Below are positions 1 through 64,000 of a stretch of DNA of 64,000 nucleotides, piece after piece; positions within the stretch are counted from its first letter, which is position 1; each line of letters starts with the position of its first letter. This stretch comes from Planctomycetaceae bacterium (GTDB lineage Bacteria; Planctomycetota; Planctomycetia; Pirellulales; UBA1268), in assembly GCA_040376455.1 (NCBI GenBank), contig JBEIQP010000001.1, positions 15-64,014 on the forward strand, read 5' to 3'. Below the pieces are notes generated by a model. The model was not told where the DNA came from. It saw only the letters and a list, made by a program, of their open reading frames with translations, and made no database searches. Both the position numbers and the translations under genes were made by a program.

Positions 1-175
1 TATGACGCCGCCGGCCCGCGGGTGACATGACGCGTGAGCAACCCGGGGGGGGTCGGGCTAACTGGGTCGCCGGCCCCGCCGTATTTGCTTGATAGATGCG
101 GCCGCAGCCATCCATGGCCTGCGGACGCAGGTCGGTCGGCAGGCTCGACGACGCGTGCCTGCGACCGAGGTGTTC

Positions 176-234
176 GCCATCCCGGCGAACCACAACACAC
201 GGCCGCAGCCATCCGGGCGAACCGAAACACACGT
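176..234 (+). repeat. Imperfect 32-bp direct repeat, two copies (GCCATCCCGGCGAACCACAACACACG / GCCATCCGGGCGAACCGAAACACACG), upstream of the rarD-like gene
   Basis: Read directly from the sequence. 23 of 26 aligned bases are identical. A related CGGCCGCAGCCATCC also occurs at 98-113 and 199-214. Confidence 0.7.
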
Positions 235-320
235 CTCCACGTGCACGGCTTGAGCCGCCGCACGGCCCCGGCAAGAATCACGGCTCGCTTGCTCCGCCCC
301 ACGCACGCCGCGAGCCGCCG

Positions 321-1193
321 GTGAACCACGGATACCTGTTCGCGGCCGCGGCCTTCATCATGTGGGGACTGCTGCCGGTCTATTGGAAACAGTTGCAGGC
401 GGTGCCCGCCATGCAACTCGTGGCCCATCGGGTGGTCTGGTCGAGCCTGACCCTCCTGCCGCTGATCTGGTGGAGCGGCCAGGGCCGCGAGATCGTCGCG
501 GCCGCAAGGCAGCCACGGGTGCTCCTCCGGCAGGCGCTGGCGGCGGTCCTGGTGTCGGCCAACTGGCTGGGGTTCGTCTGGGCCATGACGCACGATCGCA
601 TGATCGAGAGCAGCCTCGGTTATTTCCTCAATCCGATCCTGAGCGTGCTCCTCGGCGTCGCCGTGCTCGGCGAGCGGCTCCGACCCGCGCAGTGGCTGTC
701 GGTGGCCGTCGCGGCCGCGGGCGTCGCCTGGCTGGCGGCCCGCTCCCACCATCCGCCCTGGATCGCCCTCTATCTGGCCGGCACGTTCTGCCTCTACGGC
801 CTCGCCAAGAAGACGACGACGCTGGGCGCGGTCTCCTCCCTCACCATCGAGACGCTCCTGCTGCTGCTGCCGGCCGCCGGCGTGCTCGCCGCGGAAGAGT
901 GGGCCGGCCGCGGCCAATTCGGTCGCCTCGGCACGCCGACCGACCTCCTGATCGCCGCCTCGGGGGCGGTCACGGCGGTGCCGCTGCTCTGCTTCGCCGC
1001 CGCCGCCCGCCGGATCCCGCTCTCCGCCATCGGCCTGCTGCAGTACCTCGGCCCATCGCTCCAGTTTCTGCTCGGCCTGTTCGTCTACCGGGAACCATTC
1101 GACCGGGGCACGGGGGTCGGTTTCGTCATCGTCTGGATCGCCCTGGCGATCTTTCTGGCCGACGGCCTCCGGCGGCGGCTGGCCGCGCGGTGA
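321..1193 (+). CDS. rarD: RarD/EamA-family (DMT superfamily) membrane transporter
   Basis: Part of ORF 96..1193. The hydrophobic part starts at VNHGYLFAAAAFIMWGLLPVYWKQL, typical of the RarD N-terminus. GTG at 321 is in frame. The upstream 75 codons are Arg/Pro-rich and look non-coding. Confidence 0.75.
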   Translation: MNHGYLFAAAAFIMWGLLPVYWKQLQAVPAMQLVAHRVVWSSLTLLPLIWWSGQGREIVAAARQPRVLLRQALAAVLVSANWLGFVWAMTHDRMIESSLGYFLNPILSVLLGVAVLGERLRPAQWLSVAVAAAGVAWLAARSHHPPWIALYLAGTFCLYGLAKKTTTLGAVSSLTIETLLLLLPAAGVLAAEEWAGRGQFGRLGTPTDLLIAASGAVTAVPLLCFAAAARRIPLSAIGLLQYLGPSLQFLLGLFVYREPFDRGTGVGFVIVWIALAIFLADGLRRRLAAR

Positions 1194-1208
1194 ACCGACC
1201 CGCGGGGC

Positions 1209-3083
1209 TCACTCGGCCACGCGCCGCAGCGTGACGGCGATCGCGCCGTCGTTGTCGCCCAATTGCGTCCAGTCGTCGTCGCATCGCAGGAACAGCTGTC
1301 CGTCTTCCACGGGGGTGAACGCCCGCATGGCACCGAGCGGCAGCGGTGCGCCGACCGCGAACGCCTCCTCGCGGAAGACCACCGCGACCAGCCGCCCGTG
1401 GCCATCCTGGTCGCCGTCGGCGCCGATCGGCTCACCGGCCGGCGCCGTCCGCCAGGCCCCCTCCGCCACCGCCTCGTACCGCACCCCCCGCTCGACCCGC
1501 AGGCCGCTCGCCTGCCAGCCGGCCCGCGCCTTCACCTCGGCCTTCACGCTCCCCGACTCCCCATTGAGCGACCGAAACTTCGCCTCCCAGGGCCACGCCG
1601 CGAGGTCGGCCCGATACCCGTTGCCGACGGTCCGCAGGAACTGGTCGTATTCGAACGAGATCTCCCGGGCGACCGGCCCGTAGACCGACTCGAACGACAC
1701 GCCGGGCCGCTCCTCCATCAGCGCGATCGCCAACGGCTTGAACCGGTCGGAGTAGTTCGGGTTGTTGGCGAGCATGTGGCACAGCGCCCACCGCCAGGCG
1801 TAATCCTGCCAACCGCCGGAGGGCGTCCGCCCCGGCACGGCGATCTCCAGCAGCCGCCGCTTGGGCTGCGCCCGTTGCAGGTAGGCCATCACCGCCGGCT
1901 CGATCTCGACCGCCTGCTGGCCGTCCTTCCAGTAATTGCCCAGTTCGGCCACGCCCTCGGCCAGCCACGTCGGCCCGGTCGAGCCGAACGCCATGTGGCA
2001 AAACCCGTGCGTGCACTCGTGCTGGATCACCCCGTGATCGTCGCAGGCGTAGAGCGTGGCCTTCCGCTGGTTGCCGAGCCGCTGATTGAAGCACACCCCC
2101 GCCCGCTCGCGGATCTTGGCGACGCCGGCGGGCTCGACGAGCGTGCCCGGGGGAAAGGCGGCCAGGTCGCGGACGATGAATCCCTCGACCACGCCCGCCG
2201 GCTTCCGGCCGAAGTACCGCTCGAGGATGCCCGCCATCCGCTCGAGCTTGTCGAGGATGATCCGCGACTCGCGTTCGGAGACGTCCGTGAGGAAGGCGAA
2301 GTGCGCCGATCGGATCAGCCGGGCCTCCGTCTTCGGCTCGGCGGAGAGGCCGCGGTACTTGTTGGCCAGCGCGTCGTCGCCGCGCTCCTTCACGGCCGCG
2401 CCCGCCACGGTCTCGACGACCAGCGTCCTCGCCACCACGTCGCCGGTGTCGAGCCGGACGGCATCGAGCCTCGTCACCGTCGCGCCGGGCTCGATCCGCT
2501 TCAGTTCGGCGCTCTCGAGCGCCGCCCGCGCATCCGCCGCCACCTTGAACGCGAGCGTCGTCTTGCGGTGAAACGCCCGCTCGGCGGGCAGCTGCACGAC
2601 GAGCCGGCCCTTCGACGCCTGCTTGACCGGGGCGATGATCTCGCAGGCCACGAACTCCCCCGGGGCCGTCGGCTCGGCGTCCTGCGCGACCCCGAGCGGC
2701 GCGCCGTCGGCGTCGATGAGCGTGAGCGCCGCCACCTCGCCGTCGGACCGGCCGGCCGCGTTGAGCATCCCCGGGAATCGCACCACCTGGCCGGGCTTCA
2801 GTCGCGCCACGTCGAAGCCGCCGCTGATCCGCACGTCGGCCGGGAAGGCGAGCAGCCTGCCGTCGGCGAGCGGCACGCCCTGCTCGTCCTGCCGCTGCAC
2901 CCGGACCTCCAGCCGCTCCCCCTGGTCGTTGCGCACGGTGATCCGACCGCCGGTCACGGCCTCGACGACGCCCGTGACCTGGAGCCGCTCCCGCACCGAC
3001 ACCTGCCCGCGCGCGGCGGTCGCACACCCGATCGCGAGGAGCGCGGCCACGATCGGCACGGCCCACGAGTCCGACTTCAGCAT
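1209..3083 (-). CDS. Secreted putative zinc metallopeptidase (HExxH motif HECTH), possibly DUF1570-like
   Basis: 624-aa ORF with N-terminal signal-like MLKSDSWAVPIVAALLAIGCATAARG and motif VIQHECTHGFCHMAFG. The family name comes from memory only. Confidence 0.55.
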   Translation of the reverse strand: MLKSDSWAVPIVAALLAIGCATAARGQVSVRERLQVTGVVEAVTGGRITVRNDQGERLEVRVQRQDEQGVPLADGRLLAFPADVRISGGFDVARLKPGQVVRFPGMLNAAGRSDGEVAALTLIDADGAPLGVAQDAEPTAPGEFVACEIIAPVKQASKGRLVVQLPAERAFHRKTTLAFKVAADARAALESAELKRIEPGATVTRLDAVRLDTGDVVARTLVVETVAGAAVKERGDDALANKYRGLSAEPKTEARLIRSAHFAFLTDVSERESRIILDKLERMAGILERYFGRKPAGVVEGFIVRDLAAFPPGTLVEPAGVAKIRERAGVCFNQRLGNQRKATLYACDDHGVIQHECTHGFCHMAFGSTGPTWLAEGVAELGNYWKDGQQAVEIEPAVMAYLQRAQPKRRLLEIAVPGRTPSGGWQDYAWRWALCHMLANNPNYSDRFKPLAIALMEERPGVSFESVYGPVAREISFEYDQFLRTVGNGYRADLAAWPWEAKFRSLNGESGSVKAEVKARAGWQASGLRVERGVRYEAVAEGAWRTAPAGEPIGADGDQDGHGRLVAVVFREEAFAVGAPLPLGAMRAFTPVEDGQLFLRCDDDWTQLGDNDGAIAVTLRRVAE

Positions 3084-3185
3084 GGGAGGGTCTGCGGTAT
3101 CATGGCGAAACGAGCACCCGGCCCCTCATCCTACGCGACTCCGCTCCGACCGTCGGTTTCGCGCGGGCCGTCCCCGGCAACCATC

Positions 3186-3653
3186 ATGCATCACTGGCTG
3201 ATCAAGAGCGAACCCGACGTCTTCTCGATCCACGATCTCGCGAAGGCGAAGGCGCGGACGACCTGCTGGGAGGGAGTCCGCAACTACCAGGCCCGCAACT
3301 TCCTGCGGGCGATGAAGCTGGGGGACCGCGGCCTCTTCTATCATTCGAATGCGAGCCCCTCGGCCGTGGCCGGCGTCGTCGAGATCGTCCGCGAGGCCTA
3401 CCCCGATCCCACCGCCTGGGATCGCACGAGCGACTACCACGATCCGAAGGCGTCGGCCGAGAACCCCGTCTGGTCGATGGTCGACGTGAAACTGGTCGAG
3501 ATTTTCCCCCGGGAAATCCCCCTCGACGAGTTGCGGGGCCTGAAGGCGCTGGCCGGCATGGAGCTGCTGCGTCGCGGCAGCAGGCTCTCGGTGCAGCCCG
3601 TCACGGCGGCCGAATTTCGCACGATCGAGAAGTTGGCCCGCAGCAGGGCATAA
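3186..3653 (+). CDS. EVE (PUA-like) domain protein
   Basis: The C-terminal 155 aa of ORF 1263..3653 read MHHWLIKSEPDVFSIHDL...WEGVRNYQARNFLRAMKLGDRGLFYHS..., the classic EVE signature. The long upstream part is antisense to the peptidase gene. Confidence 0.8.
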   Translation: MHHWLIKSEPDVFSIHDLAKAKARTTCWEGVRNYQARNFLRAMKLGDRGLFYHSNASPSAVAGVVEIVREAYPDPTAWDRTSDYHDPKASAENPVWSMVDVKLVEIFPREIPLDELRGLKALAGMELLRRGSRLSVQPVTAAEFRTIEKLARSRA

Positions 3654-3660
3654 TGCCGGC

Positions 3661-4881
3661 ATGACCTGCCGCAGCGAATCCGTCGCCCGGACCGTTTCCC
3701 ACGCCGAGCCGGCGTTGCCCGCGGCGCTGGCCTGGATCGACGAGGAACTCGACGCCCTGCGGGCCGCGGGCCTCGAACGGCCGCACCGCATCCGCTCGGG
3801 CAGGCAGGGCCGGGTCGTCGAACTCGACGGGCGGACGCTGACGAATTTCGGCTCCAACGACTACCTCGGCTACGCCGGCGATGTCCGGCTCACGAAGGCG
3901 GCCTCCAAGGCGGCCTGCGCCGAGGGCTTCGGGGCGGGGGCCAGCCCGCTGGTCAGCGGCCACTCCCAGGCGCACGAGCGGCTCGAAGGGGCGGTCGCCG
4001 ACCTGCTCGGGGTGGGCGCGGCGCTCGCCTACCCGAGCGGCTTCGCCGCCAATGCGGCCACGCTCGCCGCCCTCGCCGGGCCCGACGACTTCATCGCCAG
4101 CGACGAACGGAATCATGCGAGCATCATCGACGGCTGCCGGCTCTCCCGCGCGACGCTCGGCATCCATCCCCACCGTGATCTCGCCGCCCTCGAGGCCCTG
4201 CTCGCGGCGGCCCGCGGTCGCCGCCGCAGGCTGATCGTCACCGACACGCTGTTCTCGATGGACGGATCGATCGCCCCGCTGGCAGACCTCTGCGACATCG
4301 CCCGCAGGCACGACGCGATCCTGATGGTGGACGAGGCCCACGCCACCGGCGTCTTCGGCCCGCGCGGCAGCGGGCTCGTCGAGGAGCTCGGCTGTGCCGA
4401 CGGCGTGCACGTTCGTGTCGGCACGCTCTCGAAGGCGCTCGGCGCCGCCGGCGGCTTCGTCGCCGGACATCCCGCGCTCGTCCACTGGCTGCGGCACAAG
4501 GCCCGGGCCTGGATCTTCTCGACGGCCCATCCCCCCGCGGTCGCCGCGGCCGCGGCCCGGGCCATCGAACTGGTGGCCGCGGAGCCCGAGCGCCGCAGCG
4601 GCCTCCGGGCCAAGGCCGCGGCGTTCCGCGAACGCCTCGCCCACGCCGGCCTCGACACCGCGCCGGCCGCGGCCCAGATCGTGCCGGTCGTGGCCGGGCC
4701 GCCGGAAGCGGCGGTCTCCCTCGCCGCCCGCTTGGCCGCCGCCGGCTTCTTCGTGCCCGCGATCCGCCCCCCGAGCGTGCCCTCGGGCAGGAGCCTCGTG
4801 CGGGCGAGCATCTGCTGGCATCATTCACCCGACGATCTCGACCGACTCGCCTCCGCGATCAGCCGCCATGCCCGTGCCTGA
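3661..4881 (+). CDS. PLP-dependent alpha-oxoamine synthase family (BioF / 2-amino-3-ketobutyrate CoA ligase-like)
   Basis: Motifs FGSNDYLGY, NHASIIDGCRLS, FSMDG, VDEAHATGVFG and the PLP lysine context GTLSKALG. Confidence 0.8.
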   Translation: MTCRSESVARTVSHAEPALPAALAWIDEELDALRAAGLERPHRIRSGRQGRVVELDGRTLTNFGSNDYLGYAGDVRLTKAASKAACAEGFGAGASPLVSGHSQAHERLEGAVADLLGVGAALAYPSGFAANAATLAALAGPDDFIASDERNHASIIDGCRLSRATLGIHPHRDLAALEALLAAARGRRRRLIVTDTLFSMDGSIAPLADLCDIARRHDAILMVDEAHATGVFGPRGSGLVEELGCADGVHVRVGTLSKALGAAGGFVAGHPALVHWLRHKARAWIFSTAHPPAVAAAAARAIELVAAEPERRSGLRAKAAAFRERLAHAGLDTAPAAAQIVPVVAGPPEAAVSLAARLAAAGFFVPAIRPPSVPSGRSLVRASICWHHSPDDLDRLASAISRHARA

Positions 4882-6265
4882 CACCCCGCCCCGAGCCGAC
4901 GCGTGGTGCGTGATCGGCGCCGGGCCGTCGGGCCTGACCGCGCTCAAGCACCTGCGCGCGGCGGGCCTGGAGGCGGAGTGCCTGGAGCGCGAGGACGACG
5001 TCGGGGGCAACTGGTATTTCGGCGCGGCGACGTCGCGGGTCTTCGCTTCGACCCGGCTGATCAGCTCGAAGTCGCTCACCGCCTACGTCGATTATCCGAT
5101 GCCGCGGGACTGGCCCGCCTATCCCGACCACCGGCGCTGCCTCGAATACCTCCGCGGCTACGCCCGGCACTTCGACCTCCTCCCGCACATCCGCACGCAT
5201 GCGCCGGTCGAATCGGTCGAGCCGCTCGGCGCCGCGGGCGCCGGGTGGCGGATCCGCATCGCCGGGCAGGGGCCGCGGGACTACGCCGGCGTCGTCATCG
5301 CCAGCGGCCACAACCACATCCCGCGGCTGCCGGCCATCCCCGGCACGTTCTCCGGCACGCTCCTGCACGCCGCCGACTACAAGTCGCCGACCCAGCCGGT
5401 GCCGATCGAGGGCCGCCGCGTGCTCGTCATCGGCGGCGGCAACTCCGGCTGCGACATCGCGGTGGAATGCTCGCGGCACGCCGCGCGGACGGTGCACTCC
5501 ACGCGTCGCGGCTATTACGTCGTCCCGCGCGAGATTCTCGGCCGCCCGGCCGACCTGCGGGGCGAGCGGCTCCTCCGCATGGGCCTGCCGCTCTGGCTGC
5601 GGCGGCTCGTCAGCCTCCGCGCGATCGATCGCACGATCGGCCTGCCGTGGCGGCACGGGCTCCCGCGGCCGGATCATCGCCTCTGGGAAACGCACCCGAT
5701 CGTGAACTCGGAGATTCTCGGCCGCATCGACGCGGCCGCGATCGAGCCCGCCGGCGACGTGGCGCGGTTCGACGGCGATCGGGTGACCTTCGCCGACGGC
5801 AGCCACCAGCCCTTCGACGTCGTCATCTGCGCCACCGGCTACGAGGCGACGATCCCCTTCATCGACGCCCGGCTGCTCGGCGCCGCCGCGGCCGCGGACT
5901 GCCCGCGGCTGTTTCTCAATCTCCTGCATCGGTCCCGCGACGACGTCGCGGTCGTGGGCCTGATCCAGCCCGACAGCGGCCAGTGGGGGCTCACCGACCT
6001 GCAGGCCCGGCTCGTCGCGCAGATGGCGGTGGCCGCACGCACGGCGCCGCGGGCCGCCGCCTGGCTCTATGCCGCGCGGCAGCGGCCCGCCCCCGCCGCA
6101 GGCATCCGCTACGTGTCGTCGGCGCGGCATGCGCTCGAGGTCGAGCACTTTTCCTACCGGCGCACGCTCGAGCGGCTCACGGCCGCGATGGACCGCCGCC
6201 TCCGCCGGGAACGCGGCCGGCGGCCACCCTCCCGGCGCATTCGACCACGCCATGTGCTAGCGTGA
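4868..6265 (+). CDS. Flavin-containing monooxygenase-like NAD(P)/FAD oxidoreductase
   Basis: Internal ATG of ORF 4394..6265. Two dinucleotide motifs, VIGAGPSGL and VIGGGNSGCD, plus DVGGNW. The start overlaps the upstream gene by 14 nt. Confidence 0.75.
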   Translation: MPVPDTPPRADAWCVIGAGPSGLTALKHLRAAGLEAECLEREDDVGGNWYFGAATSRVFASTRLISSKSLTAYVDYPMPRDWPAYPDHRRCLEYLRGYARHFDLLPHIRTHAPVESVEPLGAAGAGWRIRIAGQGPRDYAGVVIASGHNHIPRLPAIPGTFSGTLLHAADYKSPTQPVPIEGRRVLVIGGGNSGCDIAVECSRHAARTVHSTRRGYYVVPREILGRPADLRGERLLRMGLPLWLRRLVSLRAIDRTIGLPWRHGLPRPDHRLWETHPIVNSEILGRIDAAAIEPAGDVARFDGDRVTFADGSHQPFDVVICATGYEATIPFIDARLLGAAAAADCPRLFLNLLHRSRDDVAVVGLIQPDSGQWGLTDLQARLVAQMAVAARTAPRAAAWLYAARQRPAPAAGIRYVSSARHALEVEHFSYRRTLERLTAAMDRRLRRERGRRPPSRRIRPRHVLA

Positions 6266-6371
6266 AGGGCTCCGCGGCGGGCGACCCCGCGGCACCCCAG
6301 CGGCCATGCGGCCGCGTGCCGCAGTCGCGCGAACGGCTCCGCGGTCGATTTTTCTTTCCGGAGGCAGAGCG

Positions 6372-6806
6372 ATGGACATTCTCGGTGAGATCCTGAAGCA
6401 GGTGCTCGAGGGCGCGGCTCAGCAGCAGCAACAACAGCCGGCGCCGCAGCGGCAACCGCAGCAGCGGCCGCCCCAGGCCCCGCCGCAGGGCATGCCCTCG
6501 CCCAACGACCTGACCGACATCCTCACGCAGATCTTCGGTGGCGGCGGCGCCCAGAAGCTGCCCGACGTCGTCAAGCAGTTCGAGGAGAAGGGCATGCGCG
6601 ACCAGGTCGATTCGTGGGTTCGCACCGGTCCCAACAAGCCGATCGAGCGGCGGCAGATCGAGGACGTGTTCGGCCACCGCGAACTCGACGACATCTCGCG
6701 TTCGCGCGGCATCGACCGCGACCAGCTGGCCGAAGTGCTGGCGAAGTACATCCCCAAGATCATCGACGAGCTGACCCCGGCCGGGCAGTTGCCGAGCCGT
6801 CGATAG
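6372..6806 (+). CDS. YidB/DUF937-like protein with a Gln/Pro-rich linker
   Basis: MDILGEILKQVL...SWVRTGPNKPI...LAKYIPKIIDELTPAGQLP resembles the YidB family C-terminus. GGAGG lies about 9 nt upstream of the ATG. Confidence 0.6.
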   Translation: MDILGEILKQVLEGAAQQQQQQPAPQRQPQQRPPQAPPQGMPSPNDLTDILTQIFGGGGAQKLPDVVKQFEEKGMRDQVDSWVRTGPNKPIERRQIEDVFGHRELDDISRSRGIDRDQLAEVLAKYIPKIIDELTPAGQLPSRR

Positions 6807-6828
6807 AGAGGGCGGCGGGATCCCTGCC

Positions 6829-8079
6829 ATGATGATGCCCACGGCGTCGATCGTGCGCCGGCATGCCGCGGCCGCCATCTGGGTGGCCGCGGCGTGTGCC
6901 GCTGCGCTCGTGGGGGAGGGCGCCGCGGCGGCCCGGGACTGGTCGGAGGTGCAACTCGCTTGGCGTGACGATCCGCGGGTGCCGGCCGATGTGCCGGCCG
7001 GCGTCGAGTCGCCGCAGGGTCGCCGACCGTCGCGGCGTGCCGTCCGCCGGGCCACCCGCCGCGGCCAGCCTCTCGATCGCGCGCCGATCGAGTCGCGTCG
7101 GATCAGCCCCGGCCCACCGCTGGGCGACGTGTCGGATCCTCCCGCGGGGCCGCCGCCGCTGAGCGGTGCCGAGCGGGGCCCGCGGGGCGTGGAGGCCACG
7201 CTGGCCTCGCCGTTCGAACACGACCGCACGTCGGCCGACGGCGTGACCACGCATCGAGATCAGCCCTACGGGTCGCGGGGCGACGGCCGGCAGAAGTTCG
7301 ACCTCCACCTGCCGGCGGGCTGCAACGCGGGCCCGCTGCCGCTCGTGGTCTGGATTCACGGCACCGATTGGCGGACCGGTTCCAAGGCGGATTGCCCCGT
7401 GCTCTGGCTCGTCGGTCAGGGCTACGCCGTGGCCAGCGTCGGCTATCGCCTCAGCGACGGGGCCCTGTTCCCCGCCCAGTTGGACGATTGCCGGGCGGCG
7501 ATCGCCACGCTCCAGCGCGACGCCGAACTCTGGGGGATCGACCCCGACCGGATCTGCGTGGTGGGAAACGCGGCCGGCGGGCATCTCGCGGCGCTCGTGG
7601 GCTTCGCCGCGCCGGCCGACGCCGTCCCGTCGTCCGGCGACGACGACCAGCCGCGGGCCGCGGAACACCGGGCCGTCGCCGCGGTCTGTGTCGTCGGCGC
7701 ACCGACCCACCTGTCGAGCCTCGGTCCGGCGCACGATCGCGCGGCTTCGGCGGCCAGTCGGCTCATCGGCGGCCCCCTCCCCGAATTCCGCGAGGCGGCG
7801 CAGCGTGCCAGCCCCCTCGAGCACGTCTCGCCGGACGATCCGCCGACGCTCATCGTCCACGGCGCCCGCGACACGATCATTCCCTCCGACCAGGCCGTGC
7901 GGCTCGACCGCTCGCTCACCGCGGCCGGCATCGACAGCACGCTGGTGCTCCTCGACGCCGACGGATCGGCGCCATCCCTCGCGCAGGACTCCGTCGCCGG
8001 CATGGCGCTGCGCAACTTTCTCGACCGCGTGCTGGGCCCAGGACCGCGGCACGAGACGACGCCGGCCGCCCCGCGCTGA
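6829..8079 (+). CDS. Secreted alpha/beta-hydrolase-fold protein (esterase/lipase-like) with non-canonical catalytic positions
   Basis: LPLVVWIHGTDWRTGSK...YAVASVGYRLS...IDPDRICVVGNAAGGHLAALVG...LIVHGARDTIIP. The nucleophile-elbow codon at 7570-7572 is GCG (Ala), not Ser. Confidence 0.7.
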   Translation: MMMPTASIVRRHAAAAIWVAAACAAALVGEGAAAARDWSEVQLAWRDDPRVPADVPAGVESPQGRRPSRRAVRRATRRGQPLDRAPIESRRISPGPPLGDVSDPPAGPPPLSGAERGPRGVEATLASPFEHDRTSADGVTTHRDQPYGSRGDGRQKFDLHLPAGCNAGPLPLVVWIHGTDWRTGSKADCPVLWLVGQGYAVASVGYRLSDGALFPAQLDDCRAAIATLQRDAELWGIDPDRICVVGNAAGGHLAALVGFAAPADAVPSSGDDDQPRAAEHRAVAAVCVVGAPTHLSSLGPAHDRAASAASRLIGGPLPEFREAAQRASPLEHVSPDDPPTLIVHGARDTIIPSDQAVRLDRSLTAAGIDSTLVLLDADGSAPSLAQDSVAGMALRNFLDRVLGPGPRHETTPAAPR

Positions 8080-8290
8080 ATCCGGGACGTGAATCGTTCC
8101 GCGCCGGCTCCTGCAACCGCGACGAGCCGCACGACCGCTGCATGCGATTCGGTCTACGTTCTCCGCCCGCCTTGTGCAGTCAACGCCGAGTCCCGTCGAT
8201 ACCTTCCCCTGTGCCGGGACGTTCCGGCACCCGTGCGGCACCCGCCCCGCACGCCGTTGTGGACGCATTCCGGAGCCTCATCACTTCACC

Positions 8291-9160
8291 ATGTCATCCC
8301 GTCGCCACAAGCCAGCCGTCGCCGTGCAGAACCCGCTCGAAACCTATCTGCGCGACATCAACGAGACCTCCCTGCTCACCGCCGCCGACGAGAAGCGTCT
8401 GGCCGAGGCGATCGCCAAGGGAGACGCGTCGGCCCGCGACCACATGGTCCGCGCCAATCTGCGGCTCGTCGTGAACATCGCCCGCGGGTATGCCAACCGC
8501 GGACTGCCGCTGCCCGACCTCATCGAGGAAGGCAACCTCGGGCTGCTCCGGGCCGTGGAGGGCTTCGACCCGAAGATCGGCACGCGATTCAGCACCTACG
8601 CGAGCTACTGGATCAAGCAGTCGATCAAGCGGGCGCTGATCAACTCCGGCAAGACGATCCGCATCCCCGCCTACATGGTGGAACTGCTGTCCAAGTGGCG
8701 GCGGGCGACCGCCCGGCTCCTCGACTCGCTCGGCCGGACGCCCACGCCCGAAGAGGTCGCGCGGATGCTGGGCCTGGCCCGGAAGAAGCTGCCGATCATC
8801 AAGAAGGCGATCCACGTCCATCACGCGGCACCGCAGACCGAGCAGAGCGAGGGGGGCTGGTCGCTCGGCGAGTTGATCCGCGACGAAAACGCGAAGTGTC
8901 CCGCCGAGGTGCTCCTCGATCACGACACGCTCCGCCACGTCCTCCGGCGGATCGACGAGCTCGACCCGCGGGCCGCCACGATCATCAAGCTCCGCTTCGG
9001 CCTCGGCGGCGGCGAGCCGATGACGCTCAAGGAGATCGGGGCGGTGCTCGGGTTGACCCGCGAACGGGTGCGGCAAATCGAGTCGGAGACGCTCGCCGGG
9101 CTCGCGATGGAGATCGACGGCGTGCCGCGGGCCCGAATCCAGTTGCGTCACGGCGCCTGA
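8291..9160 (+). CDS. Sigma-70 family RNA polymerase sigma factor (regions 1.2-4.2)
   Basis: LETYLRDINETSLLTAADE, ANLRLVVNIARGY, DLIEEGNLGLLRAVEGFD, FSTYASYWIKQSIKRAL, TLKEIGAVLGLTRERVRQIE. Confidence 0.88.
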   Translation: MSSRRHKPAVAVQNPLETYLRDINETSLLTAADEKRLAEAIAKGDASARDHMVRANLRLVVNIARGYANRGLPLPDLIEEGNLGLLRAVEGFDPKIGTRFSTYASYWIKQSIKRALINSGKTIRIPAYMVELLSKWRRATARLLDSLGRTPTPEEVARMLGLARKKLPIIKKAIHVHHAAPQTEQSEGGWSLGELIRDENAKCPAEVLLDHDTLRHVLRRIDELDPRAATIIKLRFGLGGGEPMTLKEIGAVLGLTRERVRQIESETLAGLAMEIDGVPRARIQLRHGA

Positions 9161-9180
9161 CACCGCTACGCTGCGCAGCC

Positions 9181-9693
9181 ATGGATCTCGCCCGCCACAT
9201 CCGCCCGATTCCCGACTTTCCCAAGCCGGGCATCCTGTTTCGCGACATCACGCCGCTCCTCGCCGACGCGGGGGCGTTTGCGGAGGCGATCGACCGGCTG
9301 GCGGAGCCGTGGCGGGCCGCGGGGCTCGACGCCATCGCCGCCGTCGAGGCCCGGGGCTTCCTGTTTGCCGGACCGCTGGCCGTCGCCCTGGGCGTGGGGC
9401 TGATCCCGGTGCGCAAGCCGGGCAAGCTGCCCGCCGACACCATCGCCCACGAGTACGACCTCGAATACGGCCGCGACCGGCTCGAGATGCACCGCGGCAT
9501 CCTCACGGCCGGGGCCCGCGTGCTCGTGGTGGATGACGTGCTGGCCACCGGCGGCACCGCCGAGGCCTGCGTGCGGCTGATCGAAGCCGGCGGCGGCACG
9601 GTGGCCGGGGCCGCGTTTCTCGTCGAGATCGAGCCGCTGGGCGGCCGCGAGCGGCTCGCGCCGCACCGCGTCGAAAGCGTGCTCACGTACTGA
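9181..9693 (+). CDS. apt: Adenine phosphoribosyltransferase
   Basis: IRPIPDFPKPGILFRDITPLL, EARGFLFAGPLA, PVRKPGKLP, and the PRPP motif VLVVDDVLATGGTA. Confidence 0.92.
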   Translation: MDLARHIRPIPDFPKPGILFRDITPLLADAGAFAEAIDRLAEPWRAAGLDAIAAVEARGFLFAGPLAVALGVGLIPVRKPGKLPADTIAHEYDLEYGRDRLEMHRGILTAGARVLVVDDVLATGGTAEACVRLIEAGGGTVAGAAFLVEIEPLGGRERLAPHRVESVLTY

Positions 9694-9863
9694 ATCGCAC
9701 GCACGCGCGGCTCGGGTTCGCCCGTCTGCCTCGCCCCCGCCGGGGGCCGCGCGCGGGACCGCCGCCGCCCGACCGAGCCTTTTGAAAGGCTCTCCTCGAT
9801 CGGGTAGGCTCTCCCCCGCGCGGGGAGTCGCGGCTCCATCCCGCCCCGACACACGAGGGCTTC

Positions 9864-12353
9864 ATGGTTTCCATCGGTCCTGCCGAACTCGTTTCGCTCG
9901 TCGTCGCCTGGCTCTGCTCACCGGGCCTGCTCGGGCTGCCGCTCTCGGTGCCGCCGCTGCCGCCCGACCCCGTGATCGAGCGGGCCGCGGCCGACGAGTG
10001 CCTGTTTCACTTCGCCACGGCGGGCGTGGCCGCGGCCTCGGGCGACGCGCAGAACCTCACCGAACGGATGCTCGCCGATCCGGAGATGCGGGATTTCCTG
10101 GCCGCCCTCGCCGCGCAGATCAGCGGCGCCGCCCGGCAGGCCTCGGCGGCGCCGCCGGAGACGAAGGCCGCGGTCACCACGCTGGCCGCGGCGCTGCTGA
10201 CGCGACCGCTCGCCCTCTCGATCGATCAGGTGCGGATGCGACCGGACGGCGATCCGCCGGCAGTGGTGGCGTCGCTGGCGATCCGCGTCGGCGACGCAGG
10301 GCCCCAGATCGCGGCGGCGATGGAGCGGCTGCTGACACCCGTCTGGGAGGAGTATTCGGCGACCATCGCGCCGGGCATCACGCATGCCGCCGAGCCGGAG
10401 GAAATCCGGATCGGGGGCGGCCGGTGGCGGCGGTCGCCGCTGAGGTTCATGGGCCCGCTCTCCTGGGGTCTCAACGACGGGACCTACGTCGTCGCGGTCG
10501 GGCCTGGGGCCCTCGAGTCGCTCGTGGCGCGGATCAACGACGCCGACCGCACGGCCCCGGCGTGGAAGGTCGCTCTCGAGAAGCGGATGCCGGTGACGCG
10601 GCGGAGTACGCTCACCTATCTCGACGCCGGCGAGTGCGTGCGGATCGTCTCGGGGCTCGACGCCCCCGACCGTGAGCACTTCCTGGCGTTTCTCGCCGCG
10701 ACCGGCATCGCGAAGCTGGCGTCGGCCGGCGCGGTCACGGGGATGACGGCCGACGGCGTATCGTCCACGCTGTGGCTCGGTTTCGACGGTGCTCCCGGCG
10801 GCCTGTTCGCCAAGCCCGCCAGCGGCATCGGGCCGCGCGAGCTCGGCCGCGTGCCGGCCGACGCGCTCTTGGCCCAGTCGTGGTCGCTCGACCTCTCGAA
10901 GACGCTCGCCGCCGGGCTGGCGGCCGTGGCGGCGGCGAATCCTCGCGCCGCGGAGGAGTTTCGCGCGGGCCTCGAGCAGGTCCGGGCGGTCGCGGGGATC
11001 GACATCGACCGGCACCTGCTCGCGCCCCTGGGCCCGGACTGGACCGTGTTCTCGCTGCCGGCGCCGGGGGCGATGCTTCCGAACCTCGCGATCATCGCCG
11101 GCGTTCGCGACCGGCCCACGTTCGCGCAGACCCACCAGGCGTTGCTCGGCGTCCTCCGCACCGCCGGCGCCACGGACGACGTGCAGTTCGCCGTCCGCGA
11201 GATTCCCTACCGCGGCCAGACGCTGTTCTGCCTCGAGACCTCGGGCGCGGGCATGGCGATTCCGGTCACGCCCACCTGGTGCCTCACCGACGACAGCCTC
11301 GTGATCACGCTCTCGCCGCAACTCATGAAGACGCTCCTGGCACGCGACGGGGCCGACGGCGGCCTCGGGACGGTGGCCGAGGTCCGCGAGGCCGTCGCCG
11401 CCGGCGAGCCCACGCTCGTCGGCGTGATCGACCCCGTGAGCCTCGTCGGGACGCTGTGCGGGCTCTACGAGATGGCCGTGCCGATGGCGCGGAGCGTGCT
11501 CGGTCAGCAGCGGGTCGCGATCGATCTTCCCCATCTGCCGCCCGCCTCCGCGATCATGCCCTTCGTGCGGCCGAGCGTGAGCGTGGTGCGGCACGAGGCC
11601 GACGGGATCTTCGTGCGATCCACGGGCTCGGTCCCCCTCGGGCCGCTCACGTCGGGCGGCGGGGTGCTCGGCGTCTCGCCCGCGTCGCTGCCGGTGCTCG
11701 TCGGACTCCTGCTGCCCGCCGTGCAGAGCGCCCGCGAGGCAGCCCGCCGAACGCAGGCGATGAACAACATGCGGCAGGTCGTGCTCGCGATCCACCAGTA
11801 CGAGGCGGCCGAGCGCCGCCTGCCGGCGCAGGCCATCTGCGACGCTGCGGGCAAGCCGCTCCTGAGTTGGCGCGTCGCGATCCTTCCCTACATCGGCCAA
11901 GCCGACCTCCACAGGCAGTTTCACCTCGACGAGCCGTGGGACAGCGAGCACAACCGGAAGCTCATCCCGCTGATGCCGGCCGTGCTCTCGGATCCGACCG
12001 CCACGCCCGAGCGGATCGGCGCGGGGCTGACGACGCTGCAGGTGCTCACGGGCCCGGACACGCCCTTCCGCGAGCCCGCGAAGCCGCTCACCTTCGCCCA
12101 TATCTCCGACGGGATGAGCAACACGCTGGCCGTGGTCGAGGTGGCCCCCGACAACGCGGTTCCCTGGACGAAGCCCGAGGACCACGCCTTCGATCCCAAG
12201 CGGCCGCTCGACGGCATCGGCCATCCGCAGCGGCCCGGCGGCGAGTTCCTCGGCGCGATGTTCGACGGCAGCGTCCGCACCTTCACGCCCGACCCCGCAG
12301 TCTTCAAGGCGATCGTCACGCCCTCGGGCGACGAGCCCTGCAGGCTCGACTGA
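9864..12353 (+). CDS. Large (829 aa) protein with an unknown ~600-aa N-terminal region and a C-terminal DUF1559-like domain
   Basis: From about residue 615 it reads LLLPAVQSAREAARRTQAMNNMRQVVLAIHQY...GKPLLSWRVAILPYIGQ...FHLDEPWDSEHN...FDGSVR, which matches the DUF1559 body. No GFTLVELLVV prepilin leader precedes it. Confidence 0.7.
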   Translation: MVSIGPAELVSLVVAWLCSPGLLGLPLSVPPLPPDPVIERAAADECLFHFATAGVAAASGDAQNLTERMLADPEMRDFLAALAAQISGAARQASAAPPETKAAVTTLAAALLTRPLALSIDQVRMRPDGDPPAVVASLAIRVGDAGPQIAAAMERLLTPVWEEYSATIAPGITHAAEPEEIRIGGGRWRRSPLRFMGPLSWGLNDGTYVVAVGPGALESLVARINDADRTAPAWKVALEKRMPVTRRSTLTYLDAGECVRIVSGLDAPDREHFLAFLAATGIAKLASAGAVTGMTADGVSSTLWLGFDGAPGGLFAKPASGIGPRELGRVPADALLAQSWSLDLSKTLAAGLAAVAAANPRAAEEFRAGLEQVRAVAGIDIDRHLLAPLGPDWTVFSLPAPGAMLPNLAIIAGVRDRPTFAQTHQALLGVLRTAGATDDVQFAVREIPYRGQTLFCLETSGAGMAIPVTPTWCLTDDSLVITLSPQLMKTLLARDGADGGLGTVAEVREAVAAGEPTLVGVIDPVSLVGTLCGLYEMAVPMARSVLGQQRVAIDLPHLPPASAIMPFVRPSVSVVRHEADGIFVRSTGSVPLGPLTSGGGVLGVSPASLPVLVGLLLPAVQSAREAARRTQAMNNMRQVVLAIHQYEAAERRLPAQAICDAAGKPLLSWRVAILPYIGQADLHRQFHLDEPWDSEHNRKLIPLMPAVLSDPTATPERIGAGLTTLQVLTGPDTPFREPAKPLTFAHISDGMSNTLAVVEVAPDNAVPWTKPEDHAFDPKRPLDGIGHPQRPGGEFLGAMFDGSVRTFTPDPAVFKAIVTPSGDEPCRLD

Positions 12354-12386
12354 ACGCCACCCAGAGTTCTTCACCAGGAGGAATCG

Positions 12387-13760
12387 ATGCCGATCGCCGT
12401 CGTCTGCCCCGGGTGCCAAAAGACGCTGCGCGCCGCGGAGAAGCTGGCCGGCAAGCGGGTAAAATGCCCCGGTTGCGGCGGGGCGATCTCCATCCCCGCC
12501 GCGGTCGGTCAAAGTCCCCGGCCTGCGGCGCCGGTCCCCGATCCCGGCCCGGGGCCGGCGGGATCGACGGCCACGCCATCCTTTGACTGGTGGGACGATT
12601 TCGACGACGCGACGCCGGGGGCGCGAATCCTCCCCCCGGTCCCCACGGCGGCCTTGAGCCCTCCCCCGGCTGCGGCCGCGACACCCACGACGCCTCCCAC
12701 CAGGAGCGTGCCGCGACCGGCTCCGCAGCAGGCTCGGCCGCGGTTTCGCTCCCTGGCACTCCTGCTGGTGCTCGTTCCGCTCGGCCTCCAGATGCTGGGG
12801 ACCGCCGAAGACGTGGAGGTGCGGTTGCAGAAGATGCTCGACAGCGATCCGGACTTCGCCGCTCGGTATGCGGTGATCGAGGCGGCGCCGGCCGGTGAGG
12901 TCGATGCGGATGACCTCTTCGCGGCGCTGCCCGGCGGTCGCATCGTCGGCGCCCATCTCCCGCGCGACACGTATGTTCACTGGGTCTACGCGGTCGTCGC
13001 GGCCGTCGTGTTGCTGGCGGCGGTTCGCCTGCTGTTCGAGCCGGGAGGCTCGACCGTTCTCCAACTCGCCGGCGCGCTCGCCATCACCGCGACCGCGGGG
13101 ATCGTGTCGCTGTTGATCTTTCAGTTTCTCGCCGAACTCTCCCAAGGGCTGTGGGTGCGCGGCCGGGGAATCCTCGTCGTCCCGTTCTTCATCGTCAAGC
13201 TGATCGGATTCTCATATCGTGCGGCGCTCGACCCCGAGAACGGTTTCCTGCTCAGCTTCTTCGGCTTCACGATGGGCGTCGGCCTGTGCGAGGAATTCGT
13301 CAAGCTGATCCCCGCGACGGGGCTGATGAAGCAGGGCCGGTGCGACTGGCGCGGCGCGTGCGCCCTGGGGCTGGCCAGCGGCATCGGGTTCGGTGTCGCG
13401 GAAGGGATCATGTACTCGTCCGACTACTACAACGGCGTCGCGTACGGCGACGTCTATCTGACTCGCTTCGTTTCCTGCGTCGGCCTGCACGCCATCTGGA
13501 CCGGGGCCGCCGCCGTGCTGGCGGCGCATCAGTGGCGGTCGTTCGAGTCGAACGACACATCGGACATGGCGATCGCCGGGCTCAAGGCGATCGCGGTTCC
13601 CGCGATCCTCCACGGGCTCTACGATACGTTGCTCAAGCGCGACCTGGAGGCGTGGGCCCTCGTCACCGCGGTCGTCAGCTTTGCGTGGCTCGTCGGGGTG
13701 ATCGAGCACGCGCGGTGGAGCGAGGCGGCGCAGGAGCGCGACTCGTTCGCCGCCGCGTGA
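12387..13760 (+). CDS. PrsW-family intramembrane protease with an N-terminal zinc ribbon
   Basis: N-terminus VVCPGCQKTL...VKCPGCGG (CxxC...CxxC). Membrane core with EEFVKLIP, GFGVAEGIMYS, HAIWTGAA and HGLYDTLL. Starts 33 nt after the preceding gene. Confidence 0.75.
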   Translation: MPIAVVCPGCQKTLRAAEKLAGKRVKCPGCGGAISIPAAVGQSPRPAAPVPDPGPGPAGSTATPSFDWWDDFDDATPGARILPPVPTAALSPPPAAAATPTTPPTRSVPRPAPQQARPRFRSLALLLVLVPLGLQMLGTAEDVEVRLQKMLDSDPDFAARYAVIEAAPAGEVDADDLFAALPGGRIVGAHLPRDTYVHWVYAVVAAVVLLAAVRLLFEPGGSTVLQLAGALAITATAGIVSLLIFQFLAELSQGLWVRGRGILVVPFFIVKLIGFSYRAALDPENGFLLSFFGFTMGVGLCEEFVKLIPATGLMKQGRCDWRGACALGLASGIGFGVAEGIMYSSDYYNGVAYGDVYLTRFVSCVGLHAIWTGAAAVLAAHQWRSFESNDTSDMAIAGLKAIAVPAILHGLYDTLLKRDLEAWALVTAVVSFAWLVGVIEHARWSEAAQERDSFAAA

Positions 13761-13801
13761 GCGGCCTGCCGGAGCGGCCGCAGGAAGGAACGAGAACCGT
13801 C

Positions 13802-14920
13802 ATGATCGGCCCGGAAAAAACCCGCGTCGTCGTCGCCATGTCGGGGGGCGTCGATTCCAGCGTCGCAGCGGCGCTGCTCGTCGAGGCCGGCCACGAATGC
13901 GTCGGCGTCTTCATGCGGCAGGCCGCCCCGCCGCTGCCACCCGCGGGCGGACTGGCGATCGTCGAGCCGCCGCGGCCCGGGCATCAGGGCTGCTGCAGCG
14001 CGGCCGACGCCCTCGACGCCCGCCGGGTCGCCGACCGCCTCGGCATCCCGCTCTACGCGCTCGATCTCACCGCCGACTTCGCGCGGATCATCGACTACTT
14101 CGCCGCCGAATACGGCCGCGGCCGCACCCCGAATCCCTGCGTGCGCTGCAACGCCTGGCTCAAGTTCGGCCGCCTCTTCGACCACGCCGACGCGATCGGG
14201 GCCACGCACGTCGCCACGGGCCACTACGCGCGTCTGGAATCGGAGGACGGCGGCGGGTTCCGGCTCCGCCGCGGCCTCGACGCCTCCCGCGACCAGTCCT
14301 ACGTCCTCTTCGACATCCAGCCCGATCGGTTGCGGCGGATGCTCCTGCCGGTGGGGCCGCTCTCCAAGGTGGAGGTGCGGGCCCGCGCCGCCGGCCTCGG
14401 CCTCGCCACCGCCGACAAGCCCGACAGCCAGGAAATCTGCTTCGTGGCGCCCGGCGCGCACGCGCGGCTGGTCGCGCAGCGGCTCGGCGGCTCGCGGGCG
14501 GGCGAGATCGTCGATTCCGCCGGCCGGGTCCTCGGTCGCCACGACGGCATCGAGCATTTCACCGTCGGCCAGGCGAAGGGTCTCGGGATCGCCACCGGCT
14601 CGCGGCGCTACGTCGTCCGCATCGATCCCGACTCGTGCCGCGTGGTCGTGGGCGGCCGGGAGGAGGTGCCCGAGCAGACGCTCACGGCGGCCGAGGCGAC
14701 GTGGCTGATCGACACCCCGACCGAGCCGTTCCCCTGCCTCGTCCAGTGTCGGGCCCAACGCGGGCCGGCCCCGGCCGTGGTGACGCCCCTCCCCGGCCGG
14801 CGGTTTTCCGCCCGGTTCACCGCCGGGCCGGAAGCGTCCCCGGGGCCGATTTCGCCGGGGCAACCGGCGGTCTGCTACGTCGGCGACCGCGTCGTCGGCG
14901 GGGGCTGGATCGCGTCCTGA
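13802..14920 (+). CDS. mnmA: tRNA 2-thiouridine(34) synthase
   Basis: [15 protein letters not shown] (PP-loop), [28 protein letters not shown]. Confidence 0.9.
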
Positions 14921-15005
14921 GCGGCTGCTTTCGCCCGGGCCAACCGCGAACTACCCTTGGAGGGAACCGGTCCGTTCCCTCCCCCTGAGCCGCCGCGAAC
15001 CACCC

Positions 15006-15989
15006 ATGCCCGAATTCAAAGCCGAAGCCCTGCCGTGGCAGATCCCGACTCCCGTGCTCGTCGCCGCCGGGCTCCTCCTCGGCCTGCTCGCGCTGACGAT
15101 GCTGCTGCTCGTGTTCAACTACGGGCAACTCTGGTTCCAGGCCTACTGGTCGAAGGCCCGCGTGCGGTTCCTCGAACTGCTCGGCATGAGTCTGCGCAAG
15201 GTCAACGCGCGGACGATCGTGCAGGCCCGGATCATGGCGACCCAGGCCGGGCTCGGTGCCGACGTCACCGCGCGGCGGCTGGAGGCCCATTACCTCGCCG
15301 GCGGCGACGTGCCGCGGGTGATCCGCGCGTTGATCGCCGCCCAGCGGGCCGATCTCGACCTCGATTTCGACCGTGCCTGCGCGATCGACCTCGCGGGCCG
15401 CGACGTGCTCGACGCCGTGCAGACGAGCGTCAACCCCAAGGTCATCGACTGCCCCGACGCCGCCGGCGGGAAGTCCACGCTCTCCGCGGTCGCCAAGAAC
15501 GGCGTCGAGTTGAAGATTCGGGCGCGGGTCACCGTGCGGACGAATCTCAAGCAATTGATCGGCGGGGCGACCGAGGAAACGATCATCGCCCGCGTCGGCG
15601 AGGGCATCATCACGTCGATCGGCTCGGCCGACAGCCACTTCGAGGTGATGGAACACCCCGACAAGATCTCCACGGCCGTGCTCCAGCGCGGCCTCGACGC
15701 CCAGACCGCTTTTCAGATCGTGTCGATCGACATCGCCGACATCGAGGTCGGCGAGAACATCGGCGCCCGGCTCCAGGCCGATCAGGCGGAGGCCGACACC
15801 CGGGTCGCCCGGGCCAAGGCGGAGGAACGCCGCAGCGTGGCCATCGCCCGCGAGCAGGAAATGAAGGCGGCCACGGCCGACAATCGCGCCCGCCTGCTCC
15901 AGGCGGAGGCCCTGGTGCCCAAGTCGATCGGCGACGCCTTCCGGGCCGGCAAGCTGGAAAACCTCGGCGGCGGCAACGGCAAGGCGTAG
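15006..15989 (+). CDS. floA: Flotillin-like SPFH protein FloA (YqfA/UPF0365 family)
   Basis: N-terminal TM segment followed by [10 protein letters not shown]...GMSLRKV...[26 protein letters not shown]...[15 protein letters not shown]...GENIGA.L.ADQAEAD, which matches the FloA family end to end. Confidence 0.85.
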
Positions 15990-16184
15990 GCCGCCCAGGC
16001 CGCCCACTGTGCCGGATCTGACGGTCAAGACGGGCAAGCCCGTCACAAGCCGGGAAATCGGCCAAACTTTGCCGGCTCTCCGCGCCGATATCTCGTTCTG
16101 TGGGCGTTGACCGTCAAGACGACGGTCGGTCCCAGGGCCGGCCCGCCGGCCCCCACGTGATCCAGAGGCAAGGGAGTGTGCCCT

Positions 16185-16430
16185 ATGGCGATGCGTCAGT
16201 TGCGAGTCTACACGGGCCCGGACATCGAGGCTTCGAGCCTGGCCTTGAAGCAAGCCCCGGCCGAAAATAAGGTTCGCGTCACGCTCGGTGACGTGCTCCC
16301 GTTGCTCGCCGACGCGGTGGCGAGCAATCGCACGTGGCTGGCCGACTTCCAGGACGACGAACTCGAGATCTCCTCCGACCTCAACGACGTGCTCCAGGCC
16401 TACCGGCACTTCCGCCGGCCGAGCGCCTGA
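16185..16430 (+). CDS. Small hypothetical protein (81 aa)
   Basis: AGGGAG lies about 9 nt upstream of the ATG. Third codon positions are mostly G/C. Acidic, non-repetitive sequence with no recognised family. Confidence 0.5.
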   Translation: MAMRQLRVYTGPDIEASSLALKQAPAENKVRVTLGDVLPLLADAVASNRTWLADFQDDELEISSDLNDVLQAYRHFRRPSA

Positions 16431-16564
16431 CGCGGACCTGACGGGCCGCTGTTTCGGGGGATGGACCTGACCGCCGACGGGTTTGGGGCTACTTTCTCCC
16501 CATCTGCCAGAAAATACCCCTCTTGCGAGTGATCGCCGGGCGAGGCATACTCCTTTCCCGGATC

Positions 16565-17224
16565 ATGCCTCACTCAGTGAACCTTTCCGATCTTGGCAGG
16601 CGCGTGCGCGCCGCCCGGCTCGCGCGTCGCCTGACGCTCGAGGAGGTGGTCTCGCGCACCGACTTCACGGTCAGTTGGCTTTCCAAGTTGGAAAACGGCC
16701 AACTCGCGCCGTCGCTCGAGGGCCTCGTCAAGCTTGCCGACGTCCTGGAATGCGGCGTGGAAAGCCTGGTCGAGGGCCTCTCGATCCCTCCGCAGTACGT
16801 GGTGGTCAAGAACGGCGAGGGCACGGCTTGCCACCCGAAGGACGGCAAGTCCGGCATCGTGGTGGAAGGCCTCGCCGACCAGTGGCGCAACCGCCACATG
16901 AACCCCTCGATTCTGCACATCAGCGGTTCGGGCAACCGCCGGCATCCGGACAACCACGACGGCGAACGCTTCCTCTACGTGCTCGAGGGGGAGGTGAAGA
17001 TTGCCTACGGCGACGACGTCATCGCGCTCGGGCCCGGCGACAGCATCTACATCTACGCCGCCATTCCCCACACCATCGCCCCCGCCGGCCGGACGCCGGC
17101 GCGGCTCTTGAGCGTCTCGTACGACCCGGCTGAAAAACGGAGCCGCGCTCCGTTGGCCAACGGCGTCCACGACCATGATGGCAAGGCGAAGCCCAAGCCA
17201 TCCCGCTCCAAGGACCGGCGGTAG
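16565..17224 (+). CDS. XRE-family HTH plus cupin-domain transcriptional regulator
   Basis: LGRRVRAARLARRLTLEEVVSRTDFTVSWLSKLENGQ (HTH_3-like), then a cupin-like GERFLYVLEGEVKIAYGDDVIALGPGDSIYIYAAIPH. Confidence 0.8.
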   Translation: MPHSVNLSDLGRRVRAARLARRLTLEEVVSRTDFTVSWLSKLENGQLAPSLEGLVKLADVLECGVESLVEGLSIPPQYVVVKNGEGTACHPKDGKSGIVVEGLADQWRNRHMNPSILHISGSGNRRHPDNHDGERFLYVLEGEVKIAYGDDVIALGPGDSIYIYAAIPHTIAPAGRTPARLLSVSYDPAEKRSRAPLANGVHDHDGKAKPKPSRSKDRR

Positions 17225-17419
17225 TCGGGCCATTGCCCGGGGCCGGCGCGGCGCCGGCGGTGAGCCACGATCAATCGGCTCCGCGATCCGGCGGCACTCT
17301 CGATCGGTCGCTGGATGGCCCGTTCCACGGGTGCCTATACTTCAAGGCTGAGTTTGGTGCTGGCCGGCTGCCGCGGAAGTGGGCCGCCCTGCGGTGCCCG
17401 CGAACAGGAGCCCTCGGTC

Positions 17420-18892
17420 ATGCCGTTCAACCGCCGCGACTTCGTGCACCGCGCCCTCGGAGTGGCCGCCGCGGCGTTGGCCGGGGATTCCGTGTCGCGG
17501 GGTGCCGCCGCCGAGCCCCCGGCCGGCCCGGCCGCCGCCCCCGCCGACCGGCTGCGGGTCGCCGTGATTGGGGTCAACGGCCAGGGGTCGCATCATGTCC
17601 GCGAATGGATCGCCAACCCCGACGCCGACCTCGTGGCCATCTGCGACGTCGATCCCGGCGCGTTCGTCCGGCTCTGCGAGCGGGGCTATCACAAGCACGC
17701 GCTCACGCCGCCGGAATTCGTCCAGGACGTGCGGCGCCTCCTGGATCGCCGAGACATCGACGCCGTCTCGATCGCCACGCCCAACCACTGGCACGCCGTG
17801 ATGGCCATCTGGGCGATGCAGTCGGGCAAGGACGTGTACGTCGAGAAGCCGTGCAGCCACACGGTCGAAGAGGGCCGCGTGATCACGCAATGGGCCCGGA
17901 AGCTCGGCCGCATGTGCCAGATGGGGGTGCAGAGCCGCAGCATGACCGGCATGCGGGAAACGATCGACTTCGTGAAGAGCGGCCGGATCGGCCCCGTGAA
18001 AGTCGCCCATGCCCTCTGCTACAAGCGGCGCAAGAGCATCGGCCTCGTCGACACGCCGGCGCCGGTGCCGCCCGGCATGAATTTCGACCTCTGGGCGGGC
18101 CCCGCTCCCGACACGGTGCCGCATCGCGAACGCCTGCACTACGACTGGCACTGGGACCTCGCCACCGGCAACGGCGATCTCGGCAACCAAAACCCGCACG
18201 AGCTCGACAAGGCGCGGTGGGGATTGGGCAAGCAGGAGCTGCCGCGGCGGGTCGTGAGCCTCGGCGGCCGGCTCGGCTACATCGACAACGGCAACGTGGC
18301 CAACAGCCAGGTGACGGTCTATCAGTGGGACGACGCGGTGTTGATCTCCGACGTGCGCGGCCTGGAGATCAAGACGCCGGTGACGTTCGGCCTGAAATAC
18401 GGCCCGCTCGGCGTGGCGAACATCTGGTGGGGCACCGAGGGCTACGTCGTCGCCCCCAACTACACCACGGGGATCGCCTTCGATTACGACGGCAACAAGC
18501 TCGGCGAGTGGTCGGGCGGCTCGTACCAGCAGCACTTTGCCAACTTCGTCCAGGCGGTCAGGAGCCGGCGGCACGAGGATCTGCACCTCGACATCGAGGA
18601 CGGCCACCTCTCGAGCGCCCTGGCCCACCTCGGCAACGTCTCGTGGATCCTCGGCGCGAAGGCGGAGCCGGGCACGCGGCCGACCCTCGCCGCCGACGAG
18701 CGGCACGTGGCCGACACGTTCACCAGCTTCGAGGCCCACCTGCGGGACAACGCCGTCGATTTCGCCGCCACGCCGCTGAAGCTCGGCCGCGAATTGACGA
18801 TCGACCCGCGGACGGAGCAGGCGTCGGATCCGGAGGCCAACCGCCTCTTCACCCGCACCTACCGCAAGGGGTATGAACTGCCGCGCGTGTGA
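17420..18892 (+). CDS. Gfo/Idh/MocA-family oxidoreductase with a twin-arginine signal
   Basis: AGGAG lies 10 nt upstream. MPFNRRDFVHRALGVAAAALAG (TAT-like), LRVAVIGVNGQGSHHV (Rossmann), VSIATPNHWHA, EKPCSH. Confidence 0.85.
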   Translation: MPFNRRDFVHRALGVAAAALAGDSVSRGAAAEPPAGPAAAPADRLRVAVIGVNGQGSHHVREWIANPDADLVAICDVDPGAFVRLCERGYHKHALTPPEFVQDVRRLLDRRDIDAVSIATPNHWHAVMAIWAMQSGKDVYVEKPCSHTVEEGRVITQWARKLGRMCQMGVQSRSMTGMRETIDFVKSGRIGPVKVAHALCYKRRKSIGLVDTPAPVPPGMNFDLWAGPAPDTVPHRERLHYDWHWDLATGNGDLGNQNPHELDKARWGLGKQELPRRVVSLGGRLGYIDNGNVANSQVTVYQWDDAVLISDVRGLEIKTPVTFGLKYGPLGVANIWWGTEGYVVAPNYTTGIAFDYDGNKLGEWSGGSYQQHFANFVQAVRSRRHEDLHLDIEDGHLSSALAHLGNVSWILGAKAEPGTRPTLAADERHVADTFTSFEAHLRDNAVDFAATPLKLGRELTIDPRTEQASDPEANRLFTRTYRKGYELPRV

Positions 18893-18897
18893 TCGCG

Positions 18898-19452
18898 TCA
18901 GCCGTCGGTCGGATGCGCGGGCGTCGGCAGGAGCCGTTGCCAAAACTCCAGGTCGAGCCAGCGGCCGAACTTGAAGCCCGCCTCGCGCACGGTGCCGCAG
19001 TGCCGAAACCCGAGCTTCTTGTGGAGCGCGATGCTGGCGGCGTTCGACGCGTCCACGCCGCCGATGAGTTGGTGCAGGTCGCGGGCCTGCGCCTCGGCCA
19101 CGAGCGCCGCGAGCAACGCCTGCCCGACGCCCTGGCCGCGGAACCGTTCGTCCACGTAGACCGAGTGCTCCGCCGAATACTTGTAGGCGGCCCGCGGCCG
19201 GAAGGGCCCCCAGGTCGCGAAGCCCGCGAGCACTCCGGGCTCCCGCTCGATCCCCAGCACCGGCACGCCCGCCGCCTGCTTGTCGGCAAACCACGCCTCC
19301 ATCACCGCCACCGACCGCGGGCGGTATTCGTAGAGCGCCGTCGAGTGGAGGATCGCCTGATTGAAGATCGCCCGGATCGCCTCCAGGTGCTCCGGCGTGC
19401 AGGAGATGATCGCGGGCGGCTCGGGACGCGGCGGTTTCGGTGTGCGGGGCAT
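18898..19452 (-). CDS. GNAT N-acetyltransferase (phosphinothricin-acetyltransferase-like)
   Basis: The C-terminal 184 aa of ORF 18898..20796 read ...AIFNQAILHSTALYEY...VYVDERFRGQGVGQALLAALVAEA...SIALHKKLGF. ATG at 19452 was confirmed in the sequence. Confidence 0.85.
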   Translation of the reverse strand: MPRTPKPPRPEPPAIISCTPEHLEAIRAIFNQAILHSTALYEYRPRSVAVMEAWFADKQAAGVPVLGIEREPGVLAGFATWGPFRPRAAYKYSAEHSVYVDERFRGQGVGQALLAALVAEAQARDLHQLIGGVDASNAASIALHKKLGFRHCGTVREAGFKFGRWLDLEFWQRLLPTPAHPTDG

Positions 19453-19496
19453 TGGCGGGAAAGGCAAAGGTCGTGGAGGACCTGCCCCCTGGCTGG

Positions 19497-20789
19497 CTAA
19501 GGGCGTCCGATGCACCAGAGCGAATCGTGCGTCCGCAGGAAGATCCGGCCATCGACGAGGACGGGCGTGGCCACCGTCATTTCGTCCACGCTGCCTTCGC
19601 CGATCACCTTGAACGCATCGCCCAGCTCGAGGGCCGTGGACTTGCCGTCCTCCCGGGTGACGACGATCCGGCCGTCGGCGAGCACAGGCGAAGCGCTGTA
19701 GGCGTTGCGATTCTTCGGAAGTTCGCCCTGCCAGAGGGTCGCGCCCGTCGTTGCGTCGAGACATTCCACCCGCCCCTTGTCGGTGCAGACGAAGAGGCGA
19801 CCGTCCCGGGCCGCCGGCGTCGGCACGTCCGCGCCCACGTCCTTGCGGGTCCACGCCACGTGGGTGCCGGTCACGTCGCCATGGCCACCGCGGCGGATCG
19901 CCGTGATCGTGCCGCCCCGGGCATAGGGGGCGATGATGAGATCGCCCACCGCGAGGGGCGAGGCGATGGAGCGGAAAAACGTGTCGCCGGTCGGGTTGAG
20001 ACCGCCCACCCGCCAGCATTCCTTGCCGGTCGCGGCGTCGTGCGCGGTGACGTGGTCGGCACCGAGCACGACGACCAACTCGGCCGGTTCCCCCTTGGCC
20101 GCATCCCCCGCGAGCACCAGGGGCGTCGAGTAGCTGTGCGCGGCCTCCTCCGGCGCGTCGAGCATCCGATCCTGCTTCCAGAGCAGCTTGCCCGTCTGGC
20201 GATCGAAGGCCGCCAGGTAGCTCGGTCCGCTCTGCATCACCGCCACGACCACCGCCCGCGCCGTGAGGACCGGGGAGGTGCCGATGTCCCACCAGAGCGT
20301 GTCGGCCCCGAACTGCTCCTGGAGGTTCGTCTTCCAGGCCACGCCGCCGTCGGCCAGGTCGAGGCAGGCCAGTTCGCCGCTCTTGAAGTAGACCCACACA
20401 TGCGTGCCGTCGGTCACCGGCGACGGATTGCAACCGGTCGCCTTCTTGTGCTTGCCGGCCCGCTCGGGTCCGAGAGTCCGGCGCCATCGTTCCTGGCCGT
20501 TCCGGTCGAGGCAGAGCGCCGCGTCGTTGCCGTCGATCGCGCAGGTGACGACGATCCGGTCGCCCCAGATCGCCGGCGTGCTGGCGCCGAGCCCCGGGAG
20601 CTTCACCCGCCAGAGGACGTGCTCCGTGGGGCTCCACGTGGCGACGTAGCCGGTGCCGGCGGCCGCCCCGTCGAGGGTGGGCCCGCGCCAATTCGGCCAG
20701 TTGTCGGCCCGCGCGGCGGACACCGCGGCCGCCACCGCGACCGCGGCGAGCCGCAGATCGAACCACCGTCGCGCCATCGTCGTCGCCAT
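19497..20789 (-). CDS. Secreted PQQ-like / BamB-like beta-propeller repeat protein
   Basis: Signal MATTMARRWFDLRLAAVAVAAAVSAARA, NWPNWRGP, and repeated ...G.LLW... blades. This is the 430-aa C-terminal part of ORF 19497..22016. Confidence 0.8.
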   Translation of the reverse strand: MATTMARRWFDLRLAAVAVAAAVSAARADNWPNWRGPTLDGAAAGTGYVATWSPTEHVLWRVKLPGLGASTPAIWGDRIVVTCAIDGNDAALCLDRNGQERWRRTLGPERAGKHKKATGCNPSPVTDGTHVWVYFKSGELACLDLADGGVAWKTNLQEQFGADTLWWDIGTSPVLTARAVVVAVMQSGPSYLAAFDRQTGKLLWKQDRMLDAPEEAAHSYSTPLVLAGDAAKGEPAELVVVLGADHVTAHDAATGKECWRVGGLNPTGDTFFRSIASPLAVGDLIIAPYARGGTITAIRRGGHGDVTGTHVAWTRKDVGADVPTPAARDGRLFVCTDKGRVECLDATTGATLWQGELPKNRNAYSASPVLADGRIVVTREDGKSTALELGDAFKVIGEGSVDEMTVATPVLVDGRIFLRTHDSLWCIGRP

Positions 20790-21056
20790 CGTGCAACCCC
20801 GTCGTCTTCCGGTCGCGGGCCTCGAACCGCGGGGCCGAAGTCTACCGCGCCTGCGCCCCGCCGACTCGCAACTGTCCCTCCGGAGATCGCCGCCGGGGCG
20901 GCCTCCCGCAGCGGATCCTTGCCGCCCGCGATCGGGGCTCCGAACCATGGGGGCGTCCGCGGCCGTTTCCGCGGGGCCGCCGGATCCGCCGGCGCTGGTC
21001 TCGAGTCCCGGCACCTTGGACGCCGCTGAACGGCCACCAGGCCGAGGGAGTCTGTG

Positions 21057-22319
21057 ATGGCAGCCGAGCCGGTCGCCGTGGTGTCGGTCGAACCGGTCTC
21101 GGTCGCGGCGGTGCGGTCGCTGCTCGAGCCGCAGACCCCGCCGTGCCTTTCGGTCTATCTCCCCACGCACCGAAACGTGCCCGACAACACCGTGGACCAA
21201 CCCGCCTTCCGGCATCTGGTCGAGGCGTTGGAGATGGCCCTCTCCATGTCGCATCCCCGGGACCGGATCGAGCGGCTGCTCCATCCCTTTCGGCTGCTGG
21301 AGGGAGACGCGCGATTCTGGCAGCACACGCGGGACGGCTTGGCCGTACTCGCAAGCGACGGGCGGGCGCGGGTCTTCCTGCTGCAGCGGCCGGTGCCGCC
21401 CCTGGCCCTCGTCACGCCCCGGTTCCACACGATGCCGCTGGTGCGGATCGCCGCCGCGCTCGCACGGTTTCAGGTGCTCGCCCTCACCAGCCGCGAGGCC
21501 CACGTTTTCGAGGGCATGATCTGGCACGACGCCCAGGCCGCCACGGTCGAGCGGCTCGACCCGGTGCCGCTGGCCGGCACCGCCGGCCGGCCACCCGCCG
21601 AAACCCTCGCCCGCCGGGAGGTCATCGACGAGGAGACGTTCCAACCGCACCGCGTGAAGCGCGGCACCGGTCCGAGCGGCATGGCGGGTCCCACGGCGGT
21701 GCACGGGGGGTTTGGCGCGAAGCACGACGACATCGACGCCGACACGGAGATCTTCCTGCGGCACGTGGATCAGGTGGTGCGGGAACAAGCCTCGGTCCGA
21801 TCCGGCCTGCCGCTCGTGCTGGTGGCGCCCGCTCGGCTCGCCGCCACGTTCCGCGGCCTCTCGAAAAATCCCTTTCTGATCGAGGACCACATCGACAAGG
21901 ATCCGCACCTCATGCCGGCCGACGCGCTCGCCGCGGCTGTGAAGCCGGTCTTCACCGCGGCCCACGACCGGCTGATCGCCCGCCACGTGCGGGCCTACGA
22001 ACAGGCCCGGGACCACGACCGTGCCGCGGCGGATCTCTCCGACATCGCCCGCGCCGCGGTGGGCGGCCGGGTGGCCACGCTCCTGATCGAGGCCGACCGG
22101 TTCGAGTCGGGCACGTTCAACCGGTCCACGGGGGCGATCGAGACCGACGGCGAGGCGACCGCCGACCTCTCCCGCTCGGGCGACCAGCCGGCGATCCGCA
22201 TCGCCGACCTCTTCGGCGCCCTGGCGGAGACGGTGCTCCTCGACGGCGGCGAGATCGTCGCCCTGAGCCGCAACGCGATGCCGACCGAGTCGGGCGTGGC
22301 CGCGATCTACCGCTGGTGA
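21057..22319 (+). CDS. eRF1/Pelota-fold-like protein (bacterial baeRF-type, possibly the baeRF3 family)
   Basis: GAGGGAG lies upstream (alternative GTG at 21054). N-terminal LLEPQTPPCLSVYLPTHR, a central Gly loop VHGGFGAKHDD, and C-terminal GGEIVALSRNAMPTESGVAAIYRW. The family assignment is from memory and not verified. Confidence 0.5.
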   Translation: MAAEPVAVVSVEPVSVAAVRSLLEPQTPPCLSVYLPTHRNVPDNTVDQPAFRHLVEALEMALSMSHPRDRIERLLHPFRLLEGDARFWQHTRDGLAVLASDGRARVFLLQRPVPPLALVTPRFHTMPLVRIAAALARFQVLALTSREAHVFEGMIWHDAQAATVERLDPVPLAGTAGRPPAETLARREVIDEETFQPHRVKRGTGPSGMAGPTAVHGGFGAKHDDIDADTEIFLRHVDQVVREQASVRSGLPLVLVAPARLAATFRGLSKNPFLIEDHIDKDPHLMPADALAAAVKPVFTAAHDRLIARHVRAYEQARDHDRAAADLSDIARAAVGGRVATLLIEADRFESGTFNRSTGAIETDGEATADLSRSGDQPAIRIADLFGALAETVLLDGGEIVALSRNAMPTESGVAAIYRW

Positions 22320-22345
22320 GTCGGCCGGACTCTACAATCGGCGGC

Positions 22346-23506
22346 ATGCACGCCCCGCCGCCCGCCCCCGACTTCAGCGACTGCCCCGACCGCCGCGGCA
22401 CCGGCTCCGAGAAGTGGGACCGCTGGGCGGGCCGCGACGTGCTGCCGCTCTGGGTGGCCGACATGGATTTTCCTGCGGCCGAGGTGATCCTGGACGCGAT
22501 CCGGGCGCGGACCGACCACGGCGTCTTCGGCTACACGCACGCCCCACCGGGCTTCGCACCCGCCCTGGCCGCGCACCTCGAGCAGCGGCATGGCTGGCGG
22601 ATCGATCCCGGCTGCATCACGAGCACGCCGGGGGTCGTGACCGGCCTGGCGATCACCGCGCGGCTGCTGGCCCGCGACGACGACGAGATTCTCACCTTCA
22701 CCCCGGTCTACCCGCCGTTCCTCACGCTGCCCGGGCTCGCCGGCCGCCGCGTGGTGCGGGTGCCGCTCGCCCAGTCCCCAGCCGCCTGGTCGATCGACTG
22801 GGACTCGCTCGCCGCCGCGGTCACGCCCCGGTCCACGCTCTTCTGGCTCTGCCATCCGCACAATCCCACCGGCACGGTCTTCGCCCGCGAGGAACTCCTG
22901 CGGCTGGCCGACTTTGCCGCGCGGCACGGGCTCACGGTCGTGAGCGACGAGATCTGGTCCGACCTCGTGCTCGACGAGGCAGCGGCCGCGCGGCACGTGC
23001 CGTTCGCGAGCCTCGACCATCCGGCGGCGCGATCCGCGATCACGCTCACGTCCCCCTCCAAAACCTGGAACCTTGCGGGTCTGGGCTGCGCCGCGGCGAT
23101 CGTGCCCGAGGCGACGCTCCGGAAGCGGTGGCGCGCCGCCGGCAGCGGCCTGGTGCCGATGATCAACCCGCTTGGCTACGCCGCGGCCGAGGCGGCCTGG
23201 CAGTACGGCGACGCGTGGCGGCACGGGCTGCTCGCGGTGCTCCGTCGGCATCGCGATCTCGTGCAGCGGGCGGTCGCCGGCATTCCCGGGCTCTCCTGCG
23301 TGCCGGCCCAGGCGACCTACCTCGCGTGGATCGACTGCCGAGGCGCCGGGTGCGCCGACCCCCAGGCCGCCTGCGAAGCGGCCGGGCTCGGCCCCTCCGA
23401 CGGCCGCGACTTCGGCGCGCCGGGCTTCATCCGGATCAACACCGCCTGCCCCACTCCGCGGCTCGAAGAGGCCCTGCGGCGGTTGGCGAGGGCGTTCGCG
23501 GTCTGA
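22346..23506 (+). CDS. MalY/PatB-type PLP-dependent C-S lyase (aminotransferase class I/II)
   Basis: DRRGTGSEKWD, LWVADMDF, FGYT, HPHNPTG, SDEIWSDLV, and TSPSKTWNLAGL (PLP Lys). Confidence 0.85.
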   Translation: MHAPPPAPDFSDCPDRRGTGSEKWDRWAGRDVLPLWVADMDFPAAEVILDAIRARTDHGVFGYTHAPPGFAPALAAHLEQRHGWRIDPGCITSTPGVVTGLAITARLLARDDDEILTFTPVYPPFLTLPGLAGRRVVRVPLAQSPAAWSIDWDSLAAAVTPRSTLFWLCHPHNPTGTVFAREELLRLADFAARHGLTVVSDEIWSDLVLDEAAAARHVPFASLDHPAARSAITLTSPSKTWNLAGLGCAAAIVPEATLRKRWRAAGSGLVPMINPLGYAAAEAAWQYGDAWRHGLLAVLRRHRDLVQRAVAGIPGLSCVPAQATYLAWIDCRGAGCADPQAACEAAGLGPSDGRDFGAPGFIRINTACPTPRLEEALRRLARAFAV

Positions 23507-23567
23507 CGCGCGGCGGCGTGTTACGATCAGCGGCTCGGTGACCAGACGTTTTCGCGAGCCTTCCCGC

Positions 23568-24863
23568 ATGCGCCACGCCCCGATCGACCCGGAACTGTTC
23601 GTCGCCCATCGCCACAGGCTCGCGGCACTCCTCCCGGCCCGCAGCGTGGCGATCGTCCATGCGGCCGACATCCCTCCCGCGACCGGAGACGGCACGCTGC
23701 GGATGCATCCCGCCGCCGATCTTTTCTGGCTGACCGGGATCGAGCAGGAGGAGAGCGTGCTCGTGCTCTCGCCGGACGCCGTCGATCCCGCCCATCGCGA
23801 AATCCTCTTCATCCGCCAGCCGAGCGCGCATCTGACGACGTGGGAGGGGGAAAAGCTCACCCAAGACAAGGCGCGGGCCGTCTCGGGCGTGGCGAAGGTG
23901 CTCTGGCTCGCCGACCTGCCGGGGGTGCTGCACCAGTTGCTGGTCGCGGCCGACACCGTGCATCTCAATGCCAACGAGCACGAGCGGGCGGTCATCGACG
24001 TCGATTCCCGCGACCTGCGGCTTGCCCGGCAACTGATGGCCCGCTATCCGCTCCACCGCTACGCCCGGCTCGCCCCCCTCCTGCGAACGCTGCGGGCGGT
24101 GAAGGACGACGCCGAGGTGGGCCTGATCCGGCAGGCCATCGACATCACCGACGCGGGCCTGCGCCGGGTGCTGGCGGCCCTGCGGCCGGGCGTGATGGAG
24201 CATGAACTCGAGGCCGAGTTGGTCGCGGAGTTCACCCGCCGCCGCGCCGCGATGGCCTACGAGCCGATCATCGCCTCCGGCCGCAACAGCTGCGTCCTGC
24301 ACTACACCGACAACGACAAGGTCTGCGCCGCGGGCGATCTCGTGCTCATCGACGTGGGGGCCAGTTACGCCAACTACTGCGCCGACCTGACGCGAACCTA
24401 TCCCGTCAGTGGCCGGTTCACGCCGCGGCAGCGGGCGGTCTACGACGCGGTGCTCCGCGTGCTGAAGCACGCCATCGGCCGGGCCACCGTGGGCACCACC
24501 CTGCGGAACTGGAAGCGGGCGGCGCAGGAGGAGATGGCCGAGGAACTCGTGGCGCTCGGGCTCATCACGGCGGCCGCCGCCGCGGCAGGCTCGGCCGACG
24601 AGCCGGCCTGCAAACGGTATTTCATGCACGGGCTGGGGCACTCCCTGGGGCTCGGCGTGCACGACCTCGCGCCGCACGACGGCCCCTTCGCACCGGGCTG
24701 GGTGCTCACGGTGGAGCCGGGCATCTACATTCCGGAAGAGGGGATCGGCGTGCGGCTCGAAAACGACATCCTGATCACGGCCGAGGGGCCCGTCGATCTC
24801 TGCGGCCACGTGCCGCTCGAGGCGGACGAGGTGGAGTCGCTACTGGCCCGCCGTGCCGGCTGA
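23568..24863 (+). CDS. Xaa-Pro aminopeptidase (M24B family)
   Basis: SGRNSCVLHYTDND, LIDVGASYANYCADLTRTYPVSGRF, HGLGHSLGLGVHD, VEPGIY, RLENDILIT. Confidence 0.85.
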   Translation: MRHAPIDPELFVAHRHRLAALLPARSVAIVHAADIPPATGDGTLRMHPAADLFWLTGIEQEESVLVLSPDAVDPAHREILFIRQPSAHLTTWEGEKLTQDKARAVSGVAKVLWLADLPGVLHQLLVAADTVHLNANEHERAVIDVDSRDLRLARQLMARYPLHRYARLAPLLRTLRAVKDDAEVGLIRQAIDITDAGLRRVLAALRPGVMEHELEAELVAEFTRRRAAMAYEPIIASGRNSCVLHYTDNDKVCAAGDLVLIDVGASYANYCADLTRTYPVSGRFTPRQRAVYDAVLRVLKHAIGRATVGTTLRNWKRAAQEEMAEELVALGLITAAAAAAGSADEPACKRYFMHGLGHSLGLGVHDLAPHDGPFAPGWVLTVEPGIYIPEEGIGVRLENDILITAEGPVDLCGHVPLEADEVESLLARRAG

Positions 24864-24921
24864 CGCGGTCCGGCCGCCGGCCTGCTATACTCCCGCCGTT
24901 CAATCCCCCGGGAGCCGACCC

Positions 24922-25416
24922 ATGCGTTCATTCGTCGCCAGCGCCGTCCTCCTCGCCCTCACCCTTTGTTTTCAGGAGCCCGCCGTGCCCGCAGACCCCG
25001 CCGCCAATGGAACGACCGCCGACGCGCCCCATCCCAAGCTGCCCCGGGGGGCCGGTGCGATCGACGCCGACGCGCCCAAGGCCTTCACGACCACCGCATC
25101 GGGGCTCCGCTACCGCGTGCTCCGCAAGGGCAAGGGGGCCAACCCGAAGGCCACGAGCAACGTGCAGGTCAACTACCACGGCTGGCTCGAAAACGGCAAG
25201 GTGTTCGACAGTTCCTACGACCGCGGCGAGGCGATCGAGTTCCCGCTCAACGGCGTCATCCCCGGTTGGACCGAGGGGATGCAGCTCGTGGGCGAGGGGG
25301 GCATGATCGAACTGGTGATCCCGAGCAACCTGGGCTACGGCCGCCGCGGGGCCCCGCCCGTGATCCCGCCCGACGCCACGCTCAACTTCCTGGTCGAACT
25401 GATCGACGTGAAGTAG
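24922..25416 (+). CDS. Secreted FKBP-type peptidyl-prolyl cis-trans isomerase
   Basis: Signal MRSFVASAVLLALTLC, then V.VNYHGWLENGKVFDSSYDRGEAIEFPLNGVIPGWTEGMQLVGEGG...IPSNLGYG. Confidence 0.9.
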   Translation: MRSFVASAVLLALTLCFQEPAVPADPAANGTTADAPHPKLPRGAGAIDADAPKAFTTTASGLRYRVLRKGKGANPKATSNVQVNYHGWLENGKVFDSSYDRGEAIEFPLNGVIPGWTEGMQLVGEGGMIELVIPSNLGYGRRGAPPVIPPDATLNFLVELIDVK

Positions 25417-25431
25417 CCCACTGCGGTCGCC

Positions 25432-25480
25432 GGGCCGCCTGCAGCCCGCAGGCGGCCCGCTCGCGCCGAGCGGCCTTTTC
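25432..25480 (+). terminator. Putative intrinsic terminator after the FKBP gene
   Basis: Perfect 11-bp stem GGGCCGCCTGC / GCAGGCGGCCC (25432-25442 / 25448-25458, 5-nt loop). It is followed by a short second hairpin and a TTTT run at 25476-25479. Confidence 0.5.
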
Positions 25481-25652
25481 CGGCCCCGGCCCGCACTTTC
25501 TCGGCCGGCTCATCAAAGTCTAACCGGCCGCTCATCCGCATCTCACGCGGACGGGCAATGCTTCAGGCCGATCCTGTCCACGGTGTGACCGGATCGGTCG
25601 GGCCGCCCCGGGTGGCTCGGCCATGCCCTCCCCCTTTCGTCGAGGAGACCCT

Positions 25653-25868
25653 ATGGCCAAGCCCTCCCCCGACCGACCGCTCTCGCTCCTGGCCGGCGAC
25701 AAGGAAGCGGACCAAGCCGCAGCCGTTGAACGGGCCGGCATGAAGCGCTGGCTGCAGCTGACCTCCAAAAAACACGCCGCCGCCAAGGCGACGCACAACC
25801 CGGCCGCCGGGGCCGCCGCCGAAGCCCTCGCCCAGCTCCTCAAGAAGCCGGCCCGCAATCAGGCCTGA
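25653..25868 (+). CDS. Small hypothetical protein (71 aa), Ala/Lys-rich
   Basis: GAGGAG lies 5 nt upstream of the ATG. G/C-rich third codon positions. No recognised family. Confidence 0.45.
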   Translation: MAKPSPDRPLSLLAGDKEADQAAAVERAGMKRWLQLTSKKHAAAKATHNPAAGAAAEALAQLLKKPARNQA

Positions 25869-25893
25869 CCTCCGGTTCCAAAAAAAATCCCCG

Positions 25894-25937
25894 CTCACGG
25901 AGTTCTCACGGACTGCTCACGATCGGCTGACGGAGCC
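25894..25937 (+). repeat. Four tandem 11-bp repeats (CTCACGGAGTT / CTCACGGACTG / CTCACGATCGG / CTGACGGAGCC)
   Basis: Read directly. The period is 11 bp. They lie 97-140 bp upstream of the pilin-like gene start at 26034 and just after an A8 tract. Confidence 0.7.
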
Positions 25938-26033
25938 GGTCTATCACAGTGTTCGAGCGGACGGCAGTCGTGCTGCGGTCCGCGGTTCCTGTCCCCTGTT
26001 TCTGTTTCATCCCATTTCATAGGAATCCATCCC

Positions 26034-27215
26034 ATGCGTTTCACGAGATCAAACGCGACGCGGGGCTTCACGCTGGTGGAGCTGCTCGTCGTGATCGCCA
26101 TCATCGGCCTCCTGGTGGCCATCCTCCTCCCGGCGCTGTCGTCGGCCCGCAACTCGGCTCAGGCCGCAGGCAGCGGCTCGAACCTCAGCGCCTTCGGCCG
26201 CGGCTTCATGATCCACTCGACCGAGGACAAGAGCTCGCGTCTGAGCACCGGCGCCTTCGACCACCTCCGCGACGGCGACGTCCGCAAGGTCGGCTGGGTC
26301 GCCGACATCATCCGCGTCAAGGTGTCGAACCCGGGCAAGGCCCTCGATCCGGCGAATTCCTCGACGGTGAACGAGAAGGTGGCCGACTACATCGGCGCCC
26401 TCAACACGTCGAAGGCAAACCCCGTCCGCTGGAAGGGCAAGTCGTCGAACGTGCACTACGGTGCGGCGGACGGTCCGACCGACCTGACCTCCGCGACGGC
26501 TGCCCAGAAGTTCAAGCTCTGGGAAGATGGCTACAACACCAATTACGCCACGACCTGGCACTTCAGCCGCGGTGACTGCAACCTCGGTTCCGACGGCAAG
26601 TTGAGCGCCTCGATGAACCCGGTGACCAGCGATCCGGGCAAGTGCCCGCTCGACGGCGACGGGCCGCTCACGGAAAAGAAGCTGACCGGCGGCGGCGTGA
26701 GCCGCGACCGCGTCGCCCTGATGGGTCCTTCCCGCAACGGTGACGGCTCCGACGCCCTCGTGACCGACGCCGTGTTCAACTCCTTCAACTCGTTCTTCGG
26801 CGACGGCCAGAAGATCATCACGACCGGGGCGATCATGGTCGAGTCGTTCACCGACGGCATGAACTGCCCGTTCACTGACACCGCGCTCGGCGGCTCGGCC
26901 GACGAGAAGATCCACGAGATCAACGACATCGTGCCGCTCCACGGCGCCCGGAAGACCACGGTCGGCGCCAACACGCTGCTGACCGGCGGCTATGCCCAGG
27001 TGCTCTTCGCCGACGGCCACGTCGCCAAGATCGAAGATGCGGGTGGCTACCAGGACAACCCGGACAGCTGGATCGGCCCCTTCAAGGCGGGCGGGGTGCC
27101 CACCGCGAGCGCGTTCGAGATCAACAAGTCGGGCTATGACGAAACGCGCGAGCTGATCTGGCTCGAGCAGATCGGCAACTCGTCAGGCGGCGTCGGCGGC
27201 GGTTCGGTCGAATGA
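26034..27215 (+). CDS. Prepilin-type N-terminal cleavage/methylation domain protein (DUF1559-like pseudopilin)
   Basis: MRFTRSNATRGFTLVELLVVIAIIGLLVAILLPALSSARN is the canonical type IV pilin-like leader. C-terminal VLFADGHV motif. Confidence 0.85.
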   Translation: MRFTRSNATRGFTLVELLVVIAIIGLLVAILLPALSSARNSAQAAGSGSNLSAFGRGFMIHSTEDKSSRLSTGAFDHLRDGDVRKVGWVADIIRVKVSNPGKALDPANSSTVNEKVADYIGALNTSKANPVRWKGKSSNVHYGAADGPTDLTSATAAQKFKLWEDGYNTNYATTWHFSRGDCNLGSDGKLSASMNPVTSDPGKCPLDGDGPLTEKKLTGGGVSRDRVALMGPSRNGDGSDALVTDAVFNSFNSFFGDGQKIITTGAIMVESFTDGMNCPFTDTALGGSADEKIHEINDIVPLHGARKTTVGANTLLTGGYAQVLFADGHVAKIEDAGGYQDNPDSWIGPFKAGGVPTASAFEINKSGYDETRELIWLEQIGNSSGGVGGGSVE

Positions 27216-27339
27216 GCCGCTGAGCCTGCAGGGCTCCATGGATCGGTGCTGCGGCCGCCGCCGGGCGGCCGCAGCCATTCCATCGGGATGCTATGCTCGA
27301 ACGGACCTGGGCCAAGCCCGCTGATTCCGGAGTCTTCAC

Positions 27340-29352
27340 GTGGCCTCTGCGACGCTCGCCGAACTCGATGACCGCACCGTGCCGGCCCCGCAACTGAAGT
27401 GGTCGCTGCGGGCCCAGATCGCGGCCACGCTGCTCGGTGGAACCCTGCTGGTCTGCTCGCTGATCGCGGGCTGGCTCTGGAAGCAGCCCTTCTTCGCCGC
27501 GGTGCCGGCGGTGCTCGCGGTGGCCCTGCTCGGCGGCCCCTTGATCATGGCGGCCCTGCGCGACCTGCTGCAGGGCCGGGCCGGACTCAACGCCCTGGTC
27601 GCGCTGGCGGTGATCGGCGCCATGGCCACCGGCAATTACCTGGAGAGCGCCGCCGTGGCGTTTTTCATGATCGTTTCCTCGCTGATCGAGAAGCGCACGG
27701 CGGCCGGCGCGGAGGCGAGCATCGAATCGCTGATCCGGCTGGCGCCGACCAAGGCGAGCCGGCTGGTCCGCGGCGGCGCGGGCGACCGCGGCGTGGCGGA
27801 GGAGGAGTGGGTAGAGGCGACCGCCTTGCGGCCGGGCGACTTCGTCCGCGTGCGGCCGGGCGACACGATCCCGGCGGACGGACGCGTCGCGCAGGGTGCC
27901 AGCACGGTAAACCAGGCCAGCGTGACGGGCGAATCGGTGCCGGCCGAGAAGGCCGTCGGCGACGACGTGTACGGCGGCACGATCAACCTCACCGGCCTGC
28001 TCGACATCGAGGTCATGAAGGCGGGCGCCGACACGCTCCTCGGCAGGGTCAAGGACCTGATCCTCGAGGCGGAGCGGACCCGCACCCCGATCATGCGGCT
28101 GATCGACCAGTACGCCGCCTGGTACACGCCCACGATCCTCATGCTCGTCGGCGTGGTGCTGTTTTTCGCCCTCAAGAACAATCCCGAGACGGCCTTCAAT
28201 CGCGCGATCGCGATGCTCGTGATCGCCTGCCCCAGCGCCCTGATCCTCGCCACGCCCACGGCGATGGTCGCGGGACTGTCCGCGGCGGCCCGGCTCGGCG
28301 TCCTGATCAAGAGCGTGGCCACGCTCGAGGCGGCCCGGAGCCTCTCGGCGATCGTCTTCGACAAGACCGGCACGCTCACGACCGGCGTGCTGGCGGTCAC
28401 CAGATTGGCGCCGGCCGAGGGCGTCGAGCCGGCCGACCTGCTCGCCGCGGCCGCGGCGGCCGAGCAGAACAGCCGGCACCCCGTAGCCCGGGCCGTCACC
28501 GACATGGCCCGGCGGACCCGCGTGCCGCTGGCCGAGCCGGAGCATTTCGAGGAGGTGGCCGGCCGCGGTGTGATCGCCCGGTTCGCCGACGGGTCCGAGG
28601 TGCTCGTGGGACGCGCGTCGTGGATTCCCGGCGCCGCCCGGGATGGGGCGCTGATCGACCCCGCCGCCCTCGAGGCGATCCAGTCGTCGTCCGAGGCCGA
28701 CGGCCTGTCGGTGCTCCACGTCGTTCGCGACGGCCGGCCGATCGGCTGGATCGGCCTGGAGGACAACGCCCGGCCCGAGGCGGCCGGCGCGGTGGACCGG
28801 CTGCGCGGGATGGGCATCGGCCGCCTGGTGCTCCTGACGGGCGACCGCACGAGCGTCGCCCGGCGCGTGGCCGGGCAGATGCACTTCGACGAGTTCAAGG
28901 CGGAGGTCCTGCCGCACGAGAAGCTGGAGATGGTCGACGCGCTCAAGCGGGTCGGCCACCGGGTCGCGGTGATCGGCGACGGCGTCAACGACGCGCCCGC
29001 CCTGGCGGCCGGCGACGTCTCGATCGCCATGGGCGCGGCGGGCAGCGACGTGGCCATCCACTCCGCGAGCATCGCGCTGCTCAACAGCAACCTCGACCGG
29101 ATCCCGTTTCTCATCGACCTCTCGCGCCGCACGATCTCGGTCATCCGGCAGAACATGGCGATCGGCGCGCTGTTCATCATCGTGTTCATGTCGCTGGCGG
29201 GTGCGGGGCTGGTGTCGCCCGTGCTCGCCGCGGTGCTGCACGTCGTCAGCGGCCTCGCCGTCGTCTTCAATTCCGCCCGGCTCGTGCGGTGCGGCGAAGA
29301 GATCGAGCAGATCGAGGCCGGCCTCGCCACGGACCGCTCCGCCCGCGGCTAG
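27340..29352 (+). CDS. P1B-type heavy-metal-translocating ATPase without an N-terminal metal-binding domain
   Basis: GTG start. TGESVP, membrane motif ACPSALILATPTA (CPS), DKTGTLT, GDGVNDAPALAAGDVSIAMG. No GMxCxxC or His-rich N-terminus is visible. Confidence 0.88.
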   Translation: MASATLAELDDRTVPAPQLKWSLRAQIAATLLGGTLLVCSLIAGWLWKQPFFAAVPAVLAVALLGGPLIMAALRDLLQGRAGLNALVALAVIGAMATGNYLESAAVAFFMIVSSLIEKRTAAGAEASIESLIRLAPTKASRLVRGGAGDRGVAEEEWVEATALRPGDFVRVRPGDTIPADGRVAQGASTVNQASVTGESVPAEKAVGDDVYGGTINLTGLLDIEVMKAGADTLLGRVKDLILEAERTRTPIMRLIDQYAAWYTPTILMLVGVVLFFALKNNPETAFNRAIAMLVIACPSALILATPTAMVAGLSAAARLGVLIKSVATLEAARSLSAIVFDKTGTLTTGVLAVTRLAPAEGVEPADLLAAAAAAEQNSRHPVARAVTDMARRTRVPLAEPEHFEEVAGRGVIARFADGSEVLVGRASWIPGAARDGALIDPAALEAIQSSSEADGLSVLHVVRDGRPIGWIGLEDNARPEAAGAVDRLRGMGIGRLVLLTGDRTSVARRVAGQMHFDEFKAEVLPHEKLEMVDALKRVGHRVAVIGDGVNDAPALAAGDVSIAMGAAGSDVAIHSASIALLNSNLDRIPFLIDLSRRTISVIRQNMAIGALFIIVFMSLAGAGLVSPVLAAVLHVVSGLAVVFNSARLVRCGEEIEQIEAGLATDRSARG

Positions 29353-29358
29353 CTGTCC

Positions 29359-29389
29359 GTGGAAAAAGTCATCCCTGCCCTTTTTCCAC
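29359..29389 (+). terminator. Hairpin 7 nt after the ATPase stop codon
   Basis: Perfect 10-bp inverted repeat GTGGAAAAAG / CTTTTTCCAC with an 11-nt loop. No clean U-tract follows. Confidence 0.4.
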
Positions 29390-29551
29390 TTGATCAACCG
29401 CAGGAAACGCCGAGGGTTTCCTGGGTCGATGGCCTTCGCATCCTGCTCGGGCAGACTTGTTCCACAGTCTGCGAGCGGCCGGTGGCGCCAGGCCTCCCGG
29501 ACCCGTTTCCGTGCGCCGCTTCGGGCGGCGGCAGACGGGTTTCACCGTCCG

Positions 29552-30517
29552 CTACCCCACGTCGCGGAACTGGAAGAGCAGCACCGCGAGGCTGATGGCG
29601 GCCGTCACGAGCGCCGCCGCATAGAGGCTGATCCAGCCAAGGTGCCAGACGGGGATGGGGCTGCCCTGCGTGAGCGCGTCGGCGGGCCAAAACACCTGCA
29701 GATTGGGCACGAGGGCCGACAGCGCCGGCAGGATCGCCGACCCCGCCAGGGTCGCCGAGAGCACGTTCTCGGCCACCAGGCCGACGAGAAACACGCCGCT
29801 GCAGACGAGCAAGGTCGCGATCCGCCCCAGCCGCGTGGAGGCCGCGACCGCGACGGCGGCGAGCACGACGATCGCCTCGAACACCATCACGAGCCCGATC
29901 GTGAGTTGCGGATTGAAGTCCACCGCCGGGCTCTGCAGCGTCCACGAGCGGCTCACGCAGGAGACGATCCCCCAGGTGACCGTGGCCGCCGCGGCGGCCA
30001 CGACGGAAAAGGTCGAGGGGAAGGGCTGGCGGTAGAGGTAGTTGGCGAGGCCGGAAGCGAGGAACGTGAGGACCACGGCCAGGATGCCGAAGGCGAGCAC
30101 GGGGCCGTCGTAGGTGTCTTCGACCCGCACGCTCGACTGCACCCGGTGGCGGACCGTGAGCAGAAACACGACCGCCAGCAGCCAGTAGGCGGTGGCGATG
30201 GCGGCCACGACGCCGAGAAACTTCCCCCACACGACCACCCAGCGGGCGACCGGCTTGCTCACCACGGTCACCACGGTCCGGTTCTCGATCTCGCGGGACA
30301 ACGTGCTCGTGGCCGTGAAGGCCGCCAGGAGCATCCCTGTCAGAAAGAGGGTGCTGAGGCCCAGATCGACGAGCAGTTTGTTGTCGTCCTCCAGCGTGTA
30401 GGCTGCGACGTTGACGTTGAGCAGGAGCGCCAGGAGCGCCGCGCAGACCAGGACCGCATGGACCGGCTGGCGGATCGACTCCAGGAACGCGTTTCGTGCG
30501 ATGGTGAAAATAGGCAT
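29552..30517 (-). CDS. ABC-2-type transporter permease
   Basis: 321-aa polytopic protein with MPIFTIARNAFLESIRQP and SREIENRTVVTVVSKPVARWVVVWGKFLG. It is paralogous to the motif in the permease at 36030. Confidence 0.7.
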   Translation of the reverse strand: MPIFTIARNAFLESIRQPVHAVLVCAALLALLLNVNVAAYTLEDDNKLLVDLGLSTLFLTGMLLAAFTATSTLSREIENRTVVTVVSKPVARWVVVWGKFLGVVAAIATAYWLLAVVFLLTVRHRVQSSVRVEDTYDGPVLAFGILAVVLTFLASGLANYLYRQPFPSTFSVVAAAAATVTWGIVSCVSRSWTLQSPAVDFNPQLTIGLVMVFEAIVVLAAVAVAASTRLGRIATLLVCSGVFLVGLVAENVLSATLAGSAILPALSALVPNLQVFWPADALTQGSPIPVWHLGWISLYAAALVTAAISLAVLLFQFRDVG

Positions 30518-30616
30518 TTCCCCCGAATGCTACCCCATGCATTGTGAAAATCGTGTGTGGGTGCGCACGGGGCGGTGGGGCTGCGTAAAATCGGAATTCC
30601 CGGGTGGAACCCAGCC

Positions 30617-32677
30617 ATGAACACTGCACTACGCACCACGCAACTCCCCACCTCCGGTCCCGGCGACCGGCTCGCGTACCGGCGGGCCGCCACCGCCGCC
30701 GGCGTCGGGCTGGCGATCCAGATCGCGCTGCTGCTGGCCACGGGCGGGGCGGCCCTCTGGGCCGATCACGGGGCGCTCTACGCCGCGGTCTGGCACATGC
30801 TCGGGGGCATCCCGATCTGGATCGTGCTCGTGCTCCTCTATCACCAGCACGAGCGGGACCGTTCCCAGCGACTGGCCGCCGAAAAGTTGGCCGCGGAGCC
30901 AACCGCGACGGCGGCGATCTTCGGCGGCTTGGACGACGACCTCGAGGCGAGCCGGTTGCGGCTCGATCGGCTCTACCGCTACGGGCTGCCCCTGGTGAGC
31001 ATGCTCGTGGCGGCCTACCTGATCGTCGCCGGAGCCGCGCTGCTCTACGCGCGGTTCCGGGCCGGCGTGCCGGCGGCGCTGGCCGGCCGCGTGAATCCGG
31101 TCGGCCTGCTGTTCGTGATGGGCGGCATCGCGTTCGTCGCGTTCGTCGGGGGCCGCTGGCTGGCGGGCTACGCCCGGCAGCGGGACTGGCAGCTCCTGCG
31201 CGGCGGCGCCAGCTACCTGATGAGCTGCTTCGTCGTGGCGGCGCTCGTGTTCGTCGGCGTCGCGGTGGTGGCCCTGACCGACCAGGCCGGCCTCTTCGAC
31301 GCGATGGCGATCGTCATCCCCGGCGTGATGCTCGCCGTCGGCATCGAGATCCTGGCGACCTCGCTCCTCGAGTCGTACCGGCCCCGGGTGCCGGGCGAGA
31401 TCCCCCGGCCCGCGTTCGACAGTCGCGTTCTCGGTCTGCTGACGGCGCCGGGATCGCTCGGCACCGTCATCGCCGACCTGATCAGTTACCAGTTCGGCGT
31501 CGAGGTGTCGCGGAGCTGGCTCTACCGCCTGCTCGGCAAGGCGGTCACGCCCCTGACCCTCTTCGGGGCGGGCGTGCTGCTGGCCCTGAGCTGCGCGACC
31601 ATCGTGGGGCCCGACGAGCGCGGCGTGGTGCTGCGCTGGGGGGAGACGCGGGGCGAGCCGCTCGCGCCGGGGCTCCATCTGAAGATGCCGTGGCCGGTCG
31701 AGAGCGTGGAGATGCATCCGGTGGGCCAGGTGCAGGAGATCGTGGTGTCGAGCGACCTCACCGGCCGCTCGCAGGAGGCGGCGGCCATCCTCTGGACGAA
31801 CGACAGCGACCGCGATTCGATGATCGGCCAGGAGGATTTCGTGGCGGCGCCGGCGGCCGACGGGGGGGGCGTCGCGCTCGTCTCGGCGGACGTGAACGTG
31901 CAGTACTGCGTGGGCGATCTCAGCCGCTTCCTGGCCGGCTCGGCCGATCCGCAAAAGACGCTCGCCCTGGTGGCCCAGCGGGAGGCGTCGCGGTATTTCG
32001 CGACCCACGACATCGACACGCTCCTGGGACGCGGCCGCACGGAGGGGGGCGGCCTGCTCCGCACCGCGATCCAGGACGAGGCGGACCGCATCGGCCTGGG
32101 CATCGACGTGGTCGGCGTGGCCGTCACGTCGCTCCACCCGCCGATCGGCAAGGTATCCCGCGCGTTCCACGCCCAGATCGGCGCCATGCAGGAGCGGGAG
32201 ACGAGGATCCAGCAGGCCCGCAAGGAGGCCGTGGAGAAGCTCGCCCGTGTGGCCGGCTCGGTCGAACTGAGCCAGCGCATCGACGCCGACATTCGCAGCC
32301 TCGATGCCCTGCGGACCTCCGGCGACGGCGGGCCGGGCAGCGGCGATCCGGCGCAGCTGGCCGCCGTCAACCAGCGGATCGACACCCTGCTGTCGGAGGC
32401 CCGCGGCGAAGCGGCCGAGATCCTCCACGCCGCCCGGGCCTACCGCTGGAGCCGCGCCGTCGGGGAGCGAGCCGAGGGGGAGCGGTTCTCCGGCGAACTG
32501 CTCGCCTTCGAGGCGTCGCCCGACTACTACCGCACGCGGCGGTTCCTCGAGGTGCTCGCCACCGGGCTCTCTGACCGCCGCAAGTTCGTGATCGCGGGCG
32601 ATGCCGGCGACACGCCGGTCTTCCGCATGGACTTCAGCGACCCCGCGTCGGCGATCGACACCCTCCTCACCGAGTGA
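30617..32677 (+). CDS. Polytopic membrane protein fused to a C-terminal SPFH/band-7 (HflK/C-like) domain
   Basis: About 330 aa of hydrophobic helices, then IVGPDERGVVLRWGETRGEPLAPGLHLKMPWPVESVEMH...NVQYCVGD...SRAFHAQIGAMQERETRIQQA. Confidence 0.75.
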   Translation: MNTALRTTQLPTSGPGDRLAYRRAATAAGVGLAIQIALLLATGGAALWADHGALYAAVWHMLGGIPIWIVLVLLYHQHERDRSQRLAAEKLAAEPTATAAIFGGLDDDLEASRLRLDRLYRYGLPLVSMLVAAYLIVAGAALLYARFRAGVPAALAGRVNPVGLLFVMGGIAFVAFVGGRWLAGYARQRDWQLLRGGASYLMSCFVVAALVFVGVAVVALTDQAGLFDAMAIVIPGVMLAVGIEILATSLLESYRPRVPGEIPRPAFDSRVLGLLTAPGSLGTVIADLISYQFGVEVSRSWLYRLLGKAVTPLTLFGAGVLLALSCATIVGPDERGVVLRWGETRGEPLAPGLHLKMPWPVESVEMHPVGQVQEIVVSSDLTGRSQEAAAILWTNDSDRDSMIGQEDFVAAPAADGGGVALVSADVNVQYCVGDLSRFLAGSADPQKTLALVAQREASRYFATHDIDTLLGRGRTEGGGLLRTAIQDEADRIGLGIDVVGVAVTSLHPPIGKVSRAFHAQIGAMQERETRIQQARKEAVEKLARVAGSVELSQRIDADIRSLDALRTSGDGGPGSGDPAQLAAVNQRIDTLLSEARGEAAEILHAARAYRWSRAVGERAEGERFSGELLAFEASPDYYRTRRFLEVLATGLSDRRKFVIAGDAGDTPVFRMDFSDPASAIDTLLTE

Positions 32678-32721
32678 TTCCCAGCTCCGCCGGAGGCCCG
32701 AGCGGCTTCCGCATCCCAACC

Positions 32722-33657
32722 ATGAAAAATTCCTTCGTCCTGCTCGTCGGCCTGATCATCGTCGGCGTGCTGCTGTCCCACATGTTTCTCTATCAGGTCC
32801 GCTACGACCAGGTCGCGGTGCGGACCACGTTCGACAAGGCGGAAGAGGCGAGCGTGCAGGACAGTCCGGGGCTGAAGTGGCGATGGCCGTGGCCCGTCAA
32901 CAAGGTCACGCTCTATCCCCGCCGACTGCAACTGCTCGAGGACAAGATCGAGGAACTGCAGACCGCCGACGGCAAGAGTGTGATCGTGCGGACCTACCTG
33001 ACCTGGCGGATCGTCGATCCGCTCAAGTTCTACATCACGCTCAAGGATCCCTCGGAGGCCGCGCGGAAGCTGTCATCGCGGCTCCGCGAGGTGCGCGGCC
33101 TGATCAGCGGCCACCGCTTCGACGAGCTCGTCAACCTGGATCGCTCCAAGCTCAAGCTCGACCAGATCGAGGGCGACGCGGTCACGATGCTCGACCAGGC
33201 GATGAAGGAGGCGGGCTACGGCATCAAGGTGGAGAGCGTCGGCATCCACAAGATCATCCTTCCCGAGTCCACCACGGAGAAGGTGTTCGAGACGATGATC
33301 GCGTCGCGGGAGCGGCTCGCGGAGAACGCCCTGCAGGAGGGGCAGGCGCAGGCGTCGGCCATCCGCAGCGAGGCGACCAGCGCCCGCGACCGGATCGTCG
33401 CCTTCGCCGAACGGCGGGCCCAGGCCATCCGCGCCCAGGGGGACCGCGAGGCCTCGGTGCAGTACCAGAGCTTCGCGAAGAACGAGGAGTTCGCGATCTT
33501 CCTCCGCAAGGTCGAGGCGCTGAAGAAGATGCTCGACCACAACACCACCTTCGTGCTCTCGGCCGAGAGCCTCGGCATCCTCGACTGGTTCAACAAGGAT
33601 CCCGCCCAGAACCCCGCCCGAGCCGCGCAGCCCGCGGCCGCCCCCACGAGCCCATGA
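32722..33657 (+). CDS. SPFH/band-7 protein, HflC-like
   Basis: N-terminal TM MKNSFVLLVGLIIVGVLL, then YQVRYDQVAVRTTF...PGLKWRWPWPVNKVTLY...TYLTWRIVDPLKFY...ERLAENALQEGQAQASAIRSEA. Confidence 0.85.
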   Translation: MKNSFVLLVGLIIVGVLLSHMFLYQVRYDQVAVRTTFDKAEEASVQDSPGLKWRWPWPVNKVTLYPRRLQLLEDKIEELQTADGKSVIVRTYLTWRIVDPLKFYITLKDPSEAARKLSSRLREVRGLISGHRFDELVNLDRSKLKLDQIEGDAVTMLDQAMKEAGYGIKVESVGIHKIILPESTTEKVFETMIASRERLAENALQEGQAQASAIRSEATSARDRIVAFAERRAQAIRAQGDREASVQYQSFAKNEEFAIFLRKVEALKKMLDHNTTFVLSAESLGILDWFNKDPAQNPARAAQPAAAPTSP

Positions 33658-34940
33658 CCGACCCCAGCCCCCACGATCCGGCGCACCGCGACGACGACAT
33701 CCGCGTGGCCGGTGCCGTCGCCGACCCCGCCCAGCAGTCGCTGGCGGAGGCGCTGCGCGTCAGTTTCGCGATCCTCAAGATCGCCATGGCGGCGCTGCTC
33801 GTCGCGTATGCCTTGAGCGGCACCTTCAGCGTCGGCTCCAACGAGGCGGCCTTGCGGCTGCGGTTCGGCGACTACGTCGGCGATTCCGGCAGCCGTGTCC
33901 TCGAGCGGGGCACCTACCTCGCCGCGCCGTTCCCGATCGAGGAGATCGTCAAGGTCGACACCCGGCCGGTCACGCTCACGCTCGACAAGGAATTCTGGTT
34001 CGAGACGACCGCCGAGGAGAGCGGGCTGTCGCGCGGCCGCCTCCAGGCCCTCAAGGCGGGGCCGCTGCATCCGCTTCGCGACGGGTCGCTGATCACGGGA
34101 GACTCCAACATCGCCCACGCCAAGTGGTCGATCACCTGGCGGATCGCCGATCCGGTCGCCTACCTCACCAACGTCGGCAATCCGCGGCTGGCCGCCGACC
34201 TCGTCCGGCTGGTCGCCCAGCAGGGCATCGTGCACACGTCGGCCCAGCTCTCCGCCGACGAGCTGCTGCGGGGCGTCGTCGATCGCGAGTTGGCGGTCGG
34301 GGCGATGCAGCGGCGGCTCGACGACATGAGCAACGGCCTGGTGGTGGATCAGCTGACGCTCGACAAGGTGTCGGCGCCGATGCGGGTGGCGGGCAGTTTC
34401 GACGCCGTCACCACCGCCGAGAGCGACCGCGCCGGGCGGATCGTGGCGGCCCAGCAGGAGCGGTCCCGGATTCTCGGCGAGACGGCGGGCGAGGCCAGCA
34501 CCGCGTTGCTCGGCCTGATCGTCGCCCACGAGCAGGCCTCGGAGCGCGGCGACACCGCGGCCGCGGCCGCGGCCGAACAGCGAATCGAAGCGGCCTTGGC
34601 CGACCTGCGGACCGACGACCGGGCCGTCGGGGGCGACGTGGCGCGGATCATCAACGCGGCCAAGGCCTATCGCACGCAGATCGTGGAGAAGGTGGCCGGC
34701 GAGGCGCAGACGTTCGAGCAGCTCCTGCCGCAGTACCAGCGGAATCCGCGGCTCGTGCTGTCGAAGCTCTGGGAGGACGCCCGCGAGGCGATCCTGACCG
34801 GCGACGACGTCGAAACCTTCTACACCGTTCCCGGCCAGCTCGAACTGCAGCTCAACCGCGATCCGGCCCTGCAGAAGGAGCGGCAGAAAGAGCAGCTCAA
34901 GTCGCGCAAGCAGGAGCAGAAGGACCGCTCCGGCCGCTGA
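33654..34940 (+). CDS. SPFH/band-7 protein, HflK-like
   Basis: The ATG overlaps the upstream stop (ATGA). TM FAILKIAMAALLVAYAL, then VGSNEAALRLRFGDY...YLAAPFPIEEIVKVDTRP...HAKWSITWRIADPVAY and a coiled-coil tail. Confidence 0.8.
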   Translation: MTDPSPHDPAHRDDDIRVAGAVADPAQQSLAEALRVSFAILKIAMAALLVAYALSGTFSVGSNEAALRLRFGDYVGDSGSRVLERGTYLAAPFPIEEIVKVDTRPVTLTLDKEFWFETTAEESGLSRGRLQALKAGPLHPLRDGSLITGDSNIAHAKWSITWRIADPVAYLTNVGNPRLAADLVRLVAQQGIVHTSAQLSADELLRGVVDRELAVGAMQRRLDDMSNGLVVDQLTLDKVSAPMRVAGSFDAVTTAESDRAGRIVAAQQERSRILGETAGEASTALLGLIVAHEQASERGDTAAAAAAEQRIEAALADLRTDDRAVGGDVARIINAAKAYRTQIVEKVAGEAQTFEQLLPQYQRNPRLVLSKLWEDAREAILTGDDVETFYTVPGQLELQLNRDPALQKERQKEQLKSRKQEQKDRSGR

Positions 34941-34991
34941 CGGCCCGCGATCGACGTTTCCCATCCCCTCACCCCTGTTCGGGAGTGGCCC

Positions 34992-36011
34992 TTGGTTGCA
35001 GCACGGCAGGTAGGCGAGATCGACATCGCCTGCATCGGCGTCACGAAGACGTTTCGCGATTTCTGGATGCGGCCGCGGGTGCGGGCCGTGGAGGGGGTGA
35101 ACCTGGAGGTTCGCCGCGGGCAGGTCTACGGGCTCCTCGGGCCGAACGGCTCCGGCAAGAGCACGACGATCAAGATGCTCCTCGGGCTCCTCCAGCCGAC
35201 GGCGGGGCGGATCGCGATCCTGGGCAAGCGGCCCCGGGACGTGGCGACGAAGCGTTTGATCGGCTACCTGCCCGAGGAATCGTACCTCTACCGGTTTTTG
35301 AGCGGCCGCGAGACGCTCGACTACTACGGCCGGTTGTTCCGTCTCGACCGCCGCGCGCGGCGCGAGCGCATCGACATGCTCCTGGAGATGGTGGGGCTCG
35401 AGGCGGTGCAGCACCGGCCCGTGGGGGAATATTCCAAGGGCATGCAGCGGCGGATCGGCCTGGCGCAAAGCCTGATCAACGATCCGCAGCTGCTGATCCT
35501 CGACGAGCCCACCAGCGGCATGGATCCGGTCGGCTCCCGGCAGATCAAGGACCTGATCGCGACGCTGGCGCGGCGCGGCAAGACCGTTCTCCTCTGCTCT
35601 CACCTGCTGGGCGACGTGGAGGATCTCTGCGATCGCGTCGCGATCATGTACGGCGGCAAGGTGCGGGCGGAGGGCACCTGCGCCGAGCTGCTCACGCAGG
35701 AGCACGCCACGATCCTCGAAACCCCCGACCTGCCGGAGTCGGTGGTCGCCGAGGTGCGGGGCGTGCTCGAGCGGCACGACCTGGCGATCACGCGGGTCGC
35801 GCATCCACGGCGGTCGCTCGAGAGCCTGTTCCTCGAGATTGTCGAAAAGGCCCGCGCCGAGGGGGTCAAGACCTCCGGGGCGGCGGCCGGCGGCCCGGTC
35901 GCCGACTTCCTCGCCACCGGCCAGGCGGCCGGCGGCCCACAGGCCCAGCCGGCCGAGACCCCCGCCGCGGCCGTCGATACCGGCCTCATCGACCAGCTCA
36001 CCCGCCGCTAA
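34992..36011 (+). CDS. ABC transporter ATP-binding protein
   Basis: TTG start in the ORF track. Walker A GPNGSGKST, signature YSKGMQRR, Walker B LLILDEPTSGMD, H-loop CSHLL. Confidence 0.9.
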   Translation: MVAARQVGEIDIACIGVTKTFRDFWMRPRVRAVEGVNLEVRRGQVYGLLGPNGSGKSTTIKMLLGLLQPTAGRIAILGKRPRDVATKRLIGYLPEESYLYRFLSGRETLDYYGRLFRLDRRARRERIDMLLEMVGLEAVQHRPVGEYSKGMQRRIGLAQSLINDPQLLILDEPTSGMDPVGSRQIKDLIATLARRGKTVLLCSHLLGDVEDLCDRVAIMYGGKVRAEGTCAELLTQEHATILETPDLPESVVAEVRGVLERHDLAITRVAHPRRSLESLFLEIVEKARAEGVKTSGAAAGGPVADFLATGQAAGGPQAQPAETPAAAVDTGLIDQLTRR

Positions 36012-36029
36012 GGCCCCTCGCGCCTCCGC

Positions 36030-37727
36030 ATGATCCCCGCCACCACACCCCCGAAGCCCTTGGACGCCGAGCCGATTCCTGCCGGCCGTGGCCGCCGGAT
36101 GTGGTGGCCCGCGGTCCTCGTCGGGACGGCCGCGGTCGCGGCCGGGCTCTGGGCGGGGGGCCGTCCCGCCGCCGCGACGGCCGTGCTGGGCGGCTGGGCA
36201 CTGGTCGTCGGCTTTCTGCTCGGCGTCGCCGCCCTGCGGGTGCTGCTCCAGGCGGGGAACGGCGTGGTGGGCGTGGCCCGGGCGATGGTCGACGAGGCCC
36301 TCGGCTCGCGGTTGCCGATCCTGCTCGTGATGCTCGTCGTCGCCTGGCTGCCAGTGCTGCCGCTGGTGCTCGACCCGGCCGAGCGGCTCGAATACCGGCT
36401 CCAGTTCTTCCTCAACTGGTCGCTCTCGGGGGCGAGTTTCCTGCTCGCGCTGGTCACCATCGTCCTCGCCTGCGGCAGTCTCTGCGGCGACATCGACAGC
36501 CAGCGGATTCACATGGCGCTCGTGAAGCCGATCCAGCGCTGGCAGTACCTGCTCGGCAAGTGGCTGGGGATCGTGCTCTTCGACGGGCTGCTCGTCGCCC
36601 TGGCCGGCATCGGCGTCTACGCCGGGGCCCAGGCGCTCAGGCTCATGCCGGAGGCCGACGCCGCCGACCGCCGCGCGGTCGACGAGCAGGTGTTCACGGC
36701 CCGGTCCACCGCCCGCCCGGTCCACCCGCGCGGAAAGGATTTCGAGGCGGACGTGACCGCGGCGATCGACCGGTTCCGCGCGGACGACCCGGCGGCCTTC
36801 GCCCGCGATCCGGCCGGGGCCCGGAAGCGGATTCTCGCGCAACACGTGCTCGAATGGCACACCGTGCCGGCGGACGTCGTCGCCAGCTACCTGTTCACCG
36901 GCCTCGAGCCGGCCCGCCATCGTTCCAAGGTCGTGCAGTTGCGGCTCAAGCCGTTCGCCGACAACGTGGGCATCGACCGGGCCGAGGTCCGCTTCGCGCT
37001 CTGGGTCAACGAACGCCCCTATCCGTCCCGCAACGGCCAGCACGAGACGTTCACGCTGCCGAGCGGTTCCTTCCACACGATCGACATCCCGACGTCGTTG
37101 ATCGACGAGCAGGGCACCCTCCGGATCGCGATCGCGAACCGCAACCTCGTCCCGCCGGGCGAGACCAAGCCGACGAGCATCTCGTTCTCGCCGGGCAAGG
37201 GCCTCGAGGTGCTCTCCCGCGCCGGCTCGTTCGAGGGCAACTTCCTGCGCGGCCTGGGCACGATGTGGGCGAAGCTCGGGATGCTCGCCGCGGCGGCGCT
37301 GGCCGCCGCCAGCTGGCTCGGCTTTCCGATCGCCGTGCTCACCAGCCTCATGATCTACATCTCGGCCGTCGCCCGCGGGTTTCTGGCCGACGCCATCGAC
37401 ATCTACACCGGTGCGGATCGCGGCGACACCACGCTCACTTCAATGGTTCGCCTCCGGATGGGCCTCTTGCTCGAACGGCTCGACAAGCTCGAGCTCTGGG
37501 ACGCCTGCAAGACGGTCGGTGCGTTCGCGGCCGATGCCTTCCTGTCGCTGGTGCCGTCGTTCGGCGCCCATGACGGGGTGACGGAGGTGGCGACCGGCCG
37601 GCTCCTGTCGCTGCCCCAGTTTCTGGTGAGCCTCGGGGAGCTCGGCCTGCTCTATCCGCTGGCGCTGCTCGCCTTGGGGTGGGTCCTGCTCGAGCGCCGC
37701 GATCTGGTCAACGTCTCGGGATCCTGA
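36030..37727 (+). CDS. Large ABC-2-like permease / membrane protein (565 aa)
   Basis: Multiple hydrophobic helices. DIDSQRIHMALVKPIQRWQYLLGKWLG parallels the permease at 29552. A large soluble loop separates the TM blocks. Confidence 0.7.
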   Translation: MIPATTPPKPLDAEPIPAGRGRRMWWPAVLVGTAAVAAGLWAGGRPAAATAVLGGWALVVGFLLGVAALRVLLQAGNGVVGVARAMVDEALGSRLPILLVMLVVAWLPVLPLVLDPAERLEYRLQFFLNWSLSGASFLLALVTIVLACGSLCGDIDSQRIHMALVKPIQRWQYLLGKWLGIVLFDGLLVALAGIGVYAGAQALRLMPEADAADRRAVDEQVFTARSTARPVHPRGKDFEADVTAAIDRFRADDPAAFARDPAGARKRILAQHVLEWHTVPADVVASYLFTGLEPARHRSKVVQLRLKPFADNVGIDRAEVRFALWVNERPYPSRNGQHETFTLPSGSFHTIDIPTSLIDEQGTLRIAIANRNLVPPGETKPTSISFSPGKGLEVLSRAGSFEGNFLRGLGTMWAKLGMLAAAALAAASWLGFPIAVLTSLMIYISAVARGFLADAIDIYTGADRGDTTLTSMVRLRMGLLLERLDKLELWDACKTVGAFAADAFLSLVPSFGAHDGVTEVATGRLLSLPQFLVSLGELGLLYPLALLALGWVLLERRDLVNVSGS

Positions 37728-37748
37728 GTTCGCCGGACATTTGTCGCC

Positions 37749-39653
37749 ATGAACGCCGACCGCCGTGCCGTCACCTGTGCCGCCATCCTGCTGGTCGCCG
37801 CCACCGTCGCGGCCGGCTGGCTGGCAGACCGCGTCCAGCGGCAGCGCAAGGAACTCGACCTCGTCGTGTCGCTCGGGACCGCCGAGGGCATGCCGCCGCA
37901 CGTGGCGATCGTGACGGCGGCGCTCGGCACCTTCCGCGGGCTGGCGGTGGACGCCCTCTGGGCCCGGGCCGACCACCTCCAGTCGGAGGGGGAGTATTTC
38001 GAGGCGCAGACGCTCAGCCAATGGATCACGGCCCTCCAGCCCCGCTTTCAGAAGGTGTGGGGCTTCCAGGCGTGGAATCTCGCCTACAACATCGCCGCCG
38101 CCACGCAGGTGCCGGCCGAACGCTGGGGCTGGGTGCGCCGCGGCATCGCGCTGCTGCGCGATCGGGGGATTCCGCTGAATCCGCGGGCGCCGCAGCTCCA
38201 CATGGAGCTCGGCTGGCTCTTCCACAACAAGATCGCCGGCAAGTCGGACAAGGAGCACTGGTACTACAAGGCCCGGCTGGCCCAGGACATGCAGGAGTTT
38301 CTGGGCGACATGACCTCCGGCCGGACCACCGAGGAGGCCATCGGCCTGTTCCGCCGGATCGCCGAGGCGCCGCCGACGCTCGAGGCACTCGAGGCGCAGA
38401 CGCCTGACGTCCGCCGGGCGATCGACCTCTTGGCCGAGCACGGCCAGAAGCCCGACGAGGCCTTCATGCGGATGCTGGGGCGGGCGCTCATGCACGCCAG
38501 CTCCCTCGACGCCCGGCTGCTCGGCGACGCCCGGCTGCCGCCCGACGTCGACCGGAAACTGCTCGCCGCGATCCGCGGCGACCGCGAGACCGCGACGCTC
38601 CTCTTCGACCATCTCGTGCCGCACCTCCAGCGGCGGATTCTGGAGGACCGCTACCGCATGGATCCGGCCGCGATGCTGGCGGTGATGGACCGCTACGGCC
38701 CGCTCGACTGGCGGCACGCCGAGGCCCACGGCATCTACTGGACGGAGCAGGGCATCGCCATCGGCCGCCGGCTCGAACGTCGCGCCGACACGAACGAGCT
38801 CCTCATCATCCGCAGCCGCCTGCACATGCTCTCCGATCTGATGCGCACCGGCCGCGTGGACTACGACCCCGCCACCGACCGGGTCGATCTGCTCCCCGAC
38901 CCCCGGTTCGCCGCCTCCTACGAGCGGGCGCTCGAAGAGGCGCTGGCGATGATCGCGTCGGAGGAGGGCGTCTCCGCCGGCGAGTTCGGCCGGGCCGAGG
39001 AGACCGACCTGCTCGACGGCTACGAGACCTTCCTCAACCTCGCGGTGATCCTCGAATTCCTCTACGGGGATCGGGCCGATGCGGAAACCCACTTCGTGCG
39101 GCTGCGCACGCTGGCGGAGCGGCTCGGCCGCGGCGACGACCCGCTCTATGCCGACACGGTCGAAACCTTCATCGCCATGCGGATCGCCGAGGTGCTCGCG
39201 ATCGACGTCTCGAACCTGCGGCAGTTTCTCGACGCCATGCTCCGCCGCGCGATCATGGAGGGGCTCGCCAAGGGCAACCTGGACGTCTTCAACCGCTACC
39301 TCAACGTGGCCCACTCGGTCTACGACAAACGCTTCGCCGCCTCCGACCCCGGCTCCAAGTTCGTGCTCGCCGAATCGCGGCTCCTGCCGTTTCCGAAGCT
39401 GGTCGAAAACTCGTTCGCGGGCGTGATGAAGCAGACGAGCCTGCCGGTGCTCGTGCGGGCCCGCATCTGGGCGTGGGCGCCCGACACGCTCCGGGCGAGT
39501 TGTTTCGCCGAGATGCGGGAGCCGCTGCGGGCGGAGGCGGAGGCGGCGGGAATCGACCCGGACAGGGCGTTCCCCGCGCCGGCCGGCGCCGAGCCCGCCG
39601 CCGAAACGGCTCCCGCCGACCCGCCGCCGGCAAACGGCACCGCTGCCGACTGA
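37749..39653 (+). CDS. N-terminally anchored, mostly helical hypothetical protein (634 aa)
   Basis: A single N-terminal hydrophobic segment (VTCAAILLVAATVAAGWL). The rest is non-repetitive, with G/C-rich third positions. No family recognised. Confidence 0.65.
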   Translation: MNADRRAVTCAAILLVAATVAAGWLADRVQRQRKELDLVVSLGTAEGMPPHVAIVTAALGTFRGLAVDALWARADHLQSEGEYFEAQTLSQWITALQPRFQKVWGFQAWNLAYNIAAATQVPAERWGWVRRGIALLRDRGIPLNPRAPQLHMELGWLFHNKIAGKSDKEHWYYKARLAQDMQEFLGDMTSGRTTEEAIGLFRRIAEAPPTLEALEAQTPDVRRAIDLLAEHGQKPDEAFMRMLGRALMHASSLDARLLGDARLPPDVDRKLLAAIRGDRETATLLFDHLVPHLQRRILEDRYRMDPAAMLAVMDRYGPLDWRHAEAHGIYWTEQGIAIGRRLERRADTNELLIIRSRLHMLSDLMRTGRVDYDPATDRVDLLPDPRFAASYERALEEALAMIASEEGVSAGEFGRAEETDLLDGYETFLNLAVILEFLYGDRADAETHFVRLRTLAERLGRGDDPLYADTVETFIAMRIAEVLAIDVSNLRQFLDAMLRRAIMEGLAKGNLDVFNRYLNVAHSVYDKRFAASDPGSKFVLAESRLLPFPKLVENSFAGVMKQTSLPVLVRARIWAWAPDTLRASCFAEMREPLRAEAEAAGIDPDRAFPAPAGAEPAAETAPADPPPANGTAAD

Positions 39654-39693
39654 CCGGCTGCCAGGCCCCCCTCCTCCAGCGCGGGATTTTCAG

Positions 39694-41967
39694 ATGCGGC
39701 GTCCACCACGACCTGCGCCCCGCCACGGCGAGCCACCCGCCCCGGTCGTTCCAGGGATCGCCGGCGCGGTGGCGATCGCGGCGGCATTCAGTGCCTCCGC
39801 GTTTCTCTTTCTAATCGAGCTCCTCGCCGGCAAGATGCTCCTGCCGCGGTTCGGCGGCGCCCCGGGAGTGTGGGTGTCGTGCCTGGCCTTCTTTCAGGTG
39901 GCACTCGTCGCCGCCTACATCCTCGCCGATCGGTTGATCCGTTCCGGCTCGCCGCGGATGCAGGTGCTCGCCCAGGCGGTGCTCTTCGTCGCGGCGGCGG
40001 TCGTCACGGCGCTCGGGCTGTCCCTGGCCGGCGAACCGGATTGGCTGCGTTCGAGCCTGCCGCTTCCCCTGGCCGTGCTGGCGACGCTGTCCCTGACCGC
40101 GGGCGCGGCATTTTTTGCCGTCGCGACCCTGGCCCCGTTGTTCGGACACTGGCGGACCTTGTGGCCCGATGCCGGCAGCGGCGACGCCTCCCGGGCCTAT
40201 TCGCTCTATGCCGCAGGCAATGCCGGCAGCTTCGCGGTGCTCGTCGGCTACCCGCTGGTGATCGAGCCGCTCGCCGGCCTGGAACGACAAGCCGCCCTGG
40301 CGACCCGCCTCTACGTGGCCGTCGCGGCGCTCGCCGTCGTCTGCGGATGGTTCGCGGCGACCCAGTCGCGCCGCACGGCGGCCACGGGATCCGTGCCGGA
40401 GGAGGAGGTGTGTTCGGACGGCAGCGATCGGTGGCGGCAGTGGCTGCGCTGGGGGGCGCTCGCGGCGGTGCCCGCCTCGTGGCTGGCGAGTGTCACGACC
40501 CACGCGACCGTCGAGGTGGCGCCGATCCCGCTCTTGTGGATCGTGCCCTTGGGGCTGTACCTCGCGAGCTTCGTCCTGGTGTTCTCGCCGCCCGGCCGCC
40601 GGTGGCGCAGGTTCGAGCCGCCGGCCCTGCTGGCGGCGATCGCCGCGGCGGCGTGGCTGCTCGCGGGCGACGTCAGCGAACCGGTATGGCCCGTCATCGC
40701 CGTCCATCTGGCGGCGTTCTTCGTGGCCTGCGTCGCCCTGCACGGCATGCTCGTCGATGAGCGACCGCCGGTCGGACGGCTGTCGGAGTTTTATCTGGTC
40801 ATGGCGGTCGGCGGCGCCTGCGGCGGATTGGGAAACGCGCTGCTGGCACCCGCCTTGTTCGACGCTCATCACGAGTTCCCGCTCGCCATCGCCGCGGCGG
40901 CCGGGCTGCTCCCGGGCTGCTGGCGTGGGGTGCCCGGCCGCCGGCGGTTCCTGATCCCGGCGGCGGCGGCGGCCCTCCTCGGGGGCGTGCTGACGGCCGC
41001 CCCCTGGCTGGCTGTGCCGCGACCGGTCTGGCTCGTGATCGTGGCCGGCGCGGTGGCCGCGATCCTGCTCGCGCTGGGCGGCAGGGAGCGGGCCTTCGGC
41101 CTCGCAGCCCTGCTCAGCTGGTTGTTCTTCGTCGGCGAAGCCTCGCACCATGTGGTGCATCGCGTCCGCACCTTCTTCGGGGTCCTGCGGGTGTGCGAGA
41201 GTGACAACGGCCCGTCACGGCATCTCATGCATGGCGGGATTCGGCATGGCACCCAACTCGTCTCACCGGATCGGGCGCGGCGCCTCATTCCGCTTTCCTA
41301 CTACAACGACGCGGGGCCGCTGGGCAGCATCTTCGCCGGCTTCGCCGCAACGGCCCCCTCGGGCCGCGTGGCTGTCGCCGGGCTCGGCGTCGGCACGATC
41401 GCGTCCTATGCGCGGCCCGGGCAGGAGTTCGTGTTCTTCGAGATCGACCCGGAAGTCGTACGCATCGCCCGGGATCCCCGCTGGTTCTCGTTCCTGGCGG
41501 ACTGCGACGGGGCGGTGCGGGTGGTGGTGGACGACGCGCGGTTGGCGCTCGACCGGGAGCCGGACGGCTCGCTCGCGCTGCTCGTCATCGACGCCTTCAC
41601 GGGCGACTCCGTGCCTGCGCATCTGCTGACCGCGGAGGCGTTCGAACTGTACGGCCGGAAACTCACACCCGACGGCATCCTCGCGCTGCATGTATCGAAC
41701 CAGTACCTCGACTTCGTGCCGGTGGTCGAGGCGGCCGCCGCCGCCGGCGGGTGGATGGGGGTGCAGGCACGCGACGCCGATGTGCCTGCCGAGCAGGCCC
41801 GCAGCCCGTCGGAGTGGATCGCCTTGTCCCGTTCGCTCGGTACCGTCAAGGCGATCTATGCTCGCCCGACGAGTGATCGGTGGCGGTGGCGACCGATCGC
41901 GGAGACGCCCCGGCGCCGGCCGTGGACGGATGATCGCACCGCGATCGCCGAGGCGTTGCGGCCCTGA
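39694..41967 (+). CDS. Fused polytopic membrane domain plus spermidine-synthase-like (class I methyltransferase-fold) protein
   Basis: About 480 aa of TM helices, then VAVAGLGVGTIASYARPGQEFVFFEIDPEVV...LLVIDAFTGDSVPAHLLTAEAF...LTPDGILALHVSN. Confidence 0.75.
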   Translation: MRRPPRPAPRHGEPPAPVVPGIAGAVAIAAAFSASAFLFLIELLAGKMLLPRFGGAPGVWVSCLAFFQVALVAAYILADRLIRSGSPRMQVLAQAVLFVAAAVVTALGLSLAGEPDWLRSSLPLPLAVLATLSLTAGAAFFAVATLAPLFGHWRTLWPDAGSGDASRAYSLYAAGNAGSFAVLVGYPLVIEPLAGLERQAALATRLYVAVAALAVVCGWFAATQSRRTAATGSVPEEEVCSDGSDRWRQWLRWGALAAVPASWLASVTTHATVEVAPIPLLWIVPLGLYLASFVLVFSPPGRRWRRFEPPALLAAIAAAAWLLAGDVSEPVWPVIAVHLAAFFVACVALHGMLVDERPPVGRLSEFYLVMAVGGACGGLGNALLAPALFDAHHEFPLAIAAAAGLLPGCWRGVPGRRRFLIPAAAAALLGGVLTAAPWLAVPRPVWLVIVAGAVAAILLALGGRERAFGLAALLSWLFFVGEASHHVVHRVRTFFGVLRVCESDNGPSRHLMHGGIRHGTQLVSPDRARRLIPLSYYNDAGPLGSIFAGFAATAPSGRVAVAGLGVGTIASYARPGQEFVFFEIDPEVVRIARDPRWFSFLADCDGAVRVVVDDARLALDREPDGSLALLVIDAFTGDSVPAHLLTAEAFELYGRKLTPDGILALHVSNQYLDFVPVVEAAAAAGGWMGVQARDADVPAEQARSPSEWIALSRSLGTVKAIYARPTSDRWRWRPIAETPRRRPWTDDRTAIAEALRP

Positions 41968-41985
41968 TCGCCGTACACTGACGGC

Positions 41986-43155
41986 ATGCCATCCGGTTCC
42001 ACGCTCTATCTCGACCACGCCGCCACGACGCCCGTGCGGCCCGAGGTCGCCGAGGCGATCGCCCACGCCCAGGCCTCGGCCTGGGCCAATCCCTCGAGCC
42101 CGCATGCCGCCGGCCGGCAGGCCAAGCGGCTGCTGGAAGACGCCCGCGAGCGGATGCTCGCGTTGCTCGGCGGCCGCGCCACCGGCACCGCGCGGGATCG
42201 ACTGGTCTTCACGAGCGGCGCGACGGAAGCCAATCGGCTCGCGATCCTCGGCCTGGCGGGCACGTCGCGCGGCAGCATCGCCCTCTCCGCGCGGGAGCAT
42301 GCCGGAGTGACCGCCGCCGCGGACGAACTGGCAGCCCGGGGCTGGCAGCTCCTGCGGATGCCGCTGGACGGGTCGGGGCGGATCGACCCCGCATGGAGTT
42401 GGCCCGCGACCGCGGCCTCCCCGCAGGTGTTGGCCTGCACGCTCGTCTGCGGCCAGACGGGGACGACCTTCGATCCGACACCCGTGGCCGGGGGCACGTC
42501 GACCGCGCCCCTCGTGCATGCCGATGCCACGCAGGCGATCCTCTGCGACCACGGGCCATTCGCCGCCCGCGGCGTGGCGACGCTCGCCCTGGCGCCGCAC
42601 AAGTTCGAAGGCCCCCGCGGCATCGGGGCGCTCCTGATCCGGCACGACGTGCACCTCGCGGCCGTCGTGCCGGGAACGCAGGAGGGGGGCCTGCGGGGCG
42701 GCACGGAGGCGGTGCCGCTGGCCGTGGGATTCGCGCGGGCCTTGGAGTTGGCCGTGGCGGAGCGGCAGGCCGTGGCCGCCCGGATCGCCGCGCTGCGGGA
42801 CCGCTTCGAGGCCGCGATCCTCGCCGCGGCCCGCGACACAGGCCGGGTGGGAATCGTCCTCGGCGCCGGGGCCGACCGCGCGCCGCACGTCGCGACGGTC
42901 GCGTTTCCCGGTTTCGATCGCCAGGCCTTCGTGATGGCGGCGGATCTCGCCGGTGTCTGCTGCGCCACGGGCACCGCGTGCGCGAGCGGTTCGAGCGTGC
43001 CGGCGCCGGCGATCCAGGCCATGCGGCTTCCCGCACCCGTCGCGGAGGCCGCGGTTCGATTCAGCTTCGGTCGCACGACGACCGAGGCCGACGTCGAGGC
43101 CGCGGTGGCGCGGCTGCGGGGCGTGCTCGCGGGCCGCCCGGACCGGTCGCGGTGA
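41986..43155 (+). CDS. Cysteine desulfurase (class V aminotransferase, IscS/NifS-like)
   Basis: LYLDHAATTP, NPSSPHAAG, FTSGATEAN, LAPHKFEGPRGIGAL (PLP Lys), CATGTACASGS (active-site Cys region). Confidence 0.85.
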   Translation: MPSGSTLYLDHAATTPVRPEVAEAIAHAQASAWANPSSPHAAGRQAKRLLEDARERMLALLGGRATGTARDRLVFTSGATEANRLAILGLAGTSRGSIALSAREHAGVTAAADELAARGWQLLRMPLDGSGRIDPAWSWPATAASPQVLACTLVCGQTGTTFDPTPVAGGTSTAPLVHADATQAILCDHGPFAARGVATLALAPHKFEGPRGIGALLIRHDVHLAAVVPGTQEGGLRGGTEAVPLAVGFARALELAVAERQAVAARIAALRDRFEAAILAAARDTGRVGIVLGAGADRAPHVATVAFPGFDRQAFVMAADLAGVCCATGTACASGSSVPAPAIQAMRLPAPVAEAAVRFSFGRTTTEADVEAAVARLRGVLAGRPDRSR

Positions 43156-43290
43156 CCCAGCCCGGCAAAAGGAGCCGCCTCTTCACCGGCCCCGTTCCAC
43201 TCGGTAGTCTGCCGGCCGAGGAGATACCGGAGGCGGGCAGGGAGGCCCCGGGATGCGCCGGTCGATCGCCGGCGGACGAGGACTCGACCC

Positions 43291-44136
43291 ATGCCCGCTC
43301 CCAGGTCGCCAGCCGCCCTGTCGTCGCCCGCCCGGCCGAGGCTCCACCTCCTGCTCGAACCGCTCGTCACGCGGGCGGCGGGCTCCACCGCCGACCGGAC
43401 GATCCCGGCCCGATACCATCCGTTCGTCGTCGTCGGTTCGCCCGACCGCACCGCGCGATGGTTTGCCGATCTGATTGCGGCTCGAACCGACCCCGCGGGA
43501 AACTCGGCCGTGGAGTTTTGGGACGGGGCGGCCCTCGGCCAGGCCATCGGGACGGCGCTCGCGGGGGACGAACTCTTCAAACTCCGCGCGCGGGTGGTGG
43601 CGACGTCGCTGCTGCTCGTCGCCGATGTCGAGCGGATCGGGTCGGCGGAGCGGCAACGCGCGTTCGCCTGGCTTCTCGACGAGGCGGCCGCGGCTGGATC
43701 CGTCTTCTGCGTGTCGCTGGCAGTGCCGCCCGCCGCTTCCGCGCTCGACGCGATGCTCGCTTCCCGCCTGGCGGGCGGCCTGGTCATCCCGCTGCCGGAA
43801 CCGGTCGCGGTCCGCCAGGCGGCGGAGCCGCCAGGCAGCAGCGTGCGGCAACCGACGCTGCGCCGGATCATCCGGCTCACGGCCCGCCACCATGGCCTCC
43901 AGCCCGAGGAGATGATCGGGCCGTCGCGACGCCGGTCGGTGGCTGCGGCCCGCAGCGTCGGCATGTACCTGGCCCGCGTCCTCACCACCAAGAGCCTGCA
44001 GGCCATCGGAGACGCGTTCGGCGGCCGCGATCACACGACCGTCATGCACAGCCTGCGACTCGCCACCGAGCGGTTCGGCGACAATCCCTGGCTCGCCGCC
44101 GACTTGGCGAGCCTCATCGCCGCCATCCGCACCTGA
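43291..44136 (+). CDS. Short DnaA-like protein with a conserved domain IV HTH, a degenerate AAA+ core and no domains I-II
   Basis: C-terminus RRRSVAAARSVGMYLARVLTTKSLQAIGDAFGGRDHTTVMHSLRLATERF (DnaA_C-like). LLLVADVERI and SRLAGGLVIPLPEP align with DnaA Walker B and box VII. VVVGSPDRTARW sits at the P-loop position. Confidence 0.75.
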   Translation: MPAPRSPAALSSPARPRLHLLLEPLVTRAAGSTADRTIPARYHPFVVVGSPDRTARWFADLIAARTDPAGNSAVEFWDGAALGQAIGTALAGDELFKLRARVVATSLLLVADVERIGSAERQRAFAWLLDEAAAAGSVFCVSLAVPPAASALDAMLASRLAGGLVIPLPEPVAVRQAAEPPGSSVRQPTLRRIIRLTARHHGLQPEEMIGPSRRRSVAAARSVGMYLARVLTTKSLQAIGDAFGGRDHTTVMHSLRLATERFGDNPWLAADLASLIAAIRT

Positions 44137-44733
44137 AACACCGACCGCCGCGGGACGCGGATCGGTGTCGATTCGGTGTCGATTCGCCGCCCGAAACACC
44201 CTCGCGAACCAACCGACGCGGCGGTGAACCGACGCCCGGCGAGCAGGCGACCGCCGGCCATCGTCCCGCCGTCACCGGCGCGCCGCCGGCCGTGCAGCGA
44301 ACGCACGCCATGCCCACCGCCTTCCGGCCACGAAACCAACAGCAAACCGACACGCATCCGTCAGGTTGTCCACCGGCGCCTCCGCTGCCGCCGCTTGGCC
44401 AAAACATGGTTTTTCCTCGGGCGAAAACCATGTTGCGCGGCCAAACCACGCCTCCTGCAACACGGTGATTCGGGCGTGCCTGCGGTCCTCCCCTGCTGGA
44501 TGCTAGGTACTCCTGCCTGATCCTGTTCCTCTTTTCTTTCTTCACCATAACCCTGCAAGCAGCGGTTCGGAACGGCCCCGCGAGCGACACTCCAAAAAAC
44601 TCGATTGCACAGCCAAAAAAGGCCATTTTCCAGGGCTGTTCTTCGGGTACAGTAAAGGGTCTGGAGACCGCCGCGGAGCCCAGTCGCATCCCGTCGGCGG
44701 TGCGCGTTTGGTGACCCAAGGACATCGAGTTTC
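44137..44733. other. Candidate replication origin / dnaN upstream region (597-nt gene-free gap, locally AT-richer)
   Basis: Position between the dnaA-like gene and dnaN. Contains a pyrimidine/AT-rich tract at 44511-44555, A-tracts at 44590-44631, direct and inverted repeats, and one DnaA-box-like 9-mer. Confidence 0.4.
44366..44374 (+). promoter_or_regulatory. DnaA-box-like 9-mer TTGTCCACC
   Basis: 8 of 9 bases match the high-GC DnaA box variant TTGTCCACA. This is the only good match I found in the gap. Confidence 0.3.
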
Positions 44734-45846
44734 ATGAAAGTACGTTGCACGCGAGAGCCGCTGTTGGCCGCCCTGCAAAGCGCGTCGGCCGTGGTGCCGT
44801 CCCGGTCCCCCAAGCCGGTGCTCACGAACGTGAAACTGGAGGCGTCCCGCGACGCCGCGGTGCTCTCGGCAACCGATCTCGAGGTGGGCATCCGCATCGA
44901 ACTCGAGGGGGTCGAGGTGTCGGCACCCGGCGCGGTGTTGCTGCCCAGCGGCCGGCTGACGGCGATCGTCCGGGAGAGCAGCCCCGGCACCGTGTTCGAC
45001 ATTCACGCCGACGGCTCGGCTGCCGTGGTCAAGGCACCCCGCAGCGAGTTTCGTCTGCCCGCCGAGGATCCGCTGGAATTCCCGTCGGTGGCCACGTTTC
45101 CGTCCGAGGCCTGCTTCGAGTTGGCGACGCCGCTGGTCCGCGAACTGGTCCGCCGCACGGTGTTCGCCACCGACAACGAATCGAGCCGCTACGCCCTGGG
45201 CGGCGTGCTGCTGGAACTGACCCCCACCGCCGTGACTGCCGTCGGCACCGACGGCCGCCGGCTCGCCAAGATGGAGGGTCCTGCCGCGGTCCACGGGGGC
45301 ACGGTGGCCGAGGGGCAGCCGATCGTTCCGGCCCGGGCGATGCAACTGATCGAGCGATGTCTGGGGGCGGCCGAACTGCCGGTGCAGGTGGCCGTCCGGG
45401 CGAACGAGATCCTGGTTCGCACCGGTGGCACGACCGTCTCGGCGCGGCTCGTCGAGGGGCGGTTTCCGCGGTGGCGCGACGTGTTTCCGGACCGGCCGGA
45501 GGCGGCGCGGGTGCAACTGGTGGCGGGGCCGCTGCTTGCCGCCGTCCGGCAGGCGGCGATCGTGACGAGCGAGCAGTCGAAGGGGGTCGATTTTTCCTTC
45601 GAACAGGGGCAGCTCGTGCTGGCCGGCCGCTCGGCCGAGAGCGGCGAGAGCCGCGTGGAACTGCCGATCGACCATGCGGGGCAGCCGGTGCGGATCAAAC
45701 TCGATCCGCGGTTCGTGGGGGATTTCCTCCGCGTCCTCGACGGCGGCACCACCATCACCGTCGAACTCACCGATGCCCAGAGTGCCTGCGTCTGTCGGAC
45801 GGAGGATGGGTATGGCTACGTGATCATGCCCCTGGCGGCGGACTGA
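44734..45846 (+). CDS. dnaN: DNA polymerase III beta sliding clamp
   Basis: MKVRCTREPLLAALQSASAVVPSRSPKPVLTNVKLEA...LSATDLEVGIR...RYALGGVLLE...VGTDGRRLA...LVEGRFPRW. Confidence 0.92.
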   Translation: MKVRCTREPLLAALQSASAVVPSRSPKPVLTNVKLEASRDAAVLSATDLEVGIRIELEGVEVSAPGAVLLPSGRLTAIVRESSPGTVFDIHADGSAAVVKAPRSEFRLPAEDPLEFPSVATFPSEACFELATPLVRELVRRTVFATDNESSRYALGGVLLELTPTAVTAVGTDGRRLAKMEGPAAVHGGTVAEGQPIVPARAMQLIERCLGAAELPVQVAVRANEILVRTGGTTVSARLVEGRFPRWRDVFPDRPEAARVQLVAGPLLAAVRQAAIVTSEQSKGVDFSFEQGQLVLAGRSAESGESRVELPIDHAGQPVRIKLDPRFVGDFLRVLDGGTTITVELTDAQSACVCRTEDGYGYVIMPLAAD

Positions 45847-45876
45847 CCAACGACCGATTCCCGCACACGATCCTGC

Positions 45877-46218
45877 ATGGCGTTCAAACCCCTTCGTTCC
45901 GATGCGGCCGGCGGCCCGATGTCGATCGGCAGGGCCCTGACGCGGCTCATGGCCCGGGCGGGCTACGATCGCCAGCAGACGAGCGCCGGGCTGTCGGCGG
46001 CGTGGCACGAGGCGGCCCCCGCACCGCTGCGGGGTGCCTCGCAGCCGGGCCTGGTGCGCCGGGGCGTGTTGGAGGTGTTCGTCTCCCATTCCGCCCTGGT
46101 GCAGGAACTGGGGTTTCAGAAACGCGACGTGGTGGCGCGGCTGGCGGAACTGGTGCCCGCCGAGGGCATCACCGACATCCGCTGCCGACTGATGGCCGAT
46201 GCCGGCCGCACGAGTTGA
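45877..46218 (+). CDS. dciA: DUF721 / DciA-like protein
   Basis: 113 aa lying between dnaN and gyrB. RRGVLEVFVSHSALVQELGFQKRDVVARLAELV matches the DUF721 core pattern. Confidence 0.7.
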   Translation: MAFKPLRSDAAGGPMSIGRALTRLMARAGYDRQQTSAGLSAAWHEAAPAPLRGASQPGLVRRGVLEVFVSHSALVQELGFQKRDVVARLAELVPAEGITDIRCRLMADAGRTS

Positions 46219-48717
<2,499 letters not shown>

Positions 48718-48800
48718 CCGCAGCCCGTTGCGGCCCGCCGACCGGTTCGGTCGAATACGCGCATTTGTTCCAGTCCCCCATCCGTTTCAGAGGAGCCATC

Positions 48801-50006
48801 ATGGCCAAGAAGTCCGTCGCCGACATCGACCCCAGGGGAAAGACCGTGCTCGTCCGCGTGGACTTCAACGTCCCGCAGGATGACGCCGGGGCGATCACCG
48901 ATGACCGGCGGATTCGCATGGCCCTGCCGTCGATCCGCTCGATCCTCGACCGGGGCGGGAAGGCGATCCTCATGTCGCACCTGGGCCGGCCGTCCGGGAA
49001 GGGCTTCGAGGCGGCGTTCTCGCTCGCCCCGGTCGCCAAGCGGCTCGGCGAACTGCTCGGCGCGCCGGTCGTGCTCGCCGCCGACACCGGCGGCCCCGAC
49101 GCGCACGCGAAGGCCAAGGCGTTGCCGCCGGGCGGGGTGCTCGTGCTCGAGAACGTCCGGTTCAACAAGGGGGAGAAGAAGGGGGACGACCCGGCCTACG
49201 TCGAGGGGTTGGCGACCATCGCCGACGCCTACGTCAACGATGCCTTCGGCACCTGCCACCGCACGGAGGCGAGCATGTACGCGGTGCCCGCCGCCATGAA
49301 GGCGCTCGGCAAGGCGGCGGTGTCGGGCTTCCTCGTCGAAAAGGAGATCCAATACCTCGCCGATGCGATCGCCAAGCCGAAGCGGCCGTTCGTGGCGATC
49401 CTCGGCGGCAAGAAGGTGTCGGACAAGATCGCGGTGATCACCAACCTGCTCTCGATCTGCGACCACGTCCTGATCGGCGGCGCGATGGCCTACACGTTCG
49501 CCCTCGCCCAGGGAGGCAAGACGGGCAAATCGCTGGTGGAGCCGGACAAGGTCGAACTCGCCAAGCAACTGCTCGCCTCGGGGGGCTCGAAGCTGGTGCT
49601 GCCGGTCGATACCCACTGCGCCGACGATTTTTCAGCGGCGGCCAACAAGCAGGTGGTGAAGGCGGGGCAGATCCCCGACGGCTTCGAGGGGCTCGACATC
49701 GGTCCGGAGACGGCCCGGAAATACGTCGAGATCATCCGTGCCGCCGGCACGGTCGTCTGGAACGGCCCGATGGGCGTGTTTGAATTGCCGCCGTTCGACG
49801 CGGGCACCAAGGCCGTGGCCGACGCCGTGGCCGAGGCCACGACGAAGGGCGCGATCACGATCATCGGCGGCGGTGACTCCGCCGCCGCGGTCGAGCAGCT
49901 CGGCTACGCCGACCGCGTCAGCCACGTCTCGACCGGTGGCGGCGCCTCGCTCGAGATGCTCGAAGGCAAGGCCTTCGAGACCGTCGCGGTCCTCGACGAC
50001 AAATGA
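48801..50006 (+). CDS. pgk: Phosphoglycerate kinase
   Basis: AGGAG lies 6 nt upstream. [49 protein letters not shown]-like [23 protein letters not shown]. Confidence 0.95.
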
Positions 50007-50014
50007 CCCCCGGC

Positions 50015-50037
50015 CGGCCGGGCTCAGAGCCCGGCCG
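50015..50037. terminator. GC-rich hairpin shared by convergent pgk and the acidic secreted protein gene
   Basis: 10-bp inverted repeat CGGCCGGGCT / AGCCCGGCCG with a 3-nt loop, lying between the two stop codons and overlapping them. No U-tract. Confidence 0.3.
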
Positions 50038-51346
50038 TATCGGTCGGCGACGCGGCTCCCGGCTCCCGCAGGGAGGCGAGCCGTGCGCCGGCCTCGTTCA
50101 CGAAAGCCCGGTCATGGTCGCTCAGCCGCTCGAGCGGCACGACCACCGTGCGGCCATCGGCCGTGCGGATCGTCGCGGCCTCGCGGTGCAGGCCGATCAG
50201 GCTGCCGACCGTGGCGTAGGCCCCGGAGGCGTCGATCCAGCGCCGCGGGCGACCGTGGCGCGTGTTGTCGAACGGCCCCGGCTCCGCCGCCGGCTCCTCG
50301 GTCCCGGCCGCAGGCTCCTCCACGGCGTCCCCCTCGCCCGGCTCCGCCGTCGGCGGCTCGCTGGGTTCGGTCGCCGGCTCCGCGTCGGCTGATTCGGTGT
50401 CGGTGAGTGGCTCCTCGGCGGGCTCCTCGGCAGCGTCGGCCGGCTCGTCCGCGGGCATCTCGACCGCTTCCTCGGCCGGCTCTCCGGGGGCCTTGTCGGC
50501 CTCCTCGAACAGGTTCTCCTCCTCGGCCTCTTCAACCGGGGCGGGGGCCTCGACCGCTGGCTCCTCGACCGACTCGCCCGGCAGCTCCGGTTGCGGCACC
50601 GGTTCGCCCGCTGGTTCGGTCGGTGCGGTGGTTGCGGGCGTGGCTTCGGGCTCTTGAGTCGCATCCGGAACCAACGGCTCGGCAGCAGGTGCGGCCGCCT
50701 CGTGGGCCGCAGCCGGTTCGACCGGCGTCGGCTCGACCGGCGTCGGCGTCGCGGCGGTTGCCGGCACGGTGTCCGGGGTCGGGATCAGTACGGGCTCGAT
50801 CGGCTTGGCGGCGGCCGCGGTGGGTTCGGGGGTGATGACGGACGCGGCCTCTTCCACGGGCAGGCCGTGAACCGTTTCCTCGGCCGGAACCGGCTCCGCA
50901 ACGGCGGCCTCGACCGGCTGGGTCGCATCGAGGATCGACTCGGAGGTCACCTCGACACCCACGGTCGGCTCCTCGGAGGTCACGATGGCGTCGGTGCCTT
51001 CGCCACAGCAGTCCACCTCTGGTCCGCAGGCAACCTCTTCGAAGGAGTGGACCTCGACGCCGGCGGACAACGCGGACGCATCGCAGGGCTGGCAGTCGGC
51101 GGCGACCGATCCTTCGTCGCCGCACACCTCCGCCACGACGACCTCGGTCGCCCAACCGTCATGCGGCCGGCCGCCATCCATCGGTTCGCAGGCGTGGGCG
51201 GGCCAGGCTGCGGACGCCGGCGCGCAGACGACGCGGGCCGCGTGTCGGCGGTGGCCGTGCCGCAGATACCAGCAGGCCTTCGCCGCGTCGGCCGTGAGGG
51301 AGAGGGAGAGCAGGGCCACGAGAACGGCGTGCAACGAGCGTCGCAA
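50024..51346 (-). CDS. Secreted, highly acidic Pro/Glu/Ala/Thr-rich low-complexity protein with a C-terminal SHD1-like domain
   Basis: C-terminus RRWIDASGAYATVGSLIGLHREAATIRTADGRTVVVPLERLSDHDRAFV (SLA1-homology-domain-1 pattern). The best start is an in-frame TTG giving signal MRRSLHAVLVALLSLSLTADAAKA. Its coordinate was derived from ORF-track arithmetic. Confidence 0.6.
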   Translation of the reverse strand: MRRSLHAVLVALLSLSLTADAAKACWYLRHGHRRHAARVVCAPASAAWPAHACEPMDGGRPHDGWATEVVVAEVCGDEGSVAADCQPCDASALSAGVEVHSFEEVACGPEVDCCGEGTDAIVTSEEPTVGVEVTSESILDATQPVEAAVAEPVPAEETVHGLPVEEAASVITPEPTAAAAKPIEPVLIPTPDTVPATAATPTPVEPTPVEPAAAHEAAAPAAEPLVPDATQEPEATPATTAPTEPAGEPVPQPELPGESVEEPAVEAPAPVEEAEEENLFEEADKAPGEPAEEAVEMPADEPADAAEEPAEEPLTDTESADAEPATEPSEPPTAEPGEGDAVEEPAAGTEEPAAEPGPFDNTRHGRPRRWIDASGAYATVGSLIGLHREAATIRTADGRTVVVPLERLSDHDRAFVNEAGARLASLREPGAASPTDTAGL

Positions 51347-51847
51347 GGGGCACCTCTGGAGCGATGGAGAACCGGGCTGATGACAGGGCGGCTGCGACCG
51401 CGTCGCCGGGGGAATCCGTCCCGGAGCCAGACCGCCGGCCCGTATGCTAATTTCGCCGGGAAGCCCGGGCAAATGACCGCGGAGCGGCGTTCCGCCCGCC
51501 GCAAAAAGAAAGGGCCGTAGCGGCTGCTGCCACCACGGCCCTTCATTGGAACGATCCTGCCGACCGCCTGCGAACGGGGTCGTTCACTGCGAGAATGATG
51601 CGGATCGGGCCGCGTGACGGTGTCACGGGGCCTTTCAGGGGATCCGGATCAACGCAAAGGGTTTGGCGCCTCCGACGGAATGCGGCGACAGGTCGAATTC
51701 CACTGAGAAGTGATTTCGGCCAGCCGGGCCGCCGGTCTGAAGCGCGGTTTCGCGCGGCCCTTGAAATCGCTACCTTCGTCGGCACCGGCAGGAGGGCCGG
51801 CGGCCTGGCCGCGGCCGATCCGCCTGCCGACCCGATGGGTTTTTGGG

Positions 51848-53140
51848 ATGCCGGAGCGACAACTGACGACGGCCGCCCACGGCCACGTCCTCACCCATGC
51901 CGCCGTGTGGTCGCCGGACTCCCGGTGGATCGTCTACGACACCCGCTCCACCCCCGACGGCGCGGTGTTCGACGGGACGAGGATCGAGCGGGTCGAGGTG
52001 GATACCGGCCGGGTCCACGTGCTCTACGAGTCCCGCCACGGCGCCTGTTGCGGCGTGGCGACGGCCAGCCCGGTCGACGACCGGGTGGTGTTCATTCTCG
52101 GGCCGGAGCCTCCCTCGATCGACTGGCAGTACGGCCCGGCCCACCGGCAGGGCGTGGTCGTGCGGGCTGCGGAGCCGGGGCGGATCGCCCGGCTCGACGC
52201 CCGGGATCTCGTGTCGCCGTTCACGCCCGGCGCGCTTCGCGGTGGCAGCCACGTGCACCTGTTCAACGCGGCGGGCACGCTCGTCAGTTTCACCTACGAG
52301 GATGCCGTGCTCGACACGCCGGCCGCCGGGAGCGGACCGCGGCAGCAGAATCGGCGCTGCGTGGGGGTGTGCCTGTGCGATCGCGGCGTCTCGGTGCCGG
52401 CGACGCATCCGCGCAACCACGACGGCACCGCCTTCACCGTGCTGGTCACGAAGCTCGCCGACGACCCGGTGCCGGGCAGCGACGAGATCGGGAAGGCTTT
52501 CGAGGAGGCGTGGATCGGCACGCAGGGCTACCTCCGCCCCGACGGCTCGCGGCAGCGGCACGCCCTCGCCTTCCAGGGCATGGTCGTCTCCGCCTCCGGC
52601 ACGACGCACAGCGAGGTGTTCGTGGTCGATCTTCCGGAGGATCCCGGCGCGCTCGTGCGGCCCGCGGGAGAGCCGCTCGCAGGCACGGTCGCCACGCGGC
52701 CCGCCCCGCCCGCCGGCGTCGTGCAGCGGCGGCTCACGTTCACGGCCGACCGCAGGCACCCGGGCCTCCAGGGGCCGCGGCATTGGCTGCGGTCGAGCCC
52801 CGACGGCTCCCGGATCGCTTGTTTGATGCGGGACGACGCCGGGGTCGTGCAGATCCACACCGTGAGCCCGAACGGCGGCGAGCCGGTCCAGCTCACCCGC
52901 GACCCGTTTGCGATCGGCAGCGGCTTCACCTGGAGCCCCGACGGCTCCCGGATCGCCTACGTCGCCGACGGCAGCGTGATGGTGGCAGACGTGGCGACCG
53001 GCCGCAGCACGCGGCTCACGGAGCGGGGGGCCGCGCCCCCCCGCCCCGAGGCCTGCGTGTTTTCGCCCGACGGCCGCCGGATCGCCTTCGTCCGCAGCGT
53101 GCCGTGGAATCAACTGTTCACGGTCACCGCGCCCGCGTAA
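51848..53140 (+). CDS. TolB-like beta-propeller protein (DUF3748-like)
   Basis: HAAVWSPDSRWIVYD, LRSSPDGSRIACL, FTWSPDGSRIAYV and VFSPDGRRIAFV repeats. The DUF3748 name is from memory. Confidence 0.65.
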   Translation: MPERQLTTAAHGHVLTHAAVWSPDSRWIVYDTRSTPDGAVFDGTRIERVEVDTGRVHVLYESRHGACCGVATASPVDDRVVFILGPEPPSIDWQYGPAHRQGVVVRAAEPGRIARLDARDLVSPFTPGALRGGSHVHLFNAAGTLVSFTYEDAVLDTPAAGSGPRQQNRRCVGVCLCDRGVSVPATHPRNHDGTAFTVLVTKLADDPVPGSDEIGKAFEEAWIGTQGYLRPDGSRQRHALAFQGMVVSASGTTHSEVFVVDLPEDPGALVRPAGEPLAGTVATRPAPPAGVVQRRLTFTADRRHPGLQGPRHWLRSSPDGSRIACLMRDDAGVVQIHTVSPNGGEPVQLTRDPFAIGSGFTWSPDGSRIAYVADGSVMVADVATGRSTRLTERGAAPPRPEACVFSPDGRRIAFVRSVPWNQLFTVTAPA

Positions 53141-53152
53141 AGCGGCCGCGGC

Positions 53153-56100
53153 TCAGGAGCATCCCATGCTGTTGCCACAGTTGTGGCAGAGGTAGCAGTT
53201 GCCGTTGCGGACGGTGATCGATCCGCAGTTGTCGCAGGCCGGTGCGTCGATCTGAAACTTGGCAAACTGGCTCTGCCGGTCGGCCGGGCTCGCGCTCGGA
53301 TCGACCGCCATCTTCAGCCCCGCCCGCTCGAGCAGCGCGGCCGATGTCGCGGCGGCAGCCTTGGCAGGGGCCTTCGTCCACACCGCCTGCGTGCCGTTGG
53401 CTCCGCCGGGATGCTTGCCGCGGCTCGTCGTCAGTTCGCCGTTCGTCTTGGCCTTTCCTTGACCATCGGCCAGCCCGCGCGCCGTCGTGGCGGCGGGCTT
53501 GCGCTCTGTTTCCGTGTCGTCGCCAGCAGCGGCCTCCCCGCCGCCGCCGTCTCCGCCGTAGCCGCCCGGCCTGTTCGCCTCGCGATAGCCCGGGATGAAC
53601 TCCGTCCCCATCCACCGGAAGAGATAGTCCACGAGGCTCTTCGCCACCGGCAGGTCGGGGTTCTTCGTATAGCCCCACGGCTCGAACCGCGTGTGCGAGA
53701 ACTTCTTCACGTAGACCTCGAGCGGCACGCCGTACTGCAGGCTCATCGACACGGCCGTGCCGAAGGCGTCCATCAGGCCGCCGATCGTGCTCCCCTCCTT
53801 CGCCATCGTGATGAACAGCTCACCCGGACGGCCGTCGTCGTACAGGCCGACGGTGATGTACCCCTCGTGGCCACCCACGTTGAACTTGTGGGTGACGCTC
53901 CGCCGCGTGTCCGGCAACCGCTCGCGCCGCGGGGCCGCCGTGACCTTGGCCGCCGTCTTGTCGGCTTCGGTGCCGGTGTTGAGCGGCTGGCTCTCCTTGG
54001 AGCCGTCGCGGTAGATCGCCAGGGCCTTGAGCCCCAGCCGCCAGCCCTCGATGTAGGCTCCGCCGATGTCGGCCGGAGTGGTCTCCCGCGGCATGTTGAC
54101 CGTCTTCGAGATGGCACCCGAGATGAACGGCTGGGCCGCCGCCATCATCTTCACGTGCGCCTCCCAGGCGATGCTGCGGACGCCGAGCCGGGGCTTGAAC
54201 GCACAGTCAAAGACCGAGAGGTGCTGGTCCTTGAGTCCGGGGGCGCCCTCGATCGTGTCGTTCTTGTCGATGTAGGAGAGGACTCCCTCGACGGTCGGCT
54301 CGTCGTAGCCCAGCGTCCGCAGGGCCAGCGGCACCGTCTGGTTCACGATCTTGAGCATGCCGCCGCCGGCGAGTTGCTTGTACTTCACCAGTGCGATGTC
54401 GGGTTCGATGCCGGTCGTGTCGCAGTCCATCAGGAAGGAGATCGTGCCGGTCGGCGCCAGCACGGTCGCCTGGGCGTTGCGGTAGCCGTGGCGGCGACCG
54501 CCGGCCAGCACGTCGTCCCAGACCTTCCGGGCGGCGTCGTGCAGATACTTCGGGCAGGAGGGATGGATCGTATCGACCGCGCTGCGGTGCATCTGCATGA
54601 CGTTGAGCATCGGCTCGCGGTTGACGGCGAAGCCCTCGAACGGACCGACCGCCGCGGCGAGTTCGGCGCTCGTGCGGTTGGCGGCTCCGTGGAGGATCGC
54701 GGTGATCGCGCCGCACAGACCGCGGCCGGCGTCGCTGTCGTAGGCCAGGCCGTCGGCCATCAGCAGGCTGCCGAGGTTCGAGTAGCCGAGGCCGAGCGGC
54801 CGGAAGAGGTGGCTGTTGCGGGCGATCCGCGGAGTCGGGTAACTGGCGTGATCGACGAGGATCTCCTGGGCGATGAAGAAGATCCGGCAGGCGGCGGCGA
54901 ACCGCTCGACGTCGAAGGCGCCGTCGGGCTTGCGGAACTTCATCAGGTTGATGCTGGCGAGGTTGCAGGCCGTGTCGTCGAGGAACATGTACTCGCTGCA
55001 CGGGTTGCTGGCGTTGATCCGGCCCGAGTTCGGGCAGGTGTGCCAGCGATTGATCGTCGTGTCGTACTGGACGCCGGGATCACCGCACTGCCAGGCGCAC
55101 TCGGCCATCCGGTTCATCACCTCGCGGGCCTTGAAGCTGGGGCCCGCCTTCGACGAATCGGTCACCCAGCGGGTGGTCCAGGTGTCGTCGCGGTTGACCG
55201 CCTCCATGAAGTCGTCGGTGAGCCGCACCGAGAGGTTGGCGTTCTGGAAGAGGATCGAGCTGTAGGCCTCGCCGTTGAAGTTGGAGTCGTAGCCCCCCTT
55301 CTCGATCAAGACGCGAGCCTTCTTCTCCTCCTTCGCCTTGCACTCGATGAATTCCATGATGTCGGGGTGGATGACCTTCAGCGACTGCATCTTCGCGGCC
55401 CGCCGGGTCTTGCCACCACTCTTCACGACCGCGGCCACCTGGTCGTACACCCGCATGAAAGAGAGCGGGCCGGAGGGCTTGCCGCCGCCGGCGAGCTTCT
55501 CGCGCTGGCTGCGAAGCGTGGAGAGGTCGGTGCCGGTGCCCGAGCCGAACTTGAAGAGCATCGCCTCGCTGCGGGCGAGGTCCATGATGTCTTCCATGTT
55601 GTCCTTGACGCTCTGGATGAAGCACGCGCTGCCCTGCGGGTATTCGTAGGGATTGTCGGGCATCACGACGTCGCGCTTGGCTTCGTCCCAACGCCAGTTG
55701 CAGGGCGCGCCCTTCACGCCGTACTGGTTGTAGAGGCCGACGTTGAACCAGACCGGGGAGTTGAAGGCGCCGTGCTGGTGTACGCAGAGCCAGGCGAGGT
55801 CGCGGTAGAAGTTCTCGCCATCCTGCCGGGTCTTGAAGTAGCCGTCGGCGACACCCCAGTCGGCGATCGTGCGGGCGACCCGGTGCACCAGCTGCTTGAC
55901 GGAGTGTTCCCGTTCGGGCGTGTGGATCTCACCATAGAAATACTTGCTGACGACGACATTGGTGGCCAACTGGCTCCAGGCAGCCGGAATCTCGCAGGCC
56001 GGCTGCTCGAACAGCACCTTGCCGTCTTCCCCCTTGATGGCCGCCGTGCGGAGCTCCCATTCGGTGGTGTCGAACGGGCTTTCCACCTCGGTCGGGCAGA

Positions 56101-56206
56101 ACGTGGCGCGGATTTCGATGGCCGTCCGCTCGGCGGGGGTCCCGGCGGCGGCCTGCGGCGCGGAGGGCGAGCCGGCGAGCGTGGCGGAGGCGTCGAAAAC
56201 GGCCAT
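53153..56206 (-). CDS. nrdJ: Class II (adenosylcobalamin-dependent) ribonucleotide reductase
   Basis: AGGAG lies 8 nt upstream of the ATG at 56206. VVSKYFYG, AFNSPVWFNVG, CFIQSV.DNM, GSGTG.DLS.LR, SNPCSEY and a C-terminal zinc ribbon CDNCGS...CHNCG. Confidence 0.92.
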   Translation of the reverse strand: MAVFDASATLAGSPSAPQAAAGTPAERTAIEIRATFCPTEVESPFDTTEWELRTAAIKGEDGKVLFEQPACEIPAAWSQLATNVVVSKYFYGEIHTPEREHSVKQLVHRVARTIADWGVADGYFKTRQDGENFYRDLAWLCVHQHGAFNSPVWFNVGLYNQYGVKGAPCNWRWDEAKRDVVMPDNPYEYPQGSACFIQSVKDNMEDIMDLARSEAMLFKFGSGTGTDLSTLRSQREKLAGGGKPSGPLSFMRVYDQVAAVVKSGGKTRRAAKMQSLKVIHPDIMEFIECKAKEEKKARVLIEKGGYDSNFNGEAYSSILFQNANLSVRLTDDFMEAVNRDDTWTTRWVTDSSKAGPSFKAREVMNRMAECAWQCGDPGVQYDTTINRWHTCPNSGRINASNPCSEYMFLDDTACNLASINLMKFRKPDGAFDVERFAAACRIFFIAQEILVDHASYPTPRIARNSHLFRPLGLGYSNLGSLLMADGLAYDSDAGRGLCGAITAILHGAANRTSAELAAAVGPFEGFAVNREPMLNVMQMHRSAVDTIHPSCPKYLHDAARKVWDDVLAGGRRHGYRNAQATVLAPTGTISFLMDCDTTGIEPDIALVKYKQLAGGGMLKIVNQTVPLALRTLGYDEPTVEGVLSYIDKNDTIEGAPGLKDQHLSVFDCAFKPRLGVRSIAWEAHVKMMAAAQPFISGAISKTVNMPRETTPADIGGAYIEGWRLGLKALAIYRDGSKESQPLNTGTEADKTAAKVTAAPRRERLPDTRRSVTHKFNVGGHEGYITVGLYDDGRPGELFITMAKEGSTIGGLMDAFGTAVSMSLQYGVPLEVYVKKFSHTRFEPWGYTKNPDLPVAKSLVDYLFRWMGTEFIPGYREANRPGGYGGDGGGGEAAAGDDTETERKPAATTARGLADGQGKAKTNGELTTSRGKHPGGANGTQAVWTKAPAKAAAATSAALLERAGLKMAVDPSASPADRQSQFAKFQIDAPACDNCGSITVRNGNCYLCHNCGNSMGCS

Positions 56207-56278
56207 GGTTGGGTGCTCCTTGCGGGATGGGTGCGGGAATCGGTTCGGGAACAAGCAGGAGGTGCGCGTCGGTGGTGA

Positions 56279-56306
56279 AGTATACTTTCGTATAGTATCG
56301 CTGCAA
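56279..56306 (-). promoter_or_regulatory. Sigma-70-like promoter candidate for nrdJ (TTGCAG-N16-TATACT)
   Basis: Read on the minus strand inside the only AT-rich patch upstream of nrdJ. It would give a leader of about 65 nt. It contains the perfect palindrome AAGTATACTT. Confidence 0.4.
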
Positions 56307-56710
56307 GCCACTATCGGCCGGCCAGGGGGTGTCAGATCAATCCTTCAGGCGGCCCAAAGCGGCGGGCAACCGGGGATTCGAGAAAGCAGCTCCGTCTGCG
56401 TGCTATCGCAAGATATTGTGGTGGTCATCCGGTTGACCACTGCCTGTGGGCCGGGGGGTGAATGTAGCGTGAGCGTTTGGTGAGTCAAGCGGCTTTTTCT
56501 CGGAGTGCAAAACCCCGTGTGAAATCGTGGTCGAGGCGGCCCGGGACGCCCGGTCGCCAGACTGGCGGCGATCCTCACGCAGGGGGGGTGGCCGGGGGCG
56601 GTTCGCCTTTTCGCTCCCCGAGGGCGACAATACCGCTGAACGCGAGGACCGTTCCCCCGATCGGAAACAGGACTCCGGCCGTTTCACCGCCTCCCGAGGA
56701 GACTCCGATC

Positions 56711-57268
56711 ATGACGCTCACGCCACTTTCGCATCGACCGCTCGACGGCATTCGCATCCTCCTGCTCGTGGGCGACGAGTACGAGGATCTCGAACTCTGG
56801 TACCCGAAGCTGCGGCTCGAGGAAGCCGGCGCCCATGTGACGCTCGCCGGGTCGATGCAGGGCCGCACCTACGCCGGAAAACACGGCTATCCCTGCACGA
56901 GCGACGCCGTCATCGGCGACATGGAAGCGGCTGATTTTCACGGCATCATCCTGCCGGGTGGCTGGATGCCCGACAAATTGCGGCGCGACGAGAAGGTGCT
57001 GGAACTCGTTCGCGAGTGCGCCGCCCAGGGAAAACTGGTGGCGGCGATCTGCCACGGCGGCTGGATCCCGATCTCGGCCGGCGTCTACCGCGGCGTGCGG
57101 GTGACGGGCAGTCCGGGGATCAAGGACGACCTGATGAACGCCGGGGCCATCTGGGAGGACACGCCGGTCGTGGTCGATCGGCACTTCGTGTCGAGCCGAA
57201 AACCGGCCGATCTGCCGGCATTCATGGCCGCGATCGTCGACGTGTTGGCGGGCGTCGCGGTGGTGTAG
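56711..57268 (+). CDS. DJ-1/PfpI family protein (intracellular protease/amidase type)
   Basis: RILLLVGDEYEDLELWYP, GIILPGG, and the nucleophile elbow AAICHGGW. Confidence 0.88.
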   Translation: MTLTPLSHRPLDGIRILLLVGDEYEDLELWYPKLRLEEAGAHVTLAGSMQGRTYAGKHGYPCTSDAVIGDMEAADFHGIILPGGWMPDKLRRDEKVLELVRECAAQGKLVAAICHGGWIPISAGVYRGVRVTGSPGIKDDLMNAGAIWEDTPVVVDRHFVSSRKPADLPAFMAAIVDVLAGVAVV

Positions 57269-57277
57269 ACTCGAGGG

Positions 57278-57820
57278 GTGAGCCGCGCCAGCCCTTCCAC
57301 GCTCGAGCCGATCAAGGCCATCGTCCGCGAGGCCGGCCTGCGGTGCACCGCCGCGCGGCTGGCGGTCATGCAGCACCTCGTGGACACGGTCGGGCCGAGG
57401 ACGCATGCCGAGGTGGCCGCGGCGTTGGCGAAGCGCGGATTTGACCGGGCCACCATCTATCGCAACCTGACCGAGCTCACCGAGGCGAAGCTCGTCGCGC
57501 GGGTGGAACTCGGCGACCACGTCTGGCGGTTCGAGGTGCGCCGGCCGCACGGTGCCGGCGGCGAGGATCATCCGCATTTTGTCTGCACGACGTGCGGCGA
57601 GGTGTCGTGCCTCGATGACGTCGATGTCGCCATCACGCCGAAGCCCGGCGCGGCGGGGCGGCGACCCGCCGGCAAGACGGCCGGCAAGACAGGCGGCAAG
57701 ACAGGCGGCAAGACAGGCGGCAAGACAGTTGCAGCGGCCCGCCGCGGCGGGCGGCCCGACGGCGGCGTTCGGTCGGTGACTGAAGTGCTGCTCAAGGGAG
57801 TCTGCGAGCAGTGCGGCTGA
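57278..57820 (+). CDS. Fur-family metalloregulator with a low-complexity insertion
   Basis: GTG start 9 nt after the DJ-1 gene. RCTAARLAVMQHL, ATIYRNLTELTEAKLV, HPHFVCTTCG ... GVCEQCG. An insertion of about 45 aa with AGKTAGKTGGKTGGKTGGKT lies between the two CxxC pairs. Confidence 0.85.
   Translation: MSRASPSTLEPIKAIVREAGLRCTAARLAVMQHLVDTVGPRTHAEVAAALAKRGFDRATIYRNLTELTEAKLVARVELGDHVWRFEVRRPHGAGGEDHPHFVCTTCGEVSCLDDVDVAITPKPGAAGRRPAGKTAGKTGGKTGGKTGGKTVAAARRGGRPDGGVRSVTEVLLKGVCEQCG
57671..57730 (+). repeat. 12-bp tandem repeat x5 (GGCAAGACAGGC consensus) inside the fur-like gene
   Basis: Read directly. It is in frame and encodes (GKTG/A)n. Confidence 0.9.
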
Positions 57821-57863
57821 CGGATTGTGCCGGCGGGCCTGCCGCGCGGCCGCGGGCCCGAGG

Positions 57864-58982
57864 TCAGTACCAGATCCCGGCCCGCACCAGGAACGTGTCG
57901 CTCGGACGGTAGTCGGCCGTCTCGGTGATGTAGTACTCGACCAATCGACCCGTCACCCAGCCCGCCTCCACCCGCCAGCTCGCGCCGAGATCGGCCGGCC
58001 TTCGTTCCCAGCCGGCCAGGAGCCGGTAGTCGTGGTAGACGACCACGTCGTTCGCGCCGCTGTCGCGGCGGACGGCCCACTGGTTGCCCCCGAACTCGCC
58101 GGCCAGGTAGACCCACTGCGCAGCCCGGTCGCTCTCCGCCACCCGCCATGCGAGCCGGGGCCGCGGAAAGATGATTTCGAACCGGCGGTCATCGGATGGC
58201 GTCCACACGATGCCGCCCGCCGGGAGGATGTTGACGTCGTAGCGGTCGAGGTAGATCACGCCCGCCACCACGCGGAGGTCCGCGGTGGCTTCCCAGGCGC
58301 CGAAGCCGTGGCCGGTGATCCGAAACGCCTGCGGCGTGTCGTTGACGAAATCGCTGTACCAGCCCGGCGCCACGGCCAGATCGACGCCGTATCGGCTGCC
58401 GATCTTCCGCATCCAGCGGGCCTGCAGCCACGACTCGTAGAGTTGCGCCGGCAGGCCGGGATCCATGGGGCCGGCCACCTCGTCGATGAAGGTGGTGCCG
58501 AATCCCGGGGTGACCAGCAGCGGTGAATCGACCGTCGGCGCCGGCATGCCGATCGTGAGGCTCGCGTCGAGCGTCGTGAGCCCCAGGCCGTTCGCGCCGA
58601 ACCGGGGCAGCTCCGTCATCGTGACGATCGCCTGCTGGAGCGCGCCGGGCTTTGCTCCCGGAGGCAGTTTGCGGCCCGCCGGGGGTTCGAACTCCTGGCG
58701 CGGCTGGCCCGGCGGCGCCACGTCGTCGGGCAGGAGCGGTTCCGTGAGATCCTGCGGGTCGCCGAGCGCCGCCAGGCGGATCCGCTGGAAGAAGCCGTCA
58801 TCGACGGGGGGCAGGGGCTTGATCTCGAGCCGCTGCTGCACGTCGGGGCGGGCCAGGGGCGGCGGTGGATCGCGATCGGCGGCGGCGACGTGGGCGGCGG
58901 CCAGGACGACGAGCGCCACGCCCGCGAGGCCCTGGCGGAGCGCCCGCGGGCAATCGTTCCGTGGCTGGGAGACGGGCGTCAT
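57864..58982 (-). CDS. Putative outer-membrane beta-barrel protein (paralog 1)
   Basis: Signal-like LRQGLAGVALVVLAAAHVAAA and a C-terminal ...FLVRAGIWY aromatic terminus. Shares LLVTPGFG, VIYLDRY, LPAGGIVWTP and RFEIIFP blocks with the neighbouring gene. Confidence 0.65.
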   Translation of the reverse strand: MTPVSQPRNDCPRALRQGLAGVALVVLAAAHVAAADRDPPPPLARPDVQQRLEIKPLPPVDDGFFQRIRLAALGDPQDLTEPLLPDDVAPPGQPRQEFEPPAGRKLPPGAKPGALQQAIVTMTELPRFGANGLGLTTLDASLTIGMPAPTVDSPLLVTPGFGTTFIDEVAGPMDPGLPAQLYESWLQARWMRKIGSRYGVDLAVAPGWYSDFVNDTPQAFRITGHGFGAWEATADLRVVAGVIYLDRYDVNILPAGGIVWTPSDDRRFEIIFPRPRLAWRVAESDRAAQWVYLAGEFGGNQWAVRRDSGANDVVVYHDYRLLAGWERRPADLGASWRVEAGWVTGRLVEYYITETADYRPSDTFLVRAGIWY

Positions 58983-59019
58983 GAGTCGATCGCCTGCCGG
59001 GGAATCTCCCCGCTTCCGA

Positions 59020-60204
59020 TCAGTAGGCAAGGCCGAGGCGGAACATGATCGTTTCCGGCAGATCTTGGTACTGCGGCGGGCCGTCCACATAGAACAGTTG
59101 CCGTGCGAAGACGTAGCCCACCTCCATGTTGCCGCTCAGGCCGCGGGTGGCGTTGGGCACGAACTCGGTCCCCAGGCAGATGCGGATGTCGTTGTAGTCG
59201 AAGGGGGAGATGCCGTTGTAGGCCGGCGTGTTGCGGCGGAACGTCCAGGCACCGCCGCCGTACTCGCCCGAAAGGTATCCCCACCACGAATGCCTGGCCG
59301 TGTTGGTCAGCCGGATCGACGCCTTGGGCGCGGGGAAGAAGATGTCGTAGCGCTGGTTGGCGTTGGGCGTCCAGACCATGCCCAGGGCCGGCAGCAGCTT
59401 CACCAGATTGCGGTCGAGGTAGATGATGCCGGCCTTGGCCTGCACGGTCGGCGTCAGTTGGAGCGTCCCGATCGCGCGGCCCATGATGCGCCAGCTCTGC
59501 CAGACCAACACGTCCCAGTTGGTGTAGATGCCAACGCGGACGCCCAGTTCGGCGCCGAAGATGGGCGTGAACTGCGGATTCCATGCCGTGTCGAGGAACA
59601 CGTCGTAGGTGTTCGGCGGCAGGTCGGCGAGCATGCTGTCGGTCGTCTCGGGGCCGTCCCAGAGCTGCAGGCCGAAGCCGGGCGTGATCAGGAGCGGCGC
59701 GTGGTTCAGGTTGGCGGGCGAGTTGTGAAAGAACGGCAGGGCGAAGGTCGCCGTGGTGTCGAGTTCGTTGACGCCGACCCGCGTGCCCTCGCCGTCGCCG
59801 AGCAGGTAGGCCCAGCTGCCGCGGGCGCCCTGATAGACGTGCATCGTCTGCTGGTAAGTCTGTTGAAACGTCGCGCCCTGCGCCGGGTAGGAGGCCGGCG
59901 CGATGCCTTGCGGCGAAACGAGGGACGGGGCGGCGGGGGAATAGCCCGGATAGCCGGGCTGGCCCCCGATCGCCGACGGCGCCCAGGTCGATGGCGGCGG
60001 CGCGGCCGGGGACGGAAACACCTGCGCGGCCTGTGAACCGTAGGCGTCCCAGGTGGGGGGCGGCGGCGCGAGCGCGGGTGCCTGCGCGAGCCGATCGAGC
60101 GACGACGCGGCGGGCGGAGGCAGTTGCACCGTCTGCGCGCCGGCCCACCGGGCTCCGGAGAGGAGTCCGAGCAGGACGAGCAACGGTGCGGTCCACCTCC
60201 GCAT
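59020..60204 (-). CDS. Putative outer-membrane beta-barrel protein (paralog 2)
   Basis: Signal MRRWTAPLLVLLGLLSGARWAGAQ (alternative ATG at 60231) and C-terminal FRLGLAY. Shares LLITPGFG, IIYLDRN, LPALGMVWTP and RYDIFFP blocks. Confidence 0.65.
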   Translation of the reverse strand: MRRWTAPLLVLLGLLSGARWAGAQTVQLPPPAASSLDRLAQAPALAPPPPTWDAYGSQAAQVFPSPAAPPPSTWAPSAIGGQPGYPGYSPAAPSLVSPQGIAPASYPAQGATFQQTYQQTMHVYQGARGSWAYLLGDGEGTRVGVNELDTTATFALPFFHNSPANLNHAPLLITPGFGLQLWDGPETTDSMLADLPPNTYDVFLDTAWNPQFTPIFGAELGVRVGIYTNWDVLVWQSWRIMGRAIGTLQLTPTVQAKAGIIYLDRNLVKLLPALGMVWTPNANQRYDIFFPAPKASIRLTNTARHSWWGYLSGEYGGGAWTFRRNTPAYNGISPFDYNDIRICLGTEFVPNATRGLSGNMEVGYVFARQLFYVDGPPQYQDLPETIMFRLGLAY

Positions 60205-60412
60205 GACGGGCACGCTCCGGCAGTGGTCCACGCGGGTCGCAGGGAGGCGCGGCCGGCTGGAAAGGTCGTGGGTGTCGGAAACCGGGGTGGAGGGGGTACC
60301 GCGCGGCGGCGGACAGGGTCAAGGTCGCACCCCTCCGCCGCACCCGAGTCCGCGGCGGTAGAATCGCGCCCCCTGCGCGATCGCCCGAAATTGCCCCGTC
60401 ACCGTCGGTTCC

Positions 60413-61243
60413 ATGACACCCAGCCCGCCGCATCCTGCCCCGGTCCCGGACCCGATCGACGTCGGCGCGCTCGTCGCGGTGGGCGGATTCGGCTCCTGCG
60501 AGCATCTGCCGGAGGTCGATTCGACGATGGTTCGGGCGCGGGCGATCGCCGCCGATCCCGCGGCGCGGCTGCCGGCGGCGGTCGTGGCGGACGTGCAGAC
60601 GGCCGGACAGGGCCGCCGTGGAGCGCGGTGGTGGCAGCCCCCCGGCAGCCTGACGGTGAGCATCGTGCTTGATCCCGGCTGGGCGGCCGGGGCGGAGCCC
60701 ACCGCGCCGCCCGCGTGGTCCTTGGCGTGTGGCGTGGCGGTGGCGGAGACGCTCCGGGCGCTCGAGCCGGCCGTGGAAGCGGTCGTGCGGTGGCCGAACG
60801 ACGTCGAGGCGGGCGGGCGGAAGCTGGCCGGCATCCTCGTGGAACGCGGGGTCGGTGGCCGGCTCGTGATCGGCATCGGCGTCAACACGACCGGCAGCGC
60901 CACCGACGCGCCGGCGGCCATCGCGCATCGGATCGCCACGCTCCCCGACCTCACCGGCAGGCCGCTTGGCCGCGGGCGGCTCCTTGCCGACCTGCTGCCC
61001 CGGTTGCGCGCGTTGCTCGGGGGCATGGCGGAGGATCCGGGAGTGCTCGCCGCGCGGTATCGGCCGCTCTGCGGTCTCGACGGCCATACAGTGACCGTGC
61101 ATCAGGGCACGCGGCGGCAGGTCGGTCTCTGCCGTGGGATCGACGCCTCAGGCGCGCTCGTGCTCGACACCGAAGCCGGCCGGCTGCACCTCGCGACGGG
61201 CAGTCTCACCGATCCGGCAGACGTGTGGCGGGGCGACGGCTGA
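60413..61243 (+). CDS. birA: Biotin--[acetyl-CoA-carboxylase] ligase
   Basis: VQTAGQGRRGARWWQPPGSL (GRGRxGRxW-type motif), VRWPNDV, GRKLAGILVE, IGIGVN. Confidence 0.85.
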   Translation: MTPSPPHPAPVPDPIDVGALVAVGGFGSCEHLPEVDSTMVRARAIAADPAARLPAAVVADVQTAGQGRRGARWWQPPGSLTVSIVLDPGWAAGAEPTAPPAWSLACGVAVAETLRALEPAVEAVVRWPNDVEAGGRKLAGILVERGVGGRLVIGIGVNTTGSATDAPAAIAHRIATLPDLTGRPLGRGRLLADLLPRLRALLGGMAEDPGVLAARYRPLCGLDGHTVTVHQGTRRQVGLCRGIDASGALVLDTEAGRLHLATGSLTDPADVWRGDG

Positions 61244-62309
61244 CCGCGCGGCCGCGGGCTGCCCGCGGCGCGAATACGCAGACCTCGCGGCCGCCGGTCG
61301 AGAGCTGCCGCGCCTGGGGCGCGTAGCCCCAGCCGCGAAAGCGCTCGAGCCATTCCGGCAGCGCCGCGGCCCGCGACCATTCGGGCAGTTTCAAGGTCGC
61401 GATGATGCCCGCGGGATTCGCCGCCGGCGCGGTCACGATCCGCTCGATCGCAGCCAGGGTGCTCGTGGGATCGATGTTCATGTCGGACACGATCCAATCG
61501 AAGCCGCGCAGCAGCCGGAGCTTCACATCGCGGCTCCGCATCCGCCACTGCTCGAACCGCGGATGCGCGGCGACCCGGTCGTCGACGAGCGCCGGATCGA
61601 TCCCCACCACGGAGAGCCCGGCTTCCAGGAGCCGCTGGCACGAGCCGCCTGGCGACGCGCCGAGCTCGCACGCCCGCTGGCCCGAGCGCAGCGGGATGTC
61701 GAAGGTCGCGATCGCCTCGTCGAGTTTCAGCCAGGCCCGCGAGACCTTGTCGTCCGGCAGCGTGCGGGAATAGACGCCGCCCGGCCACGTGCTCGGCGCC
61801 GCGGCCGCGCGATGCCATCCCACCCAGCAGCGGTCCGGGGAATCGACGATGCAGTCGAGCACCAGGTCGCCGGGCCGCGCCACCGGATCGAGATCCGGCG
61901 GCAGCCCCCAGGCGGCGAGCAGCAGCGCTCTGAGTTCAGCCACGTCGGACTCGGTCCGCGCGTCCCGTTTCCAGACGTGGACGTTGCCCCACGCCGCGCG
62001 ACCCGCCAGGTCGCGGATCGCGGCCGCGCGATCGGTCGGGGTCGCGGCCTGAATCTGCCCGAGCGAGCGAATGACGGCGCGGGCGAAGACCAGGTCGGGG
62101 GCGAAGTCGTCGGGAGGATCGAAGCCCTCGTCGAGGCGAAACGTCACCACTCCGCGCCGCCAGACGGCCTGCCGGACGACCGGTAGCACCTCCCGTTGCC
62201 GGGCCGCGAGCTGCTCCTCCGCGCCGGGATGGCAGGCTGCGAGCAGGAATTGGCCGCGAACGGCGGGGGCGGGCGGACGGGGTGGTTCGGCGGCGGACAT
62301 CGGTTCCAT
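61206..62309 (-). CDS. rlmM: RlmM-like 23S rRNA 2'-O-ribose methyltransferase (THUMP-like N-terminus plus FtsJ-like SAM domain)
   Basis: SRAWLKLDEAIATF, ACELGASPGGSCQRLLEAG and WIVSDMN resemble E. coli RlmM (SRSTLKLEEA, DLGACPGGW, VCDM). An Arg-rich C-terminal tail overlaps the birA 3' end by 38 nt. Confidence 0.65.
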   Translation of the reverse strand: MEPMSAAEPPRPPAPAVRGQFLLAACHPGAEEQLAARQREVLPVVRQAVWRRGVVTFRLDEGFDPPDDFAPDLVFARAVIRSLGQIQAATPTDRAAAIRDLAGRAAWGNVHVWKRDARTESDVAELRALLLAAWGLPPDLDPVARPGDLVLDCIVDSPDRCWVGWHRAAAAPSTWPGGVYSRTLPDDKVSRAWLKLDEAIATFDIPLRSGQRACELGASPGGSCQRLLEAGLSVVGIDPALVDDRVAAHPRFEQWRMRSRDVKLRLLRGFDWIVSDMNIDPTSTLAAIERIVTAPAANPAGIIATLKLPEWSRAAALPEWLERFRGWGYAPQARQLSTGGREVCVFAPRAARGRAVSRRPATRLPDR

Positions 62310-62375
62310 GGTACCGAGGAACCGGGGCCGATGATCGGGCCCCGGCCGCCAGATCGGCCCGGGGGCAAAAAATCA

Positions 62376-62409
62376 GGCCGGCCCGGGCGCCCAAGGGCCC
62401 GGGCCGGCC
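62376..62409 (-). terminator. Intrinsic terminator (13-bp GC stem followed by a U6 tract on the minus strand)
   Basis: GGCCGGCCCGGGC / GCCCGGGCCGGCC with an 8-nt loop. On the minus strand it is followed by TGATTTTTTG (62375-62366). Confidence 0.65.
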
Positions 62410-62424
62410 TTTCTCGTCTGAACG

Positions 62425-62597
62425 CTGAACGTCCCGATGCGGTTTCGCCGGAGCGAAAACGGTTCAGGACGAAGGGCAGACCGTCGAAACGGACTGCGGA
62501 ATCCCACGCATGGGATTCCGGGCAAAGCCTTGGCGAAACGACGTTTCGCCGCGTTGGGAATGTTCCCGAAGGGCAAGCCCTTCAACAACCTTCCCAA
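62425..62597 (-). ncRNA. Highly structured RNA segment (six or more consecutive or nested stem-loops) between the micro-ORF and the terminator
   Basis: Stems read from the sequence: 62554-60/62591-97 enclosing 62568-83; 62532-39/62543-50; a perfect 10 bp at 62497-506/62511-20; 62477-83/62490-96; 62442-48/62453-60 enclosed by 62425-30/62462-67. Strand assigned from the terminator U-tract. Confidence 0.4.
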
Positions 62598-62605
62598 CGA
62601 ATGGC

Positions 62606-62668
62606 TCAGCCGTGGCCCTTCTTCTTCTTGGCGACCTTCTTGGCAGCCTTCTTCTTCTTCTTCGCCAT
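62606..62668 (-). CDS. 20-codon lysine-rich micro-ORF MAKKKKKAAKKVAKKKKGHG
   Basis: AAGGAG lies 7 nt upstream of the ATG. 19 of 20 sense codons end in G/C and all 11 Lys codons are AAG. The overlapping 110-codon frame uses GAA for every Glu in the shared stretch. Confidence 0.5.
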   Translation of the reverse strand: MAKKKKKAAKKVAKKKKGHG

Positions 62669-62938
62669 GGATCTGGCTCCTTACCGCGAGCACCCAAACA
62701 CGCATCTCACGGCCTCGCCCCCGGGTGCTCTGGCAAAGGGAGAGGCCGACGTTTCAGCGTCAGACGACCGTGATTTCTCACGGCAATCGAACGTTGATGT
62801 GAGAGTTGTGAAGGATGGCGGCAAAAACTGTCAAGAGAAATTCGGAAAAATTTTCGCGATTTCGCCGGGTGTGACGTCGCGGCGCGGCGGCCGAAGCGAG
62901 CGTTCGATTCGTTCGCGGAACGCGCCGACCGCCATCGA

Positions 62939-64000
62939 CTACAACTCGACGGTGTGCCGATTCGCCCACGTCGCCAGCAGCGTTGCCTGCTTGGAGAAGT
63001 CTTGCTCGGCCACGCCGATGGGGCTCTTGAAGAAGCAGGCCAGCCAGTCGAGCGCGCCCGATTCACCCGCCCGGTGCGCCCGCTCGACCAACCGCACCAG
63101 ATCGAGCACGAGCGGCGCCGCGAGGATCGAATCGCAACCCTGCCAGGTGAACTGCAGCGTCATCGGCGTGCCGAGGAACCCGCGGAAATGGACGTGGTCC
63201 CACGCGGTCTTCCAGTCGCCGAGGCTCGCGATGTATTCGATCGACACGTGCGTCTGCGGCGGGTAGCCGAGAATGCTGGCGAGCAGGTGATCCTTGCTGC
63301 GCACCTTGGCCGCCTTGTTGCGGGGATCGTCGAGCACCCGGCCATCCATGTTGCCGAAGATGTTGTGCCCCACCCAGCTCATCACCTCCAGGTGGCGGGC
63401 CGCGAACATCGGCGCGAGCACGCTCTTGAGGAGCGTTTCGCCCGTCTTGCCGTCGCAGCCGGCGTGGGCGATCCCCTTGGCGACGGCCACCTCCTGCAGA
63501 CACGCCGGGGTCGCGCCCGTCGAGGGAGTGAAATTGACGTACGACGCCCCCGCCTCGGCGGCCGCCAGGAAGTAGAGGCTGCTCGCCGGCAGCGGGCAGC
63601 GGACGGCGTCGTCGAGCAGCGGTCGCACATCGGCGAAGTCGCGTGGGATCGGCAGCGTTGGGGGCGGTTCGGTGGACGCGACGTTCACGACGACCACGTG
63701 GCGGAGCCGCTCCGCCGCCGCGAAGGCCTCCAGATCCTCTCGGATCCGCTCGATCGCCTGTCGCGGCGTCTCGACCCGGGCGGCGCTGCCGTCGTCGGCC
63801 AGGCGGCGGATCGCGTCCCCCGCCGCCACCACGGTGCCCGGCCGGAGCCGCGCTTCGACCTCCGCGAAGAAGTCGGCCGAGCCGTCGAGCAACTCGGGCA
63901 TGATCGCGCGGCTCTCGGTCCACATCCGCCGCGCCTCGTCCGCGAGCCTGCCTGCGCGGATGTCGTGACCACCCACGACGATGTCGGGGAAATCGACCAG
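62939..64000 (-). CDS. ino1: myo-Inositol-1-phosphate synthase (partial; the N-terminus lies beyond the window end)
   Basis: VVVVNVASTE, SYVNFTPS, CDGKTGETLLKSVLAPMF, WVGHNIFGNMDG, SKDHLL, and IEYIASLGDWKTAWDHVHF-type blocks. The reading frame stays open to base 64000 (LVDFPDIVVGGHDI). Confidence 0.88.
   Translation of the reverse strand: MVDFPDIVVGGHDIRAGRLADEARRMWTESRAIMPELLDGSADFFAEVEARLRPGTVVAAGDAIRRLADDGSAARVETPRQAIERIREDLEAFAAAERLRHVVVVNVASTEPPPTLPIPRDFADVRPLLDDAVRCPLPASSLYFLAAAEAGASYVNFTPSTGATPACLQEVAVAKGIAHAGCDGKTGETLLKSVLAPMFAARHLEVMSWVGHNIFGNMDGRVLDDPRNKAAKVRSKDHLLASILGYPPQTHVSIEYIASLGDWKTAWDHVHFRGFLGTPMTLQFTWQGCDSILAAPLVLDLVRLVERAHRAGESGALDWLACFFKSPIGVAEQDFSKQATLLATWANRHTVEL

Follow-up and report, generated by a model that had tools for sequence, protein, structure and literature searches.

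A conserved, previously unannotated gene of 20 codons encoding a lysine-rich peptide upstream of rlmM in Planctomycetes

Introduction

In Escherichia coli, rpsO encodes S15, an 89-residue protein with a defined fold, and a pseudoknot in its 5′ UTR, by the ribosome-binding site, is the translational operator; an intrinsic terminator follows, and then pnp, for an RNA-processing enzyme, which is transcribed from a promoter of its own as well as by read-through. C2498 of 23S rRNA lies at the base of helix H89. Chlamydiae and Planctomycetes both belong to the PVC superphylum. Among the shortest ribosomal proteins, those of the bL37, bS22 and eL41 class long escaped annotation and bind rRNA backbones, with bS22 having 33 residues and, like eL41, 55–65% basic ones, and with bL37 contacting H89 near the peptidyl-transferase centre (PMC10085706). 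Of the basic proteins with low-complexity sequence, Chlamydia Hc2 binds DNA and Pseudomonas AlgP associates with polyphosphate granules (PMC9239181).

Here we analyse a window of 64,000 nt (the whole stretch of DNA under study, with all coordinates given on the minus strand), in which a region upstream of an rlmM-like gene was compared with 192 related Planctomycetota loci. In searches of the literature, neither the micro-ORF peptide nor the RNA reported below was found described.

Results

A conserved unit precedes rlmM

The comparison delimited a conserved unit of ~433 nt on the minus strand, kept in ~190 Planctomycete genomes (Table 1). Read from 5′ to 3′, it opens with an A/T tract, TTGACA and a CACAAC block that is invariant; next come a 5′ hairpin that varies, an H-type pseudoknot, AAGGAG and a Lys/Ala-rich micro-ORF; and it closes with 3′-UTR hairpins that are lineage-specific and with 45 nt of nearly unvarying sequence that carry a U-tract. 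The first-pass annotation had described a micro-ORF, hairpins and an intrinsic terminator ahead of rlmM, and this layout is real and conserved. With nhmmer, the entire intergenic region upstream of rlmM was recovered in relatives at E-values down to 1e-91, across a range in which the RlmM protein itself is merely 53–74% identical. Compared with shuffled sequences, the 441-nt RNA folds with z = −7.9, and the profile built for the pseudoknot, like the promoter motif, occurs once per locus and at the unit only. Judged by its conservation in Planctomycetes, the unit is a real gene that had escaped annotation, with 20 codons for a peptide rich in lysine.

Searches of the whole window against Rfam returned no match at the gathering score and only chance-level matches at E up to 10, and a scan for tRNA and tmRNA genes found no tmRNA and a single gene, for tRNA-Thr, at 11576. 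A search of viral contigs for the 3′ block found no match, so nothing points to a mobile or phage origin.

As to its neighbours, 97 metagenome loci were identified without recourse to rlmM, and 95 of these have rlmM directly downstream in the same orientation; MIPS is the upstream neighbour in only 37 genome loci; this tighter adjacency on the rlmM side hints at a functional tie that lies outside our main model. The unit does occur without a same-strand rlmM downstream (L086; L098 and L123), and rlmM without the unit (L002).

Table 1. Features of the unit and of the adjoining rlmM-like gene, in 5′ to 3′ order.
Feature	Position	Strand	Remark
A/T-rich tract upstream of −35, UP element-like	62835..62862	-	32% GC, against 70.7% GC in the window
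−35 hexamer TTGACA within conserved block TCTCTTGACAGTTTT	62829..62834	-	conserved in alignments
Conserved block CATCCTTCACAAC, non-consensus −10 region	62805..62817	-	near-invariant in alignments
5′-proximal hairpin with GNRA-type loop (GAAA)	62763..62788	-	−13.8 kcal/mol, z = −2.0
Conserved motif GAAACGUCG; final two bases start helix S1	62747..62755	-	alignment
Pseudoknot helix S1, 5′ arm CGGCCUCUCCC	62738..62748	-	partner 62720-62710
Pseudoknot helix S2, 5′ arm GAGCACCC, inside S1 loop	62723..62730	-	partner 62695-62688
Pseudoknot helix S1, 3′ arm GGGCGAGGCCG	62710..62720	-	covariation, replicated
Pseudoknot helix S2, 3′ arm GGGUGCUC; ends 5 nt before Shine-Dalgarno sequence	62688..62695	-	covariation, replicated
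Shine-Dalgarno sequence AAGGAG	62677..62682	-	AAGGAGCC conserved in nearly all loci
Micro-ORF MAKKKKKAAKKVAKKKKGHG with stop codon	62606..62668	-	177/192 loci
3′-UTR stem-loops, lineage-specific	62425..62597	-	include perfect 10-bp hairpin 62520-62497
Almost invariant 3′ block: A-tract CAGACGAGAAA, then GC hairpin AGGCCGGCCCGGGCCCUUGGGCGCCCGGGCCGGCCU	62375..62420	-	one copy per locus
U-tract GAUUUUUUG completing intrinsic terminator	62366..62374	-	five or more T among 9 positions, 167/192 loci
TACCAT, −10-like box for rlmM, 7 nt before ATG 62300	62308..62313	-	TANNNT comparison
rlmM-like gene, FtsJ-fold, 23S rRNA C2498 2′-O-methyltransferase family	61206..62300	-	neighbour, outside unit

A putative promoter and a covarying pseudoknot lie upstream of the micro-ORF

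The TTGACA hexamer and the A/T-rich tract before it are present as first reported, the tract showing moderate conservation in a 64-locus alignment. When TTGACA followed by CACAAC at a distance of 16–19 nt was sought in 1.48 Mb of loci, all 140 occurrences fell at the unit, so that the −35 and CACAAC block are conserved in ~140 loci. A simple sigma-70 scan called no full promoter because the −10 region is non-consensus. We infer that transcription of the micro-gene starts near 62800, and it is from sequence likewise that the ends of its transcript and its level of expression are predicted. The hairpin near the 5′ end differs among lineages in both sequence and size, its place being taken in relatives by GUGA-GCAA-UCAC-type hairpins or by longer insertions.

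Downstream of it, two helices of 11 bp (S1) and 8 bp (S2) cross in the topology of an H-type pseudoknot. S1 was paired in 94.5% of cells, with compensatory changes at 8 of its 11 pairs, and S2 in 99.8%, with compensatory changes at five of eight, giving 96.7% of cells and 13 of 19 pairs for the whole pseudoknot; in a replicate on 71 new sequences, the corresponding values were 94.8% paired for S1, 97.0% for S2, and 95.7% paired with again 13 of 19 pairs compensatory for the whole. Sliding the partner by 1–3 columns lowered pairing to 37–52%, and none of 500 shuffles matched the observed values. The 8-bp leader stem proposed earlier is thus real, being helix S2, with covariation in its support. 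The pseudoknot is retained even where the peptide has 45–59 aa, and is absent from one locus (L105) in which ORF and 3′ block are both retained. With no match in Rfam, the motif is, by its sequence and pairing, new, and we infer that it is a cis-regulatory translational operator of the micro-ORF. The AAGGAG ahead of the ATG was likewise found, with a spacing of 8 nt instead of the 7 nt first given. A GCCA/UGGC mini-hairpin, reaching from the 3′ end of the Shine-Dalgarno sequence to the start codon, occurs in 63–64 of 64 sequences, with no covariation.

The micro-ORF evolves as a coding sequence

The ORF was originally described as 20 codons long, with 11 AAG codons and 19 codons ending in G or C, and this reading was borne out. 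The loci that keep it have versions of 18–59 codons, 122 of them with exactly 20. Codon differences comprise 33 synonymous and 12 non-synonymous ones, the stop codon interchanges among TGA, TAG and TAA, and nucleotide conservation collapses immediately 3′ of the stop. In longer K/A/V-rich variants of 45–59 aa, built of AKKKV- and AKKKA-type repeats, the composition is kept and the nucleotide sequence is not. By these patterns of substitution, the ORF is under protein-level selection and evolves as coding sequence. Conservation is unusually high at its synonymous sites too, and selection may therefore act on the RNA as well. Lysine codons are AAG rather than AAA in a ratio of 803:12 (98.5% AAG), even in hosts of 47% GC.

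The peptide, which here has 20 aa and is 55% Lys, has conserved ends, MAKKKKK and GHG. Its predicted product is (M)AKKKKKAAKKVAKKKKGHG. Short and long peptides gave only sub-threshold, compositional matches in Pfam, NCBIfam and PDB, and an exact look-up of eight peptide variants, those of 46–58 aa included, found none of them in a collection of 15 billion proteins. On these comparisons the peptide would represent a new bacterial microprotein family made nearly wholly of Lys and Ala.

A near-invariant, terminator-shaped block closes the unit

The stem-loops that follow the stop codon are conserved, with 16 compensatory pairs, solely in the closest subgroup (13 sequences), and are shortened or replaced in other lineages. 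Of the elements that the first-pass annotation singled out there, the perfect 10-bp hairpin is real (z = −4.0); the duplicated arms are present in the window, to which they are specific, since relatives do not retain them. For the motif GTTTCGCC, eight copies were counted in the window where 3.4 were expected, and eight were also attained in 4 of 100 shuffles.

The 3′ block, by contrast with these lineage-specific stem-loops, has 45 nt that are the same in 65 of 71 genome loci; six loci depart from them by a single base each, never compensatory, and this holds in hosts of 47 to 75% GC. Together with the U-tract, it has the form of an intrinsic terminator, a GC-rich stem-loop (14–16 bp) followed by U6, and the terminator reported earlier was confirmed at 62410-62375 plus U6 (−39.4 kcal/mol, z = −4.5). 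One clade has a weakened U-tract, GAUUCGUU. The second GC hairpin that had been placed past the terminator does not stand out from shuffles (z = −0.8) and is not conserved. Since a plain terminator needs no 45 invariant bases, the 3′ block probably has a role beyond termination.

Several candidate partners and roles for the block and its surroundings were rejected. In the window, a 14-bp stem connects the 5′ UTR with the pre-terminator region; it does not qualify as a conserved closing helix, as minimum-energy folds of 63 relatives gave it no consistent partner, its 5′ side varying and its 3′ side being fixed. Pairing of GAAACGUCG with the 3′ block, checked by eye, amounts to just 4–6 bp in incompatible registers, with both sides invariant. 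Nor is the block part of an rlmM promoter, for the −10 box follows it at distances of 11 to ~350 nt and the block is still invariant. An 8-nt identity to 23S rRNA, AACGUCGU, was seen, of a kind expected more than once by chance.

rlmM has its own −10-like box in most lineages

The protein encoded downstream matched PF01728 (42.6 bits) and reached 70.6 bits with the NCBIfam RlmM model NF008734, below its cut-off of 176; its homologues are named RlmM in the sources. Its start, first set at 62309, is more likely the ATG at 62300. A TANNNT box lies 6–9 nt before an in-frame start, the spacing of leaderless mRNA, in 122 of 159 distinct spacers (~77%), as against 2–15 of 159 for control boxes. In most lineages, then, rlmM has a −10-like box of its own at leaderless spacing, for which a promoter function is predicted. 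The remaining 37 spacers have no recognisable −10 box, and some of these measure only 25–40 nt; with about one quarter of spacers lacking the box, unregulated read-through into rlmM is possible there, and rlmM may depend on it in those lineages.

Discussion

We think it probable, with moderate confidence, that the unit is a self-contained, strongly transcribed micro-gene for a polycationic microprotein, insulated from rlmM. Its promoter, made up of the A/T tract, a perfect −35 and the conserved, unusual −10 block, would drive an RNA of ~433 nt encoding a Lys/Ala-rich polycationic microprotein of 20 aa here and 18–59 aa in relatives. The pseudoknot upstream of the Shine-Dalgarno sequence would serve as translational operator, either stabilised by the cationic product itself or setting the access of the 30S subunit. 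The A-tract, GC hairpin and U-tract would end and stabilise the transcript, and the terminator would insulate rlmM, which in most lineages would start at its own TANNNT box as a (nearly) leaderless mRNA. The comparative data thereby favour what the first-pass annotation had offered as its second choice, an independent small transcript with a polycationic micropeptide and a structured 3′ region.

Co-transcription of the micro-gene and rlmM as an operon, with a leaky internal terminator whose fixed, small read-through would give a high ratio of peptide to RlmM and no sensing, seems unlikely. Such an arrangement would fit the presence of a same-strand rlmM next to the unit in nearly all independently found loci, the often very short gap of 25–40 nt between hairpin and start codon, the spacers without TANNNT, which include those of a long-peptide clade (L082, L105, L144, L165), and the weakened U-tract of one clade. 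Most lineages, however, have the −10-like box at the distance of leaderless mRNA, so that read-through is not needed there; moreover, hairpin and U6 together are predicted to terminate very strongly (−39 kcal/mol), and unit and rlmM can each be found without the other. The first-pass annotation preferred another reading, in which a leader senses the ribosome and controls read-through by way of hairpins that exclude one another. In such a model, ribosome behaviour on the poly-Lys leader would remodel the hairpins and so decide whether the terminator forms before rlmM, and the signal could be stalling, Lys-tRNA supply or ribosomes without Cm2498, as in erm-, trp- or his-type leaders. The order of elements agrees with it (a short ORF with AAGGAG upstream in 177 of 192 loci, hairpins, an intrinsic terminator, an rRNA methyltransferase gene), as do the very tight rlmM synteny and the selection on the ORF. 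It nonetheless failed the tests that were run. Neither the duplicated arms nor the long-range stem of the window has a conserved alternative pairing in relatives, and in a search of 138 transcripts for an antiterminator, the duplex with the 5′ arm of the terminator was no better than in shuffles (−21.25 versus −21.44 kcal/mol), its best sites being scattered 32–275 nt upstream. The ORF start and the 3′ block are ~120 to 312 nt apart, with lineage-specific hairpins in between, instead of the fixed short distance from leader ORF to first switching hairpin, and the peptide itself varies from 18 to 59 aa. Finally, the downstream gene has its predicted −10 box in ~77% of spacers, and a 130-nt 5′ UTR with a covarying pseudoknot is not known from leader-peptide attenuators. 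We regard attenuation as very improbable, and by its sequence the unit does not look like a switch controlling rlmM.

It is also quite improbable that the unit is mainly a structured RNA, regulatory or the scaffold of an RNA–protein particle, with the pseudoknot and 3′ block as its active elements and the ORF in a secondary role, as in a dual-function RNA. The RNA elements are indeed conserved at least as well as the peptide, the 3′ block being identical in 65 of 71 loci, the pseudoknot persists with 45–59 aa peptides, the fold z-score is −7.9, and a single-stranded CAGACGAGAAA ahead of the terminator hairpin resembles the arrangement of seed and terminator in small regulatory RNAs. Opposed to this reading are the clear protein-level selection on the ORF, its perfect Shine-Dalgarno sequence and interchanging stop codons, a locus (L105) with ORF and 3′ block and no pseudoknot, and the lack of an Rfam match or of a known target or partner.

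If a micro-gene as we propose, the unit was missed by gene callers though it is among the most conserved stretches of its host genomes, whose bearers are common in lakes and include MAGs from Lake Mendota and Swiss lakes, with some relatives marine. The covariation of the pseudoknot is strong enough for an Rfam-type model, and a terminator-shaped element that is almost invariant at 47–75% GC is striking and points beyond termination. The locus also offers hypotheses on polycation homeostasis, on nucleoid or ribosome microproteins and on leaderless expression in Planctomycetes.

Set beside described systems, the unit resembles the trp/his and ermC/ermK attenuators in its short ORF, stem-loops and terminator, the erm gene being also for an rRNA methyltransferase, but differs in having neither the alternation of terminator and antiterminator nor a tight spacing of ORF and first hairpin, and in a downstream rlmM that mostly has its own −10 box. 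The rpsO locus is similar in combining a small basic protein, a pseudoknot in the 5′ UTR, a terminator and a downstream gene for an RNA enzyme, with the difference that no homology of protein or RNA and no match to an Rfam leader links the two. The likeness to bL37, bS22 and eL41 (and Thx) lies in a peptide of 20 aa, 55% Lys, whose gene adjoins that of a C2498 methyltransferase. Unlike those ribosomal proteins, which mix Arg and Lys, the peptide is Lys-only, and its range of 18–59 aa through repeat expansion would be unusual for the filler of a fixed rRNA pocket; matches to the bL37, bS22 or Thx families were absent from NCBIfam, Pfam and PDB at E up to 10. By analogy, the Lys-rich peptide could be an unseen rRNA- or ribosome-bound Planctomycete microprotein with its own mRNA pseudoknot and/or 3′ hairpin as binding sites, which we hold to be unlikely; were it so, the peptide would exert feedback control as with S15 and its operator or phage lambda N and boxB, and adjacency to rlmM would reflect joint action at helix H89 of 23S rRNA and the peptidyl-transferase centre.

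Chlamydia Hc2, Pseudomonas AlgP and Burkholderia H1-like proteins share with the peptide low-complexity K/A(/V/P) repeats in variable number, and histone-H1 tails are similar too. Scores of the long variants with the corresponding models reflect composition only and stay far below the cut-offs, at 8.4 bits (E = 2.8, cut-off 40) with HC2 PF07382 and at 6.8–8.1 bits (E = 3–7, cut-off 80) with NF038053. The usual peptide, at just 20 aa, is far shorter than Hc2 or AlgP and has the conserved ends MAKKKKK and GHG. The Lys/Ala-rich polycationic microprotein probably binds nucleic acid or another polyanion.

Distribution of the unit

Homologues of RlmM aligned from genomes gave 80 loci, all in Planctomycetota MAGs labelled Pirellulales, Planctomycetaceae or Planctomycetia. 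RlmM identity among them is only 53–74%, and the ~500-nt intergenic region was matched by nhmmer in nearly all loci with sufficient upstream sequence, with E down to 1e-91. A search for the invariant 3′ block across metagenome contigs provided an rlmM-independent sample of at least 120 loci; the first sample, selected via RlmM, is uninformative on RlmM, and the second likewise on the 3′ block. The hosts are represented throughout by uncultured MAGs or metagenome contigs and range in GC from 47 to 75%; the viral contigs searched contained no match to the 3′ block. Among the metagenome loci listed, the micro-ORF is present in 103 of the 104 having at least 330 nt upstream, and rlmM follows on the same strand in 95 of the 97 having at least 500 nt downstream. 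The upstream neighbour varies more (myo-inositol-1-phosphate synthase in 37 genome loci). Unit and rlmM can separate, as exceptional relatives show: L086 has the unit without rlmM, L098 and L123 have the RlmM match on the strand opposite to the unit, and L002 has rlmM without the unit.

Main features of the locus in the window
Feature	Coordinates	Strand	Remark
TTGACA	62834–62829	minus	perfect hexamer
Helix S1	62748–62738 with 62720–62710	minus	64-sequence alignment
Helix S2	62730–62723 with 62695–62688	minus	64-sequence alignment
Shine-Dalgarno AAGGAG	62682–62677	minus	8 nt before ATG 62668
Micro-ORF	from ATG 62668	minus	encodes MAKKKKKAAKKVAKKKKGHG
GC hairpin	62410–62375	minus	terminator-shaped; U6 tail follows
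rlmM box TACCAT	62313–62308	minus	7 nt before ATG 62300

A pseudoknot next to the ribosome-binding site

Apart from small corrections, the layout described in the first-pass annotation was borne out, including the A/T-rich tract (32% GC, in a window of 70.7%) ahead of a perfect TTGACA, the micro-ORF, and the series of stem-loops downstream of it followed by a GC terminator hairpin with a U6 tail. AAGGAG is also present, at 8 nt from the ATG rather than the 7 given. The TTGACA-N16–19-CACAAC promoter motif is unique to the unit in 1.48 Mb. RNA from 62800 to 62360 folds at −232 kcal/mol (z = −7.9 versus dinucleotide shuffles), and an Rfam search, proposed as a check, gave no family match. The sole tRNA gene of the window is tRNA-Thr (CGT) at 11576–11653 (+); neither rRNA nor any other Rfam family was found within the 64 kb.

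What had been taken for an 8-bp leader stem is real, and is helix S2 of a covarying pseudoknot. In the alignment of 64 sequences S1 and S2 cross, with standard pairs in 96.7% of cells and compensatory changes in 13 of the 19 pairs; 0 of 500 shuffles reached these values, and sliding the partners by 1–3 columns gave 37–52%. A replicate with 71 further distinct metagenome sequences yielded 95.7%, again 13/19 compensatory, and 38–52% in the slid controls. Judged by this covariation, the 5′ UTR carries a new pseudoknot, whose loops, ~8, 2 and 14 nt long, are consistent with the H type. S2 stops 5 nt short of AAGGAG, an invariant GCCA/UGGC mini-hairpin spans Shine-Dalgarno to AUG, and a profile of the pseudoknot region has one match per locus, at the unit only.

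The micro-ORF and its peptide

Its pattern of substitution indicates that the micro-ORF is a real gene. It is kept in 177 of 192 loci, with 18–59 codons (20 in 122 loci). Among 21 distinct 20-codon alleles, synonymous codon differences outnumber non-synonymous ones by 33 to 12 and third positions account for 36 of the 52 base differences; TGA, TAG and TAA interchange as stops, past which nucleotide conservation falls abruptly. Lysine codons comprise 803 AAG against 12 AAA, a preference that extends to 47%-GC hosts. Since AAA runs are slippage-prone for ribosomes, this bias fits selection for faithful peptide synthesis.

Long versions consist of AKKKV-/AKKKA-type repeats (e.g. MAKKKAAKKKVAKKAAKKKV...AKL) and keep composition (K 56%, A 25%, V 6%, G 5%), not sequence. 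Peptides of 45–59 aa occur in relatives such as L039:2796–2939, L068:3625–3777, L082, L142, L144, L165 and L188, and also at 47% GC, with C-terminal ends AHG, AKL or AKI; pseudoknot and invariant 3′ block are unchanged at these loci. The ORF of a divergent unit at L105:1925–2255 (reoriented) starts with GTG and encodes a 57-aa peptide rich in K, A and V; this unit has TTAGGAGG as Shine-Dalgarno, no detectable pseudoknot, an intact 3′ block and rlmM starting 32 nt past it. At L028:1165–1230 the micro-ORF is interrupted by an in-frame stop (MAK*QKK...) and AAGGTG replaces AAGGAG, in an otherwise intact unit; it may be a pseudogene, or the assembly may be wrong at this point.

None of the eight peptide variants looked up by exact match was present in a 15-billion-protein collection, and Pfam, NCBIfam and PDB returned no family match; resemblance to HC2, H1-like proteins and the PRK14900 ValRS model was sub-threshold and compositional. 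In composition, long variants weakly resemble the C-terminal part (residues ~982–1043 of 1044) of the NCBIfam PRK14900 valine-tRNA ligase model, at E = 0.2–1.8.

Proposed attenuation versus a probable separate rlmM promoter

The first-pass annotation had suggested a possible attenuator, with a poly-Lys leader peptide and alternative hairpins controlling read-through into rlmM. Minimum-energy folds of 63 relatives contained no consistent long-range helix, and a 14-bp closing stem proved idiosyncratic to the window. The duplicated GGCGAAAC/GUUUCGCC arms, offered as a switch, are not kept in relatives, and the count of repeated 8-mers, 8 against 3.4 expected, is close to chance. No antiterminator emerged from 138 distinct transcripts, where the best upstream pairing with the terminator 5′ arm averages −21.25 versus −21.44 kcal/mol in shuffles, at sites scattered 32–275 nt upstream; the terminator's own arms pair at −34. 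The ORF–terminator spacing also varies widely among loci. The 3′-UTR hairpins are kept, with 16 compensatory pairs, only among the 13 closest sequences, being different or shorter in other lineages, and a second GC hairpin claimed after the terminator lies in a stretch without significant structure (z = −0.8).

In shape, the 3′ end matches the textbook form of an intrinsic terminator, preceded by an A-tract. The 45-nt 3′ block, AGACGAGAAAGGCCGGCCCGGGCCCTTGGGCGCCCGGGCCGGCCT, is shared without change by 65 of 71 genome loci, and the remaining 6 each carry a one-base difference, never compensatory; a U-tract follows it in 167/192 loci. Because an ordinary terminator would drift through G-U and compensatory changes, the sequence of the block itself seems to be recognised by something. 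In L151, another relative, tandem copies of GGCCTGATTTTTGGGCCTGGCCC lie just past the 3′ hairpin; ahead of rlmM there are at least three repeats of the terminator 3′ half and its T-tract.

The downstream gene encodes a methyltransferase of the FtsJ fold, named RlmM by the sources. Its most downstream candidate start lies a median of 54 nt, often 25 nt, from the 3′ hairpin, and TANNNT (mostly TACGAT, TAGGAT or TACCAT, also TACGCT and TACTAT) stands 6–9 nt before an in-frame ATG/GTG in 122 of 159 distinct spacers, compared with 2–15 for seven other box patterns at equal spacing. This spacing fits a leaderless mRNA from a −10-only promoter, as the rlmM mRNA appears to be, and the position of TACCAT in the window makes the second ATG (62300 rather than 62309) the probable start. 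About a quarter of spacers, long-peptide clade included, lack the box, and there read-through may feed rlmM. Mostly, rlmM would be expressed from its own promoter-like box, apart from the unit.

TANNNT-N6–8 also directly precedes start codons of long ORFs at 41986, 10772, 22346, 9181 and 57278 (+), those at 41986 and 10772 opening at the first possible start codon of their ORF; the genome may contain many leaderless mRNAs. The rlmM-like (−) and birA-like biotin-protein ligase (+, 60413–61243) genes converge, their 3′ ends overlapping by 38 nt (61206–61243), a pairing found in 72/80 genome loci. Adjacent ORFs at 57864–59090 (−) and 59020–60231 (−), ~405 aa each, have clearly similar C-terminal halves (e.g. 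...IYLDR...LPA.G.VWTP...) and could be tandem paralogues; a Pfam scan of one of them gave no match.

Comparison with known systems

On the best reading, the unit is a highly expressed micro-gene in its own right, coding for a polycationic Lys/Ala peptide. The pseudoknot beside the ribosome-binding site would be its likely translational operator, and a strong terminator would separate it from rlmM. The E. coli rpsO locus comprises a pseudoknot operator, a small basic protein gene, a terminator and then an RNA enzyme gene, and the architecture of the unit is like it. The peptide itself is like H1-tail-like bacterial proteins and like tiny polybasic ribosomal proteins, with profile tests assigning it to neither family. 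In bS22 and eL41, 55–65% of residues are basic, and bL37 touches H89 near the peptidyl-transferase centre (PMC10085706).
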